A stretch of 63,969 nucleotides of DNA, filler included, from Ionaspis alba (taxonomy: Eukaryota): the NCBI GenBank assembly GCA_964255285.1. It is 3 parts of 3 records of this genome, joined end to end, with 100 filler letters (N's around TTAATTAATTAA, not from the genome) between each part and the next. Parts side by side here need not be neighbours in the genome. Positions count along the whole stretch, not along the records: positions 23,991 to 47,880 come from CAXUUL010000179.1; 2 more parts are not named here. One strand, 5' to 3'. The position numbers and the translations under genes were made by a program. The notes under the pieces are model-generated. The model searched no databases and was not told where the DNA came from. It saw only the letters and a list, made by a program, of their open reading frames with translations. Shown piece after piece: positions 1 through 63,969 of this stretch. How positions within the stretch are numbered: position 1 is the first letter of the stretch; the number at the start of each line of letters is the position of its first letter.

Positions 1-1053
1 GGTAGCGGCAATGTCGCCAAAATCATCTCAAAGAAGGCTGCAGAGACCTTGACACCTGTGACCTTGGAACTCGGCGGAAAGAATCCTGCCATCATCACAA
101 AGCACGCCGACATCAGACTCGCAGCACGGCGACTCCTCTGGGGCAAATTCCACAACGCCGGCCAGGTCTGCATCAGCCAGAACTACACCCTCGTCGACAA
201 AGAAGTCCTCGACGCTTTTCTCCGCGAGCTACAAGTCGCCAGCAAAGAATTCTATCCCGAAGGCGCAAAAGCCTCCCCCGACTTCAGCCGCATCGTGAAC
301 GGTCGGCAATTCGCCCGCATGAAAGCCATGATCGACAACAGCCGCGGCAAGATCGTCATGGGCGGCAACATGGACGAAGCCGACCGCTTCATCGAGCCCA
401 CCGTCGTCCTTTGCGACGATATCAACGATAGCATGATCGCGGAAGAGAGCTTCGGGCCCATTTTCGGCGTCGTGCCGGTCAATGACCTCGACCAGGCTAT
501 TCGATTGGCGAACGAGGTCGATCCTACACCTCTGGGCGCTTATCCCTTCGGCAACAAGCAAGAAACCGATCAAGTTCTCCAGGAACTGCGTTCGGGCGGT
601 GCTTCTGTCAATGATGCTTTCTTCCACGGCAGCATTCCGACCCTTGCTTTCGGTGGTGTCGGCACTTCCGGCCAAGGAGCTTACAGGGGAAAAGCGAGTT
701 TCGACTGCTTTACGCATAGGAGGAGTGTCACTACGACTCCTGGTTGGATGGAGGGCTTGATCGGTATCAGGTATCCGCCGTATGCGGGAAAATTGGAGAA
801 GATGCAGAAGATGCAGAATAAGAAGCCGAATTTCGATCGGGATGGGAAGGTCAAGTTTAATTTGGTGAGGTTTTTGTTGACGTTTGGGGCGGGGAGCACG
901 ACGGGTGCGTTGACAAGGTATGCGTTCATTTTGATCGGTAAGTTCGATCTTCTTTGTGGATGGATAGGGTGGTAGTCGGTTGTGAAGTGAAGCTGACTTC
1001 GTGTAGCGGCGATCGGAATAAGGCAGTATCTTGATCGTAAATCGAAGCTTTGA
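1..1053 (+). CDS. ALDH3-family (fatty aldehyde / apocarotenal dehydrogenase, HFD1/CarD-like), 5'-truncated by window edge
   Basis: TLELGGKNP, catalytic NAGQVCIS, EESFGP, FGGVGTSGQGAYRG and RYPPY motifs. Intron 938-1006 (GTAAGT..GCTGAC..TAG), last exon ends DRKSKL* at TGA 1051-1053. Confidence 0.9.
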
Positions 1054-1240
1054 GGCAGTGTATATTAGTCGGCGTCTTGTGGATATCGAAAGCAGGATCG
1101 GGATGTGGGCCCTTATATTTACATTTAGCTTCGAAAGTGCAAAAAGATCTTCTCCCTTCTATGTTTCACTGCCATGTCCAGATCTTTCAATCATACCTGG
1201 AATGAAGACCTTACACACTCTTTCTCATTCTCAATTTTCC

Positions 1241-2316
1241 TCACGAACCGAATCCGTCCTCCAATATCCCTACTAACTCCCCTAACCCTCTGACGCATAA
1301 TCCTGTCTCCTCTCTTCCGGCCACTTCTCCGTTCTCTTCATTTTGCAGCAAGACCGTCGCAGCACCTGCTCGCCACCCAGCTACCATGTCATCGATGGAG
1401 TCGCCGACCATGATCACGTTTTCTGCGTTGGCCAGTCCCCAGGAAGTGACTATGTGCAAGATCCCAGCCGGATCAGGCTTGGGAGGGTAAAAAGCACGAG
1501 TAATTATAGGGGCAAAGACGTGTGTAGGGAGATTTTTTGTGAGGAGATGAGTGACAGGTGCGCTGAATCAAGGAAACCGAGGTCAATTGAGCAATTTCTA
1601 GCCATTGAGAAGAGTTGAGGATGAAGACGTACTCGAAATTCCGCGTACATATCCCTTTCCTCACGCCCCGACTTTCGAGATAGTCCATCAGAACCTTGAG
1701 ATCTGGTTGCGGGACTTGCGTCGCCATGGCTTCGCGTTCGATGGCGCGGATAGTCGACATGGCTTTTTCTTGGGTGAGGTGCGGGAGAGAGTAGATGTGG
1801 GTTAGGATGTCGGTGGATTTGGAGATCGAGAGAGCTTCCCTGTTCTGAGAATGAGTTGGCGTGACAGGAAAGGAGGAGAGTGAAGTTACCGCATCTGGCG
1901 GAACATGTAGTTTTGTGGCTCGCTGTTGAGGGTAAGTAGGATTAGCAGGGGCTTTTCGATGGGTGGTAGCCAGCATCGTTGGCATACAGGAACACAATGT
2001 ACCAGAACAACAGTGAATGGCCTCGGATGTACGCAGAAGCTTTAAATTGCATTATTCCAAATTGATTCATGACGATGTTGATATCTTGGTAGGAGAAGCT
2101 GGTTTCAGTCATTCGTAGTTGAAAATCTGACATTGGAACAGCGGAGAATTCGAAGTGTCAAGCGTACAAGCAGACAACATGGTGAGAAGATACTGACCAC
2201 AACGTGCCGTCCACATCAAAGATAATGCCTTGTAGCTTCGGAAGATCGGATTTCTCAGCTAATTGGGGATTCAACGGCGCAAATCTGTGGACCCGCTTTA
2301 GTGCGGATTTCTCCAT
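1241..2316 (-). CDS. HAD-superfamily hydrolase (YOR131C-like), multi-exon
   Basis: IIFDVDGTL (motif I), spliced CEPQNYMF, GICTRNF, KPDP, IMVGDSIDDM..G..AG (motif IV); GT-AG introns. Confidence 0.85.
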
Positions 2317-2857
2317 TGAGAAATATCTGTTCCCGTGATTTGTAGGCTTATAGTAACATCGCAAAACAGATAGACTTGAAAAGCAGAGCCTCATTACCTA
2401 CTACCCATTCACCCTGAGGCAGGCTAACAACGGCATCAGTATTTAGGGCAACGCCAAGAGCCGCGTTTGACGCGTGGGCTCCGCGCATATGTTTTCTCGC
2501 CGCAGAACTCAGCTGTTAAGTGGGACCCACAAAACATCTGTTCAGACTTGGTGGTTTACAGTCATCATTTCATTCTTCTAAGGATACTTCTATTCTAAGC
2601 TAACACGTCAAAGCAACGAAGCTCCAGTCCTTCCTGAGGTCGCTCAAGCAATGTAAATGCGTTTTGCGTCACAACAACACTAACGGCAGAACGAGCAAAA
2701 AAGCAAGACGCCATGACGTATGATCGGTGAATGACAGTGAGGCTTACTCCACAAGCCAGAACGAGAAGTGCCAAGCCAGCTTGCGGTCTCCGGAAGTCAA
2801 CAAAGGAAATGACCGCCACCACCAAACCGCGATCTAGCACAATTTCATGGACGAAGT

Positions 2858-4275
2858 CTAATTCTGGGCCGATAATGCCGGTGGCGTCTGATCAGCCCTC
2901 TGGACAGCACCGAAGCGGGTGTTCCCTTGGTCGAAGATCTATCGAGCTTGTCAGCAAGCTCCTACGAGGACGGATATGTGTCGGAAACTCACGGCGTAAA
3001 TACCCTTCAGAAAGGTATCTCCCAGGATATCAAACCCAAGATTTCCACGACTCTGAATCCCTCCATAAAAATTACCGTTCCCGGTATCAGCGAAAGCTAG
3101 ATCCTCTTTGCCAATACTGAATTGCTTGTCACCAACAGCAAAGGTCACGACGGGGAGTTGGTCAGCGGTTACATTGGCGGGGAAGACGTAGCCTTGCTGC
3201 TGAGAATCGTATGTAGCGCCGGGGATGGCATCGTAGATGGCCTTGCACGTAGCATCATCGATCAAAGCCAAAGTAGTGCCGGTGTCAGCAATAGCAGTGT
3301 TTCCGTCCCTAGCAACTGTATTGCCGTTGACTGTAGCAGAGGTGCTGTTGAACATCCAGAAGCCTTGAGATTTATCCACAGGAGTGTAGTAAGGCTCCGT
3401 AACGCCGGCGGCCTCTAGGACGGTTTTGTCGATGTAGCCAAAGGTGTAGAAAGACTCTCCCTTATCAGGGGCGTTGATGTCTTTGAGCGAGCCGAGGTAT
3501 GCGGTGAAGAGTTCTTGGTCGTGGGGAATGTCAGATTGGCTGATCATGTTATCGACAGGGGTGTGGGCGGGACCGGGTTTGACGGTATTGATGCTGCTGA
3601 AGGACAGACCGAGGAGACCATCTCCCACGCCAGAGGCAAACTCCGGGGAAAGCTGATTTGCTAGTTCAATGGTTTGATTTTCGATGACGAGGCCACCGAT
3701 ATTGACGTTGTCGGTACCGACGATGCCAGAAGCAGAGGATCCATCGCCGTAGGAGATCTTCCACTTGGCGTTCTTGGTAAGCTGAAAGCTATCCGACTTT
3801 TTAGAATCGTAGATGTGGTGGCTGTTGCCTGCGGATTTGACGGTTGATGCTGGCAACTCGGTGGAGAAAAGCTACGTACACAATTAACTTATCCTTGACA
3901 TGGGTATGTTCATGGAGATCCTACCCATAGATCTGCCGAGCCAGTATCGAAGTCGACGTTGAAGGTCTGAGCCGGAGTACCGATAGTAATGGGGCACAGA
4001 TACAGACTGTCGTTCTGCTGGTCCTCTGCCGTGACCTCGCCAACTTTACCAGACGCGTCCCTCTTTTGCAAGGAGTATTGCACACGGGACTTGCCACCAA
4101 TCAGTCGTCCGACACCATACTTACCTTGATGATGCACGCCACCTCCCACATGATAGGGACCATCTAGAGTTGGAGCAATGTGGTATTTGCGGAGGAGGTA
4201 GACATAGGACTTTGGACCAGAGTGCTTGTATTTGGGATTGGGGATGAGCTTGATTTTCTGTAGCTTGGAAGCCAT
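2858..4275 (-). CDS. A1 aspartic protease (aspergillopepsin-like) without signal peptide, 3 exons
   Basis: Catalytic FDTGSADLW and [18 protein letters not shown] flap, ILGDTFLK; last exon [12 protein letters not shown] ending at TAG 2860-2858. Confidence 0.92.
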
Positions 4276-5785
4276 GTTTGGGGGTCGAGGTTGAATTGCC
4301 TAGGGCTTGTTTGATTAAATAGGATGAAAGAGTTGAGTAGAGTTGAATGGAAGAGAGCAGTGTAGGGTAAAGTGCAGGATAGAGAGAGCAATGTTGCAGA
4401 GAAAAGAAAAACAGAGATCGAGGGACGAGGACTACTTATCTGTCGAGTGCGAAAGGTGAAGGGGCGTCAGAGGTGGTCAGTCCATGGGTGCACCTTCTAG
4501 GCAGGTGATCACACCGTCCGCCATTGCTTTGTGTGTCTCACACCCAGGATGTCAGGAACTCCCAACGTCATCCCTTTTGTTTGACGGCTAAAACAAGGTA
4601 AAGAGTTTCGAGGACCTTAAGCTCGAAAATGGACTTCGGCCATCAGATAGCGCGTAGTACAGCAATTTGTAAATAGCAAAGGTGAAGTCCTCGGAAAGCC
4701 CAAATAGGACGTATCAGCGTACAATCTATGCCTTCTCCCCTCGAAAAGTACACCCTACGCCAGGGCCCAGCTGGATATGGGTTGGCAAAGCTGCAGCAAG
4801 CATATGGCACGCATGCTCAAAAGCTTGTTCTTTCTGCACACAGACTGCACTTGCTGGCGCTATCGCACGTGTACAAACAGAATAAAACTTGATTGCCCCA
4901 GTCTTGAGCAGCTGCCATTGGTATTGTTTGTTTTTGGCATCACCAGTAGTCACATTCCCATCACACATCACAGGATCCTGCATGGAAGTCCCGGTATTAG
5001 GTACTAAATTCGATGTACCGCTTGCCAGCTCTCAAGGATTGAAGCTTTGCTCCAGGTCATCGTCAAGGTTTTAATGTTTCTGAACGGGCGCTTGCCTGCT
5101 ATCTTGATTGTGGCTTACAGGAAGACATGGTGGTGTCGTGGATCATCCGTGCTTAGCTGTCTACTTCCTTGTTCAGCCTAGTGTCCCAGCCAGCAGCGAC
5201 TGCTCTTTGTGCTCTGCCTTTCCAACGTGCCTTCTCGAGGAACAGGTTTGGGGTGTACGCTGCCAGATGAACAAGAAAATGTGTTCTGCCTCAAGTCGCG
5301 CAAACAACAAGTCTTTGTTTGGTGTTCGACGTCCTGAGAGGTCAGAGCATGACGTCATGGGACATCGCGTTAAACTGTTTGCTCACAGTACGCTGCCACA
5401 ATGTGCCTAAAGGCAGCTATCGAAAGTGGTGGAAAATGGTCGTTGTCCGACGTGACCCTTTACAGGAAGAATCACACGATATAATGTTTGTGGCTTGCAA
5501 TCCGAGGAACTGTTATACAGTTCAATGTAGCTGTCATGCTCAGTGCTGAGTTGTCAGCTCTTATGGCTCTGACCAAGGCTCTAAATCATGACACGCATTT
5601 GGTTGCTATCAGTCAAGTAGGGAAGTCCCCATGAGCTTGCACCCAATTCAAGAACCTATGCTGAGGCATCAACTGCCGAGGGGTATCTAAGTAAAGAAGA
5701 GCTGACGACCGAAATAAATAACCTCGCTGTCTCTAACGCAGAACCAATAGCCTGATACTAGTAAGTCACAAACGCCACATACTAT

Positions 5786-8700
5786 TTACCATCCCTCCCT
5801 TGTGTTATCTGTGGCCAAACGTCGGTTTGGGTGAGCGTGCGCAGCTGCTCCGGAACTCCCCTGCCCGACATGAAAAGCATGGAAATTCTGGCCATTAGAA
5901 TGTGAATATCTAGGCAAATGGTAAGCTTCGGCACCGCTGCTGAAAGCTTCACTACGAGGCGGCTGCCCGTAACTGCCATCACTTGCCATCGGCTGCACAG
6001 AATTAAAATGAGCAGCGGCAAGCAATGCAGCCTCCGCGGCTTTCTTTTTCTTTCTGGAAACCAAATCTCCCTTGACACCTGATAGATACTGTCGAGCTCG
6101 ATCAACAATAACTTTAGGCTCAGGGCTCTCTTTCAATTCCCGTAACAGTAGACTGACTTGAGTCTCGCTGTTCATGTGAGGACATGCTCGTCCAATACCG
6201 TAATGAGCTAGACCACAAAGATTGCAGAGCTCGACTCCAGCCAATTTAAGCGGACAGTAACCCACAACGTGACTGCCGTAGACGTCGTTGCACGCAATAC
6301 AAGGAAGGTGGCCAGCAGACGCACCAGTAGGGTGGTTTGATTGTGAGGTTGGAGGTATTGTCGTTCGCCGATAACTGCCAGCTAAAGCTATGTCAATCGA
6401 GAATGATGAGCGGGGTGTCTGGCTTCTCAGCATGCGAGTCGTGCTTACTCTTTACCGTAGGAGATCCTTGAGAAACGATAGAGCTTCTTGGCGGGCGTGC
6501 TTCAGGTGATTGAAGTTCTTCAGCCGTGATAGCTTTTGCGTCTTCGAGTGCACTCTCATCTCCATCACTATCGCCATGAGTTTGGAAATCGGTATCTTCG
6601 CTGTCCGAATGCTGTGGCGTTCTAATAGGCGAGCCAATGTCCGCAGCATTCGCTGTTTGTTTCGTGTAATCGATAGTCTGCTACTGTCAGTGAGACACTC
6701 AATCTTCTATATTGCACCACTTACTCGACGCTGTCGTTTGCCTCTACCAAGCACCTCTGAAGTTCTATAGCCTTCCAGTGCAGCTTGACGCGCACGTTCC
6801 TGCAAAATCTTATCCCAGACCGTTCCGTCTGGGGTATGCCGATCATCATCTGAAGAAACACCTAGATTGTCTTCCATTGTGCCTTTATTGTTGGCCCAGA
6901 CACGTGCAAAACTGAATTGCGACTCGGCGGAATTATCTTTGCCCGTCTTGGTATCTTCGATTTGACTCCGATCAAGCAGCTTATCGACAGAAGCAGAATC
7001 GTAGTGAATATCAGAGGTACTATCGTCTTTGAATAGTGCTTCCGCACCAAACCGAAGGACCGATTCCAAATCGTTGATATCTGTATCATCGGCGTCCATT
7101 TGTTCGATGAGAACGTGGTCTAGAGCCATTTTCTTTTTGCCAATCTGCATGATCTTCTCTTCGGCCGTTCCTCGGGTCATCAACTGGAAAATGAGGACCT
7201 TCTTCTTTTGACCAATTCTATGGGCCCGAGATATTGCCTGAATGTCTTGGTGAGGATTGAAATCGGGATCGAGAATAATAACGGTGTCGGCTGTTGCAAG
7301 ATTGATACCCACCCCTCCTGCTCTTGTTGAAAGCAGCAGTGCGAAAATAGGGGAGTTGGAAGCATTGAATTCGTCGATGCGCTTTTGTTTCTCGAGACTA
7401 CCCATAGTGCCGTCGAGGCGTTGATGTTGTAAAGCAAGACCATCAAGGAAATCCTCGATGATGGTAATCATGTCGAGGAATTGACTGAAGATCAATACTC
7501 GATGACCGCGTTCTTTTAACTTCGGCAACATTATTTCTAGAAGTTGTAATTTCGAAGACGCTTCGACAAGGCGACGGTGCGAGACTGCAGCATTGGTAGA
7601 TCTTTCTTCGATTGCTATGCTATACACGAAAGGATGACAGAGACATTTGCGGAGCTGCATTAGTAGATTTCTCAAACCCTTCACAGAAGTCCCTCGATCA
7701 CCTCCAAAAATACTCCTAAGCAAGTCGGGATTTTTTGCGAGTATCGATTTGTATAATTGTTTTTGTAACGCGCTAGGTGTGACCGGAACAATGACTTGAG
7801 CCATTGGAGGAAGGAAGGTCAGAACCTGAGCTTTAGTACGTCGAAGAAAGAATGGTCGGAGAAGTTCATGTAACTCTGGTACATTATCTTTTGTCAATGT
7901 CGCGTATTTCTCTTCAAGAACATGAGCATCGAGCGTAGTGTCCAAAAATTGTAGCAGATTGAAGAGCTCCCGCTGGTTGTTTTGAAGTGGTGTCCCCGTG
8001 AGTAGAATCTTGAATGGAGCTTTCAAGGATGTCAGAGCGTTATACAATATGTTCTTGTCGTTCTTCAGCCGTTGTCCTTCGTCAACAATGAGAGCCTGCC
8101 ATGGGATACGTCTGAAGACTGTTTGAACATTCACGTCCTGTGCAGCGTCATATGAAGTGACCACGACGTGACAGGCTAAGGTTCTGGTCTTGTCTGGGAA
8201 CAGTTCGTATCTGTGGGCCAATCTGCGTGCTTCAGATGATCCAAAATACGTCACGACCCTTAACGACGGAGCCCATTGTTTGATTTCCCTCCTCCAATTC
8301 GCACATGTTGAGTTGGGCACGACGATCAAGAAAGGCCAGCAGCCGTGAATGGCTTGCAGAGTGGCCAAAAAGCCGATGATCTGGATCGTCTTGCCAAGAC
8401 CCATCTCGTCTGCTAATATAGCATTCTGGTTCCGATGCCACTGGAACAGAAGCCAATTCAATCCTTCCATTTGATAATCCATGAGTTTGCCACCGGTGAG
8501 AGATTCTGGTTGTTCCTTCATCATGACTTTGGTGTCAAATTTGTGCGACCGGATTTTGGCCAAACGCGTTCTCAGGGAGTGAGTCACTGGCAGTTGAACA
8601 TAGTGACCGTGTATCCAGTCTTCGTAGGCGGTTTGGAAATCCATCCACCGCTCGTGGTCTTCTTGAGGTGGAGGCTCTTCCCAAACAACATCTTCATAGC

Positions 8701-10944
8701 CAAGGCCCTTAAACTTCACACGAGCTCGAGCAACTTCTTTGACACGAGCTAAGTCAATTTCCTCGTTGTGAATACTAACCACGTTGGTGTAGACGACTTC
8801 GAAGACTATGTCAACCCTAAGGTATTCCTCAGGAATGGCGTCTTCAGTTTGAAACTTCGGCAAGTTCACGCCATTATTTTGTCGAGCAAAAGCATTTCTC
8901 ATAGATCGTTGTGTTACTCCCCAGACCCAAGCACCTCGTTTCCAGGTTGTTCTATAGTAGGACATGTTCTTCCATTTGATCAAGTACTCTTTCTCGTCCT
9001 CGTCAATCTGGTCGACGGTTTGGCCAGAGACGTAGGATTCGATGTCGATCGGCCGCCAAGCAACCAAATGCTCTATCGCCCCAATCGCTGTCACACAGTC
9101 GTTGCAAATCCAGTCTTTGCAATATTCACCAAATCTCTCTTCTGCAGTCTCCGCCTCGTCAGTATGCGCTAAAAAGCCCTTATCGTTCCTAGGAGGCAAA
9201 TGGTGCATGTGGAAGGCTTGATAACATTCCGTGCATCGGAACATAACATTCGCAGGATTATTTACAAGAATAGGGGCTACCGGAGTGATTGGATCTTCGC
9301 CAGCGTTGTCTTCGCGTTCTTTCTGCTCTTCTCTGGCGGTTTTCCGACCCCGGAAAGGAACAGCAGATAACCCCGGTTTGCGGCACGCTTGGCAGTTACC
9401 TTGAACAGGTGCTGTGACCTCTTTCTTCCTTGCAGACCCAATACATCGACGACATTGCAATACAAAATCTTGATGTCCAATCTTCGTAACAAGGTGTTCT
9501 CGACCGTTCCGTGGACCGAGGCACGTTTGGTGATAGGCGCTCGTGCAGCCCTGACAGAAGATCAGTTGACCTTTTTCAATACTGTCTCCATGCACACTGC
9601 ATGTATCACAAGTTAGGCAATGTCGCAGCCGGAAGGCGTCACTCCTCGGAATTGATTTGAAGGTTTCTTTTGCACCAACGGCTTTCGACACACCTCTGCT
9701 GGAGGTACGAATCGTAGTTTCTCGGATATCGTCTTCGCCGATCTCGCGCATGCTATTTATATTTTTCCTGGACCGTTCGGACTTGCGAGTTGCTGTAGAA
9801 CCCTCGAACATACCACGTTTACGCTTACCAGGACCTGTTCGATATTCATCGCTATCAGAGGCGGTGGATTCTTCCGAGGGTATCTCGCTGTAAGACACAC
9901 GTCCGTTGGCTGTAGACCTTGTTGTGCGAGTGCTCATTTTCTTTCTAGTATTTCTAGGCTGCTCTGAATCATCACTGTCAGACTTTTCGGATGGAGAACT
10001 TGGGCTCGCTGAAGTATCTGCGTAACGTGTAGATTGGCGCGTTTCGTGAATCGTCGAAGTTCTCAGAAGAGCGCGTTTACGAGCAGGACGGCTTGTGATC
10101 GGTCGTGGATCGTTCAGTTCATCGTCATCGTCCGAGAGGTCGAGCGCCAACGTGTCCACAAAGCCCAATGTTCTCTGTCGTTTCGAACGACGCGCTCCTT
10201 TGGAGACCATGGTAATGTCTGAGTCTACAGATTCTGATGCTTTCGATCTGCTGGACGATCGAGAGTTGAACTGATCCAAAGCTGTAGAGCCTCCAGGAAT
10301 TTCGAGTAAATCTTCGAACGAAATCTAGTAAAAATAGAAATCAGTATAGTGGAATGAAGGAGAAGTAGAGGCGTGACACCTTAGCAAACACCTTATCTAG
10401 GCGTTGTGGAAGCCTTTGTATATCTTGTAGAGGGGACAGTTCAGGGTCGACTCACTATTGACTTATTGCCGTCTCTGGATAGCACCTTGTAACTGAGATC
10501 ACCGAGTCTACTCGATTCCCTAATGACGCGACTCACTCGAGGATCACAATCGTCGGTCTTGTACTTCCATCGATCTGAGACGGGAGGTACTCTGATTTCA
10601 ATTCTCGAATGATCGAAGGAATCAGTGATATTGGAAGGTTCTTTCTCTGATTGCTTCGAATGTGCACGACTTCTGTCGTCTGAGTTGTTCAGAGACGGAG
10701 AAAATTCTGAAGAACCAACGTTGTCTGGAACGTCGCTGTTATTTTCATCTAGAGCCATTTCACTCCGCAGCGTCTTTGCAAAAGGCTCTTTATCGCTGTC
10801 CTCCCGTCCTTCCTGGCTTACTCCTCGATTAGAATTACCAGTTGATTCCTTTAGAGCATCCCCATTGTCCTGCTGCATATCTCTTTCGTAGTTTTTTGTC
10901 CGTGTCTCCAACATTTTCATGCCATTTCCTTCCGTCGAGGCCAT
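5786..10944 (-). CDS. mit1: CHD/Mi-2-type chromatin remodeler, Mit1-like (PHD, chromo-like, SNF2 ATPase, C-terminal Zn finger)
   Basis: ILADEMGLGKTIQ, LIVDEGQRLKN, LLTGTPLQNN, LLSTRAGGVGINL, QAISRAHRIGQ; Cys-rich PHD-like fingers; C-terminal CIAC..H..CPLK..CNLCGLAH..CPH. Confidence 0.88.
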
Positions 10945-11367
10945 ACTCCGTCTAGTCACCGACACTTGATGGCAAGATCTCGGAAAAAGCGGTCTTCTGT
11001 TGAGGAAAGGCTGGAAGTCTAAAGGCATCAACGTGAAAGCGAGAGAGCGATAGCTTCCTCAATTTGCGAATCTTGTATTCTGTCATTGGGAGCATGAACG
11101 CACAGCAACAAGAAAGCGTGACCGGATTATTAGGTTGAATGTAAGTTGACTAACCCGATCATTGTGTTCAAAGCAAATGAAGCCATTTGGACGCGTACAC
11201 TTAGTGCTTCACGCGCGAAACGTGGTCTTGTAAATGCCGGAAATAAAAGATCTAAGCTCCGTGATGTTAATCCCTGCCAGCCAGAACTTTTTTTTAAGCT
11301 TATTCCGGCATCGAGGGTTATTGTCCAAAATGACTTGCTCCAATAAAACTCGGTTCTATTATTTGTG

Positions 11368-13319
11368 ATGCTGAAAGCCGGAGGGTACTTTGCGCAAGCT
11401 GTTCAGTCTTCTAGCAGATTTGGCACATTTTTTTCCCGCAATTTCTATCGGAATGTCACGACCAACAGCGCAATCCACAGAGGCATTAGAAGGTCCAGAG
11501 AGGGAACGATCAAGAATCGAGATGCGGCTTCGAGGGACAAGATAGGAACAAGAGATGCAGGCACGACTATGGGTAGAAGACCTACGTTCCTAGAAGACAG
11601 ATTCGCCCGAGATCAGTCAGTGGGTGGAAACCGTGGGCGAACAGGAGGAACAGGACGATCGAGGAGCTTGGAGTTTTCGTCCAAGCACGACGACAGAGCT
11701 AGAGATAGCTTTTCGGGCCCAGGACGAGATCGTACGCGCCCAGAGAAACAGCGGTACTCGCCGAGAACCTCAGAGTATACAGCGGCTTCGTCCGCCAGTA
11801 CTTCAGAGCGCTACAGTAGCAACTTTTCCGTGCAGAATGACTCTTTGGACCAGCGCCGCGAGCGTGCAGGTCGGTATGCAAGTATCGAGCAGCCTTTGCA
11901 GAGGACTTATGCTTCTGGTAGAAACGCTTTTGACGGTCGTTCTAGTCCTAACAGACATCGGCGAGGCTCAAGCGACGAATTGAGCGTCGTCGAAAAACGG
12001 GATTACGGATCACATCGTTTCAACGAATCACCTACTCATGGTCGATTTGATTCTAAGGATAGAGGCAACGACAGGCAGTTTTGGCATCGCGAGACTGCTA
12101 ATTTGGCACGAGACTGTATTGCACCCAAATCGGGCATTGACCAAACACGGTTCGCAGAGACGGACAGACCCCAAAGAGAGATCAAATCTCCCTTGACAAT
12201 TCCATATACGACTCCCGCATCCGAATTTTTGTACGGTACTTCTGTCGTCATTGCCGCCCTTAAGTCGAGTCACCGAAAGCTCTACAAACTCTACATGTAC
12301 AATGGAGAGCATCGAGAAGTGGCGAACCAAGACAACACTGTACGGAAACTGGCTTTGGCTGCAGGTGTCGAGATCTTCCAGGTTGACAGAGACTGGGTAA
12401 GGCTGATGGATAAGATGAGTGCAGGACGGCCGCACAATGTAAGTTATTCTCTTTATACTTCCCTTCTTTTGAAGTCGCTGATGCAAATCAGGGTTACATT
12501 CTTGAAGCATCTCCGTTGCCAAAACTGCCCATAACGGGCCTACTGCCAGTTGAAGGAAAGCAGAAGCCCCTAAATGCTTCTTTAGATCATCAGAGCCGCG
12601 AAGACGAAGCTGTCAATGGTGCAGATCCATCGATCAAGTACAATCCTACTTTTCCGAGATATCCTTTTCTTCTCATGCTTGATGGAATTGTAAGTACTGC
12701 TTGCACTTTTTTTGATGCAGCTTCTACACTGAGTGGAAACATGCTCATCTCAGTTCAGCTCGATCCTGGCAATCTTGGTGGTATCCTGAGAAGTGCCTAC
12801 TTCCTAGGGGTAGATGCTGTGGCCATTTCCAATCGAAATAGCGCTCCATTGAGTCCAGTAGCCCTCAAAGCATCCGCGGGTGCTTCGGAAAGCCTGCCAC
12901 TTCTTTTCGTTGGTCATCCTGCCGCCTTTGTGGAGGCATGTCAGAAAAATGGTTGGAAGTTCTATGCAGCGGTAGCGCCTCCAGATCGGAAGAGCTCCGT
13001 CTCAGCATCTTCTCGCGTCACCAGTCACCTCTCTACCTCAGACATCGAGCTTCCAGACAGAGACCATCCTACAGTCCTGATGCTTGGTGGAGAAGGGGAG
13101 GGGCTGAGATGGAATCTGGAAAAGAAAGCTGACTTCACTGTCAGTATTGAGGGTCGCAGGAAGGGGGAGGGCGGTGTTGATAGCTTGAATGTCAGCGTTG
13201 CGGCGGGCCTCTTGTGTGAGGCATTTTTGCGCAAGCCGACAGTTATGCAAGAAACCCAGCCTAGGAGTTCGATAGTTGAGGAGACCACATCAGTGGTAAC
13301 GGGAAAGGATCTATTCTAG
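11368..13319 (+). CDS. MRM1: Mitochondrial rRNA 2'-O-methyltransferase (SpoU/TrmH family), 2 introns
   Basis: IPYTTPASEFLYG, GRPHN, LDPGNLGGILRSAYFLGVD, LGGEGEGLR, VDSLNVSVAAG SPOUT motifs. Confidence 0.88.
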
Positions 13320-13755
13320 GCTGATTCTTCAGCCATGACATCGATTGCAACTAGTCAAAGTCTTAAGGACCTTGTAATTATTTTGAACACGCATGCTTTC
13401 AAGACCTGAAGACCGAACTAGTTTGTCCCTGGTCAGTCCTGCAGGCGTTCTTGTAAAGACTGATCCAACTGGCTCGAATAGGAAGCATGGTGATGTTGTA
13501 GCTTACACCTGCTTCAATGTTGTAGGGCAGGGCCCCTCCATTTGCATTTTCAGAGTCTAAATTCCGAAAGTTTGATGGCATGACTCTGCTCTATCTTGAG
13601 GATAATGTAAGTTCGAGAAGGGCGTTTCCAAGCTTTTAGGGCTTGTCAAAGTTTCTGAAGAATCCATTGCCTACTTTGACTACTACCTCTTTCAGAGCTC
13701 CCCTTGACCGATTCGATCTTGAATCGAGATTGATACATCTAAAGTTCAATTCACC

Positions 13756-14913
13756 ATGTCATCTTCTGTCGGAAATGTGCTACTCAACTGGGTGGGGTTT
13801 GTGAAGCTTCCCGCGTCCGCAGATTTCCATGTTCATCTTCGCGATGGAGCCATTATGGAAGCAGTGGTCCCTACGATTCGACAGGGCGGCGTTGATATGG
13901 TATATGTCATGGTATGAAGCCCTCTTCTCCTGAGGTGAACTTGAACTGAGAGCCCTGCACTATAGCCAAATCTCAACCCACCCATTACTTCAGTCGAACA
14001 AGCGTTGAACTACCAAGCCAGACTTCAGGCTCTTGAACCTAATGTTACTTTTCTAATGTCCCTGTATCTTCATCCTTCTATCACTCCCGAGGTTATCAAG
14101 GAGGCCAAAGCTGCCGGTATAAGAGGTGTCAAGTCGTACCCTGCGGGCGTCACTACTAATTCATCATCCGGCGTCGTTGACTATGCTACCTTTTACCCTG
14201 TATTCGCCGAGATGGAGAGGCAGGACCTCGTCCTCAACCTTCACGGGGAATGTCCGTCCAGCAAGGACATCACAGTGCTCAACGCCGAGGAGAGCTTCCT
14301 GCCTACGCTGCTTGACCTCCATTCTCGGTTTCCCAAGCTCCGCATTGTCCTCGAACATTGTACCACTGCTGTGGCAATCGAGGCTGTGAAGTCCTGTGGC
14401 CCTTCCGTTGTAGGAACCATTACGGCACATCATCTCTTCCTCACCGTGGATGACTGGGCTGGCGACTCTTTCAACTATTGCAAACCCGTCGCCAAGACTC
14501 CGGAAGACCGTAAAACTCTGCTTCTGACAGCGGCTTCGGGGAATCCTAAGTTCTTCCTCGGAACCGACAGTGCACCGCATCCTTCTCTGGCAAAGAGAGG
14601 TGGTACCAGTGGGAAAGACAAGCATGCAGCAGGCATTTTCTCGTCTGCATTCGCAACCCAGATAGTGCTCGAAGCTTATGAACAAGGAATCAAGGATGGA
14701 ATCCTGAAGACGGAGAATATCACCTACGCAATCCTGGAGGGCTTCTTAGGGAAACATGGTAGAGCATTCTACAAGGAGCCCCAGAGTAATTCTTTCATCT
14801 CATTTCCCCGCGACCAGACCCAGATTATTCCGGAGATTGTCTTAGGCTCTGAGGGCGTGGAGATAGTGCCTTTTCGTCGGGGTGAGACTGTCAGACAACT
14901 TGAATGGGTCTGA
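13756..14913 (+). CDS. URA4: Dihydroorotase (homodimeric type)
   Basis: Exon 1 DFHVHLRDG, intron about 13912-13965, then KSYPAGVTTNS, LNLHGE, LEHCTT, CKPVAK, FFLGTDSAPH. Confidence 0.95.
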
Positions 14914-16153
14914 AGATGATAATTGCAACATGTGTGAATTTTTGACCTCCGGGCCAAACCGGCGAATCTCCCGCCAGCGGCCCTTCCATGGAAACATCCA
15001 CAGTCTTCAGTAATTGAAAGGCCTATCCATTATTCCGGACATCAGTATGGCCCTGTGACATTGAAGCTCTGGCAAAGCCAAGAATCCCCGGAAAACCGCA
15101 GGCTCTGCTTGCTGGAGGTGCAATGCGTCTACGAATATCAGTACATGTCGGAGGCCTTGTGGAATCCCAGTCGCCATGATGCAGCAGCCTTGGACTTTGT
15201 TCAATTTTCTAAACATCGACCTCTTTCATCATGGCATATGCATCAAATTGACCCAATTTGACAGTCGTGGCTTTCAAGTCATGGTGGTATGAGGTGGCTA
15301 ACCTCTATCACGTGAATTTGCTTCACGGTTAAAGCTGCATGTTGATTGCTTCATCGCTTCCACCTCAACACTGAGTATTCACAGCTGGAGTGAATAGAGT
15401 GAAGCTTTGGCCGGCAATCACTATTTAAACCCCACTTGCTTCCGTCTCCACAAACTTTCTTCCATCCTTCTTACACCTTATTATCGATCACACCCACTTT
15501 CTTCGGACCTCCTCCCACCTTCCACCACTTTATTCAACGATAGAGCATACCAATAACACCTTCATCAGCCTCTCGAACACCCTCGATACCTTGTGAAGCA
15601 TCCCTTAAGAGGAAAACACTATATTAACGGACCACACAATATATCGGACGCTCGACACATTTAAAAAGGTTTGCTTTCGGATACTTTCGCCCGGGCAAAG
15701 TACCTTCGTTTCGTCTCATTAATGTCCCTGAGATACACTTTACTGACATAGGGAAGACCGGACGAGAGCATCCATCCAAGAAGACTCTCCTACAGAGTTC
15801 ATTCGCACGTGTACACCGGTACGTAGAACATTTTCTTGATTGTTCTGCGACTGCACAAGCTTGCCTGCAAGGTTTATGCCCATGGTCTCTACACATATCA
15901 GCACAAAAGTCTGGTCATCTTGAATCTATTCAACACACGAATTACATTGGTGAGTGCCGGTGTTGTACACTCGAAGGAGCCCTTCATACACTTCTCCGTG
16001 GGGAGGGATAACTACTTGAGACACTGTCTATTCGTCGCTTACATTTGAACACTGCATCGATGGTTCTTTGCTCCTGCTTTCGGGAATGCATGTTTCAGGC
16101 CGGAGTACGAACTTGCCCTAATCGCTGACTAGACATTGAATCTCTAGCTGAAA

Positions 16154-18111
16154 ATGACAACTTCCCCAAACATGCCCGCCACACCACGCCCTAGGCACTT
16201 CATTCACAGAAGTGATGGAAGCATTACAGCCCTTATTGCTGTCGATGAGCTCCCTAGCACGTTTCGTCTCGCAGATGTTCCTGCTCAATTGTCTCAGGCA
16301 GAGACCCTGGGAATGACAAGTCTTGGCGTCGAGGAGAGGAGCACCGGGGTCTATGCCGTGATCGACACTGGTTCTTCTTGCGCAAGCGTAATCGCCCCTT
16401 CAGTGCAAACAGGCTCCGACAAGACAGAGTGTCCACCCAACCGTGTTGCTGCTTCTGTCGTGGATGGCTCCTCAGCAAGCATTGCCGACAGCAGTATCAC
16501 TGTTGATCAAAGTGGTAGCCATCCCGCAGCTAATCCAGTCGAAGAGTGGCGGAACTCCATTGGCAAAGTCTCTGAGTCCCAGGTACACGAATAACCCAAC
16601 TCGCCTCCAGAAAGATATTTGATTTGGCTAAACCTTCTTGATAGGTCACGATCGATCCTGCGCTCGCCGGCCAATCGGATAATGGGAACTCCAATACCAC
16701 GAACCAGCGATACAATCCCACCAATCCAGGTATCTTCCGCAGGAAGGTATATTGCACGCATTGGATCCGTACAGGCGAGTGCGACTTCACCCAGCAAGGA
16801 TGTGCTTTCAAGCACATCATGCCCGATCTGGACGTCCTAGCTTCCTTAGGATATCGTGACTTTCCCCGTTGGTTTAGGGAGCAAAACGGAATGCCTGCTC
16901 CAATGCACGATCGACGTACAGCAGCCCATGCACCATTTGCCCGATTCAATCCTCCGCCTGTGCCTGGGTCTATGGCTCCACAAGCTTGGCCAGCCACGGC
17001 ACCTTACGGCCCAACGCCTGTCCCCTCCGCATACCCTAGTGCTGGTGATGGGCGTACCGAGCCACCTCCGGGTGCATCAGGTTTTCCATGGAGCAACACA
17101 CCGCCTACACCAGCTTATGGACGACAGAATCGAGTGTTCTCTCAGTCGAAGAACTGGAGTGTTGCAGGAACTGGCGCAGCATCTCGTGCCAGCACACCCT
17201 TCGGAGGGCAGAGTCAGGTATATCCACCTCGCATGACATATCAACAGTTCATGGCCAATCCCCGCCGATTCCCCACGCCTGTGCCATCAAATGCTGGATC
17301 TCCAGTAGCCGCCCCTGCCGTGAGTCGTCCAGCTCCTCAGTTCAAGTCTGGAAGTGGACAGCCCATTCGTCAGATCCTTACTCGACCGAGTGGACCAGCC
17401 TCTGCGACGCCGACGGTTAGCGGAGCTCCAACCCAAGGGACAACAACCAACCAGGGCACTACCTCCATCACCCACCCTCTGCCTATACGTCCCTCGGTAG
17501 GTCAGACGCCGTCAAAGGACCCTTCGACGACTGGAAAAGAGAAATCTGGCAGCCATGGCCACGGCAAAGCGACTGACAAGCTCAGTGGATATGAGACTCT
17601 CACTCCCCAACCTCACACCCGCTACAATCCATCTGCTGCGACTTACCAGCCGAGACCCACCGTCGCTGCTCCACGAGGTTTGTTCGACGGTGCACCACCG
17701 GCACCTGAAGTGAAGCACACTCGTCGATTCGTCGCTCCGGACACGCTCGTCGAGACCACCAAGGCGGCCAGGATTTCTAGCGACAGCAACGAACAGCAGA
17801 AGGCCGCTGAGTCTGGTGATACAGCTGCGGCTACTCCAGTGACTCCCACGGGACCTCGTGCTGGTAAGGGCGGTAAGAACACTAACTACCATGGTAGCAG
17901 CAGTGCCAATCGCGCACTTGCTAACGTTGCTAACGCTGTTGCTGGTGCGAGCGGCGGCCACCGTGCGCACGGTAACAATGGGCATGGAAATGGCAACGTC
18001 GTTGTTCACCACAGCCGCAAGCACAAGAAGTCGTCGCCTCCTCGTCCCCGTCGTGACAAGGCCGCGAAGGAGGAAGGCGGGATCCTGGTGGATCTCCAGG
18101 AAGCCACTTAG
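16154..18111 (+). CDS. CCCH zinc-finger protein with long Pro/Ser/Thr-rich disordered tail
   Basis: After intron 16583-16644 reads KVYCTHWIRTGECDFTQQGCAFKH (C-x8-C-x6-C-x3-H); N-terminal PRHFIHRSDGSITALIAVDELP block. Confidence 0.8.
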
Positions 18112-18809
18112 GTCTTCTTCATAATATCTTCTTAAATTTCGCGGCAATACAGAACAGTTGCCGCTAGCCTTTGCTTCTTCCTTTCGACTTTGGTGCCAGC
18201 TAGCATTGCCTTTGGTCTGCTCCTTTCATCCACTCCCTACTTTACAAGTGAATTTCTGAGTGAGAGCTCCTGTCCTTCCTCCAAGACATTACTTGCAATA
18301 CCGCGGGATAAGGCTCTTTTGCTTTTCTCTATGTTTAGACTTCTCTGGCACATGCCCCTCACCTTGAGTGCCCTACTACCTGTGCGGTCATCCTACGAGT
18401 CCGCAAAGGCTAAAAATATGAGATGAGAAGGCTGAGCGCACTGCGACAGTGTCTCAGCAACTTATCTATGAACGCCCATACAACATTCTTTGTTGCGACA
18501 GATGAGCGGGGCAATTTTACAGTGTCCCTTTTGACAGTATTTTTGGCGTGCTATTTCCTCTCGTCCCTGTCGTCCCTTGCGATTGGGCAGCTTCGAGCTC
18601 AGACGAAATACATTCTGAATTGTTGGGCAACAGGGACTGAACGACTTGACGATTTTTTTTACAAAGGCTTCAAATGATAGAGACGGTGCTGGCGTTGGGG
18701 CGTTAGATAGCATGCATGGTATGGCAGTTGAATTCCCAGATATCCCTATGCAATGTTCGTGATCGAAACTCGGTTGAACTGTATATACACCCTATCAACA
18801 TCACCCATG

Positions 18810-20033
18810 CTAAGTCCTCACCACCCTCTTCGCGAATCTCGAATTCCCTCCCGACCTTCCCTGTCTTCCGGCCGCTAAAGTCGCTACCTCCTTGTTCGGA
18901 TCCACAACCGGTAACCTCTTCATTGCGGCTTCAATCAGCGCAATCCCATCCACCACTCTTCCCTCCACAACCCTCGCTCTTTCCCTCCGCTCTCTCTTAT
19001 CCCTCTTCTTCTCTAGTACCTTGTCTCTCTCCGCCGTAATTTTCCAACCCTCCGGGAACTCCAACTTCGGCTTCCACTTCACATGTCGGAAATCCACGGG
19101 CACATCTTCCAGGCTATCAGTCCCCTCCTTTGCCTCCGCCATCAGCGTGTCCACCAAATCACCCAGATACCGTTTGTTCTGCGCCTGGGTCTCAAACATC
19201 TCCGAAGACATCTTTACGACGTCTGTCTGCGGATTGTAGCGCACACCGACCAGTTTTACGAGCTTGAGTCGTTGGGCAGGGGTAAGCGGGAGATCTGCAG
19301 TGCAGAATTCGAGGACTACTTTATTGGCGGCGGGGTGTGTTTCGCCCATATAGGTTGTGTAGCGGAAGCGGAGAGGCATGTCAGCGGAGGGTGGCTCGAA
19401 GGGTTTGGCTCGTTCTACAGTAGGCACGAGCTATTAGTACCATAGCTAGACACATCGCAGCAACCTAGAGGAGAAACAGAACGACTTGGGGAAGCTGGAA
19501 AACGTACTGCTCAACAACGGCATCTCCCACGCCGCTATCCTTGCATACTCTCTGATTTCCCTGTGCTGCTCTAGCTCTCCGTGCGCTATAGAACTTATAT
19601 CGTCGCCCTCGAATGTTCCGTCCTCACCAATGTCCTGCTCTTCATCCTCACCCATAGCTATCAATCCTGGTCGGAAGCGCTCTTGTTGCGGTATGACTGC
19701 CGGCGGCGGCGACTCCAGTTCTAGCTCGTGCGCGGCGTCAGAGGCCACATTGGACATTTTGGAGTCAATGGCGGGGGAGTTAAAGTGGTCATGAAGAAGT
19801 TGAGCTTCGCGCTCAAATTCCGTCCGCTCTTCGGGCGAGAGTAAGTCATACTGGGAACGGTCGTCGGCGTCGAGGACGGTGTAGGCGGGTGAGGACTTGA
19901 AGTCATTGCCGAGGATACTGGTGGTGTGGAATGAGGAGATCGGTGCAAAAATGGTTCTGTGTGGTCGCCGAGGCCGTATTCGATATGTGCTTCTTAGAGC
20001 TGTAACGCTCAGTCTATTCAACGTGGATGCCAT
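18810..20033 (-). CDS. RSM24: Mitochondrial small ribosomal subunit protein mS35/Rsm24
   Basis: HGELEQHREIREYARIAAWEMPLL, PLRFRYTTYMGETHPAANKVV, FETQAQNKRYLGDL, DVPVDFRH; presequence-like N-terminus; one intron. Confidence 0.92.
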
Positions 20034-20191
20034 GGCTGTTGATGGCAATAGAATCTATTATCTCCGAGTCGCGGCTTCGAATTGTTCGATTTGGCCCGTG
20101 CATGCCAAGCAAATTTTGAGCTTCGACTTTCACGGGGCTCCTGCTCTCCTCCTAGGTGACAGCTGCAGAGCAGCGATGCCACAATGCCACG

Positions 20192-20902
20192 ATGACCACA
20201 GTCACTGGTAGAGCTAAGAAGCTTTGCTTTGTCACAATTGGAGCCACCGCGTCTTTTGATTCACTCATCGAAGCTATACTTACTCCAGCATTTCTAATAG
20301 CGTTACAATCTGCCAATTATACCGACTTGCTTCTGCAGTATGGGAAGGAAGGAGAGAGAATATTGCAAGCTTTTACCAACACACAAGGCAAAGATGGCAA
20401 GAAGGTCTACGGGCTCGAAATTAGGGGCTTCGCATTCAATAAGAACGGTCTCGGAAAGGAAATGAGAGCTGCGAAAGGAGGGGACAATTCATTAGAAGGG
20501 GTAGTGATCAGTCATGCAGGTACTCGTCCTGATTGGAGTCACCATACTTCATCTAATCAACAGTTATTCACAGGTTCGGGATCTATTCTAGATGCTCTGC
20601 GTATCTCAGTTCCTCTGATAGTGGTCCCCAATACCGCTCTTTTGGATAACCACCAGGAAGAGCTAGCTGAGGAGTTGGCGGCTCAGGGCTATGTGGTTCA
20701 TGGCAGATTGGAGTATGTCTTCAACCTTATCATGAGCGCTGTACGTGGCTGATACGACCTTAGTAATTTGCCTGCTGCCATTGAAGAATCCGAAGCTTTG
20801 AGAGTGAAGCGAAAGACTTGGCCACCAGTCAATAGTGGACACGATCCGTCCGAAAGGGGGCTTGCTGGTATTATGGACGATGAGATGGGCTTTGTTGATT
20901 GA
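20192..20902 (+). CDS. ALG13: UDP-GlcNAc transferase catalytic subunit Alg13 (GT28 C-terminal)
   Basis: CFVTIGATASFDSL, VISHAG(intron)SGSILDALR, VVPNTALLDNHQEELA; 2 introns; stop TGA 20900-20902. Confidence 0.92.
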
Positions 20903-20972
20903 GGGTCTCCTACACTCAAGGACCCGCTAGACGGTAATGAGAGCAAAATCACTTTCTCATTATTGCTGAAGT

Positions 20973-23393
20973 TCATGGTGTACTGTTTGTACCAAGTGGC
21001 CCTCGCAAAGATGGTGCTCGCTGACCGAGTTCACCAAAGCTAGACCGCGGTGACCGTGGAGACCCAGGAGAACGTGGATGCGTCTCAGTGGGAGACATCA
21101 GTCGCTGTAGATCAAAGGCCCACTCGTTCCCATCCTTGCTCTTCCCAAGCAATTCTGTTTCTTCGCCACCATGAGCCCATGAATCACTCCTAGTTGGTGC
21201 CTTGCCCTCGATAATGGTGGGAATGCTTGACAATCTCCTTTTGTGCGCTTTCGTCTCGCTCATCCACACCAGACTCCGCCTGGCTCTATCACCGGACGTT
21301 TTCTTACCCATGACGCGAAGCCATGTGATCTTCACGACCTCGATTACCCAGTCTGGGATCTCGCGAAAGTAGCATGTGTACTTTTTGAAACGCCGAGTCC
21401 GCATCAGTCCCCTCCCTGCACTCTCAAAGTCTTCCGTGCTCAGGTGACTCTGGGTGCACCACTCAGTGACAATGAAGGCGAAGGAGATGACCATAATACA
21501 GCCAGATAGTCCAGTCCCGAAACCCCAGTAATAACCTACTCCTGCATCGCGATAAAACTCGATGTCTTGGAAGTCCATATAGCCGCCGATACTCCCCCAA
21601 ATGCTTGCCATACAGTCACAATTTCGGTATGATCCAAAAGTCTGAGCAAACACGATGTAAGTGAGCCAGATGGAGTTGCAGACCTCTAACGGGCGGAGAA
21701 GGAGAACCTCGATCCTGTCCCGGACTGTTTTCTTCTGCCACCATGACAGCATCTTCTTCACGCGAGATCGGCCTAGGAGAGTCCAGGTATTGGAAGGCGT
21801 CCTCGATAGTCGTCGCTCGACATTGGTCGCTATCCGTATAAGTGTATCGTCATCCGATGTTGACCCCTCAGGAACAAGCCACCAGACAAGCATCTCCAAT
21901 ACAAATGTCCCGAGGGCTATCACGGTAAAGACAAGATAGCCTCCACTCCTGCACCCCAAACCTACTGTGGGCGTAGAGTACGATAGGATGAAAGCTCCTG
22001 CGACGCAGCCAACCACGACAGTCATGGCACTCATGATCTGCCAGATCTCTCTGAAGTCGAACCAGCGTAAGCCGCTGAGTTTTTCAGGACCTTTCACGAG
22101 TTTGGTCCGTGCCTTTTCTGCATCCCTAAGCCAGTCACGACCGTATTCAGCTACAAAGCTGTCCTCAATCCCAGCTAAGATAGGATGGGCTACACCATAG
22201 TGCCAACGCACCCTGCCCTGACCGGCAAACCTATAGAAAATGTAAGAACAACCGAGGGTGATGGCACTAGTGGCCAGAGCACCAGTTGGATAGGCTCCCT
22301 AAGCTTACCTTATAAAGAAGTCTTCTCGAAAGTATTCTTCATTGTTGAGGACCTTCGTCCACGCAAAGTCACTGGGTCGCCTTCCAATCTCTTTGATATA
22401 TGTATTGCGCAGGCCTGGGTTCAGCAGGGCACTTCTCACGGAATCTAGTAATCGGTTAAGCTTGATTCTCGTAGCTTCGACAGCAATAGGATTGCGGTCC
22501 ACGATGCTACACAAGATTAGGACCGGCAACCAGGCAAGGAGGAGACCGAGTGCCAGATTGTGCGCTGTTGCGTTGGAGCCGAGTTGTCCAAAAGCTTTAG
22601 AGCGCCACCGGTGAGCGAATCTACTGTTGAGAGTGTGTGAAGACCACCTACCAGCTTGGATCGAGACCACCAACGAGAACAAGAACCACATGAGGGATAT
22701 AAAAACAGGCACCACGCCACGCTTTCGTTGCTCACGGATCGTCTTTGCAAGCTTTCGGCGCCGCTTCACAAGGTTTCGAGTGTCATCTTCTACTACCAGC
22801 AATTGCAAGCTGTCGCTGAAGAGAGCAATACGAAGCAATCTTTCTGCTTCCTCAGCGGGCATCTTCCGCTTGATCGTATACTGATTCATGACATTGAGAA
22901 GATAGAAGGAGTCTCTGATCCCCTCGAATTCAGAGTCATCGTCGGGAACATCCTCGTATCTTGTAGACTGTCTAAGCGTTAATGGTCGTTCTCATGAATC
23001 ATGGGTCGTATTTACCATGTCGACCATCAGTGCGCACTTGGCCGATATCTTGATAGCCCAGAACATATAGGACAGTGATGCAATTGGCGAGCCAACCCAC
23101 CGAGCCATTGCATAAAGTGTTCGGAAAAAGGCATTACTCTCGTAGGGGGCCTGCAGAAGCAGACCGATAAGTGGTAGAACCCAAGTGGAAATGGTAGCGG
23201 AGGCGGTCGCCCAGGGGTAGTAGTCATTGCCAGTACCGCAAATTGCTCGACAACCATCCAAGGTTATGAGAGCAGAGGGAAGTGAGGTGTCGCGCAAGAT
23301 GCCATACACTGTGCCATTATATGTGTACTTGTCCAGTACATCCTGAGTTACATTGTTGTTGAAATAGGCAGCGCACGCCGTGAAATTGGGCAT
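20973..23393 (-). CDS. Uncharacterised multi-pass membrane protein (about 4 exons)
   Basis: Consecutive minus-strand ORFs joined by GT-AG introns; many hydrophobic segments (TWVLPLIGLLLQAP, LMWFLFSLVVSI, LALGLLLAWLPVLIL, GLGCRSGGYL). Confidence 0.75.
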
Positions 23394-23890
23394 GTCGTTC
23401 CTGGAATTGAATACACTCTAGAACCCGGATATATCTGGTTGTCCTAGGCACAGAAGAGCCTCACATCTCAAAGGGTCTAGAACAGATTAGTCCATAAATG
23501 GAGATTTCGACGGGAACGCGTCGACCTGAAGGTTTGAAAAGGCAAAAATACATGAAGGATAATGAAGAGAAATGAGGTGAGATCAGCGCATTAGGGTAGT
23601 ATTCTAGACACGAGATATAGCTAAGATCGCGTGTAAGTGTCACGCAGCAGCAGTGAAATGCCCTAGATCCATTTACTTATAGGCAAAAGTTGTGAGCGTC
23701 GGGTACATTTTGAAGTTGCATCGGTGCTTCCGCCATCAGGGCCTAAGATCATCAACGCAGATGTGCATAGGTATAAGTGACTCAATAATGCATTAGCAAT
23801 ATTGGTAGCCTTTCAGCCGCATATTACAAGCGTTCGCCCTCAGTCGCCATTGCGCCCGTGTTTATGGGCTTCTCTGGGCATTTTGCTGGG

Positions 23891-23990
23891 NNNNNNNNNN
23901 NNNNNNNNNNNNNNNNNNNNNNNNNNNNNNNNNNTTAATTAATTAANNNNNNNNNNNNNNNNNNNNNNNNNNNNNNNNNNNNNNNNNNNN
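23891..23990. other. Artificial contig-joining spacer (N-TTAATTAATTAA-N)
   Basis: Palindromic 12-mer with stops in all six frames embedded in Ns. Confidence 0.97.
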
Positions 23991-24080
23991 TTTTCGTTTC
24001 CCTGCTTTCGACAAAGAAATCCGAAGTAAGCCATCAGCATTGCCAGCATCGTGCAATATATGCCTTCGTGCCCTTTTTTG

Positions 24081-25208
24081 CTAAAAACTGTCAAGTGCGT
24101 GATCTACGCCATCCTGATCTACCGAGGAAGGCTCTGGTTTCTTCATCGCATCGATGCCCAACTTTCCCGATGGAATAGTCCTTGCAGGCAGGTGCCAGTA
24201 ATCATACCGACCATTCCTGAGCACTCGTCCAAGACTTGTTCGATGACCTTCCGGTAGCACTCGTTCGGGAATTGGGATATTTTGTGGATAGTCACCGAAT
24301 AGACTTGGCCAAGGCATGGGTGCATGATCCATCCTTTTATTGTCCCTTTCCAAACCTTCAGCAAACCTTGCATCGAATCCCAACCAGTAATCTTCACGAT
24401 TACGGTGGCCGGGAACAACACCATTACACCACAGGCAGACGCGGACTGCCCAAGCCTTCGAGACTGTTCCTTTGCAATTGTGTCCCGCACATTTCCACAT
24501 TTTGTCCTCCCATCGCAGAAGATGTTCTTCTCGACATTCCAAGCAGAGCGATCCATCCTTTGGAGTACATTCACATCGGCTCATCTTGTGGTAATTAAGT
24601 GGTGGGCCGTATGGGCCATAGCGGAGCCGGTCCTTGTGAGGGTTTCCAGACTCGAAGCAGGTTTCGCACAAATGACGGTTTCTATTGTCGAACGTGTTTC
24701 CATTCCTAGAGAACGAGGACCTAACGACGCAGGCCTCACAGACCGGCATGGAGCATATACGACAATTCTTGACAGCTTTGCCTCTCTTATGGAAGGGCTC
24801 TGAGCATTCGAGCTGGCTTATCGACTTTAAACGCTTCCAAAGCTCTGTCTGGTGCCATCCGATACGGAGAGTTGGGCGGACTATTTCGTATTCATTATCT
24901 TCTGTTGTGCTGTTAAGGGTGGATATAGTATCACTGTCTGTGAAGCACGTCGACTCGCTGTCGGCAGGGCACAGAGTTTGTGTTTCTGAGATGGATTGAG
25001 AATCTTCCTCCAGTGAGTAGTTGGGCATGCCGTATACTGGAGGAAAGCCATGAAGGGCAGCGCGATAGCTAGTATTCACCCTGGACATGCTCAAGAGACT
25101 TCCGAATGGAAGTAGCCTAGCCAATCTCTCGACCAAGTGCGGGAGAGTAACGATGTCTAAGAGGGTAAAACCATGTCTGTGGCGTTGATCATGTTCTATC
25201 ATCTCCAT
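24081..25208 (-). CDS. Hypothetical protein with F-box-like N-terminus and Cys-rich (Zn-binding) C-terminal region
   Basis: 375-aa intronless ORF; LLDIVTLPHLVERLARLLPFGSLLSMSRVN resembles an F-box; CRICSMPVCEAC, LCETC, CEC..LCLEC, CAGHNC, CLWC. Confidence 0.65.
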   Translation of the reverse strand: MEMIEHDQRHRHGFTLLDIVTLPHLVERLARLLPFGSLLSMSRVNTSYRAALHGFPPVYGMPNYSLEEDSQSISETQTLCPADSESTCFTDSDTISTLNSTTEDNEYEIVRPTLRIGWHQTELWKRLKSISQLECSEPFHKRGKAVKNCRICSMPVCEACVVRSSFSRNGNTFDNRNRHLCETCFESGNPHKDRLRYGPYGPPLNYHKMSRCECTPKDGSLCLECREEHLLRWEDKMWKCAGHNCKGTVSKAWAVRVCLWCNGVVPGHRNREDYWLGFDARFAEGLERDNKRMDHAPMPWPSLFGDYPQNIPIPERVLPEGHRTSLGRVLRNGRYDYWHLPARTIPSGKLGIDAMKKPEPSSVDQDGVDHALDSF

Positions 25209-25567
25209 TATGCTCGAATGAAATAGTCAGATGAAAATCACGTAGAATTAGGGTTCCGAATTACCCCGCAAGGACGGTTCGAACTTGTCCCATGGACAGG
25301 CAGAGCGTAAGAAAATTCTTGCTTGCTCTCAAAGATGGTACTTACTGCGGAACAGGAAATATACACCCGCCATGAGGCTGTGAGGCTGAGCCTGAGCATA
25401 CTCCCTCTGATCGTGTAATCAGTTTGTGCCGCCCCCACATGCGATTGGTCTCCACTTCTAAACGTGCGGAATCTATCAGCCCTAACAACATATTCCATCA
25501 CTGGTTCCATCCAACGGCCGCCCAAATATATTCACACAAGTGATCATCTAGTCAACCACCACCGAAA

Positions 25568-26681
25568 ATGGCCCAGAAGTGTGTCCACAAAGGATGCGGC
25601 AAGAAATTCACGGATCCCGACGAAGACTGCATATACCATCCAGGCCCGCCCATCTTTCACGAAGGGCAGAAAGGTGTTCGCGCGCCCTTTCCTACCTCCA
25701 CGTGTTTCTGTCAATACCTCTGCTAACACTATCTACGACCAGGCTGGAAATGCTGCAAACCTCGTGTCCTGACTTTTGACGAATTCCTCTCAATCCCTCC
25801 CTGCACAACAGGTAGACATTCCATTATCGACGACACTCCCGCCCCTGCGCCCACACCTACCAGTGACCAGACCATTCCAGCTCCCGTCCCCAGGCGCGTC
25901 GCAGTCTCTACTACCTCTTCCGCTCCCGAGACCCCACAATCAAGCACTCCAACCCCACAACCTGAGCCCGAGCCGGAGACTGACACCGACGATCCCTCCC
26001 TCACCATCCCTCCGAACAGCACCTGCCGACGTCGCGCATGCGGTTTCACAACCCCCAACACGCCATCGTCACGCGAAGGCGAAAATTGCATACATCACCC
26101 AGGACACCCGATTTTTCACGAGGGAAGTAAAGGTTGGACCTGCTGTAAACGGAGAGTGCTAGAGTTCGACGAGTTTATGCGGATCGAGGGATGTCGGACG
26201 AAAGATAAACATTTGTTTGTAGGGAGCGGGAAGAAGGGGAAGAAGGGAGCGGAGGAGAGACTGGAGAGTGTGAGGTGAGTGATTGTGCTCGTCTCGACGG
26301 GTTTGGGCACGACGGAACCGCAGTGGCGAGTGGTGTTGGCCAAGCGAAGACGCTAATTTGAGCAGACATGATTTCTATCAGACTCCTACAACGGTGCATG
26401 CGTCCCTTTACTTGAAGAAGATCTTAAAGGCGGATGCGAAGATTAGCTTTTCGTCGCCAACGTCCGTGGAGCTTGATTTGCCGACTAGCGATCAGAAAAG
26501 ATATAAGAATACTATGCCACTGTTTGGACCTGTGGATACGGAGAAGTCGACATGGAAGATTATGGGGACAAAACTGGAATTCACTTTTGTCAAGGCGGAT
26601 GGGCAGAGTTGGCCGGTGCTAAGGGCTGATGAGAGGAGAACAGGGAATATTATCCAGGTCGGGCAGGCAGGGCTGGCATGA
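25568..26681 (+). CDS. CHORD- and CS-domain protein (CHP1/RAR1-like Hsp90 co-chaperone), 2 introns
   Basis: MAQKCVHKGCGK..CIYHPGPPIFHEGQKGWKCCKPRVLTFDEF; second CHORD CRRRACG..HHPG.PIFHEGSKGWTCCKRRVLEF; CS domain DFYQT..IMGTKLEF..KADG.SWP. Confidence 0.92.
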
Positions 26682-26906
26682 CAAGCTGGGGCCAATAGGC
26701 TAGACAGAAAGCATCGAATATACAGCAATAGACTACTGGCAGCTGCACAGAACTGCTCAGACCCATTGGATTGCTATATTCCAATAGAATTTGACGCCTG
26801 ACTCGTGACGCTGGATCGAAGCTGGCCTTTTTAGCTGGATCTTCCATGAATTGGATATCTTGTTCCTGTCCACCCACGTGCCGCCTAACCATTGTATAAA
26901 GCCCCT

Positions 26907-28169
26907 TCACTCCATGCCTTCCATCAACGACACCCGATCGAGTACCATCCCCCTCAATCCAGCAAACTCTCGAATCGCATCCCACTCTACACCCTCCTCT
27001 TCCCCTCTCCTTTCCCGATTCCTAAAGCCCCAGGAGATAGCCACCTGATCAATCATCGCCCTCTCTTCTTCCCTCAGCCATCGTTCTCTCAGCGGGGTTC
27101 CTGTGGCCCATGTGACCCGATCCATCTGGTCGTTGGCAGTAGTGATTGCGACAACACCGATAGTTGCTGTGAAGACGACGTAGGAAAGGATTCCTGCAAA
27201 CGCTATGTTGGTTGCCATTTCCGTACTCATAGTGTCTTGAAAGACGGAGAGCTGTGACGCCAGTGTGTAGGCTGCCGGAGGGGCAAGGGCCAGTCCTGAT
27301 AGCGGGACTAAAGCTCGACGGATAAATTTAGATTTGTGGTAGGCTGGGGTACACACGGTAGATTTGATAATATCGAAACATAATGCTAGATTCTTCGCTT
27401 GTATTGCGGCTTGTAGAGCAGTAATTGCTGTTTTGAGAGGGACAGCGGCTGTGATTTTGTTGGTGTTGGCTGGTGAGTACTGAACGGGTGAGGTGTTTGG
27501 TTTTGGAATTGGTTTGCCTGCGTAGAGTTTGAGAGCTTCCGATAGAGTCTCTGGTCGTCCAAGTAGGGTTTGTATATTGACATAGAGATCGAGTATTCTG
27601 GGAGTGATAAATACATTGGGACTCGTGACAATGGTGTATGCCGTATTCGAGAGCCGATCAACCACCTGTTCCCTAATTGCATTGGCCAGCACTATGGTGT
27701 TTTTTGTTGTTGACTCTGAACCTCCATCACTTTCATCCAAGAATAGTAGATTCTCGGCTGGCGTGACCTCAATATTTCCCTCCTCCTTCGAGGCTCCTGC
27801 TGCTTTCTTGAAGTACTTGGCAAGGTCTTCACATTTGGTCAGAGACTCGAGTATAACGTTCTCACCCAAAGCGACAGGATTGTGCAGTAGTCTTAGGGTG
27901 TCCTCCAGAACAACTGCGACGCGATTGATGGCCTGATGCTCATGCTTGTTGCCGGTGATCTTTTGCTCTTGAACGTCTCTGCATATCGAGTGTTTCTCTT
28001 GAGACTTTGTTTGCAAACGTCGGAAAGGTTGTGGTTTTGATGTCCTTGTTTGCAGATGGTTGGATCCAGAAAGGCAAAAACATTTCGTGCTTGGAACATG
28101 GTGAATTGAACGGTTCAGAAAGTCCCCAAACAATTGAACTTCACGCTGTACCAGGTGTTTGGAGCTCAT
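26907..28169 (-). CDS. Conserved-looking hypothetical fungal protein, probable mitochondrial membrane protein
   Basis: Long intronless ORF with two C-terminal hydrophobic helices followed by TTANDQMDRVTWATGTPLRERWLREEER. Confidence 0.7.
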   Translation of the reverse strand: MSSKHLVQREVQLFGDFLNRSIHHVPSTKCFCLSGSNHLQTRTSKPQPFRRLQTKSQEKHSICRDVQEQKITGNKHEHQAINRVAVVLEDTLRLLHNPVALGENVILESLTKCEDLAKYFKKAAGASKEEGNIEVTPAENLLFLDESDGGSESTTKNTIVLANAIREQVVDRLSNTAYTIVTSPNVFITPRILDLYVNIQTLLGRPETLSEALKLYAGKPIPKPNTSPVQYSPANTNKITAAVPLKTAITALQAAIQAKNLALCFDIIKSTVCTPAYHKSKFIRRALVPLSGLALAPPAAYTLASQLSVFQDTMSTEMATNIAFAGILSYVVFTATIGVVAITTANDQMDRVTWATGTPLRERWLREEERAMIDQVAISWGFRNRERRGEEEGVEWDAIREFAGLRGMVLDRVSLMEGME

Positions 28170-28572
28170 AACGCACAAGAGTCTTCCAGCTCTAGTCAAC
28201 TGCACGAGCGGAATGGCCGTCACCGCTACACCCGATCTCAAGTGAGTCTCTGCTGCCCACTGAGGCTACTGCCAGGATCACGCACGGACCATGGCGTGAC
28301 ACGCGAGCCCTACACAATGACGCTCCCAAAGAAGTGAGTAGCTTTTTGAAAGAAGCGGTGTCGCTGGCTGCAATGCATCGTTCATAGCATAATATGGTAA
28401 CCAGGCACACTATGGTCTCATAGAAGTCTTCTGCTTCGTCCATGTACCGCCTGCTAGTCATAGTCTTATGAAGCACAAATGTTGGTATTATCGTTAGTCC
28501 CATACCAAAGTGTATTCCATATTCGCGTAAGGTTCAAACGCAACCTGCTCGCTCTGTTCTCCCTAATCTAGG

Positions 28573-29449
28573 ATGTTTGCCTCCTATTTCTTTTCTTTTC
28601 TCTGTATCTCATCACTCTTCCTTACCAATGATGCGGCACGGATCCCGTTAATACTCATGATCCAGACGCCGACGGTACTGCTAATCTAAAGAGAGTTGCA
28701 ATTGTCGGGGCAGGTATCGCATGTGCATCTGCGGCCTACCAGCTACCTCCACATCATCGTTCCACACGTCTCGTCGATGTCACGGTCTTCGAGTCAGCTT
28801 CCATTGTAGGCGGCTGGGTCAAGTCCGCGAAGGTTCATGACGGAGCTTACGGGACATAACATGTCGAACCTGGAGCGTACCATTTCTACTCTGACGATCT
28901 ATCCTTGTAGGCAGCAATTGACGAGACTGGGTTGAGAAATTCTTTCCAGCCTCACTATCCACGAGAGAAGAGCGTCGGGTTTGGGACGGCCAGAGCTTCA
29001 CCATGTATAGAGGAAAAGGCCAGAAGTCCTTAACATGGCGTGACCTTAGCCGCTCAACTTGGAGATACGGGCTATCCCCTCGCCGGCTTCGAGGCCTAGT
29101 GGCAACAAGACTCCCTCAAACCCAGAAATTGTATGGCGCGTGGGAGACTGTTACCAGCAATCTCTCAAAAAGTCTGAGTACTCTAGGGTTGACAGATGAA
29201 TACAAACAGTCTGCTGGGAGCTACCCTTCCAGTAGGAGCATTCCAGCCGAGTTCTCGAGAGATATCGTGGAGGCCGCAGCTCGTACACACGATCTCCACC
29301 ATCTAAACTCCATGTCCGCCTTGATTGCTATGAGTACTACTACAGAAAACACAGGACGGACCCAACCAGAAAATCGAGATGACCTTCGTCAAATACGCGT
29401 ACTTAGAACAGGATTAGAACCGCAAACCAAGTCCAAGATCGCGGATTGA
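28573..29449 (+). pseudogene. Degenerate secreted FAD-dependent oxidoreductase (prenylcysteine oxidase/lyase-like)
   Basis: Signal-peptide-like start, RVAIVGAGIACASAAYQL..VTVFE...VGG Rossmann motif, VEPGA, WDG, WRYGLSP; in-frame TAA 28857 and TAG 28908 plus apparent frameshifts near 28650 and 28980; C-terminal half absent. Confidence 0.72.
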
Positions 29450-29688
29450 ACGTACACAAGGCTTCAGACGACGGAAGAACGAAATTCCCCTTCCAATCAG
29501 TCAACATGACATTGACCAGTCCCATCCCTCCGTCTCCAAGTTTATACACCCTGCCATCAAAGAGTGGTTCATTAATCATAGCAGTACCAATTAGGAAGAA
29601 AATGGATGCTGCTCCGAAAATGTTACAGTTTCGGATAGTGTGCTGCTTGGTTTGGTTGTATTACTGTAGAGCTGATAAAAACAGAAGG

Positions 29689-30034
29689 TACAGGGGTACC
29701 GCGTTTAGGCGGAAGAAATCTGCTAGGCTGAAATAGGCTAGTATGGTATTTTGAACTGCTTGAAGATTGACTTGATTAACTATGGGGAAGATATCCCCCC
29801 TACATGTATTAGGTGGTTCCCCGGGTGGTCCCCGGATGGTCCCCGGGTGGGCCCCCTAACAGCCAACATTCTAGGTGGTTGGTTGGTAACTAACAGTGGG
29901 TATCAATCATAATACCCCCTTAATCTAACCAACGCCACCCCCTAATCTAACCCCTAAGCCAACTATTACCCAGGTAACCGTTGTACCTAATTTTAGTAGG
30001 TTGATGAGGTAGGGTCAACCAGTACCCCCCTGTA
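29689..30034. mobile_element. Degenerate MITE / Tc1-mariner-like relic
   Basis: Left end TA|CAGGGGTAC, right end GTACCCCCCTG|TA (short imperfect inverted repeat with TA flanks); internal GGTGGTCCCC tandem units and TAATCTAACC duplication; CpG/CpA-poor, TpA-rich. Confidence 0.45.
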
Positions 30035-30867
30035 ACCCTAGCTTGTCTTGGCGGAGGAGCTAACCCTAAAAGAGATATTAGTTTAACAAGAGCACCGAAC
30101 TCCCCACAAACCTGCTCGCACAATGTCGATTCTCAAATCATTCTTGCTAAGCAGGTGTAGAGCCCGGAGGCATGCTTCTTTCCTCTGCTAATAACCAGTC
30201 TTGCAGTTGTTGCTGTCCACAAAGAAGTCGATCCAATTATGAGCGCGACGGTAAAGAAGTAGCTCCCGGACCGAGTTCCCGTGTTCTCAACTAGATGTGG
30301 CCAGCATTCTGTAAGGCTGTTGTTGAGTAGTACTGGCGTGTTTGCTCGTCTCCATGCCGTATAGTAGTAAAACACACTAGCGATGCGCCCGGAGGCCGGA
30401 ACTTAGAGCGCCCGATATTGATTAGCGCACTTACCAAAGCCCTAACGCTAAAAGGTCAATCTGCAACAAAGCTGAGGGTGCCACAGCTTCTTGGGGCCAT
30501 TTAGTATCTGGATCAACTACTATTCATCAGTTGTTGACTATACACAGACCAACACGATGAAGAGAACAACAGACTTCGCCACCAGTCATTACAACAATTT
30601 GCAGAGGCAAAGCCGTCGAGGCCATAGAGTAAGCTTCGACATGATGAGAAAAGGAAGACCACCAAATGCTGAAATCCAAGGTATATAAGACCTTCGGAGG
30701 ACCCGCTCATTCGACATTCAAACAGCAACAAACAGCTCAACACTTCAAGTACAAAAACCAAGATCAACCAAGTACCGAAACATCATCTCAGTCAGCCAGC
30801 CTCACCGAGAACCAAAAAGATCCATCTTCATTTTCAATTCCATCTTCAAACAAATTCTCCACTCAAT

Positions 30868-31242
30868 ATGCAATTCTCCAAAGCTCTTATTGCCACTCTC
30901 TTCCTCGCCCTCCCTCTCGTCTCCGCCTACGGCTCCGAATACTACGCCCGCGACGCAGAAATCGATTCCGGTATCGACTCCGGTATCCATGCGCGTGATG
31001 TGGGTTTCGAATCCGACCTATGGGCCCGCGACATCGGGTATGACGCGGACCTGTATGCCCGTGATCTCGAGATCGTTGACCTCTTCCGCCGCGGCGAGCT
31101 GACTCGCCGTGTCAAGAACCCGGCCGCTTGTCAGCAATGCGAGAACAATTGCAGGAGCATCGCAAGTCATACCAATCAGGTCTCGGAGATGTACCACAAG
31201 TGTTATCAAGCCAACTGCTTGAAGAAGGGTGTGTGTTACTAG
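30868..31242 (+). CDS. Small secreted precursor: signal peptide, acidic xAR-D repeat pro-region, RR sites, 6-Cys peptide
   Basis: 124-aa intronless ORF with C-rich third codon positions, MQFSKALIATLFLALPLVSA signal, upstream TATATAA at about 30682 and CA-rich leader. Confidence 0.88.
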   Translation: MQFSKALIATLFLALPLVSAYGSEYYARDAEIDSGIDSGIHARDVGFESDLWARDIGYDADLYARDLEIVDLFRRGELTRRVKNPAACQQCENNCRSIASHTNQVSEMYHKCYQANCLKKGVCY

Positions 31243-32612
31243 ATCGTGCAGGAGGAAAGGGACTGTCGGATGGAGATGGGGGTTGCTGGGATGTGGAGGG
31301 AGGACTTGTATATTAAGCAGGGGCGAAGGTTTACAGGTGTTGTACAGGTAGTGGCGTAATGAATCCAACTCGATGTTCAGTACTTGATCCAAAAGAGAAT
31401 TCGTTCTGCAATGCTTGAAGCGTTAATCTGCATGTGAAAGAGAGTTGAACAGTAAGTTTTCAATGTTTCAGTCCTACGAGCATTAACACCAAAATCGTTT
31501 CGATCCTTGCGCAGAAGCAAGCCTCAATATCGGCATAACGAAGGTACACTGTGTATAGGAACAAGCTGAAAGGATTTTGTAATCAAACAAGCAAGTTTGC
31601 CCATGGAATGTAAAACGCGCTCGACTTCAACCTAAGCGCAAGTAGACAGACACTTTGCCTCCTCAAGTATGCTCATGAACAAGCTGCACATCACTAGAGA
31701 TAAGACAGCCGAGCAAGCCAATAGACTCGATAGAAAGCTTGTCAGCTACGAGCTTAGGATCATGATGAACATTGGCACTGTCAGGCACTGAAGTGCTCAT
31801 GACACAACCAGAATAGTTCGGTCTATATTGGGGCCTGTGGTTCTGGCAGGCGGATGCTGTACGAAGGAAGTCATGGCGGAGGCCTCGCATTTCCAGCACA
31901 TAAGACCAGGAGCTCTCGGCACCTGGGCGGTAAACACCCTACATAAAAAGTCAGTGGTCGTGATATGGAGTTGTGTTTACCGACAAAGACAAGCGCCTCC
32001 CTTGCAAAGAACTTGATGATACCCTACATAGTCAGTAGACCTACTAGGATATACTATATTAATTGTCATCGGTTAAGAGCAAATGAGGCCTCCATAGTAG
32101 CAGAGTACAGAACTTTCGAAGGTTTGTGTTTTGACGTGTGGGATAGTACATGCAGCAGCTTAGGGAACTGTGAGCGCGTATATATAGTCCTAGTGAGCAC
32201 CGCTCGCCATTGAGAGCATCCTCGGACATGGACTGAGAGCTTGCTATGTTGACTATGATAGTAAAGAGCGCATAAGCCGCAGCACCACCCCTGATCGGCA
32301 GGCACAAAGTTAGGTCTGTTATCGATGTTAAAACTTTTAAACTAGCGGCAATTACGGAGACTCGGTCAAGATTTCCCCTTAAGCCCTACCTAAAGATCCG
32401 CAATTCGGTCTTGAGATAGCGAAGAGGTCAAGTCGCTCACCTCGCTAAATCTCATTGCATTAGTAGGAGCTCAAGCTTCTGGCTCCCTCATAAGGCACCT
32501 GTGCACCTACAAGAATGCGTCCATGTTAGCTATCCCGCGCAGCATTTTCGGGATGAACCATAATGACTTCAATAACATGTACCTAGAATTGGCCTCGGAA
32601 TGATCACGACCA

Positions 32613-33382
32613 ATGTACGGAGAACTGGGTCTGAAGCTGGTACGCTACTCCCCAAAGGTCATCAGGAGCCAAAGAGAAACTGACGCGTCAAATTCAGGTC
32701 CAACATGCCAAACGGACCCAAGCCCTGAACCATCTACCCCCCTATCAACCAGAGCTGGTCCGCGCCGTCACCCGTGAGGTCCGCGAGTTGGACAAAGATG
32801 TCTCCAACATCCTAGGGCCCACGCGAGGAGCCTTCAATCCGTCGTCAGACCCTGCAACTGCTTGCTCCCTGCTCGTGGATCACCTCTGCATGCGACGGAA
32901 CAAGCGATGCCTGCTGGCCTACCATCGTGTACGCGTTGATAAGCTGGAAGAGATGTGCTGGAATGGACAGGATGTCTTGGAGCAGCAACAACAACAGCAA
33001 ACGGAGTCGCGCAATGGGCAGGGTGGGGGAAGTGGGATGGCTTCTGAGGCAGGGAATTCGAGCTCGCTGAGTCCGGAAGAGGAGGAGTATGTCAGGCGCT
33101 ATAGCGATATGCTTGCAGCGTATAAGGGACAATGGACCGATATCGATTTGACGGGGAGCTTGGAACCTCCAACGGATTTGTTCATCGATGTGAGGGTTCT
33201 GAAAGACGCTGGGGAGATACAGACGGAGTATGGGTAGGATACTAATTGATGTCTGTGATGATTGCATGGTTCTGACTAGTTTTTGCAGGGCGATCACGTT
33301 AACCAAGAACAGTCAGTTCTACGTCAGGCAGGGGGATGTAGAGCGACTTATTGCTCAGGGATTCCTACAGAAGCTGAGTTGA
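32613..33382 (+). CDS. PSF1: GINS complex subunit Psf1, 2 introns
   Basis: MYGELGLKL, LVDHLCMRRNKRCLLAYH, DIDLTGSLEPP.DLFIDVRVLKDAGEIQTEYG, LTKNSQFYVRQGDVERLI. Confidence 0.96.
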
Positions 33383-34509
33383 CTGAATCTGCAATTTACG
33401 GATGTAGCGAACTGTGAGTATCACGACTAGAAACCTGGAATGGTCTCAGGTGCGGGTTTCTGCTTCGACTATATAGGCTCTTACGATGGTCCTCGGGGAA
33501 GTCGGGAGCTTAGGATCACTGGAGCATCCATGGTGCAGCTCAGTTTGAAGCTAAATTTGAGGAGGAATCCTGGTCCACGATGAGAGCGAAAATCCATCCG
33601 TCTGGGTGAATTCAAGTATTTGATTTGGGATGCTGCGGATCTTCTAGGAGGACACCGCTCTTGATGAGGCTATAAGCAAACATATCCAGGTCGCGGCTTG
33701 CGTGATCTCATAAATTTATAGTCCATTCCACTATATTGTGGCACGAGCGCTGGAACTCCACGCTCATACTCGACTAGATCTCTCTAATCGTCTCCTGGTC
33801 ATCGAGGCACGTATAACTCCCAAAGCCCTGGAGCACCCACAATCCGTTCTTCGCTCTATGCTGCTGTAGTGTATGGTATGCACTCCGCTATCCTATGGAT
33901 GTGTAAACCGTTGTTGTCACACTCCAACATTTTGATTGGAGGGATGCAGTCCGGGGATTTTTGCGCTGCGGCATCGGAGTGCGGAGAAGGATCGTGGAGA
34001 TGTGCAACTGCCGCTTAGTCGTGCAGCACGTCAAGACCTGTCGCTCACACGCCATGCAGAAAACTTGGTACCTTTATGCATGATCACGAATATCCATCCA
34101 GTGGCAGCGCCACTGACAGGTGCCATTGACAAGGAAAATCGCCCCGCGAAAAAAGAAGCATCGTCCTTCTCCACAATTTCTTCCCTCTGCCTTTTCGATC
34201 CAGTATGCGGCAGCTAAGCTTTAGCCCTTCTGCCATCTCGGGGAAAGCCCCGCTAGTTGGCTCAATGTTCACAAGCTTTGCGCGGTACTCTACAACCATG
34301 GCAGCTCATATATCTCTTTTGCCTCCCTGCTCCTACTATTTCATCCGTTCGGGAAAGCCCTAAGATCAGATGTGCAATTATCGTCATGATTGCGTGATTG
34401 ACAAACTCGCTCATGAGATATATCCTCGCCAAGAGCTAACCTCCTGGTATGAAACAATTCATCGTTCTCTGAGCTGAGCGAGCAGATTGCTTGTGGTGGA
34501 GCAGAGTGG

Positions 34510-37500
34510 ATGGCAGCGATGTCTACTCCGCCATCTGCCCGGCTTAGGAGCGGCTCTCGTCTGGCTCAATTGCTCCGCTCATCGCAGCCATCAATATCCG
34601 ACACCACCAGCGAACATGACGAAGATCAGAGTGGAGCATCACCACAAATCGAAACACGGTCCACGGGGAGCTTCCGACCACGAGCAGAATCTACTCCATT
34701 GGGAACTTCTGTTGCTTCGTCCATGAACCTAAAAACTCCTGCACGTTCATACTTCCACCGTTCTTTTCATGGCTCCATTGGTGGGTGGCGCCAAACTTCC
34801 ACTTCGATTGCACGTGCTGACCTTTCACAGCTCCAACAGATGGCACAAACAACACGCCTCACGGAGTACGCGAAGATACGGCCGAGCTGGCTTCGTGGGC
34901 GCTCTCGGACGCTGCCTCGATCAGGAGTGGTACTCCTCCACCTCACCATGGCGTCTCGGGGTCAAATTCAATAGCACCAAACCTCGACTCCTACTTCGAC
35001 GACCCTTTGAACAACCAACCAGCGACACCCCGCGATTCGAATGACTCTGTTAGACCCGATGTCATACGAGAAGTTTCAGAGCCTGTCACTCCAGAAAGCG
35101 GACCATCCTCCCGCAAATCTACCTCTATACTTGCGGAGATGATACGGGATGCTGCATCGGCTGAGGAAGAGGGCCACGATGCTAGTAGTGACAAGGACGA
35201 CAGTGTGTATGATGATGCGAATGCTCGAGCGGTCACCGTGCGCAATGGAATCATATCTCAGCCTGACGAAGGAACTGCACTTTTACGAAGTAAAGCAGCT
35301 TTGGACTCGCACAAACATCACCACTACGATACAATTCGTGACGTTGAGAGCCAGAGCTATGACTACAGAACTACTCTCGACAGGTTTCGCGCCCTGATCT
35401 CCAGGTCGAGAACGCGGAGCGTAAGCATTGTTCGTACAATCATCAGTCCAAAGTCATGGGAAGCAAGAGCTATCTGGAAACAAGGGGTAGTACGACCTGC
35501 TGGATTTGTTCCGGCTATCATCCTCGGGTTATTGCTGAACATTCTCGATGCTCTTTCCTATGGTATGATGGAACATCAAAACATGAAAAAGCTTAGATGC
35601 TGATGACTTTCTGCCTAGGAATGATCTTGTTCCCACTTGGACAGCCAATATTCGCCAAACTGGGTCCTGATGGTATCTCCATGTTCTACGTTAGCTGTAT
35701 TGTGTCGCAGCTTGTGTATAGTCTTGGCGGGAGTATCTTCAAAGGCGGTATAGGTTCGGAGATGGTATGGTCAATCCTTCGTAATCTTGATTGCTAGCTG
35801 ATTCATGGCTAGATCGAAGTCGTTCCATTCTTTCATAAGATGGCTTTCACCATAATGGCGCGAGTAGGCGAAGACAACCCGAAATCAGTCATTGCAACAA
35901 CTATTCTGTCTTACTCACTTAGTTCAATCTTGACCGGTGCCGTCTTCTTCCTCATGGGTAAGTGCAGGTTGGGCTCGCTTATTGGCTTCTTTCCACGACA
36001 TATCCTCATCGGCTGTATCGGCGGAGTCGGATGGTTCCTCGTAGCCACGGGCGTAGAGGTGTCTGCGCGACTTAATGGAAATCTCGAATACAACCTGACT
36101 ACCCTCAAGAAGCTTTTCCAGTCCGACACGATAGCTCTCTGGTTGATACCACTTATCCTTGCAATTACCCTGTTATTCACCAAACGTTGGGTGAAACACT
36201 CCTTGACTGACGCTGCATTTTTCTTATCCATTATCATAATCTTCTACTTCTTCGTTGCTGCTATACCAGATCTTAATCTTGATGACCTTCGAAGGAAAGG
36301 TTGGGTTTTCGCTGCTCCTGAAGCTGGAGTGCCTTTCTATCATTTTTACAGCCTTTACGGTAAGACACATCGCTTCTCAGCTATTTCAGGTTACTGCTTA
36401 CACCCTGTAGATTTTGGAGCGGTCAACTGGACAGCCCTCATTTCCACGGTGCCAGCTATGTTCGCATTGACTTTCTTCGGTATCTTGCATGTTCCAATCA
36501 ACATTCCAGCGTTGGGCTTGACGACCGGAGAGGACAATGTGGATGTTGATCGTGAACTAAGAGCTCATGGACTATCCAATGCTCTGTCCGGACTTTGTGG
36601 AAGCATACAGAACTATCTCGTCTACACAAACACCGTACTCTTCATGCGCAGTGGTGGAGATAGTCGGGTGGCCGGTGTGCTTCTAGCCTTTGCTACGTTT
36701 GGAATCCTTGTCATGGGACCAGTGATCATTGGATATATTCCCATCATGGTCGTCGGAGCACTCATATTTTTCCTTGGCTTCGACCTGATGCGAGAAGCGC
36801 TGGTGGATACGTGGGGAAGAGTTCACCGCTTGGAATATTTTACGGTAAGAACGATCCCTCCAGGTGACTGGTTCGTGGCTTACAGGTCACAGGTTATTGT
36901 AATTGTAGCGACAATGGGTGCTTATGACTTCGTGGTCGGGATACTCGTCGGAATAATGCTCGCTTGCGTCAGCTTCGTCGTTCAGTCTTCTCAGATCTCT
37001 GCTATCAGATCGGCACTACCAGGCGGACTTGCAAACTCCACGGTACGACGGCATCCAATCCAGCACCAATTTCTGCAAGAAGTTGGGAAGCAAATCTACG
37101 TCATGAAGCTTGCCGGCTATCTGTTCTTCGGGACCATCGTTGGTGTCGAGACTCGGATTAGAGCATTACTTCGGGAAGATGCCTTCGACTCTCATCCCAT
37201 TCGACTCCTTGTCCTTGATCTTTCGAAGGTCGACGGCGTCGACTTCTCGGCAGCAGAAGCTTTTACTCGCATCAACAGGATTCTCAAGGTGCGCGATGTC
37301 CAGATGATTATGTGTGGGTTCTCCTGGAAAGGCGAAATCGGCGATAGCCTATATAACGTTGGTCTCTTCGGTGAAGATGACGGTGTCGAGTTCTTTGAGG
37401 ACCTCAACTCGGCTCTCGAGTTTTGCGAGAATGAGCTCCTTAAAGCTTTCTATCAGAGGAGAGATGCTATGAATGTCACCAGCTCCGGGACAAAACATCT

Positions 37501-38199
37501 AGGTATAACCAACACGCCTCATTGAATGCGTGAAGGTTACGCTGACCTAATCATAGAAATTCCACACCCTGCCAAGTCGTCGTTCTCAAGCGAGACGATG
37601 TTCAGCTCGCCACGGAGAGACCAGCTGCACAACGTGGCCACCACTACTCTCCAAGAACAGCAAGACTCGGTACCGCACGGAAAATGGCAACAGTATGAGC
37701 AACCATTGCAGCTGATCCTTCAGACTTTTTCCACTGTATCAGACAAGGACGAAGATTTCTGGAAACGAACTCCATCCTTCTTCGAAAGAAGAGAATATGC
37801 GACTGGCACTGTTTTGTACAGCCGGGGAGACCGTCCCAAAGGCTTCTATCTACTCGAGACAGGCATACTAAAGGCTGAGTATAAATTGCCTCAAGGAACC
37901 TTCTCGGAACTCATCGTGGCCGGGACGACCTGCGGCGAGTTGCCCTTCTTCTCGAATACAAGCCGGACGTCTACGACTGTCGCGGAAAGGGATAGTGTGA
38001 CGTGGGTCCTGAATGATGAGAGGTGGAGGGATGTCCAGAACCATCACCCTGATGTTGCGCAAGAGCTGCTCAAGATCAGTCTGAAGCTTACGAGTGAACG
38101 AATGGATGTTATCACGAAGTATGAGCTCTTCAATGAACTACGAGGAAGGGGATGATTGCTAATGCTGTGGCTAGATATATGTTGCTGACTAGTGGGTAA
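34510..38199 (+). CDS. SulP/SLC26-family transporter with STAS and cNMP-binding domains (Vsb1/YGR125W-like)
   Basis: [62 protein letters not shown], cNMP-like [11 protein letters not shown]; several introns. Confidence 0.88.
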
Positions 38200-40016
38200 A
38201 TGTTCCGGAAAGGGGAATCGATTGCGTGGCTCATTGGCCGTGTATAACATGTGAAAAAGTATTCCTGAACATACTTGCATGCAGCGGTGTTGATTGTTGG
38301 GCACTTTTGGATGGCAAGGGGATTGATACCATGGTCTGGGTCTGAGGACTCTTTGGATTGTACAGAAAATGCAGGCATTTTTGGGGACTTGTCCTGGTGG
38401 CGCATTCAAAAGTTTTGTCCAGTGCGGCTTACCATTCCTATTGCAGTCATGTACCTGAAGATAGGGACTTTAGTCGGCAGACCAATGTAGATATTAGGAG
38501 GTACTATTCACTCTATGTATCCGTAAAGCAGTCACAGTGGTGCTCCTGATCGATGTACAATCTGCAGAGCCTTGGTGGCGGTGCCACATCATTATTCACG
38601 CAATTCCTTTGTCCTGAATGTTCAGATCCACGAAATCCATCCTGTGGACATGTGAAAGCAATCACGTGCAAGGATGAACGTGGCGTCTTAAGCGGGAAAC
38701 GATAGGGTGGTGCAGGAGATTACAGGCAGNNNNNNNNNNNNNNNNNNNNNNNNNNNNNNNNNNNNNNNNNNNNNNNNNNNNNNNNNNNNNNNNNNNNNNN
38801 NNNNNNNNNNNNNNNNNNNNNNNNNNNNNTGAACGTGGCGTCTTAAGCGGGAAACGATAGGGTGGTGCAGGAGATTACAGGCAGAACCAAGAGCGCCTCG
38901 ATGCTGCGAAAACTAAAGAGTGGATACGCATACCCGTGGATTCCCTGGCATAGCGCCGTCCGATATGAGAAGCACCAGCCATAGGTCCAGCAAGGAAAGG
39001 TTTCGAGGTACGCAGAATAGCGGATGTTTCTCCTACGGCTTTAGTACATCTACCGCCGGCCCCACTAGCAAACATGCCGACGCTTACCTCCACAGTACTA
39101 GTACGGATACTCGTGATTACTTGGCACTGAGGTGGAATTAATGGGAGCAGAGAGAGAAGAGGAAGCAAAGGTAGGCGAGCTGCAGGTCAGCCGATTACGA
39201 CCATCTCGAACAGATGCCGCAGCTCGTTGCTGATGGGACCGCACTGGAGAGGGGAGAGGGGAGATGATGGTTGATGGTGTGCTGCCAACGGTCGCATGAC
39301 CGATGATCGAGAGGAACCCAAGACCAGGCAGAACCTGGTGCATGGATATGCAAGAGACTCGTGATACGAGGAGGTGCCTTTTCCACTTGCTTGCGAGTCG
39401 ACTCCACTTTCTGGTCGGATAAAGTGGAGCAAGAAAGAATCGGTTCGAATGCTTGATAGACGATAGGCAAGTGGAATAGAAGAACGTTTCTTAGAGAGAT
39501 TGTGGATGCTGTAGCAGAATAAGTCTCAGGCTTGATCCTTCGACACCACTCCTCTCGACCACTACTGTAAACGACCTTGTATCAAAGTTGCTTGTGTTTG
39601 ATCAGCCCTTGCCCAGTCGTGCCAGTGAAATTGCCTCCCAAAGTGGCTTGGAGCAATTTCGCTCCTGATCTAGCTTCTCATTGGTCGGCGCCTCGAACAG
39701 CAATCCCAGGCGGCCCTTGCCGATATTATCCTTCCGTTCTCCTTTGAAACAAAAAACTCCCCTTCCACCTTCCTTTCAACATACTCGAGCTTGCTTCGGA
39801 ACTCCTCGAGGACTTTTCTTTCCCTTCTGCTCGTTGCTTGACCCCTTCAGTCAAACATAATTGCTACGGTATCTCAAGCCAGCACATAATAACCCTTACA
39901 ATTTTCCACTAGCTGCGGTTACAGGGGCTTTCCTTTGTTTATTGACAAGCTCCGTCCGCTTCCACGCGATATTTCTTCAACGAACAGACAACGAAAGTTT
40001 TCAGCAACCATTCAAA

Positions 40017-42333
40017 ATGTCCGAGGTCCCTGTCAAGGAAACTCCTGTAGCTGATCCTGCTGCTATTGCTCCTACCACTATGGCGACCGAGGCATCATCC
40101 GACCCTATCCGACCAACTGGAACAGACGCTCTTGTTCCCGATAGTCGTCCAGAGGTCACTGATGTTACTCCAGCGACCGGAGCTGCTGCAGGAACTGCAG
40201 CACCAGCGGAAGAGAAGGTCGGCGAGGATGCTGTCAAGATCGAAGCTCAGCCCATTGCAGAAGGTGTTTTGGGCTACAAAGCACCAGGTCTGATCAAGTG
40301 AGTTACTACACATCCACGATAACGGTACAACATTGGTATTTTGCATTTCTAACACGTTGGACAGGAGCCTTCGCTTCTCGAAGAAGTTCTTCTGGTTCGG
40401 TGATGAAGCTCTTGATGAGAAAGCCCTATCAACCTATGTCCGGGAAGAAAAGCCTGCAATTGCACACCACAATGCAGCCCACGCATCCCAGACGGGCAAA
40501 GGTCTTCTCTTCTTTGCCAAGCGTATTGAAGACAAGTCCCAACCTGCTGGTGTTCTCAATTTGGTGAGTCTCCTCCCAACCAACACATTTGACGGCCTTA
40601 AGCTGATAACATTCGTCCACTCCAGGGCGATGCTTCCGATGTCACGAAGGAAGAGCTCAACGACTTTTCATTTAAGCTCAATGGTCACAAACATACTTTC
40701 CAGGCTTCATCAAGAGCAGAGCGTGACAGCTGGCTCGTGGCGGTCGAGACCAAGGTTACTGAGGCCAAAGCTGCTCGTGAAGGCATTGTTAATAGTGAGG
40801 GCTACAAGAATCACATGAGCAAGCTCGGTAAGCATTATTCCCGTGTATTCCGTTGGATCCGATGCAGCTAACATCTCAAATCAAGCTGGACCTGTGGTTA
40901 CCGGTCTTACTCCCGTAGCGGCTGCCAAGTCTACCTCTACGCCACCCAAGACGGAAGAGCCTGTCAGCAAGACAAGCAACGATAAGGAAGTCCCAGCAGC
41001 TGCCGCTGCTACGACTGCGGCAACAGAGACAACTCCTAAGGTTTCGGACAAGAGCCGATCTCAATCTCGTAAGCGAGGGAGCATTTTTGGCAAGGTATTG
41101 GGTAAGAAGGAAGAGCATGATGACAAGAAGGAAGTGAAGAAAGAGGAGAAGGCCGAAGCCAAGGAAATCAAGAAAGAGGAGAAGGCTGAGGAAAAGGCTG
41201 AGAAGGCAGAGATCAAGGAGGCTAAGAAGGAGGCCAAGCACGACCACACCGGAACTGCTGAGCCAGCACCTCTTGATGCTACTGCCGTTGGTGAGGATAT
41301 TACAGATTGTTGACATTGGGGAATGGCTAACAAATAGTGTAGCTGCTCGTGTTGTGGGTGAACCCGTCGTACCCGCAGAAGGCGCAACTACTGCTGCTAC
41401 TACCGAGACTACCGCAGTACCAACCGAGGCAGAGCGGCCCGGCCCATCAGCAACCAAGACCAAGCGTGGTTCGGTCTTTGGCAATCTCTTCAACAAGAAA
41501 GATAATGCTAGCCCTACCCGTGAGCGCAAGGAGAAGGACGTTGCTCCAGCTGTCCCAGCTAAGGACGCTGAGCCAACAACTGCTGCCACTGAGGCAGCTG
41601 CAACGGAGACTACTCCGGCATCTGCCGAGGCCCCAGCTGCTGGTACCTCGTCGCTTGAGACGGCATCTCCTACGACTCATTCCAAAGCTACCATGCCTTA
41701 CGAATCGAAGGGTGGACTTTTCGGCTTTATCAAGCAGAAGGATACACAGCATGAGGTAATTCGTGAAATTGCCTATGTACAATTCCGTTGACTAACCTTA
41801 CTCATTAGGCAAAGAAGGACGTCAAAGCAGAAGAGAAGACCGAAACACCCGCCACTGCCCCTGTTACCGGCGCCACCGGTACGCCCACCGCCCCGGGCAC
41901 CGACACCGCTCCCGTCGCTCCCTCAACTTCCACAACCGTAACGGCCACCACCCCCGAGCCCGTCACAAAAGACAAGCGCCGCCAAAGCTTCTTCGGCACC
42001 GGCTTCGGCACCCTCTCCAGCAAAAAAGAGAAGAAATCCGAAACCCACTCCGAAGGCGAGGGCACCGAAGGTGAAGCCCGCAAATCGTCTGGAGGTCTCG
42101 GAGGTCTGTTCCGCAAGGCCAGTCGCTCCGTCAAGGGGTCCAGTGGGCCTGTCACGGACTCGAGTGCCCCCCCTGCGCCGATCAGCAAGGATGCTCCTGC
42201 GCCGACGACAGCTGCGGCTGGAGAGGAGAGTGCGGTGCCGAAGACGAATGGGAATGTGGAGAGTGCTGTGGAGAATCATATTGAGCCTGCGCCGAAGACT
42301 GAGCAGCCGGCGACGGTTTCGGCCTCGGCTTAG
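40017..42333 (+). CDS. PH-domain protein with long Lys/Glu/Ala/Thr-rich tail (Meu6-like fungal family)
   Basis: AEGVLGYKAPGLIK, KKFFWFGDE, AAHASQTGKGLLFFAK, F.FKLNGHKHTFQASSRAERDSW; repeated KR.S.FG motifs; about 5 introns. Confidence 0.8.
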
Positions 42334-43006
42334 GCGGGAGGGGGAGAACGGTGGAGGCTTGGTGAGTGAGTGGTGTACGAGAGGACTGGACTGAATGGAG
42401 ATATTGGAGTGTGAGGTTCCTGTCTGTTGTCGTGGTCGAGGCTCCCGAAGTTGTCGATCGCGCGGAGCTATCGACGAAAGGAGAGAAACGAGTAAGGATA
42501 TTTTTTTGGAGGAGGGAGAGAGGGAGAGATTTTCCCCTGGGTGTTGCACATTCCACTCCGCTAGACTGATACCACCTTTTGCTGTTTTCTCCTTGTTTCG
42601 TTGGCTTCACAGTTGCATTTTTTGTTTTTTTTTGTTTTTGTTGTTTTTATTTGTCGGTACAGACGTCCATACCCCTCTGCTGCGCTACTACCACTACTAC
42701 TAGGTGGAAGTTGTTACGGAACGCCTACACACTCTTTTTTATGTCAGCGCTGGAACAGATCGTTGTTGCTGTGTTATTTTGTCTGATACCCCTGGATTTG
42801 AGGAACATTACCCGATACCCCCGTGTGAGGAGCTCTTATTGGAGTTTTGTCCGAGCACTCGGCCATTAGGGCAGATAGCAGTGATTAATAGCTAATAAAA
42901 GTCGACTTTTTCTTCTTTGATCTGAGGACATGTCGAGGATCGTGTATACGTTGATTGATGTGTTCGTGATCTTGGACAATCGTGAATCTACACATCTACC
43001 TTTACA

Positions 43007-43013
43007 TGAGTCA
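43007..43013. promoter_or_regulatory. Gcn4/CpcA response element (TGAGTCA), distal
   Basis: Exact heptamer upstream of cpcA. Confidence 0.4.
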
Positions 43014-44166
43014 ACTTGAGTCTCTGGCACCTATCAGAGCATTCTGTCTAATTGTCCATTGTGACGTGAAGGAGTCCAATTGAGACCATCGTTGCTGAAG
43101 AAGCAGTCGTCAGTGGTGGTGGACGGACGCTCCGATATGCTGCACGTTGATGCAATGGCCAGGTCAGCGGAGCCATTGGCCAGGAACTCGGGATGGTGGG
43201 CATTTGGCCATTTTACGGAAGACGGAAGACTTGTCCTTGCAGGGCTGCTGCAGGAGCAGTTCCCGCCCTACGGGCAAGCGTTGAGTCATTGCCCTAATTA
43301 GGCCATAGGATCTAACTGGTGCCGGCTGGTTGTTGGGGGACCTGGTCGGAATGGAGAGGACTTTGGTCTTATTATTTGTGAAGCATCGCAAGACATGTGC
43401 GCGCCTGTGAGCATGGCTGTATGATCACTCATCACCGCAACAAATCTGACTGGCAGCAATTGATCGACAAACAGCCGTCCCATCTTCGTCGCTTCTATTA
43501 TGCATACAATAATGTGCTGTTTCTTTCGAAAAGTACGAGGTACAATCTTCAGAAAGGGCGGTCAGCAATCTTCCCCAAGCCCCTCCGCCGTCCCAATTGA
43601 CCGGCGCAACCCACACGATGCAGGTGTAGCAGGCTAAGCCACGCCCACATGCAGCCAAGAACGGTTGAGGAGGGGCGGAATAGGCTCTCGATTATTATTA
43701 ATCCACATAACGCTTTTCCTGCTCCATAACAACGCAAATAATAATCCATTGCGCTTCAGCTGACGCTCGTTCGCCTGGGATCAGACGAGCGAAGATACCC
43801 GCGGGTGACCGAATTGACGGTCGGTTTTTCCCCTTATCGCTTGACTTGTTTGCAGAAGGATGAGATGGGGAATCCACGCAATTCCTGTTAGGCGCTGGGT
43901 GCGGACGTCAGCCTTCTACGTATCTTCCAGTCCTTTGGTACGTCTAGATAATTTGGACTCGTGTCTGTCGACAATGTCAATGGACGAGTGAGAGACTTTC
44001 GAAGGCATGAACACGACTAGCTTCGGTAATTGCTATCGTTGGTGCCGCCGTCAGCTGTCCCAGGGTTTTCGAAGTCGCAGTCGAAGTCGCGGTCGCAGTC
44101 GCTCCGTTCACTGGGATCATGTGTGCCGGCTAGCGAGAATGAGTGCTCCCCATTGGCTGATTTGAT

Positions 44167-44174
44167 ATGACTCA
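44167..44174. promoter_or_regulatory. Gcn4/CpcA response element (ATGACTCA), proximal
   Basis: Exact match about 440 nt upstream of uORF1. Confidence 0.55.
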
Positions 44175-44610
44175 CAAAAGAATGCTAAGCCCGATTAGAT
44201 TCCCGGTGAGATTGGTAAAGTACGTGAAACCAATATCAGCCTCCGCAGAAAGACAAGGTTATATTACAGAAAGCAGGGCTTAGCCTACGCTATCTATGCT
44301 TGATCTTGACATCTTCGCAAGTGGTCGAGGTGATTGGAGGCGGAGTCGGTACGGTAAGCCCAGACATACCCCGTAATTCCTGGAGATCGCGTCCTTAGCT
44401 CGTATGTAAGCAAAACCACTAGTCAGCAGAACCACAATTCCTTAAAGTACTGCCTGATGCCTGATCTCCCCTCTCTTAATTCTCCTTCCTTTTTACCTTC
44501 ACTCCACTTTCTCCACATCTACAACAACAAACACATAATAAATATCAGATCTTCTTTCATCTGAGAAACACTTCAAACCATCACATAGACTAGACGACTG
44601 CCATTGAGAT

Positions 44611-44625
44611 ATGGCAGCCTTCTGA
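44611..44625 (+). promoter_or_regulatory. cpcA uORF1 (MAAF*)
   Basis: ATG GCA GCC TTC TGA; first ATG after the pyrimidine-rich, CA-rich presumed transcription start region. Confidence 0.85.
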
Positions 44626-44849
44626 GTCTTGCCCACTTCAAAGACCCCCAAGTCTCTTCGTCCAAACGACAAGATACTTCCCCCAAGCTTCACGCTTACC
44701 AACCCCACTCAACCCACTTCACCCCAGACCTCAGAGATTCCCTCGGGACCTCTGAATCAACCCTCTACTTCAAGTAGTTTCGGTTCTCGCTTCACAGCAA
44801 CCATTCCACTACACGACTTCACGTCGTTCAACACGGATCATCAGCAGAC

Positions 44850-45017
44850 ATGGCATACCCAACCCCCATCCACGAGTCCCAGGACACCTACGACTTCACC
44901 GCACAACTTCGATCGTACCCCGCAGGCAGACTTTGTTCTGTTCCCGACGTCAACGGCCACACGTCCAGCTCGACGACAAACCGAGCTTGCGCCGGCGACG
45001 TCCAGTACAGCCCTTAA
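44850..45017 (+). promoter_or_regulatory. cpcA uORF2 (55 codons, MAYPTPIH...VQYSP*)
   Basis: Only other ATG between uORF1 and the main ATG; out of frame with the CDS. Confidence 0.85.
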
Positions 45018-45405
45018 CCATCCCCTCCTTGGATCGGCCCATCAACACCAGGGTCGCAATCAATCATTTCCTCGACGTAACTCCACTCATCAATCCACCA
45101 ATTCTGCGTCTCCGCTTCAGAATCCTCGAGTGAGATACTCCATCCAAGGCACCACCGGGCTTAACAGCACCGCTTCGTCTACCTCTCCACGGTTTAGTCC
45201 CACCGGTCTTCAACAACAGCAACAGCAAAAGCAGCAGAATCAGCACCAGCAAAGTATCAATAGCAACAGCAGCAACAACATTTTCTACGCATCATCTGCG
45301 CCTTCCTCGTCCACTGCTCTTCAACACCAACACTCTCGTCCCCCCGTTCCCCTATTCACGAGCAACAGCACCGGCGATCTGCAGAGCCGCGTGCCTCGGA
45401 ACACC

Positions 45406-46248
45406 ATGGCGTCCATGAATTCACCAGATGGTACTGACTCACCCCCAAATAGTCCTAGCGCATATAAGCAGCTAACACCGATCTCCCCAGACCTGGCTCA
45501 CAATTTCTTCGATTTTACCTCCGATAACTTCGTCGAGACCGACCACTCAACTTCTGACTTCTCCGCGCCAAACTTCCACGACGACAACACTTCCGACCAC
45601 ACGCTCGACTTCGCCTCTCCCATGTTCGCACCCATCAACGACGTTCCCGTCGCACCCACCACCGTCTCTCCCAAAGACCTCCTCGTAGACAGCATGTCCG
45701 CTCCACCCTCCTCCGCCATGACCAACCTCTCCACGCCAGGCACAAACTATTACATGTCGCCGCACATGGTCAACAGCACCGATCCATCGCCCATGTTCGA
45801 AGACGACCATCTCGAGCCCGGTGAAGAATGGTCCAACCTCTTCCAAATCGAGCCCGACACCGATCCCAAACCCGCCTCCGCTTTCGCCGCCACCGACAAC
45901 AACAACACCATGACCATCCACCCAAGCATCGAAGTCATGGCCCCTCCCCAAATGTCCCGCAACCAGTCTTCTCCCGGCCAGTCCTCAACCGGCACCCCGC
46001 ACCACCGCCACTCTTCCATCGCGGGGGTGGGCCGCAAACGCAGGGATAAGCCGCTGCCTGAGATCAATATCCCCGATCAGAATGATATTGTGGCTCTCAA
46101 GCGGGCGAGAAATACGGCTGCGGCGAGGAAGTCGAGGGCTAAGAAGGTGGCGAATATGGAGGAGATGGCGGTGAGGATTCAGGATCTGGAGAGGGAGAGG
46201 GATGAGTGGAAGGCTTTGGCGTTGCAGAGGAATGGTGGTGGGATGTGA
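45406..46248 (+). CDS. cpcA: Cross-pathway control bZIP activator (Gcn4/CpcA/CPC-1)
   Basis: TVSPKDL, SAPPS..MTNLSTP, SPMF..W..LF activation motifs; RDKPLPEI..D.VALKRARNTAAARKSRAKK bZIP; probable intron 45431-45490. Confidence 0.95.
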   Translation: MASMNSPDGTDSPPNSPSAYKQLTPISPDLAHNFFDFTSDNFVETDHSTSDFSAPNFHDDNTSDHTLDFASPMFAPINDVPVAPTTVSPKDLLVDSMSAPPSSAMTNLSTPGTNYYMSPHMVNSTDPSPMFEDDHLEPGEEWSNLFQIEPDTDPKPASAFAATDNNNTMTIHPSIEVMAPPQMSRNQSSPGQSSTGTPHHRHSSIAGVGRKRRDKPLPEINIPDQNDIVALKRARNTAAARKSRAKKVANMEEMAVRIQDLERERDEWKALALQRNGGGM

Positions 46249-46279
46249 ATTCTTCTTGGGTGATGGTGGTGTCGTGAGG

Positions 46280-46760
46280 AGAGAGGGGTGTTGAGAAGTT
46301 GGGGTGGTTGTGACTTGTTCGTTATACTGCTATTGCTGCTGATATTGCTGGTGGTGTTGTTGTTGGACGTCCTGATTGTGTGTGTATGGGGGTTGGGTCC
46401 TTGTGACTCGGACCTGCAATGGGAGATTGGTGGTCGGAGATTTTTCTTTCGCTCTGGGAGTGAGGATGTCGATGGCTGCTGGTCGAGGAAAGCTAGGGGA
46501 AAAGTGCTTGTCCTGTCATTTTCTTTCTTTCTTTCTTGCTTATGCGATCTTTCCTTTCTTTTGTCTCGCGTGCTTAGCCTACTCTCTTTTTCTTATGATG
46601 ATGATGACGATAGCGATAGCGATAGTTGGTGCAGGAGTGGGGACTTTCGTGTTGGCAGCAGCGCTGGATTGTGTTCGTGGCTGGTATGGTCAGGGACTTT
46701 GATGGTGTTGGTGTTGAGCGGAATATCGTTGTCGTTCGTTTCAGAGTGGTGGTGGTGATG
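46280..46760. repeat. GT/T-rich low-complexity 3' region of cpcA with short microsatellites (GAT, GATAGC)
   Basis: (GATAGC)x2-3 near 46609, GAT and GTT/GCT runs. Confidence 0.5.
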
Positions 46761-47880
46761 ACCAGGTTGGCCGGTTCTGATTGTCCCTTCTTGTAGAAAG
46801 GAGGTTGACTCGTGGCTCTGGAAGGAGGAGAGGAAGAAGGAGAATTGGGGGGAAGATGGTTTTATGATTGTTATGGCTTGCGAGATTATGGCTTCTTTTT
46901 TTTTCCCCTGCCTGATTTAGTGGTTAGCTTGCTTGCTATGAATTTGAATTCTCTCATTGAACTTCGCTTCCCCAAAAATGGATCGAGAATGAATGTAATG
47001 GTGTCGTGATGTGGTTATATTATGTGATTGATGCTATGACTGACCGATGGGGTGTGCAATAATAATGACGCCGGTAGTAGCCTGCAGTGGCTGAGAAGAA
47101 GGGGGGTTGAGCTCATTCACAGTGCTATAATCTTCCTCCCTACTAATGCCGATTTCCTGCACAAAGAAAAGCCTACTTGGTCGTCTCATGTTCTGTTCTG
47201 CCAATTGAATGCCTGTAACAATGACTGCTATCATTACATGGTTGCTTCATGGACCTTGTTCATGCCGGAACTTCAGCCATGGTAGCCATGCTTTCCGATA
47301 TTGGGTGTACATGCCGAACCCTGACGTCAATTGTAGAGGATATATTATCGTATGCACTGCGGCTCATAATGCGCAGTACCCTTTTCTTTTCATTGGATTC
47401 CTGATATCTTTGTTCCCTCTTCTTTTCCTTTTCTATTCTGTTAATCCTCGCTCCATACGTCCAACTTAACGACTATTCTTTCGCATCTTCACTTCGACAT
47501 GAAAGAACGCCCAACATATCCTGATAGCGTTTGATGAGACTCCGAATGCAGCTTACAGATACAATTTACAGTGATGAGGATACGAGCCGACAAAAGGAAG
47601 AAGCAAAGAACAGCAAGGGAAGCCGTAGCTTCCCCAGAATGAAGTCATATGAACAATGAAAGCAATGACGGCCTACCGCTCGCAGGTGACCAAGAGGACA
47701 AATTATCTATCTACTCAGTGAGCTTCCACAGTGCATGAATTGCTTGTTCCCTGACATATGTACAGTCCTACCCCATCACCCCAAATGCAAAATGCTTCAT
47801 CTTGACCTTCCCAACGCCTCATTCCGTCGCCCCTTTCTGATCCTACACCCAAACACCATCCCAAAGCCCCCTTCACCATC

Positions 47881-47980
47881 NNNNNNNNNNNNNNNNNNNN
47901 NNNNNNNNNNNNNNNNNNNNNNNNTTAATTAATTAANNNNNNNNNNNNNNNNNNNNNNNNNNNNNNNNNNNNNNNNNNNN
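47881..47980. other. Artificial contig-joining spacer (N-TTAATTAATTAA-N)
   Basis: Same linker as at 23891. Confidence 0.97.
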
Positions 47981-49079
47981 CCTCAGAGGACTCTGGCTCC
48001 GACTCCCCTTCCTACTTCACCTCCGCCGCGCCGACTTCTCACACTCCTTCCCGCTCTCCCCGCCGCGGCCGCCGGGCCCACCAAAGCCACAGCTACCATC
48101 TCTCCCGCACGCCTTCCCCACCTTCCCGACCCCGATCATCACACATCCCTTCCTCCTCTCAATCCCACCACCTTCCCTCCACCACATCTCTCACATCCGT
48201 CCTCTCCCACCTCTGGACAACCGAAGGCGCTTGGGGTCTCTACAAAGGCACAAATAGCACCTTCATCCACACTGTACTCCTCACAACCAGCACCTCCTTC
48301 ATCCGGTCCCTCCTTTGCGCCTTACTCGCGCTCCCAGATCCTGGCCTCACTCCCTCTCCGCTCCCAACCGCAACCGGTGGTCTCGACATCCTCTCCTCGC
48401 CTTCGCCTCTAGCTAGCCTGCTAGCTGCTGTTGGCGCTGCGGGGATAGCGGGCGTGTTGCTCGCGCCTATCGATATCGCGAGGACGAAATTACTGCTTAC
48501 GCCGTCGACTCATCCGCCTAGGTCGCTGGTGAAGGGCGTGCAGGCGCTGGGGAGCTGGGTGTTACCGCTTTCGATAGCGCCTGTTACGTTTTTGCATTCT
48601 ACTCTTCCGACGTTGATTTCAGCCGCTACCCCTCTTTTCTTGCGGTCGAGGCTAGGCATCGATGCTGTGCTCACGCCAACTACATACACTGTTGCTACGT
48701 TTATATCGCAAGTCGTCGAACTCGGTATTCGATTACCGATCGAGACTGTCCTGAGGCGTGGACAGATGGCTGTGGTTACTGGCTCAGCTTCCCGCTCGTC
48801 GAAGTCTACGGCTTCGACTTCCTGGTCTCAGCTGCGTACGGTTGTTGAGGTAGGTCCTTACAAAGGACTCGTTGGAACCATGTATCATATTGTATTCGAA
48901 GAAGGCACGCGCAGCGAGTCCACGTCAGCCAATGAGCTCGTACGAGCTACTGGTGGCGCTCCGGCGGTCAAGGGTGTGGGGCCAAAGAGTGGAAAGAAAA
49001 TGAAAGGGCAAGGCCTACAAGGACTTTGGAGAGGGTGGAGGGTTGGGATGTGGGGTCTTGTTGGAGTTTGGGGAGCAGC
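47981..49079 (+). CDS. UGO1: Mitochondrial fusion protein Ugo1 (partial at both ends)
   Basis: PSYFTS, EGAWGLYKGTNSTFI, LLAPIDIARTKLLLTP, LPIETVLRRGQ, VGPYKGLVGTM, GQGLQGLWRGWRVGMWGLVGVW. Confidence 0.88.
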
Positions 49080-49179
49080 NNNNNNNNNNNNNNNNNNNNN
49101 NNNNNNNNNNNNNNNNNNNNNNNNNNNNNNNNNNNNNNNNNNNNNNNNNNNNNNNNNNNNNNNNNNNNNNNNNNNNNNN

Positions 49180-50079
49180 CTGAAAGGAGTCCACTTCTTC
49201 TTAGGCTTAACATAGTCAGTTTCGTGCGGCTCTAGACGGACGTCGACTTCTTCATGAGGCTGCACATTCATGATGGAGAGAGGTGCACGGCCCGATTTGA
49301 TCAACCTTAAGATCTCAGCATTTTCGGGATTGTCAGCGCGATAGAGTTCTCCGTCGTCCACTGAGAAGCCGTCTTTCCAGAAATGAAGCACTCGATGTGC
49401 CATTTCTTTCGGCTTAGGTCGATTTGCATTCGGGTCTTCTATGACCTGGCTGGGTGTGTCATCACCACCAAGTGTTCGCGCAGTACCTGTGAAGCGGGAC
49501 GGAGGCGCTGAAGGCCCATCTCGAGGCGGTGGTGCACCAGCTCTGTTTCAAGATCAGCGATGTACAGGGGAGAAAGTCTAGTTCGTAGAAGGCTACCTCT
49601 TAGCTTTCTGCAAAATCTTCCGCTTCAAGTCATCGGGGTTCTGCACAGCCAAGCCGGACTTCTCGCCTCCAGCAAACAAGTCTTGGTCTTCATCATCACT
49701 TTCATCATCACTGGGACCATTGCCCGCATGCCCAGCGCTTCCACCTCCAAGATCGCCTAACGTGGCGAACTTCTTTTGTGGAGCCTTCTTTGTCGAAGAA
49801 GGTGGTGGAGGAATACTTGAAGTGGTAGGAATGGGCTGAGGAGCTTGAGAAGGCTCGTCTTCTCCTTGTTCATCTAGGGAAGCAAAATAATCTGCACTAG
49901 CGCTATTTGGGTCCCAGTCGTGAGAAGTGAGCAAGGCTCGAGCCTAGCGGTATATCAGCCTAAAGTTATACCTTCATAATCTAAAGTAATAGACCAGAAC
50001 TCACCTCGTCCGGGGGAAGACCGGTCAGACCAGAGAAGGCTTCGACGAGCTGATCGTGACTGAACGGACCTGCCGACAT
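49180..50079 (-). CDS. SHP1: p47/Shp1 (Ubx1) Cdc48 cofactor: UBA-like and SEP domains; UBX domain lost in gap
   Basis: QDLFAGGEKSGLAVQNP, FTGTARTLGGDD, LHFWKDGFSVDDG.LY..D.PEN, GRAPLSIMNV. Confidence 0.92.
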
Positions 50080-50424
50080 AGTGAATGGTTCGGTGAACGG
50101 GCCCAAGGTAGAGCTAAAATTTCAAAGAGAGTCCGCCGGAGACGTTGGGGAGGGTACGATAGTCGTGTGTAAGCTGTGATTCGATATTCTTAAAGGCTAC
50201 AGAGGTGATGAAGCTACCGAAGCTCGAAGCAAACAGAGCAAACCCTTGAGCTAACGTCATTCGCAGGGATCTATTAGAGCTCCCGGCTCGGCTCAACTTG
50301 CTCCGCTTCGCATGCCCTCACACTCTCTATGGTTTAGGCAATTGAGCCATGAATAGGACGGCCTCAGCGATATAGTCTACGGTCCTGGACTTTTTCTGTC
50401 TGTCATTTCCTCTCCGTCGTCGCC

Positions 50425-50935
50425 ATGGCCTCCGAATCCCCAGAAGGTCGCCAAGATCTCGCCGATTCCGCCTTCAACATTCCCACCGACAGTGAGAATT
50501 ACTCTGCCAGCAATGAACGCTCTCCTTCTCCGCCTTCCTCCTCGAGCTCTCCTTTAATTCTCTATTCTCCCCCAACGATATGGGGCCTGCTACGAGGAGC
50601 TGCTATCAACCTTCTGCTACCTTTCATTAATGGATTGATGTTGGGGTTCGGAGAGCTTCTGGCACATGAAGCGGCATTCAGGTTAGGGTGGTCAGGGACA
50701 AAGGTATGCGTGCCTTCTTGGATATCACACTCTTGGGGGTGCAAAAGAGCCTTGTCTTTTATCTCGACTCGGGCAACCACCTTGAGTGCAGAACCGGGAC
50801 GCTGATGAGAACATTTAGATATTTCCAAACGGCCGTTCATCACGGTCAATTGGACCAGGTATCGAGTTACAAGATGACCCAACAGAAAGGAAGCGGAGGG
50901 AAGGGGATCTAGACGATTTGACGAGCTTGGAGTGA
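50425..50935 (+). CDS. MIM1: Mitochondrial import protein Mim1/Tom13
   Basis: GAAINLLLPFINGLMLGFGELLAHE; intron 50704-50818; stop 50933-50935. Confidence 0.92.
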
Positions 50936-51379
50936 TGAGGAAGAGCTACGGATCAAGTGGAGCAAGACTGAATGATCGAAACCATTGTAGATATTTTATT
51001 GGTGTGACTGGCGTTCCACGGGCTTATGGAACTGGATGCATAGAGGAGAAAAATTCCCATAGACACTCAGCGCGAGGAACTTCAAGCATCATTTCCCCGA
51101 CATTGGCGTCAAGCATTTGAGGTGTCTTCGACAGACCCCGGCGTGAGAAGAGATAGTCTATAGTTGCAGAGCAATGTAGAGTATAGCCAGCGAGCTTTTT
51201 AGGAGGCTGCTTCCAGTACACAACGACATGGTGCCTTGTGCAGTGTTTCTTGGGTATATGAAAAGTGACTGTTGACTTCATGCCATCTACGCCAAGACAT
51301 TTTTTTGGTTCGGTTCAACTTGCCCGCGTTTTGGATTGACATCTTCGTCTCGTTGCATATCTCCATCTTAGGCCTCACA

Positions 51380-52960
51380 ATGCTGTCCAGTAGAGGTGTG
51401 AGGCTCTCATACCGTGCTTTACACAATGGTAAAGGCAGACCAGTGGCCGTCCTAGGCTCAATCAGACACGTACATATCATCCCACCCGTTCGAAACTCAC
51501 TACTGACATTGTCTTCCAGCTCTCCTCGCGACCACGTACAATAGACGCACGGAGCCTGAGGAGCACTCCAAATGCGCTTGGTCCCGGACCGATCTGGAGA
51601 TTGCCAACTATCCTCGCGCAACTCCCACGGCGTTATGCCTCTACGACTCCGCCTCCAGCTACCATCCCCCCTAATGCACAACCCCTAAATGAAGCTCCCC
51701 TATCCGCAGACGACTGGAGCACTTCCCTCGACAACCTGGCTGCATCAAACTTCCCACCACTAATAGAGCACATCGGCTATCTCAAACAGCTGGGGCTCGA
51801 CTACGGCTGGGGCCCAACAGCGCTCATCGAGACCCTGCTAGAATACGTTCACATCTACTCCGGCACACCATGGTGGGGCACTATCCTTCTCACTGCACTT
51901 TTCGTTCGTGTAGTTCTTTTCCGTTTCAACGTGATAGCCTCCGACCAATCAGTCAAGCTTGCGGTACTCGAGCCCTCGATCGGACCCATCCGCCAGCGTA
52001 TGAACGAGGCCAAGAAGGCGCAAAACCAGCCAGAGATGATGCTTGCGTTGGGCGAATTGAGAAAGGTATATGGTGCTGCGGGATTCAGCTTTCTCAAAAT
52101 GACTGGCCCCTTCCTTCAAATTCCACTGGGATTTGGCACTTTCAGACTTATGAGGGGTATGGCCGACTTGCCTGTGCCGGGATTGGATACTGGGGGCTTT
52201 TTGTGGCTGCAGGATCTTACAATATCGGACCCGTACTTTATTCTGCCGATAATGACGGCTGCGGCGTTTCATATCTCGGTCAAGGTGTGTAATCTTCAGT
52301 ACCTTAATTGCTGCACTATTCTCGTTATATACTCCTCTATTTGCATTTATATCAAAGATGATTTTGCAAAGAATCGCCGCGATACTATTCGAGAATCGAA
52401 ATCAATGTACAAATGCCCCAATAACACTTCCACAGGCAGGAGGAGAATTGGGCATGTCCGCCAAATCAACGAGCCAGGCCCTACGAGCGACAATGTTGTA
52501 CGGTATCCCCACCTTCACTCTCGCCATCATGCTCTTCATGCCTGCATGCCTCCAATTGACCTTCGGCTTCACTTCCATCTTCGGCCTTGCCCAGGGGCGT
52601 CTACTACGATGGGGCCCGTTCCGGCAATGGCTTGGCATAACTCCTATTCCTCCCAAACCTAAGCCGTCTCCGAACCCCGGAACACCTTATGAAGGGACGC
52701 TGAGTAAGTATGATGCACTCTCTACTGCTGCGGCGTTAGAGAAGAAAAGTATCTTGGGTGGTGCGATCTCGGATATCAAGGGTGCCGCGTCCGGGGCTGT
52801 GAAATCGGCGAAAGAGACTATGGAGTCGAGGAAGCCGACGACGAGGTTGACGCCTGCAGAGTTGAGGAGGGCGAAGGCTTATGAGGAGCGAAGGAAACGG
52901 GAGATTGAGCAGGAGAAGTATGAGGCTGACCAGAGGAGGATGGAAAGGAAGAGAAGGTAG
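51380..52960 (+). CDS. OXA1: Mitochondrial inner-membrane insertase Oxa1 (YidC family), 2 introns
   Basis: EHIGYLKQLGLDYGWGPT, H..SG.PWW, QIPLGFG.FR..RGMA.LPVPGL..GG.LW..DLT..DPY; basic coiled-coil tail. Confidence 0.92.
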
Positions 52961-53240
52961 AGCTTTGTAAGATAAGATCTAGCGGAGAATTCACTCAGGA
53001 TGGGGTGTTTAGAACAGGCATCTCCTTTCACGTGCCCTTCTACCTACATGTTTCGACTCGTTCAGTACCAACACTGAACAGATGGTAAGAGATGGCGAGC
53101 GCTTAATGTATAATTGACATCTTAGACTTTTTTAAGACGACATACCAGACATCTCTATGAGTAACCTATATACAGTCACCATTGGAGCTATGCTATAGAG
53201 CTCCGAGGCCACACTACGTCCATTATGGCCATCTATCTTC

Positions 53241-55682
53241 CTATGACACTTCTCCGTTCCCATAAAGTTTGGCGTACTTTCCTAGCGCCATGATAGGGAA
53301 GATATATTTGTAGTTCGGGTATGAAATCATGCTAGAAAACCAATTAGCCCCTTTCCCTATTGCCCATTCCTGGCACATGTGAAGAACAGAGCCTGCAAAT
53401 GAATGCATCAAATACTCACCAGCTCTTATTGAAAACTCCCTCAATCCCCTCCTGCGCCCACCCGCCATTCTGCAATTGCCTCCCCATCACAAGCCTTATC
53501 CCCTTCTCAATCACCTCCCTATCCGGAAACCCCACCTCCATCAGTCCCAGCAGCGCCCAACAAGTCTGCACGACCTGGCTGCGCTCATGATGCACATACT
53601 GCCCCGTCTCGCAACTCTTATAGCTCTCTCCCCATCCACCGTCCGGCATCTGCTTACTCAGAAAAAACTCACATCCCTTCCGCACCTTTTCGCTATTCGC
53701 ATAAGTCTCCCCTATCGACGCCAGCGATTCTAGCGCAAACATGCCCGCATACGTGAAGCAGATTCCCCAGCTCCCATACCAGGAACCATCAGCACGCTGC
53801 GCCTTTCGGATATAGCGGAGAGCAGCTTCTTTCGACTTGGCGATTTCGTCCTTCCGGTACTCGGCATCGTGTGTTGAGAACAGAGAGAATGCAGTGACGA
53901 CTGCAGTCGTGCATTCGGGGTAGTCGTATTCGATCATGATACGTCCGAAGACCTCGGCTGCGTTGAGGTATTCGAGGTATTCGGAGCCACGGGTCGGCTC
54001 GTAGGAGGAGAACCCACCGGATGCATTTTGCATTGTGAGAAGGGTGTCGATGGCGTCGCGGAAGCGGTCGTTGGAGACGAGCGTGGGATAGCCGGGGATG
54101 CGTTGGAGCTGGATGATGGACTTCATGGCTTCGCTGGTGCAATCGCTGAGGGTGTATCCCTGCTCACGAGTACTGAAGGCCCAGGCGCCTTTTCGTCTTT
54201 GGCGGTAGCAGAGGTCTTGATCGCGGCAGTTCTCGCGGATTTGCTGGTCATCGAGGAATTCGAGGGCTTTGGTGAGCATGGGTCGCCATTTGGGATCTTC
54301 GGCTAGTCCGGCGGTCATGACTGCTTGGATCAGGAACGCCGTGTCCCATACTTGGACGCCGTTGGTGCCGTTCACGAGCATGCCTTCGTCTTTCATCCAG
54401 AGAAATTCTTGGAGGCGCTCGCGATGACGTTTAACGGAATAGCTGTCTGGACCGTCGTGAATATAGCAGGCGAGAAGGTTCATTGGAGCATTGACCGGTG
54501 CGAGGTCAGCGAAGTCCGAATTCTCATCTTCGTATTGGATTAATTTGAAGGTCCAGTCCTCCGCACGTTTGATGATAGCCTTGGTCCGTAGGAAAGGCAT
54601 CCAGATCTTGGCTAGAATCCACATGAGGATGACGAGCACGAAGCTTTTGGCATGATAATTGTCGCGTGGAGATATCGTGTTTCGATGAGAAGCGAACGAT
54701 ATCGAGGAGTACGGTTGTGTGTAGAGCTCTTCCCGCAACGAACGCGTCAAAGGAGTAGATCGAAAAACGAATCTTCGAGAATAGACAAAGCTCATCGGCA
54801 GGAAAACCATACGCATATGAATCCACCATCGCCATGGAGCAATAGGAACCCAATCCGGAAGCAGCCTGTACCATAGACTCAGCTTCCCTTACGTCAAATT
54901 CTTTGAGAATTGCTTACCACAGCTCTGGCGGCACAGGATTAACAGCCTCCCACTCCATGACCCCCAGCACACTCAACCAGAACTTCGCCCAATGCGGACC
55001 ATGTATGGCACCTCCAAGCCCATGTAACATGCCTCTCGCTTTCACCATTCTAGGGTCTTCTTCACTAGCCCCCAGAATTCTTAGAACCACGTAGTTCATG
55101 GCCGTGCCAAACACAGAGCTCTCCCCTTCGATATGGAGGCCCCACCCTCCATCCTCCTTGTTCTGTCTTGCGAACAGATACCGCTTGATTTCTGTGGCGA
55201 CGGGCGTTGGAATTGGCGTCTCGGTCACATACCATGTTATGACCACGCCCGGGAGCAGGAACATGGGCCCGCCATACTCGCAGGCCCAGTTCCCTGGTGG
55301 GAGTTGGAGGCGGGAGAAGAATGAGAGCGCATTCTGCACGGAGTCCAGAGGTGTCTTAGCTTTGGGTAGAGAGGGCACGTTCTAGGCTGCTGGTCAGTAT
55401 TACGACTGAGCAGATTTCTAGAGATGCTGGAGGGAGAACAGCCAGACGCTTGTGGCTTACTATTGGGAGACCAAGGAAATATTTATCCGCGAGGGTTTGA
55501 GGCCATGCTTCAACCTCTGCGTCGGACGAGAGGTAGTGCCAGGTGTGTCTACCTCCCTCGTCTAACAGTCTCCACCGCCTGAAATCCGTGGTGGGGTCAA
55601 CGGCATCAACGGCAGCGTTCGTGGTGCCATTGGGCTTGTTTTCTTTGACCGCGCGCATGGGCGTCTGGCGGGTTGCTGCCAT
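53241..55682 (-). CDS. ERG7: Oxidosqualene cyclase / lanosterol synthase, 3 introns
   Basis: GNWACEYGGPMFL, DGGWGLHIEG, catalytic SDCTSE, QW repeats (DGSWYGSWGICFTY, DGGWGESY), IEGVFNKSCMISYPNYK. Confidence 0.96.
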
Positions 55683-56028
55683 TGACTTTGGAGGTGTGAG
55701 TCTTTTAAAGTTCCAAGTCACGGTATCGGCATTTCAGCCATCACAGATAGCGAGGACGTAGAATGCGCGCTATTGAAAGAAGCTGTCAATTTTTGACGCC
55801 TGGTTGCGGAAGGCTTACCAGTCGAAAAGACGCGGAGGATGTGAGTACACATTTCCTTGACTTCTACGATTTCCATGAAATATGGTTGACTTGAGAGAAC
55901 ATCCGTGAGATTCAATACGAAGACCAGATATACAAATATATATACCTCATAAATTGCAGAATAAATCCATCTCTAAACTCCTTCCCTTTCCTATTTATCA
56001 AAACCTCCTTTCCCCATATTCACAACAA

Positions 56029-59000
56029 TCACCGCCCAGCCATCCTCTTCCAAAGCGATCTCTTCTTCACCCCACCGCCCCCATAATTCTCCTCCTCAAT
56101 ATTATGTTTCCCAACAATAGACAAGAAAACCTGATCCAGCGTCGTCTGACTAACGCTATAATACTCAAAACCCATGTCATGTTTCTGCGTTTCCAAAGCC
56201 GAAAAAAGAGCCGCAATACCACTCTTGCTTGTCTCATCGCTGGCGTGCAAGGNNNNNNNNNNNNNNNNNNNNNNNNNNNNNNNNNNNNNNNNNNNNNNNN
56301 NNNNNNNNNNNNNNNNNNNNNNNNNNNNNNNNNNNNNNNNNNNNNNNNNNNNGCCGAAAAAAGAGCCGCAATACCACTCTTGCTTGTCTCATCGCTGGCG
56401 TGCAAGGTTTCCCCATCTCGCGAGATAGGCATCTCATCACGGTTGTTGATCGTTGAAACCGGGCTTACCGGTGCCATCGACCCGTCGGTGAGGCGAGAGA
56501 GCGAGTGAGCGGGCACGCTGAATCTAATTTGCCCGTGGAAAGCCTTCTCCTCGGTCACAGCACCAGGAAATGTCTTGGCAATCCAGGTTTTGACAGTCTC
56601 CGTCTCTTCGACCGCGGTGTAAGGCGCCGACCTCATGAGAAGATGAACGTGGTAGCGGTCGCCATGCTTCCTGCGCAAGTAATCGCTAGACCCAAGTGCG
56701 AGCATCTTCTTTGCCATGATACCGGCTCTGTTAGCTAGCGCGTCTGCTTCTTCCATGCTGTGGGTAGTCAGGACGATGGAGCGACCGGTGACGACTGAGG
56801 CAAGTGTCTTCCACATTACTCGCTTGGCAGCAACGTCCATGCCAGACGAAGGCTCGTCAAGGAGGAGCACAGTAGGATTTCCCATGAGTGCTATGCCGAG
56901 AGACAGCTTGCGCTTATTACCACCACTAAGCTTTGCAGCCATGCGAGTCTGGAAAGCCTCGAGTCCAACAGCTTGAATGACTTGCTTGACATTGTGCTCC
57001 ACCTCTTTGACTCCTCGAATTCTAGCATAGAAGCGGAGATGTTCTATCGTTGTCATGGCGTCCATGGCGTCGAATTGAGGACATACACCTAGATGTTGAC
57101 GTGCTTGGGCCCGTTTCTTGCCGATGGGAATGTTCTCGATGAAGACTTCACCGCCATTATTGGAGGGCCTGAGATCACCACGAATGACACTGATAGTCGT
57201 AGACTTTCCAGCACCATTGGGACCTAGGAGTGCAAAAACTTCGCCTCGCTTCACACCGAAGCTGATGTCTTCGACGGCAATGACCTTGCCATACGCCTTC
57301 GTAATGTGAAGAACGCGGAGTCCGTCATCGGTAACCGTATTCACTCTGGTCAGCTCTTTCCCAATTTCCTCCTCATACGAGTCCACGATCTCCTCATGAT
57401 CCTTGGTTCGGAATGTCTTTCGACGGAAGAAGCTGCCCAAGCTGGATTTGCTATCCCACCATACCAGAAAAACGAACAGAACGAAGCTTTGTATAATCAA
57501 ATAGAGAATTGGGCATCCGTAAAGCGTCATAGCACCAGGATAAGAAGCGAGTACTTTGTCGTTGCAGGCGACAGAAAATATGTTGAGAGAGATAAACAAA
57601 GCTCGTATAAGATTAGCGGCAGGAAAGAACAACGCAATACTATAATTGACTGCAAGAAGCGAAGAGTCGATTTTATCAACGGGGGCTAGATTAGAAATGT
57701 ATATCAGCAGTGCTCCAAATTAGTCTGGGCTGGGAGAATTACCATATGTAAGGGTACTAAGGTAGGCAATAATATACAATAAGAACATCACAGCGGAAGT
57801 GCCTGCTGCGAAGGCGAAAGCCGCGAGCTGATGGTGTCAGTAAAGCTTTTAGGATCGGACGCAGAGATTGATATACCTGAGACTTTGCGAAGAGTGAGAC
57901 AACATAAGCACCAAGTGTCGAAGTAAGTCCATATAGCATGAACACGACGAAGAGGTATCCTAGGCCAAACCATACTTTGCTGACAGCTTGAAGAATGATG
58001 ATGGAAACCACAGTGGCTCCTAAAACGAAGAGAAAGTCCCAAGAAATGTATGCAAGCCAGAGTGGAAGAGCGCGCACACCGTTGCTATAGTGGAGAGCCC
58101 TAACATTTCTCAGTCGCTCGACGCAAGGGTACAATGCGAAGAAGCTAGGGAATATCGCCAGTGCTAGTCCAAGGTATACGACAAACTGTAGTGTATTGCC
58201 TGAGCAGCCAGATGTCAGCTATCGGTACTTTCCCTGGTAGGATAGTTGAGGAAAGCCATACCCTGATCAGCCTGCCACGGGATATCAAACTGCTGATACT
58301 GCGAAGCAATCGTAATATTCGACAACAAGACATCCATCGCATTCTGGACAATAGTAGACACTGCAATATTGGTATTGCCCTTATACGCGAATGTCGGCGG
58401 AGAGTTCGCATCGCCCAAGTAGAAACCACCGGGCGTCACGTTGTGGTAGTTTTGGGTGATGTAGGCATTGAAATCCGCGAGGCTGTCCACTCTATGCAAA
58501 GATTTCGCAAGTGATGAAATACCTCCAGAGCCTCCTGTCGAAGACGCGCCTCCGGGTAGAGATGCTATGAAATGACTGATGCTGCTAGGGGAGAGTTTCG
58601 AGGAGGGGCCGACTACTAGGTCGTACTCGACCTGGCTGAGTAGTGACGAGATGTCTCCGGCGGATACTTGTTCTGTGGCGGGGGTTAGACCTTCTTCTTA
58701 TACCAAGAAGCGTGAGATCTCACCTGTTGGCGAGCATCCTGCACCTGCGAAGCCTTTCAAGAACAGCGTCACTGATGCTTGTCAGCAGCTATTTAAGATA
58801 ACGTCCGACTGTGTAAACACATACCTAGACCAGCAGCTATAATCGGTATGAAAAGAGCAGCAAGATTAGGCAAGGCATTTCTCCGAAAGACTGTGGCTCG
58901 TTTCCGAAACAGTACCCATCCCTGGCGGAAGAACCCTATCCTCTGGCCTGTGAGAAGCTGAAGTTCTTTATCAGACAAACCAGCATCAGACGCCTTCTCT

Positions 59001-61558
59001 TCAACCACAACATTGTCTTTCTCCAGGGTGGTCATCCCGACGTCCGATTTCGTCTTCGAGGACTGAGTCATTTCTTCCGAAATCTTCATAAAAGCATCTT
59101 CGATGGTAGGGCCTGAAATCTGATAATCCTTGAAGCCCTGCTCCTCAAGCTGGGCAAGTGCTTCCGTTGCTTTGGCCGAAGAAGTCATGATGTATTCGGT
59201 CTGGTCGAACATTTCTTTTCTCTCGACGCCTGCGATCACGGGCGAATGAGTGCTTCCGGGAGTCTTATAGAGATGAATGCGGTAGAACCCCATCGCGGCC
59301 TTAATTTCTGGTGCGGTTCCTGCTGTCTTGATAGCACCTTTGCTCATAATCGCGATGTAGTCCGAAAGTAGGTCCGCCTCGTCGAGGAAGTGCGTCGTGA
59401 AGATCAGAGTGCGGTTGGAACGACTTCTTTCCGCGAGCAAGATGTCCTGTAGACGTCTTCGTGCGAGTGCATCTACGCCGGAGCTGCACTCGTCTATCAA
59501 GCATACCCGCGACCCCCCAGTAAACATCATGCTTAGTTGAAGTTTTCCTAGACCAAGTCAGTCTTTGTTCGGAGTTCTGGGTTGAAGTACTTACTCATCT
59601 GCCCTCCTGACAACGAGCCTGCTCTGGCATCGATCTTTCTATCAAGGTCACAGGCCTTGATCAGCTCATGATTCTCTCCTTTAGTAGCAAGCTTCTCGGT
59701 AGCCTTTAGTCGATTGAAGATATAAACGTGCTCAGCGACTGTCAAGTCTCTCCATAAGACGTTCGACTGTGGGCAGAAACCTAGTCCATGTCTGAAGTCA
59801 ACGGCAATGGAACCACTTGTGACAGGCGTCAAGCCTGCGATTGCATCGAGTGTAGTCGATTTTCCGCTAGAGGAAAAATTTAGCGAATGTCAAGATTCAA
59901 TGAAGTCGTTCCTAAGCGTACCTGCCGTTGGCACCTAAGAGTACCATAATCTGTCCTGGTAGAACTTTGAGGGTCAAGTCATTGACCGCCTTCACAATCT
60001 CTTTTTTCTTCTTTCCAAACACTGGAGCAACACTGCGAGCGAACCAGCTTGGGTAGTAATATTTGCTGAACCCGACCATCTCAACCGCAGCATGAGAGCC
60101 TTCATCGGACAAAAGTCTGCGGCCACTGCTAGTAGTACCCCATAAGACTCTCTCCACGATAGCGCCGAGAACCGGATAGATCAGGATCTGAGCGATGAGA
60201 AAGATGAAAAGCACTATGCCAGATAATGACCAAGGATTGTCTGGAGCAGATTTGAGTAGGTTCGTGGCAGTGTCTTGCCTCTCCCATCTCGCCATCAGGA
60301 CGATGAAGTATGTGTAGTTCATCGACGGAAATAGCAAGCTAAGTACAGCAACTGCTCCAGTACTGGCTTCTGCAAGGACCTGAGCCAGCACAGCCAGCAA
60401 GAGGGAAACGATGACGATGGTGATCCCGCTCAATTGGGCTTTCTTGAAGAATGCCGCACCGAAGAGCGAGAACGATGCCAGAGCCAAGCCCTCAAGGATG
60501 TGCAGAACAAGGAGGACTCCAATGGACGTCCTGGCGAAGACACCCTTATTGAAGATGATTGCTATGACCACCCAGCCGGGAAGGTAGATGAGGGAGAAGG
60601 CGAAGTGATAACTCAGGAGCCGAGCTACTTGGGGTTGCCATCGTCGCAAATTCGGCATCATGCATTCGATCAATTGAGCCATTTGGCTCTCTCGCTCGGA
60701 TGCTTGAGCACCGACTTGCTGGTAGGCGATGCCACAGATAGCAATGAAGAATGCGACTCCGAGGATCTGGATGATGCCGTCCATATATCGTGTCCTGATA
60801 TTGGTATTCCTTTCGTCTTGAGAGCGAGAAGTGAAGGGATACTCAAAGACATCTGGCAGTCCCGACAGGCTGGTAGTCTTATTCGTAGCCACAATCGCAG
60901 AATCCAGAGCATGTTGCAGGGGCAAGGCATAGATCTCCGGATCGTTATCCACATCATGAACTTTGATCACTGTTCCCAAAGCCGTATCACCTCGAAGCGT
61001 ATAGTTCCAGATTCCTCCCTCGCCTTCCTCGGGCGAAGAGTGGAATACGACAGCGGCAATACAGAACGAGGCTCCACGAAGCGAACTTCGACATGTCGTG
61101 AGAAGCTCCTCTTCGTTCGGCAGAATCTTCACATCTTTCCCTCCGGCCGTAGCTACATCTGCGAGCTGGTTGACCACGGTATCAATCGCACCACCCGTGA
61201 GGCCATTGTTGACGAAAGCCAAGGTATGTCGTCCTCCGCTGACAGCTTGGAGGGCATTCTCAAGGGATCGAACTTGGTGAGCTTCGCCAATGCCGTAGAT
61301 TGAGGGAGGTATGAAGAGGTTCCGGGCGTAGGCTTTGAAAAGTTAGTACTCTCTTCAATTAATTGTACCGTAAAGTGACTTACACAAGAACTGTATATGT
61401 CAGCCAATTATCGCTTCCAATTGGAGTGAAAGAAGACCTACCCATCCAAAGATCACCGGCAGCAGGAACGCTCTCGCAGGAGTCGACCACGGATGTCGAA
61501 TCAACGCAATCAAGATATTCTTCCAAACCAGCGTCCTAATCTGTCTAAAGAGCAACAT
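56029..61558 (-). CDS. ABCA-subfamily full-size ABC transporter (two TMD-NBD halves), multi-exon
   Basis: LLGANGSGKST / LSGGQ / IDECSSGVD and LLGPNGAGKST / LSGGNKRKL / LLDEPSSGMD; C-terminal YSVSQTTLDQVFL; internal N gap is a 55-nt overlap artefact. Confidence 0.93.
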
Positions 61559-62460
61559 CGCCTCGACCGCCGCTGTGCAGTCTAGTCAATAAGGCTAACG
61601 GCTTTGCTGACTCGGCCCTCTCGACATCACGAAAAAGCGAAAGGAACGTCTGAATTACTCAAGACTTATGTGAGAAAGGAAGAACATGCATCTTCCACAG
61701 AAAAGGGAAGCCTACAATACACTATAGCCAAGCCGCGAAGGATGATAGAATGTCGCAGCAACCGTATTGCGTACGGGCATTACTGCGTTATTCGCACCGC
61801 AACCCATGCCGCGACCAATCGGGCTTCGGACCCTCTGGCCCCATTGTCGTAATCCTTTTACTTAGTGTATCTGCCAGATGGAACGCTAGAAGGCCTCGGT
61901 GGCTGGACTTCCCGATAGCTCGGCTCGCTTCGATTGTGCTGCCGTTCTAGTAGCACGTGATTTGCGGATATACATTTGTAGGAACGATCCGATTAGACGA
62001 GAGCGTATTGAAGCGTTCGACTGATTTTGCGTATTCAGCTGATTGTGGTGAAGAGCACGAGTGTTTAATCAAACAATCGAGATAAGTCTTTTGTCGGTTG
62101 TCCATTCAAATGGTTGTGGGAGTACGAGTACTGCGCCATTGAAAACTGGAGCAACGCTGTCTCGATACTAGGGAAGCACAAGAAATGTCCANNNNNNNNN
62201 NNNNNNNNNNNNNNNNNNNNNNNNNNNNNNNNNNNNNNNNNNNNNNNNNNNNNNNNNNNNNNNNNNNNNNNNNNNNNNNNNNNNNNNNNNNAACGCTGTC
62301 TCGATACTAGGGAAGCACAAGAAATGTCCAGGATTGTCGAATCCAAAAGCTGCATCTTTCAGCTAGCTTATCTCTAAAATAATATCTACAATGAATCAGA
62401 ACAAATATCGGATAGCTTCCATCAAAAGACACCAAGAAGCGAATCAAGATCCCCCAGCCC

Positions 62461-63877
62461 TCAAGACCTCCCTCCACCCACAATGGCATTCCAATTGACA
62501 TTCCCCTCTCGACACTCATTCGAGATCTCATTCCCCGTCTTCCTCAATATCAACCGCCCATCCCTCGACACAGAATACGTAACCGCGCCCGTCTCCCCAT
62601 TAAAAGGCACCGAGAAATGATTCACTCCCGCCGTCTGAGCACGAAGCGTACGGACCGGATTACTGCCAATCTGCACAGTGACATCGGCAGGCGCTTTGAC
62701 GAGAACCGACAGCGAGATGGCGTCCAAAGAGACCTGGGTAGGCGACGCCGGTGGCTGCCACGGCGCGTTACCGGCTGTGCCGCCAGTACTGCCAGAGGTA
62801 GAGGGATTGGGTTTGTGGGAGTAGACGATCTGGACGTGATCGATGACGGGGAGCGTGGTGTTTGCGCTCTTGTAAGCCGCGATGTAGTAAGGGAGGAGAT
62901 CGCGCCAGGAATCGTGCGGCATGTTTGCGACGTATTTCTCGGAGCCGGCGGGGAAGGTGTTTGGATGGAGGGGGCCGATGTAGTGGCTTTCGCCAAAGTC
63001 GTTCCAGGTCAGGATCTGGGAGTCGTTGGTCAGTCAGTCAGACGTACTTTGCTGAGTGGGAAGGTTGGCTGCTCTTCTCACCTCGACGAATTCGGGCTGC
63101 AGCTCGATGGCTGTTTGCCAGCGCTCGTGCCAGAGATTGTTGCCGCGCCAGAGGAAGTTCTTGTCGGGCATGTTGGTGTAGAACCAGGGAGAGATGCCCA
63201 TCATGTAGGCTTTGGTTCCGAGAATCTGCTGCCAGGCTTTGTCGTTGCTGGAGTCCATGTCGTTTGGACCCTCCGGCCAGACATCCCAGGATAAGGCGCC
63301 GTCGACGGCTGCGAAACTGCTTGGGGTTCCTTTCTTGCTGGTCCATTCTGGGACGAAGAAGATCCCGCCGGTGGCAGCTCGGATACTGGCTAGATCGCCT
63401 GCCTTGTCCGCGCCTTCGAAGGTAGAGACCAAGGGTAGATTGTTGTAACGGAATTGAGACTTGTGAGTCTTGTAGGTATTGATGTAGTCGGAGACATTAG
63501 AAGCCGTGAAGGGAGCCGAGGGGAAGCCGGCATTGGCCGCATAGTCGAAGGATAGGAACAGCTTGAAGTTGTCGGTGGCATCTGCGGCAGCATAGGCTAG
63601 ATCCAGCTGCTTCTGCATGTACTGGTCGCCTGCGATGTTGAGTGCGAAACCATCGATGCCTGCAGCGGAAGCCAGCTTGATGTCCGATGCCCAGTCCTCT
63701 GCTTTGAAAGTAGCGGCATTGCCGACCTAAGGAGGATATTCTATTAGTATGGAGGATTCATGGGGCGCTCAAGGCATCGCTTACAATGAAATGAGCAAAG
63801 ACCGATTTGGCCTGAGCCTGCATGACTGAGGAAGATAGTGCAGCGGCGATTGCCAATGCCGAGAAAATCAATTGCAT
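62461..63877 (-). CDS. Secreted GH71 alpha-1,3-glucanase (mutanase), 2 introns
   Basis: Signal peptide, KSVFAHFIVGN, GIDGFALN, KLFLSFDY, PLVSTFEG, YMMGISPWFYTN, ILTWNDFGESHYIGP, MPHDSWR, NWNAIVG. Confidence 0.93.
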
Positions 63878-63969
63878 TTTGATTGGAAAGGACTGTTGTT
63901 ATTCTGTGCTGAAAAGGACAGGACGAGCTCGAATCAATCGAAGCTCTATGTAACGCTTTGCGCTAGAAG

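Follow-up and report, generated by a model that had tools for sequence, protein, structure and literature searches.

The cysteine-rich antimicrobial and effector folds described in fungi are mostly β or α/β, and AFP, bubble protein, NFAP2 and the CSαβ defensins have β-strand or α/β folds. The CSαβ defensins are defined by a C-terminal C-x-C together with β strands, and knottins and hydrophobins by an adjacent CC pair and a β-rich core. Vanabins work through a disulfide ladder that presents Lys and His side chains. The α-hairpinins are plant peptides, for which the accessible part of a review (PMC11591084) gives a 4C motif (C-x3-C-xn-C-x3-C) and a 6C motif (C-x3-C-x3-C-x4-20-C-x3-C-x3-C). According to the same text, most of them are antifungal, and their activities vary (protease inhibition, ribosome inactivation), so that a similar fold elsewhere would, by analogy, leave the target unfixed. 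The K2PP effectors, such as SnTox3, ToxA and SIX1/4/6, are defined in the accessible part of PMC8528282 by a signal peptide and a pro-domain ending in KR, RR or LxxR, with Leu at P4; K2PP is a processing class and not a homologous family. The KEPs (Le Marquer 2019, Umemura 2020) are defined, in the accessible part of PMC6339444, by repeated motifs, three or more in number, with KR, RR or KK between them. No all-helical hairpin family was met in the accessible part of a 2025 review of fungal effector folds (PMC12018790) or in the open-access literature surveyed, and no description of a fungal α-hairpinin-like family was met in that open-access literature.

We analysed a stretch of 63,969 nucleotides from Ionaspis alba (the window), in which an earlier note had described a secreted repeat-precursor releasing a six-cysteine peptide. 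Our best explanation of this locus, to which we give a probability of roughly 40%, is that it encodes a Kex2-processed, disulfide-stapled helical hairpin that binds a target and acts most likely against competing microbes.

The precursor gene

Translation of positions 30868-31242 on the plus strand gave an intronless ORF of 124 amino acids with secreted-precursor anatomy, which matched the unit list of the earlier note unit for unit. The GC3 of the ORF was 0.69, compared with an intergenic mean of 0.47 and maximum of 0.58 among 128 overlapping flanking windows, and an A is located at position -3 of the ATG. A candidate TATA box (TATATAA, 30682..30688, +), of putative function, lies 186 nt 5' of the ATG and is the sole TATA[AT]A[AT] match within 30201-30870. 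Because of the GC3, the TATATAA, the A at -3 and a homologue with a common architecture (P0005, see below), 30868-31242 is a real gene and not a chance ORF. A contig of the sequencing run that is the probable source covers 30200-31900 with zero differences, and a second run contributed four short identical pieces, at a depth of about 3, over the precursor gene region. A third run yielded no pieces, and no RNA run figured among those listed for the gene.

Searches with both protein and DNA found the precursor gene in single copy in the 18.3-Mb, 1282-contig assembly, with no paralogues. The cysteine-spacing pattern gave 38 matches in the assembly, which were mostly CAG/CTG-type repeats, and none of the 6 that were translated was a secreted peptide. 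A single copy, a pocket shared with a pseudogene and repeat relics, and the absence from the 43-aa tail of a cysteine pair found in the homologue would suit a silent or decaying gene of a fast-turnover family, like the adjoining pseudogene. We regard this as very improbable, since the frame is intact with the GC3, TATA box and start context described above, the cysteines are missing as a pair and not singly, and the final 11 residues are identical to those of P0005.

The first 20 residues (30868..30927, +) are a predicted signal peptide, as had been claimed, with a basic N-region, a hydrophobic core at aa 7-15 (mean hydropathy 2.8, judged by hand) and small residues at -3/-1; the N-terminus of P0005 is similar.

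The acidic pro-region and its processing

Residues 21-81 of the precursor form a pro-region of pI 4.4 and charge -7.1, divided into units of 8, 15, 11, 11, 10 and 6 aa. Each of the four acidic units of 8/15/11/11 aa (30928..31062, +) ends in a single-Arg [YIL]xAR followed by Asp, whereas the two terminal units (31063..31110, +) end in LFRR and LTRR, which are canonical sites of the Kex2 type, carry Leu at P4 and are predicted to be cleaved. The units were as described, with only 3/6 of them 10-11 aa long, and beyond one 12-nt duplication they are too divergent at the DNA level for a repeat family. At the junctions, 4/6 are single-Arg AR-D and 2/6 are dibasic; the AR-D junctions are poorer kexin sites, and some may stay uncut.

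A kexin gene was found on assembly contig C49 (PF01483, E 1.7e-16, in frame with a subtilase domain), which together with LFRR and LTRR bears out the proposal of Kex2-type sites in a secreted prepro-peptide. Because of this anatomy (a signal peptide judged by manual hydropathy and a pro-domain ending in RR), the dibasic sites and the kexin gene, the precursor fits the K2PP definition, and we infer that it is very probably secreted and cleaved. Both dibasic sites, LFRR (aa 75) and LTRR (aa 81), fall beyond the precursor midpoint, and the published K2PP screen, as set out in the accessible part of its source, was confined to the protein's first half (PMC8528282). The likeness to the K2PP effectors covers the signal peptide, the low-structure pro-domain ending in RR and the small cysteine-rich cargo (PMC8528282, accessible part), while the predicted 43-aa cargo is far smaller and wholly helical, its pro-domain consists of arrayed acidic units, and the host probably belongs to a lichen lineage.

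The pro-unit pattern had 13 matches in the assembly, 2 of which were the precursor gene itself and 1 a further precursor, L034 (C342:10168-10838, +). It has a signal peptide, acidic LYAR-D pro units and a basic, cysteine-free cargo of unknown kind, with one probable intron, a C-terminal acidic piece after KR and a TATA box upstream. Outside this genome, the pro-module was met in other fungi-like sequences, such as the 172-aa P0003, which carries five YAR/YTR-D units and a basic tail. The array is missing from P0005, and in L034 and P0003 similar units stand before unrelated cargo, so the acidic units behave as a reusable pro-module.

The earlier note had also suggested that the repeats themselves could be released as products, a claim weakened by the same two observations and by the 4/6 junctions with a single Arg. 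We weighed a precursor of the KEP or dikaritin RiPP type, whose products would be the short units and whose cysteine tail would be secondary. The units are alike in length, contain Tyr or Trp and end in Arg, as the clustered short units behind a signal peptide do in KEPs, and the genome contains UstYa/DUF3328 genes (15 matches on 8 contigs). Against it, the predominant junctions are AR then Asp, compared with the KR, RR or KK demanded by the KEP definition (PMC6339444, accessible part), and only two dibasic junctions separate divergent units, short of three dibasic-separated repeats. A conserved folded domain is predicted to follow the units, P0005 keeps the tail and has no array, and 0/15 of the UstYa/DUF3328 matches lie on the two contigs checked, C178 or C179 (C179 is only about 15 kb). 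We consider this reading quite remote. The UstYa/DUF3328 matches are located on C24, C99, C122, C702, C745, C1123, C1126 and C1150, a spread which suggests several RiPP clusters in a small assembly.

The 43-residue peptide, its homologue and the predicted fold

The predicted mature peptide occupies 31111-31239, and with the stop 31111..31242 (+). It has cysteines at positions 7, 10, 14, 31, 36 and 42 (C-x2-C-x3-C-x16-C-x4-C-x5-C, spacing 2-3-16-4-5), a pI of 8.6, a charge of +2.9 and a calculated reduced mass of 4866.5 Da, and would begin at V82. An exhaustive HMMER search of 1.84 billion representative proteins of all lengths returned 5 hits, 4/5 of which match the pro-region alone; one of these, P0004, is a fish low-complexity protein and was discarded. 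The one tail homologue, P0005 (81 aa, E 1.9e-4), comes as a singleton from the assembly of a sequencing run, and the Ionaspis alba assembly does not encode it. Its signal peptide is similar, its pro-piece spans about 21 aa and ends in KR, and its tail is 39 aa long.

Further sequence searches agreed with the proposed absence of a characterised family. For the precursor, Pfam gave two weak rows, both short of the cut-off (E 0.05 and 0.17), and it gave 0 families for the 43-mer (E up to 1) and for P0005 (E up to 10). NCBIfam gave 0 matches for the 3 proteins queried, and PDB sequences gave 2 chance rows for the 43-mer and 0 for a two-sequence profile. Word-indexed protein search found none among 41 candidates, and with the two-sequence profile 1/106 candidates, P0005 itself, in the one length class covered; the profile found no third member in proteins, metagenomes, prokaryote genomes (0/45 candidates), viral contigs (0/60 candidates) or PDB. 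Two metagenome loci (L004 and L005, 2/106 candidates) were rejected as false, with a stop inside the match and a bacterial signalling-gene context. In the Atlas the 43-mer tail had no usable match, and P0005 had one row (130/256 features), an ascomycete cluster auto-named pathogenicity protein, at a score of 0.80, where scores below 0.9 are reached by one third of shuffled proteins. By sequence, this is a two-member family undescribed in the sources examined, and all comparative claims on it rest on these two sequences.

The last 37 residues of the two peptides align without a gap, with 21 identical, the last 11 all identical and the stop position in common. In a shuffle control 0/200,000 reached 15 identities, but P0005 was picked as the best hit, so the E-value was relied on instead. 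P0005 keeps all six cysteines of the 43-mer and a dibasic site (KR), and so passes the test of the earlier note, which had named homologues without the conserved cysteines and the RR site as counter-evidence; the six-cysteine count holds for the 43-mer but not for its sole homologue, which has eight, with a spacing of 2-3-3-8-3-4-5. Its two additional cysteines stand opposite A18 and M27 in the 43-mer, two residues that share their helix faces and their antiparallel register with C14 and C31 (each pair sums to 45). Their joint absence from the 43-mer is suggestive of the loss of one inter-helix disulfide, for which the chance that 2 lost of 8 cysteines form a nested pair is 4/28; from two sequences, a loss in the 43-mer and a gain in P0005 look alike.

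Apart from the cysteines, identity was 13/16 in the C-terminal half and 2/15 in the N-terminal half (Fisher p 2e-4, for a split picked after viewing), an unevenness for which recent divergence or recombination, instead of selection, could also account. The mature P0005 peptide is anionic (charge -2.2, pI 4.9), compared with +2.9 for the 43-mer, and its pro-piece has a charge of +1.0 and no acidic unit array. These results bear on a further alternative, in which a cationic antimicrobial or toxin would permeabilise membranes, with the acidic pro-region masking its charge before cleavage. The tail at +2.9 against a pro-region at -7.1 is what it expects, and opposite pro and cargo charges were found in 3/3 precursors examined, namely the Ionaspis alba precursor, P0005 (+1.0/-2.2) and L034, in which the pro-region has 14 acidic and 4 basic residues and the first cargo exon 10 basic and 5 acidic. 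This fits charge masking by the pro-region, although three cases are an anecdote. The masked-cation claim of the earlier note was borne out by the charges within the Ionaspis alba precursor, but not by P0005, whose mature peptide is anionic and whose pro-piece is not acidic. Moreover, the helices are polar, with weak amphipathicity (hydrophobic moment 0.10-0.37), and the GxC γ-core pattern is absent, and we judge the membrane-active reading improbable. The anionic homologue and the C-terminal cluster of identities speak for a peptide that binds a target rather than a cationic one that lyses membranes, and that the C-terminal half does the binding is, from the two sequences, somewhat better than an even prospect.

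AlphaFold2 modelled the 43-mer alone with helices at 4-18 and 24-37 (pLDDT 92) and no strand, so the helical hairpin proposed earlier is borne out by prediction. The P0005 model has helices at 44-56 and 62-75, a low-confidence N-terminus and no strand. We infer that the six cysteines of the 43-mer probably form three disulfides in a nested hairpin, in which C14-C31 is best supported and the outer two pairings (C7 and C10 with C36 and C42) are uncertain. This pairing was argued from the sequence and helix register rather than taken from the model coordinates, and on an ideal helical wheel C36 lies outside the cysteine face.

Four fold searches and one re-alignment gave no significant fold match for the 43-mer or P0005: the best Foldseek E-values were 4.0 and 0.62 and the best VIA Z-scores 5.0 and 4.1, while unrelated helix pairs reach Z-scores of up to 5.0. 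Small cysteine-rich helical hairpins made up 7/10 and 5/9 of the Foldseek rows for the 43-mer and P0005 models, a class to which nigellin-1.1 belongs by its published description and to which we take the other rows to belong. Ole e 6, PcF, snakin, thionins and nemertean toxin B-IV, presumably small disulfide hairpins as well, were not among the fold matches listed. The two-helix shape is generic, and as a predicted fold it shows no function by itself.

The six-cysteine α-hairpinin nigellin-1.1 (PDB 2NB2) resembles the predicted peptide in its helix-loop-helix of about 40 aa, its facing-helix cysteines and its secreted precursor. It aligned with the 43-mer at Z 4.4 and rmsd 1.6 Å and with P0005 at Z 4.0 and rmsd 1.5 Å, each over 35 residues and neither significant; superposition gave 1.4-1.6 Å over 35-38 residues, and the Foldseek E-values were 6.6 and 8.1. 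However, α-hairpinins are from plants, whereas the 43-mer is fungal, and neither it nor the two-sequence profile had a sequence match to such a PDB chain. P0005 contains an exact C-x3-C-x8-C-x3-C, which is the 4C motif, but the 43-mer reads C10-x3-C14-x16-C31-x4-C36, with x2 and x4 spacings and the inner cysteine pair missing. Neither peptide has the 6C motif, which P0005 would fit with a last spacing of x4. Because the 4C and 6C motifs fail in it, the 43-mer was not filed as an α-hairpinin, and convergence is the simpler reading of the resemblance.

Vanabin2 (PDB 1VFI) is likewise a helical hairpin with close-set cysteines and was the top Foldseek row for P0005 (probability 0.77, E 0.62, 34% identity over 41 columns), and it aligned with the 43-mer at Z 4.5 and rmsd 2.1 over 41 residues; neither match is significant. 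Together with one His common to the 43-mer and P0005, this raises a secreted metal-binding peptide, with a vanabin-like disulfide ladder or Cys/His ligands. Such a role seems far-fetched, since the identity is cysteine-driven, vanabin2 is a 95-aa ascidian protein of which the match spans less than half, and the Pfam searches at E up to 1 (43-mer) and 10 (P0005) found no family.

AFP, bubble protein and NFAP2 (PMC13525654, accessible part) and the CSαβ defensins are small, secreted, cysteine-stabilised and fungal like the predicted peptide, but the 43-mer and P0005 models are strandless and neither peptide has a Pfam match. The 43-mer shows neither a G-x-C-x3-9-C γ-core nor an AFP-type Pfam profile match, and its spacing of 2-3-16-4-5 and strandless model lack the CSαβ hallmarks. 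Neither the 43-mer nor P0005 contains CC, and both models are all-helical, without the knottin or hydrophobin hallmarks.

Candidate roles and genomic neighbourhood

The target-binding hairpin that we prefer would arise as follows. The signal peptide would direct the precursor into the ER, where disulfides would staple two antiparallel helices, and the acidic pro-region would serve as a folding and trafficking leader that holds the peptide inactive. In the late Golgi, kexin would cut after LTRR, and the 43-aa peptide would be secreted and bind a specific target through the conserved helix 2 and C-terminal tail, as α-hairpinins do. The target would most likely lie in competing microbes of the habitat of the fungus. 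Antagonism toward microbes is a tentative suggestion by analogy, and in the accessible part of a Peltigera study the predicted antimicrobial secretomes of lichen fungi are large and lie near repeats (bioRxiv 10.64898/2026.06.16.732702).

With the same processing and fold, the peptide may instead be an effector or signal to the photobiont or to the fungus itself, by binding a receptor or inhibiting an enzyme. A protein ligand would fit a surface that is conserved while net charge varies, and in Xanthoria the genes upregulated in the thallus are enriched in unannotated secreted proteins, at 33% versus 25% of the secretome (bioRxiv 10.1101/2024.08.16.608140, accessible part). The pathogenicity-named Atlas row for P0005 is a weak lead in the same direction, at a level that one third of shuffled proteins attain. 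We hold this alternative to be unlikely. A more far-reaching proposal, possible but doubtful, is that the peptide is the founding member of a fungal α-hairpinin-like family independent of plants, a hairpin with four disulfides, but three in this species, which Kex2 would free from an exchangeable acidic pro-module and which would control microbes or the photobiont through a specific target.

A peptide of 43 residues can be synthesised, which would make directly testable whether unculturable lichen fungi shape their microbiome or manage their alga by secreted peptides. The natural pair of six- and eight-cysteine peptides with opposite net charge would separate charge-driven from target-driven action. 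Fungi commonly have secreted cysteine-rich orphan peptides, and this precursor is one good candidate among many; in Xanthoria, 205/608 secreted proteins are unannotated (bioRxiv 10.1101/2024.08.16.608140, accessible part). A wider fungal family with activity, if shown, would raise the importance of the 43-mer family.

The precursor gene lies 2.7 kb from a neighbour gene on the same contig, at 26907-28169, and 1.4 kb from a GINS-subunit gene. The best named matches of the former are Xylographa, Trapelia, Lambiella and Ptychographa (54-64% identity), and Xylographa and Trapelia belong to the Ostropomycetidae, Lecanoromycetes. Judged from these best hits rather than from a tree, the host is probably of this lichen-forming lineage and lichenised. 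Farther along, at 24081-25208 (-), a 375-aa ORF has a cysteine-rich C-terminal part, no Pfam match and an N-terminus that we take to be F-box-like.

The gene sits in a 4.4-kb pocket, which the earlier note had placed beside a pseudogene and a transposon relic. The pseudogene was confirmed at 28692..29449 (+) as prenylcysteine-oxidase-like (PF07156, E 3.8e-6, profile positions 4-119 of 363, just below the cut-off), and it carries two in-frame stops and a frame change. No other PF07156 match occurs in the assembly, so that the enzyme may be lost or the assembly incomplete. In place of the putative transposon relic, dispersed repeat fragments were confirmed at 29612..30094 (strand not assigned), which match 8 other places on 7 contigs at 80-98% identity. 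The repeat-rich context is consistent with, and not diagnostic of, a secreted-protein gene, as such genes in Peltigera generally lie near repeats (bioRxiv 10.64898/2026.06.16.732702, accessible part). In 500-nt bins over 24001-36000, TpA/ApT was raised (1.2-1.4) in 29501-30500, the stretch around the repeat fragments (1.25-1.41), and in 32001-32500, compared with 0.44-1.0 elsewhere. The raised ratio on both flanks is weakly suggestive of RIP-type mutation, and the gene itself is free of the signal. An 11-nt-period triple repeat is located at 29818-29855. The window joins several contigs, and at 23891-23990 and 47881-47980 two 44-N runs surround a 12-base insert.
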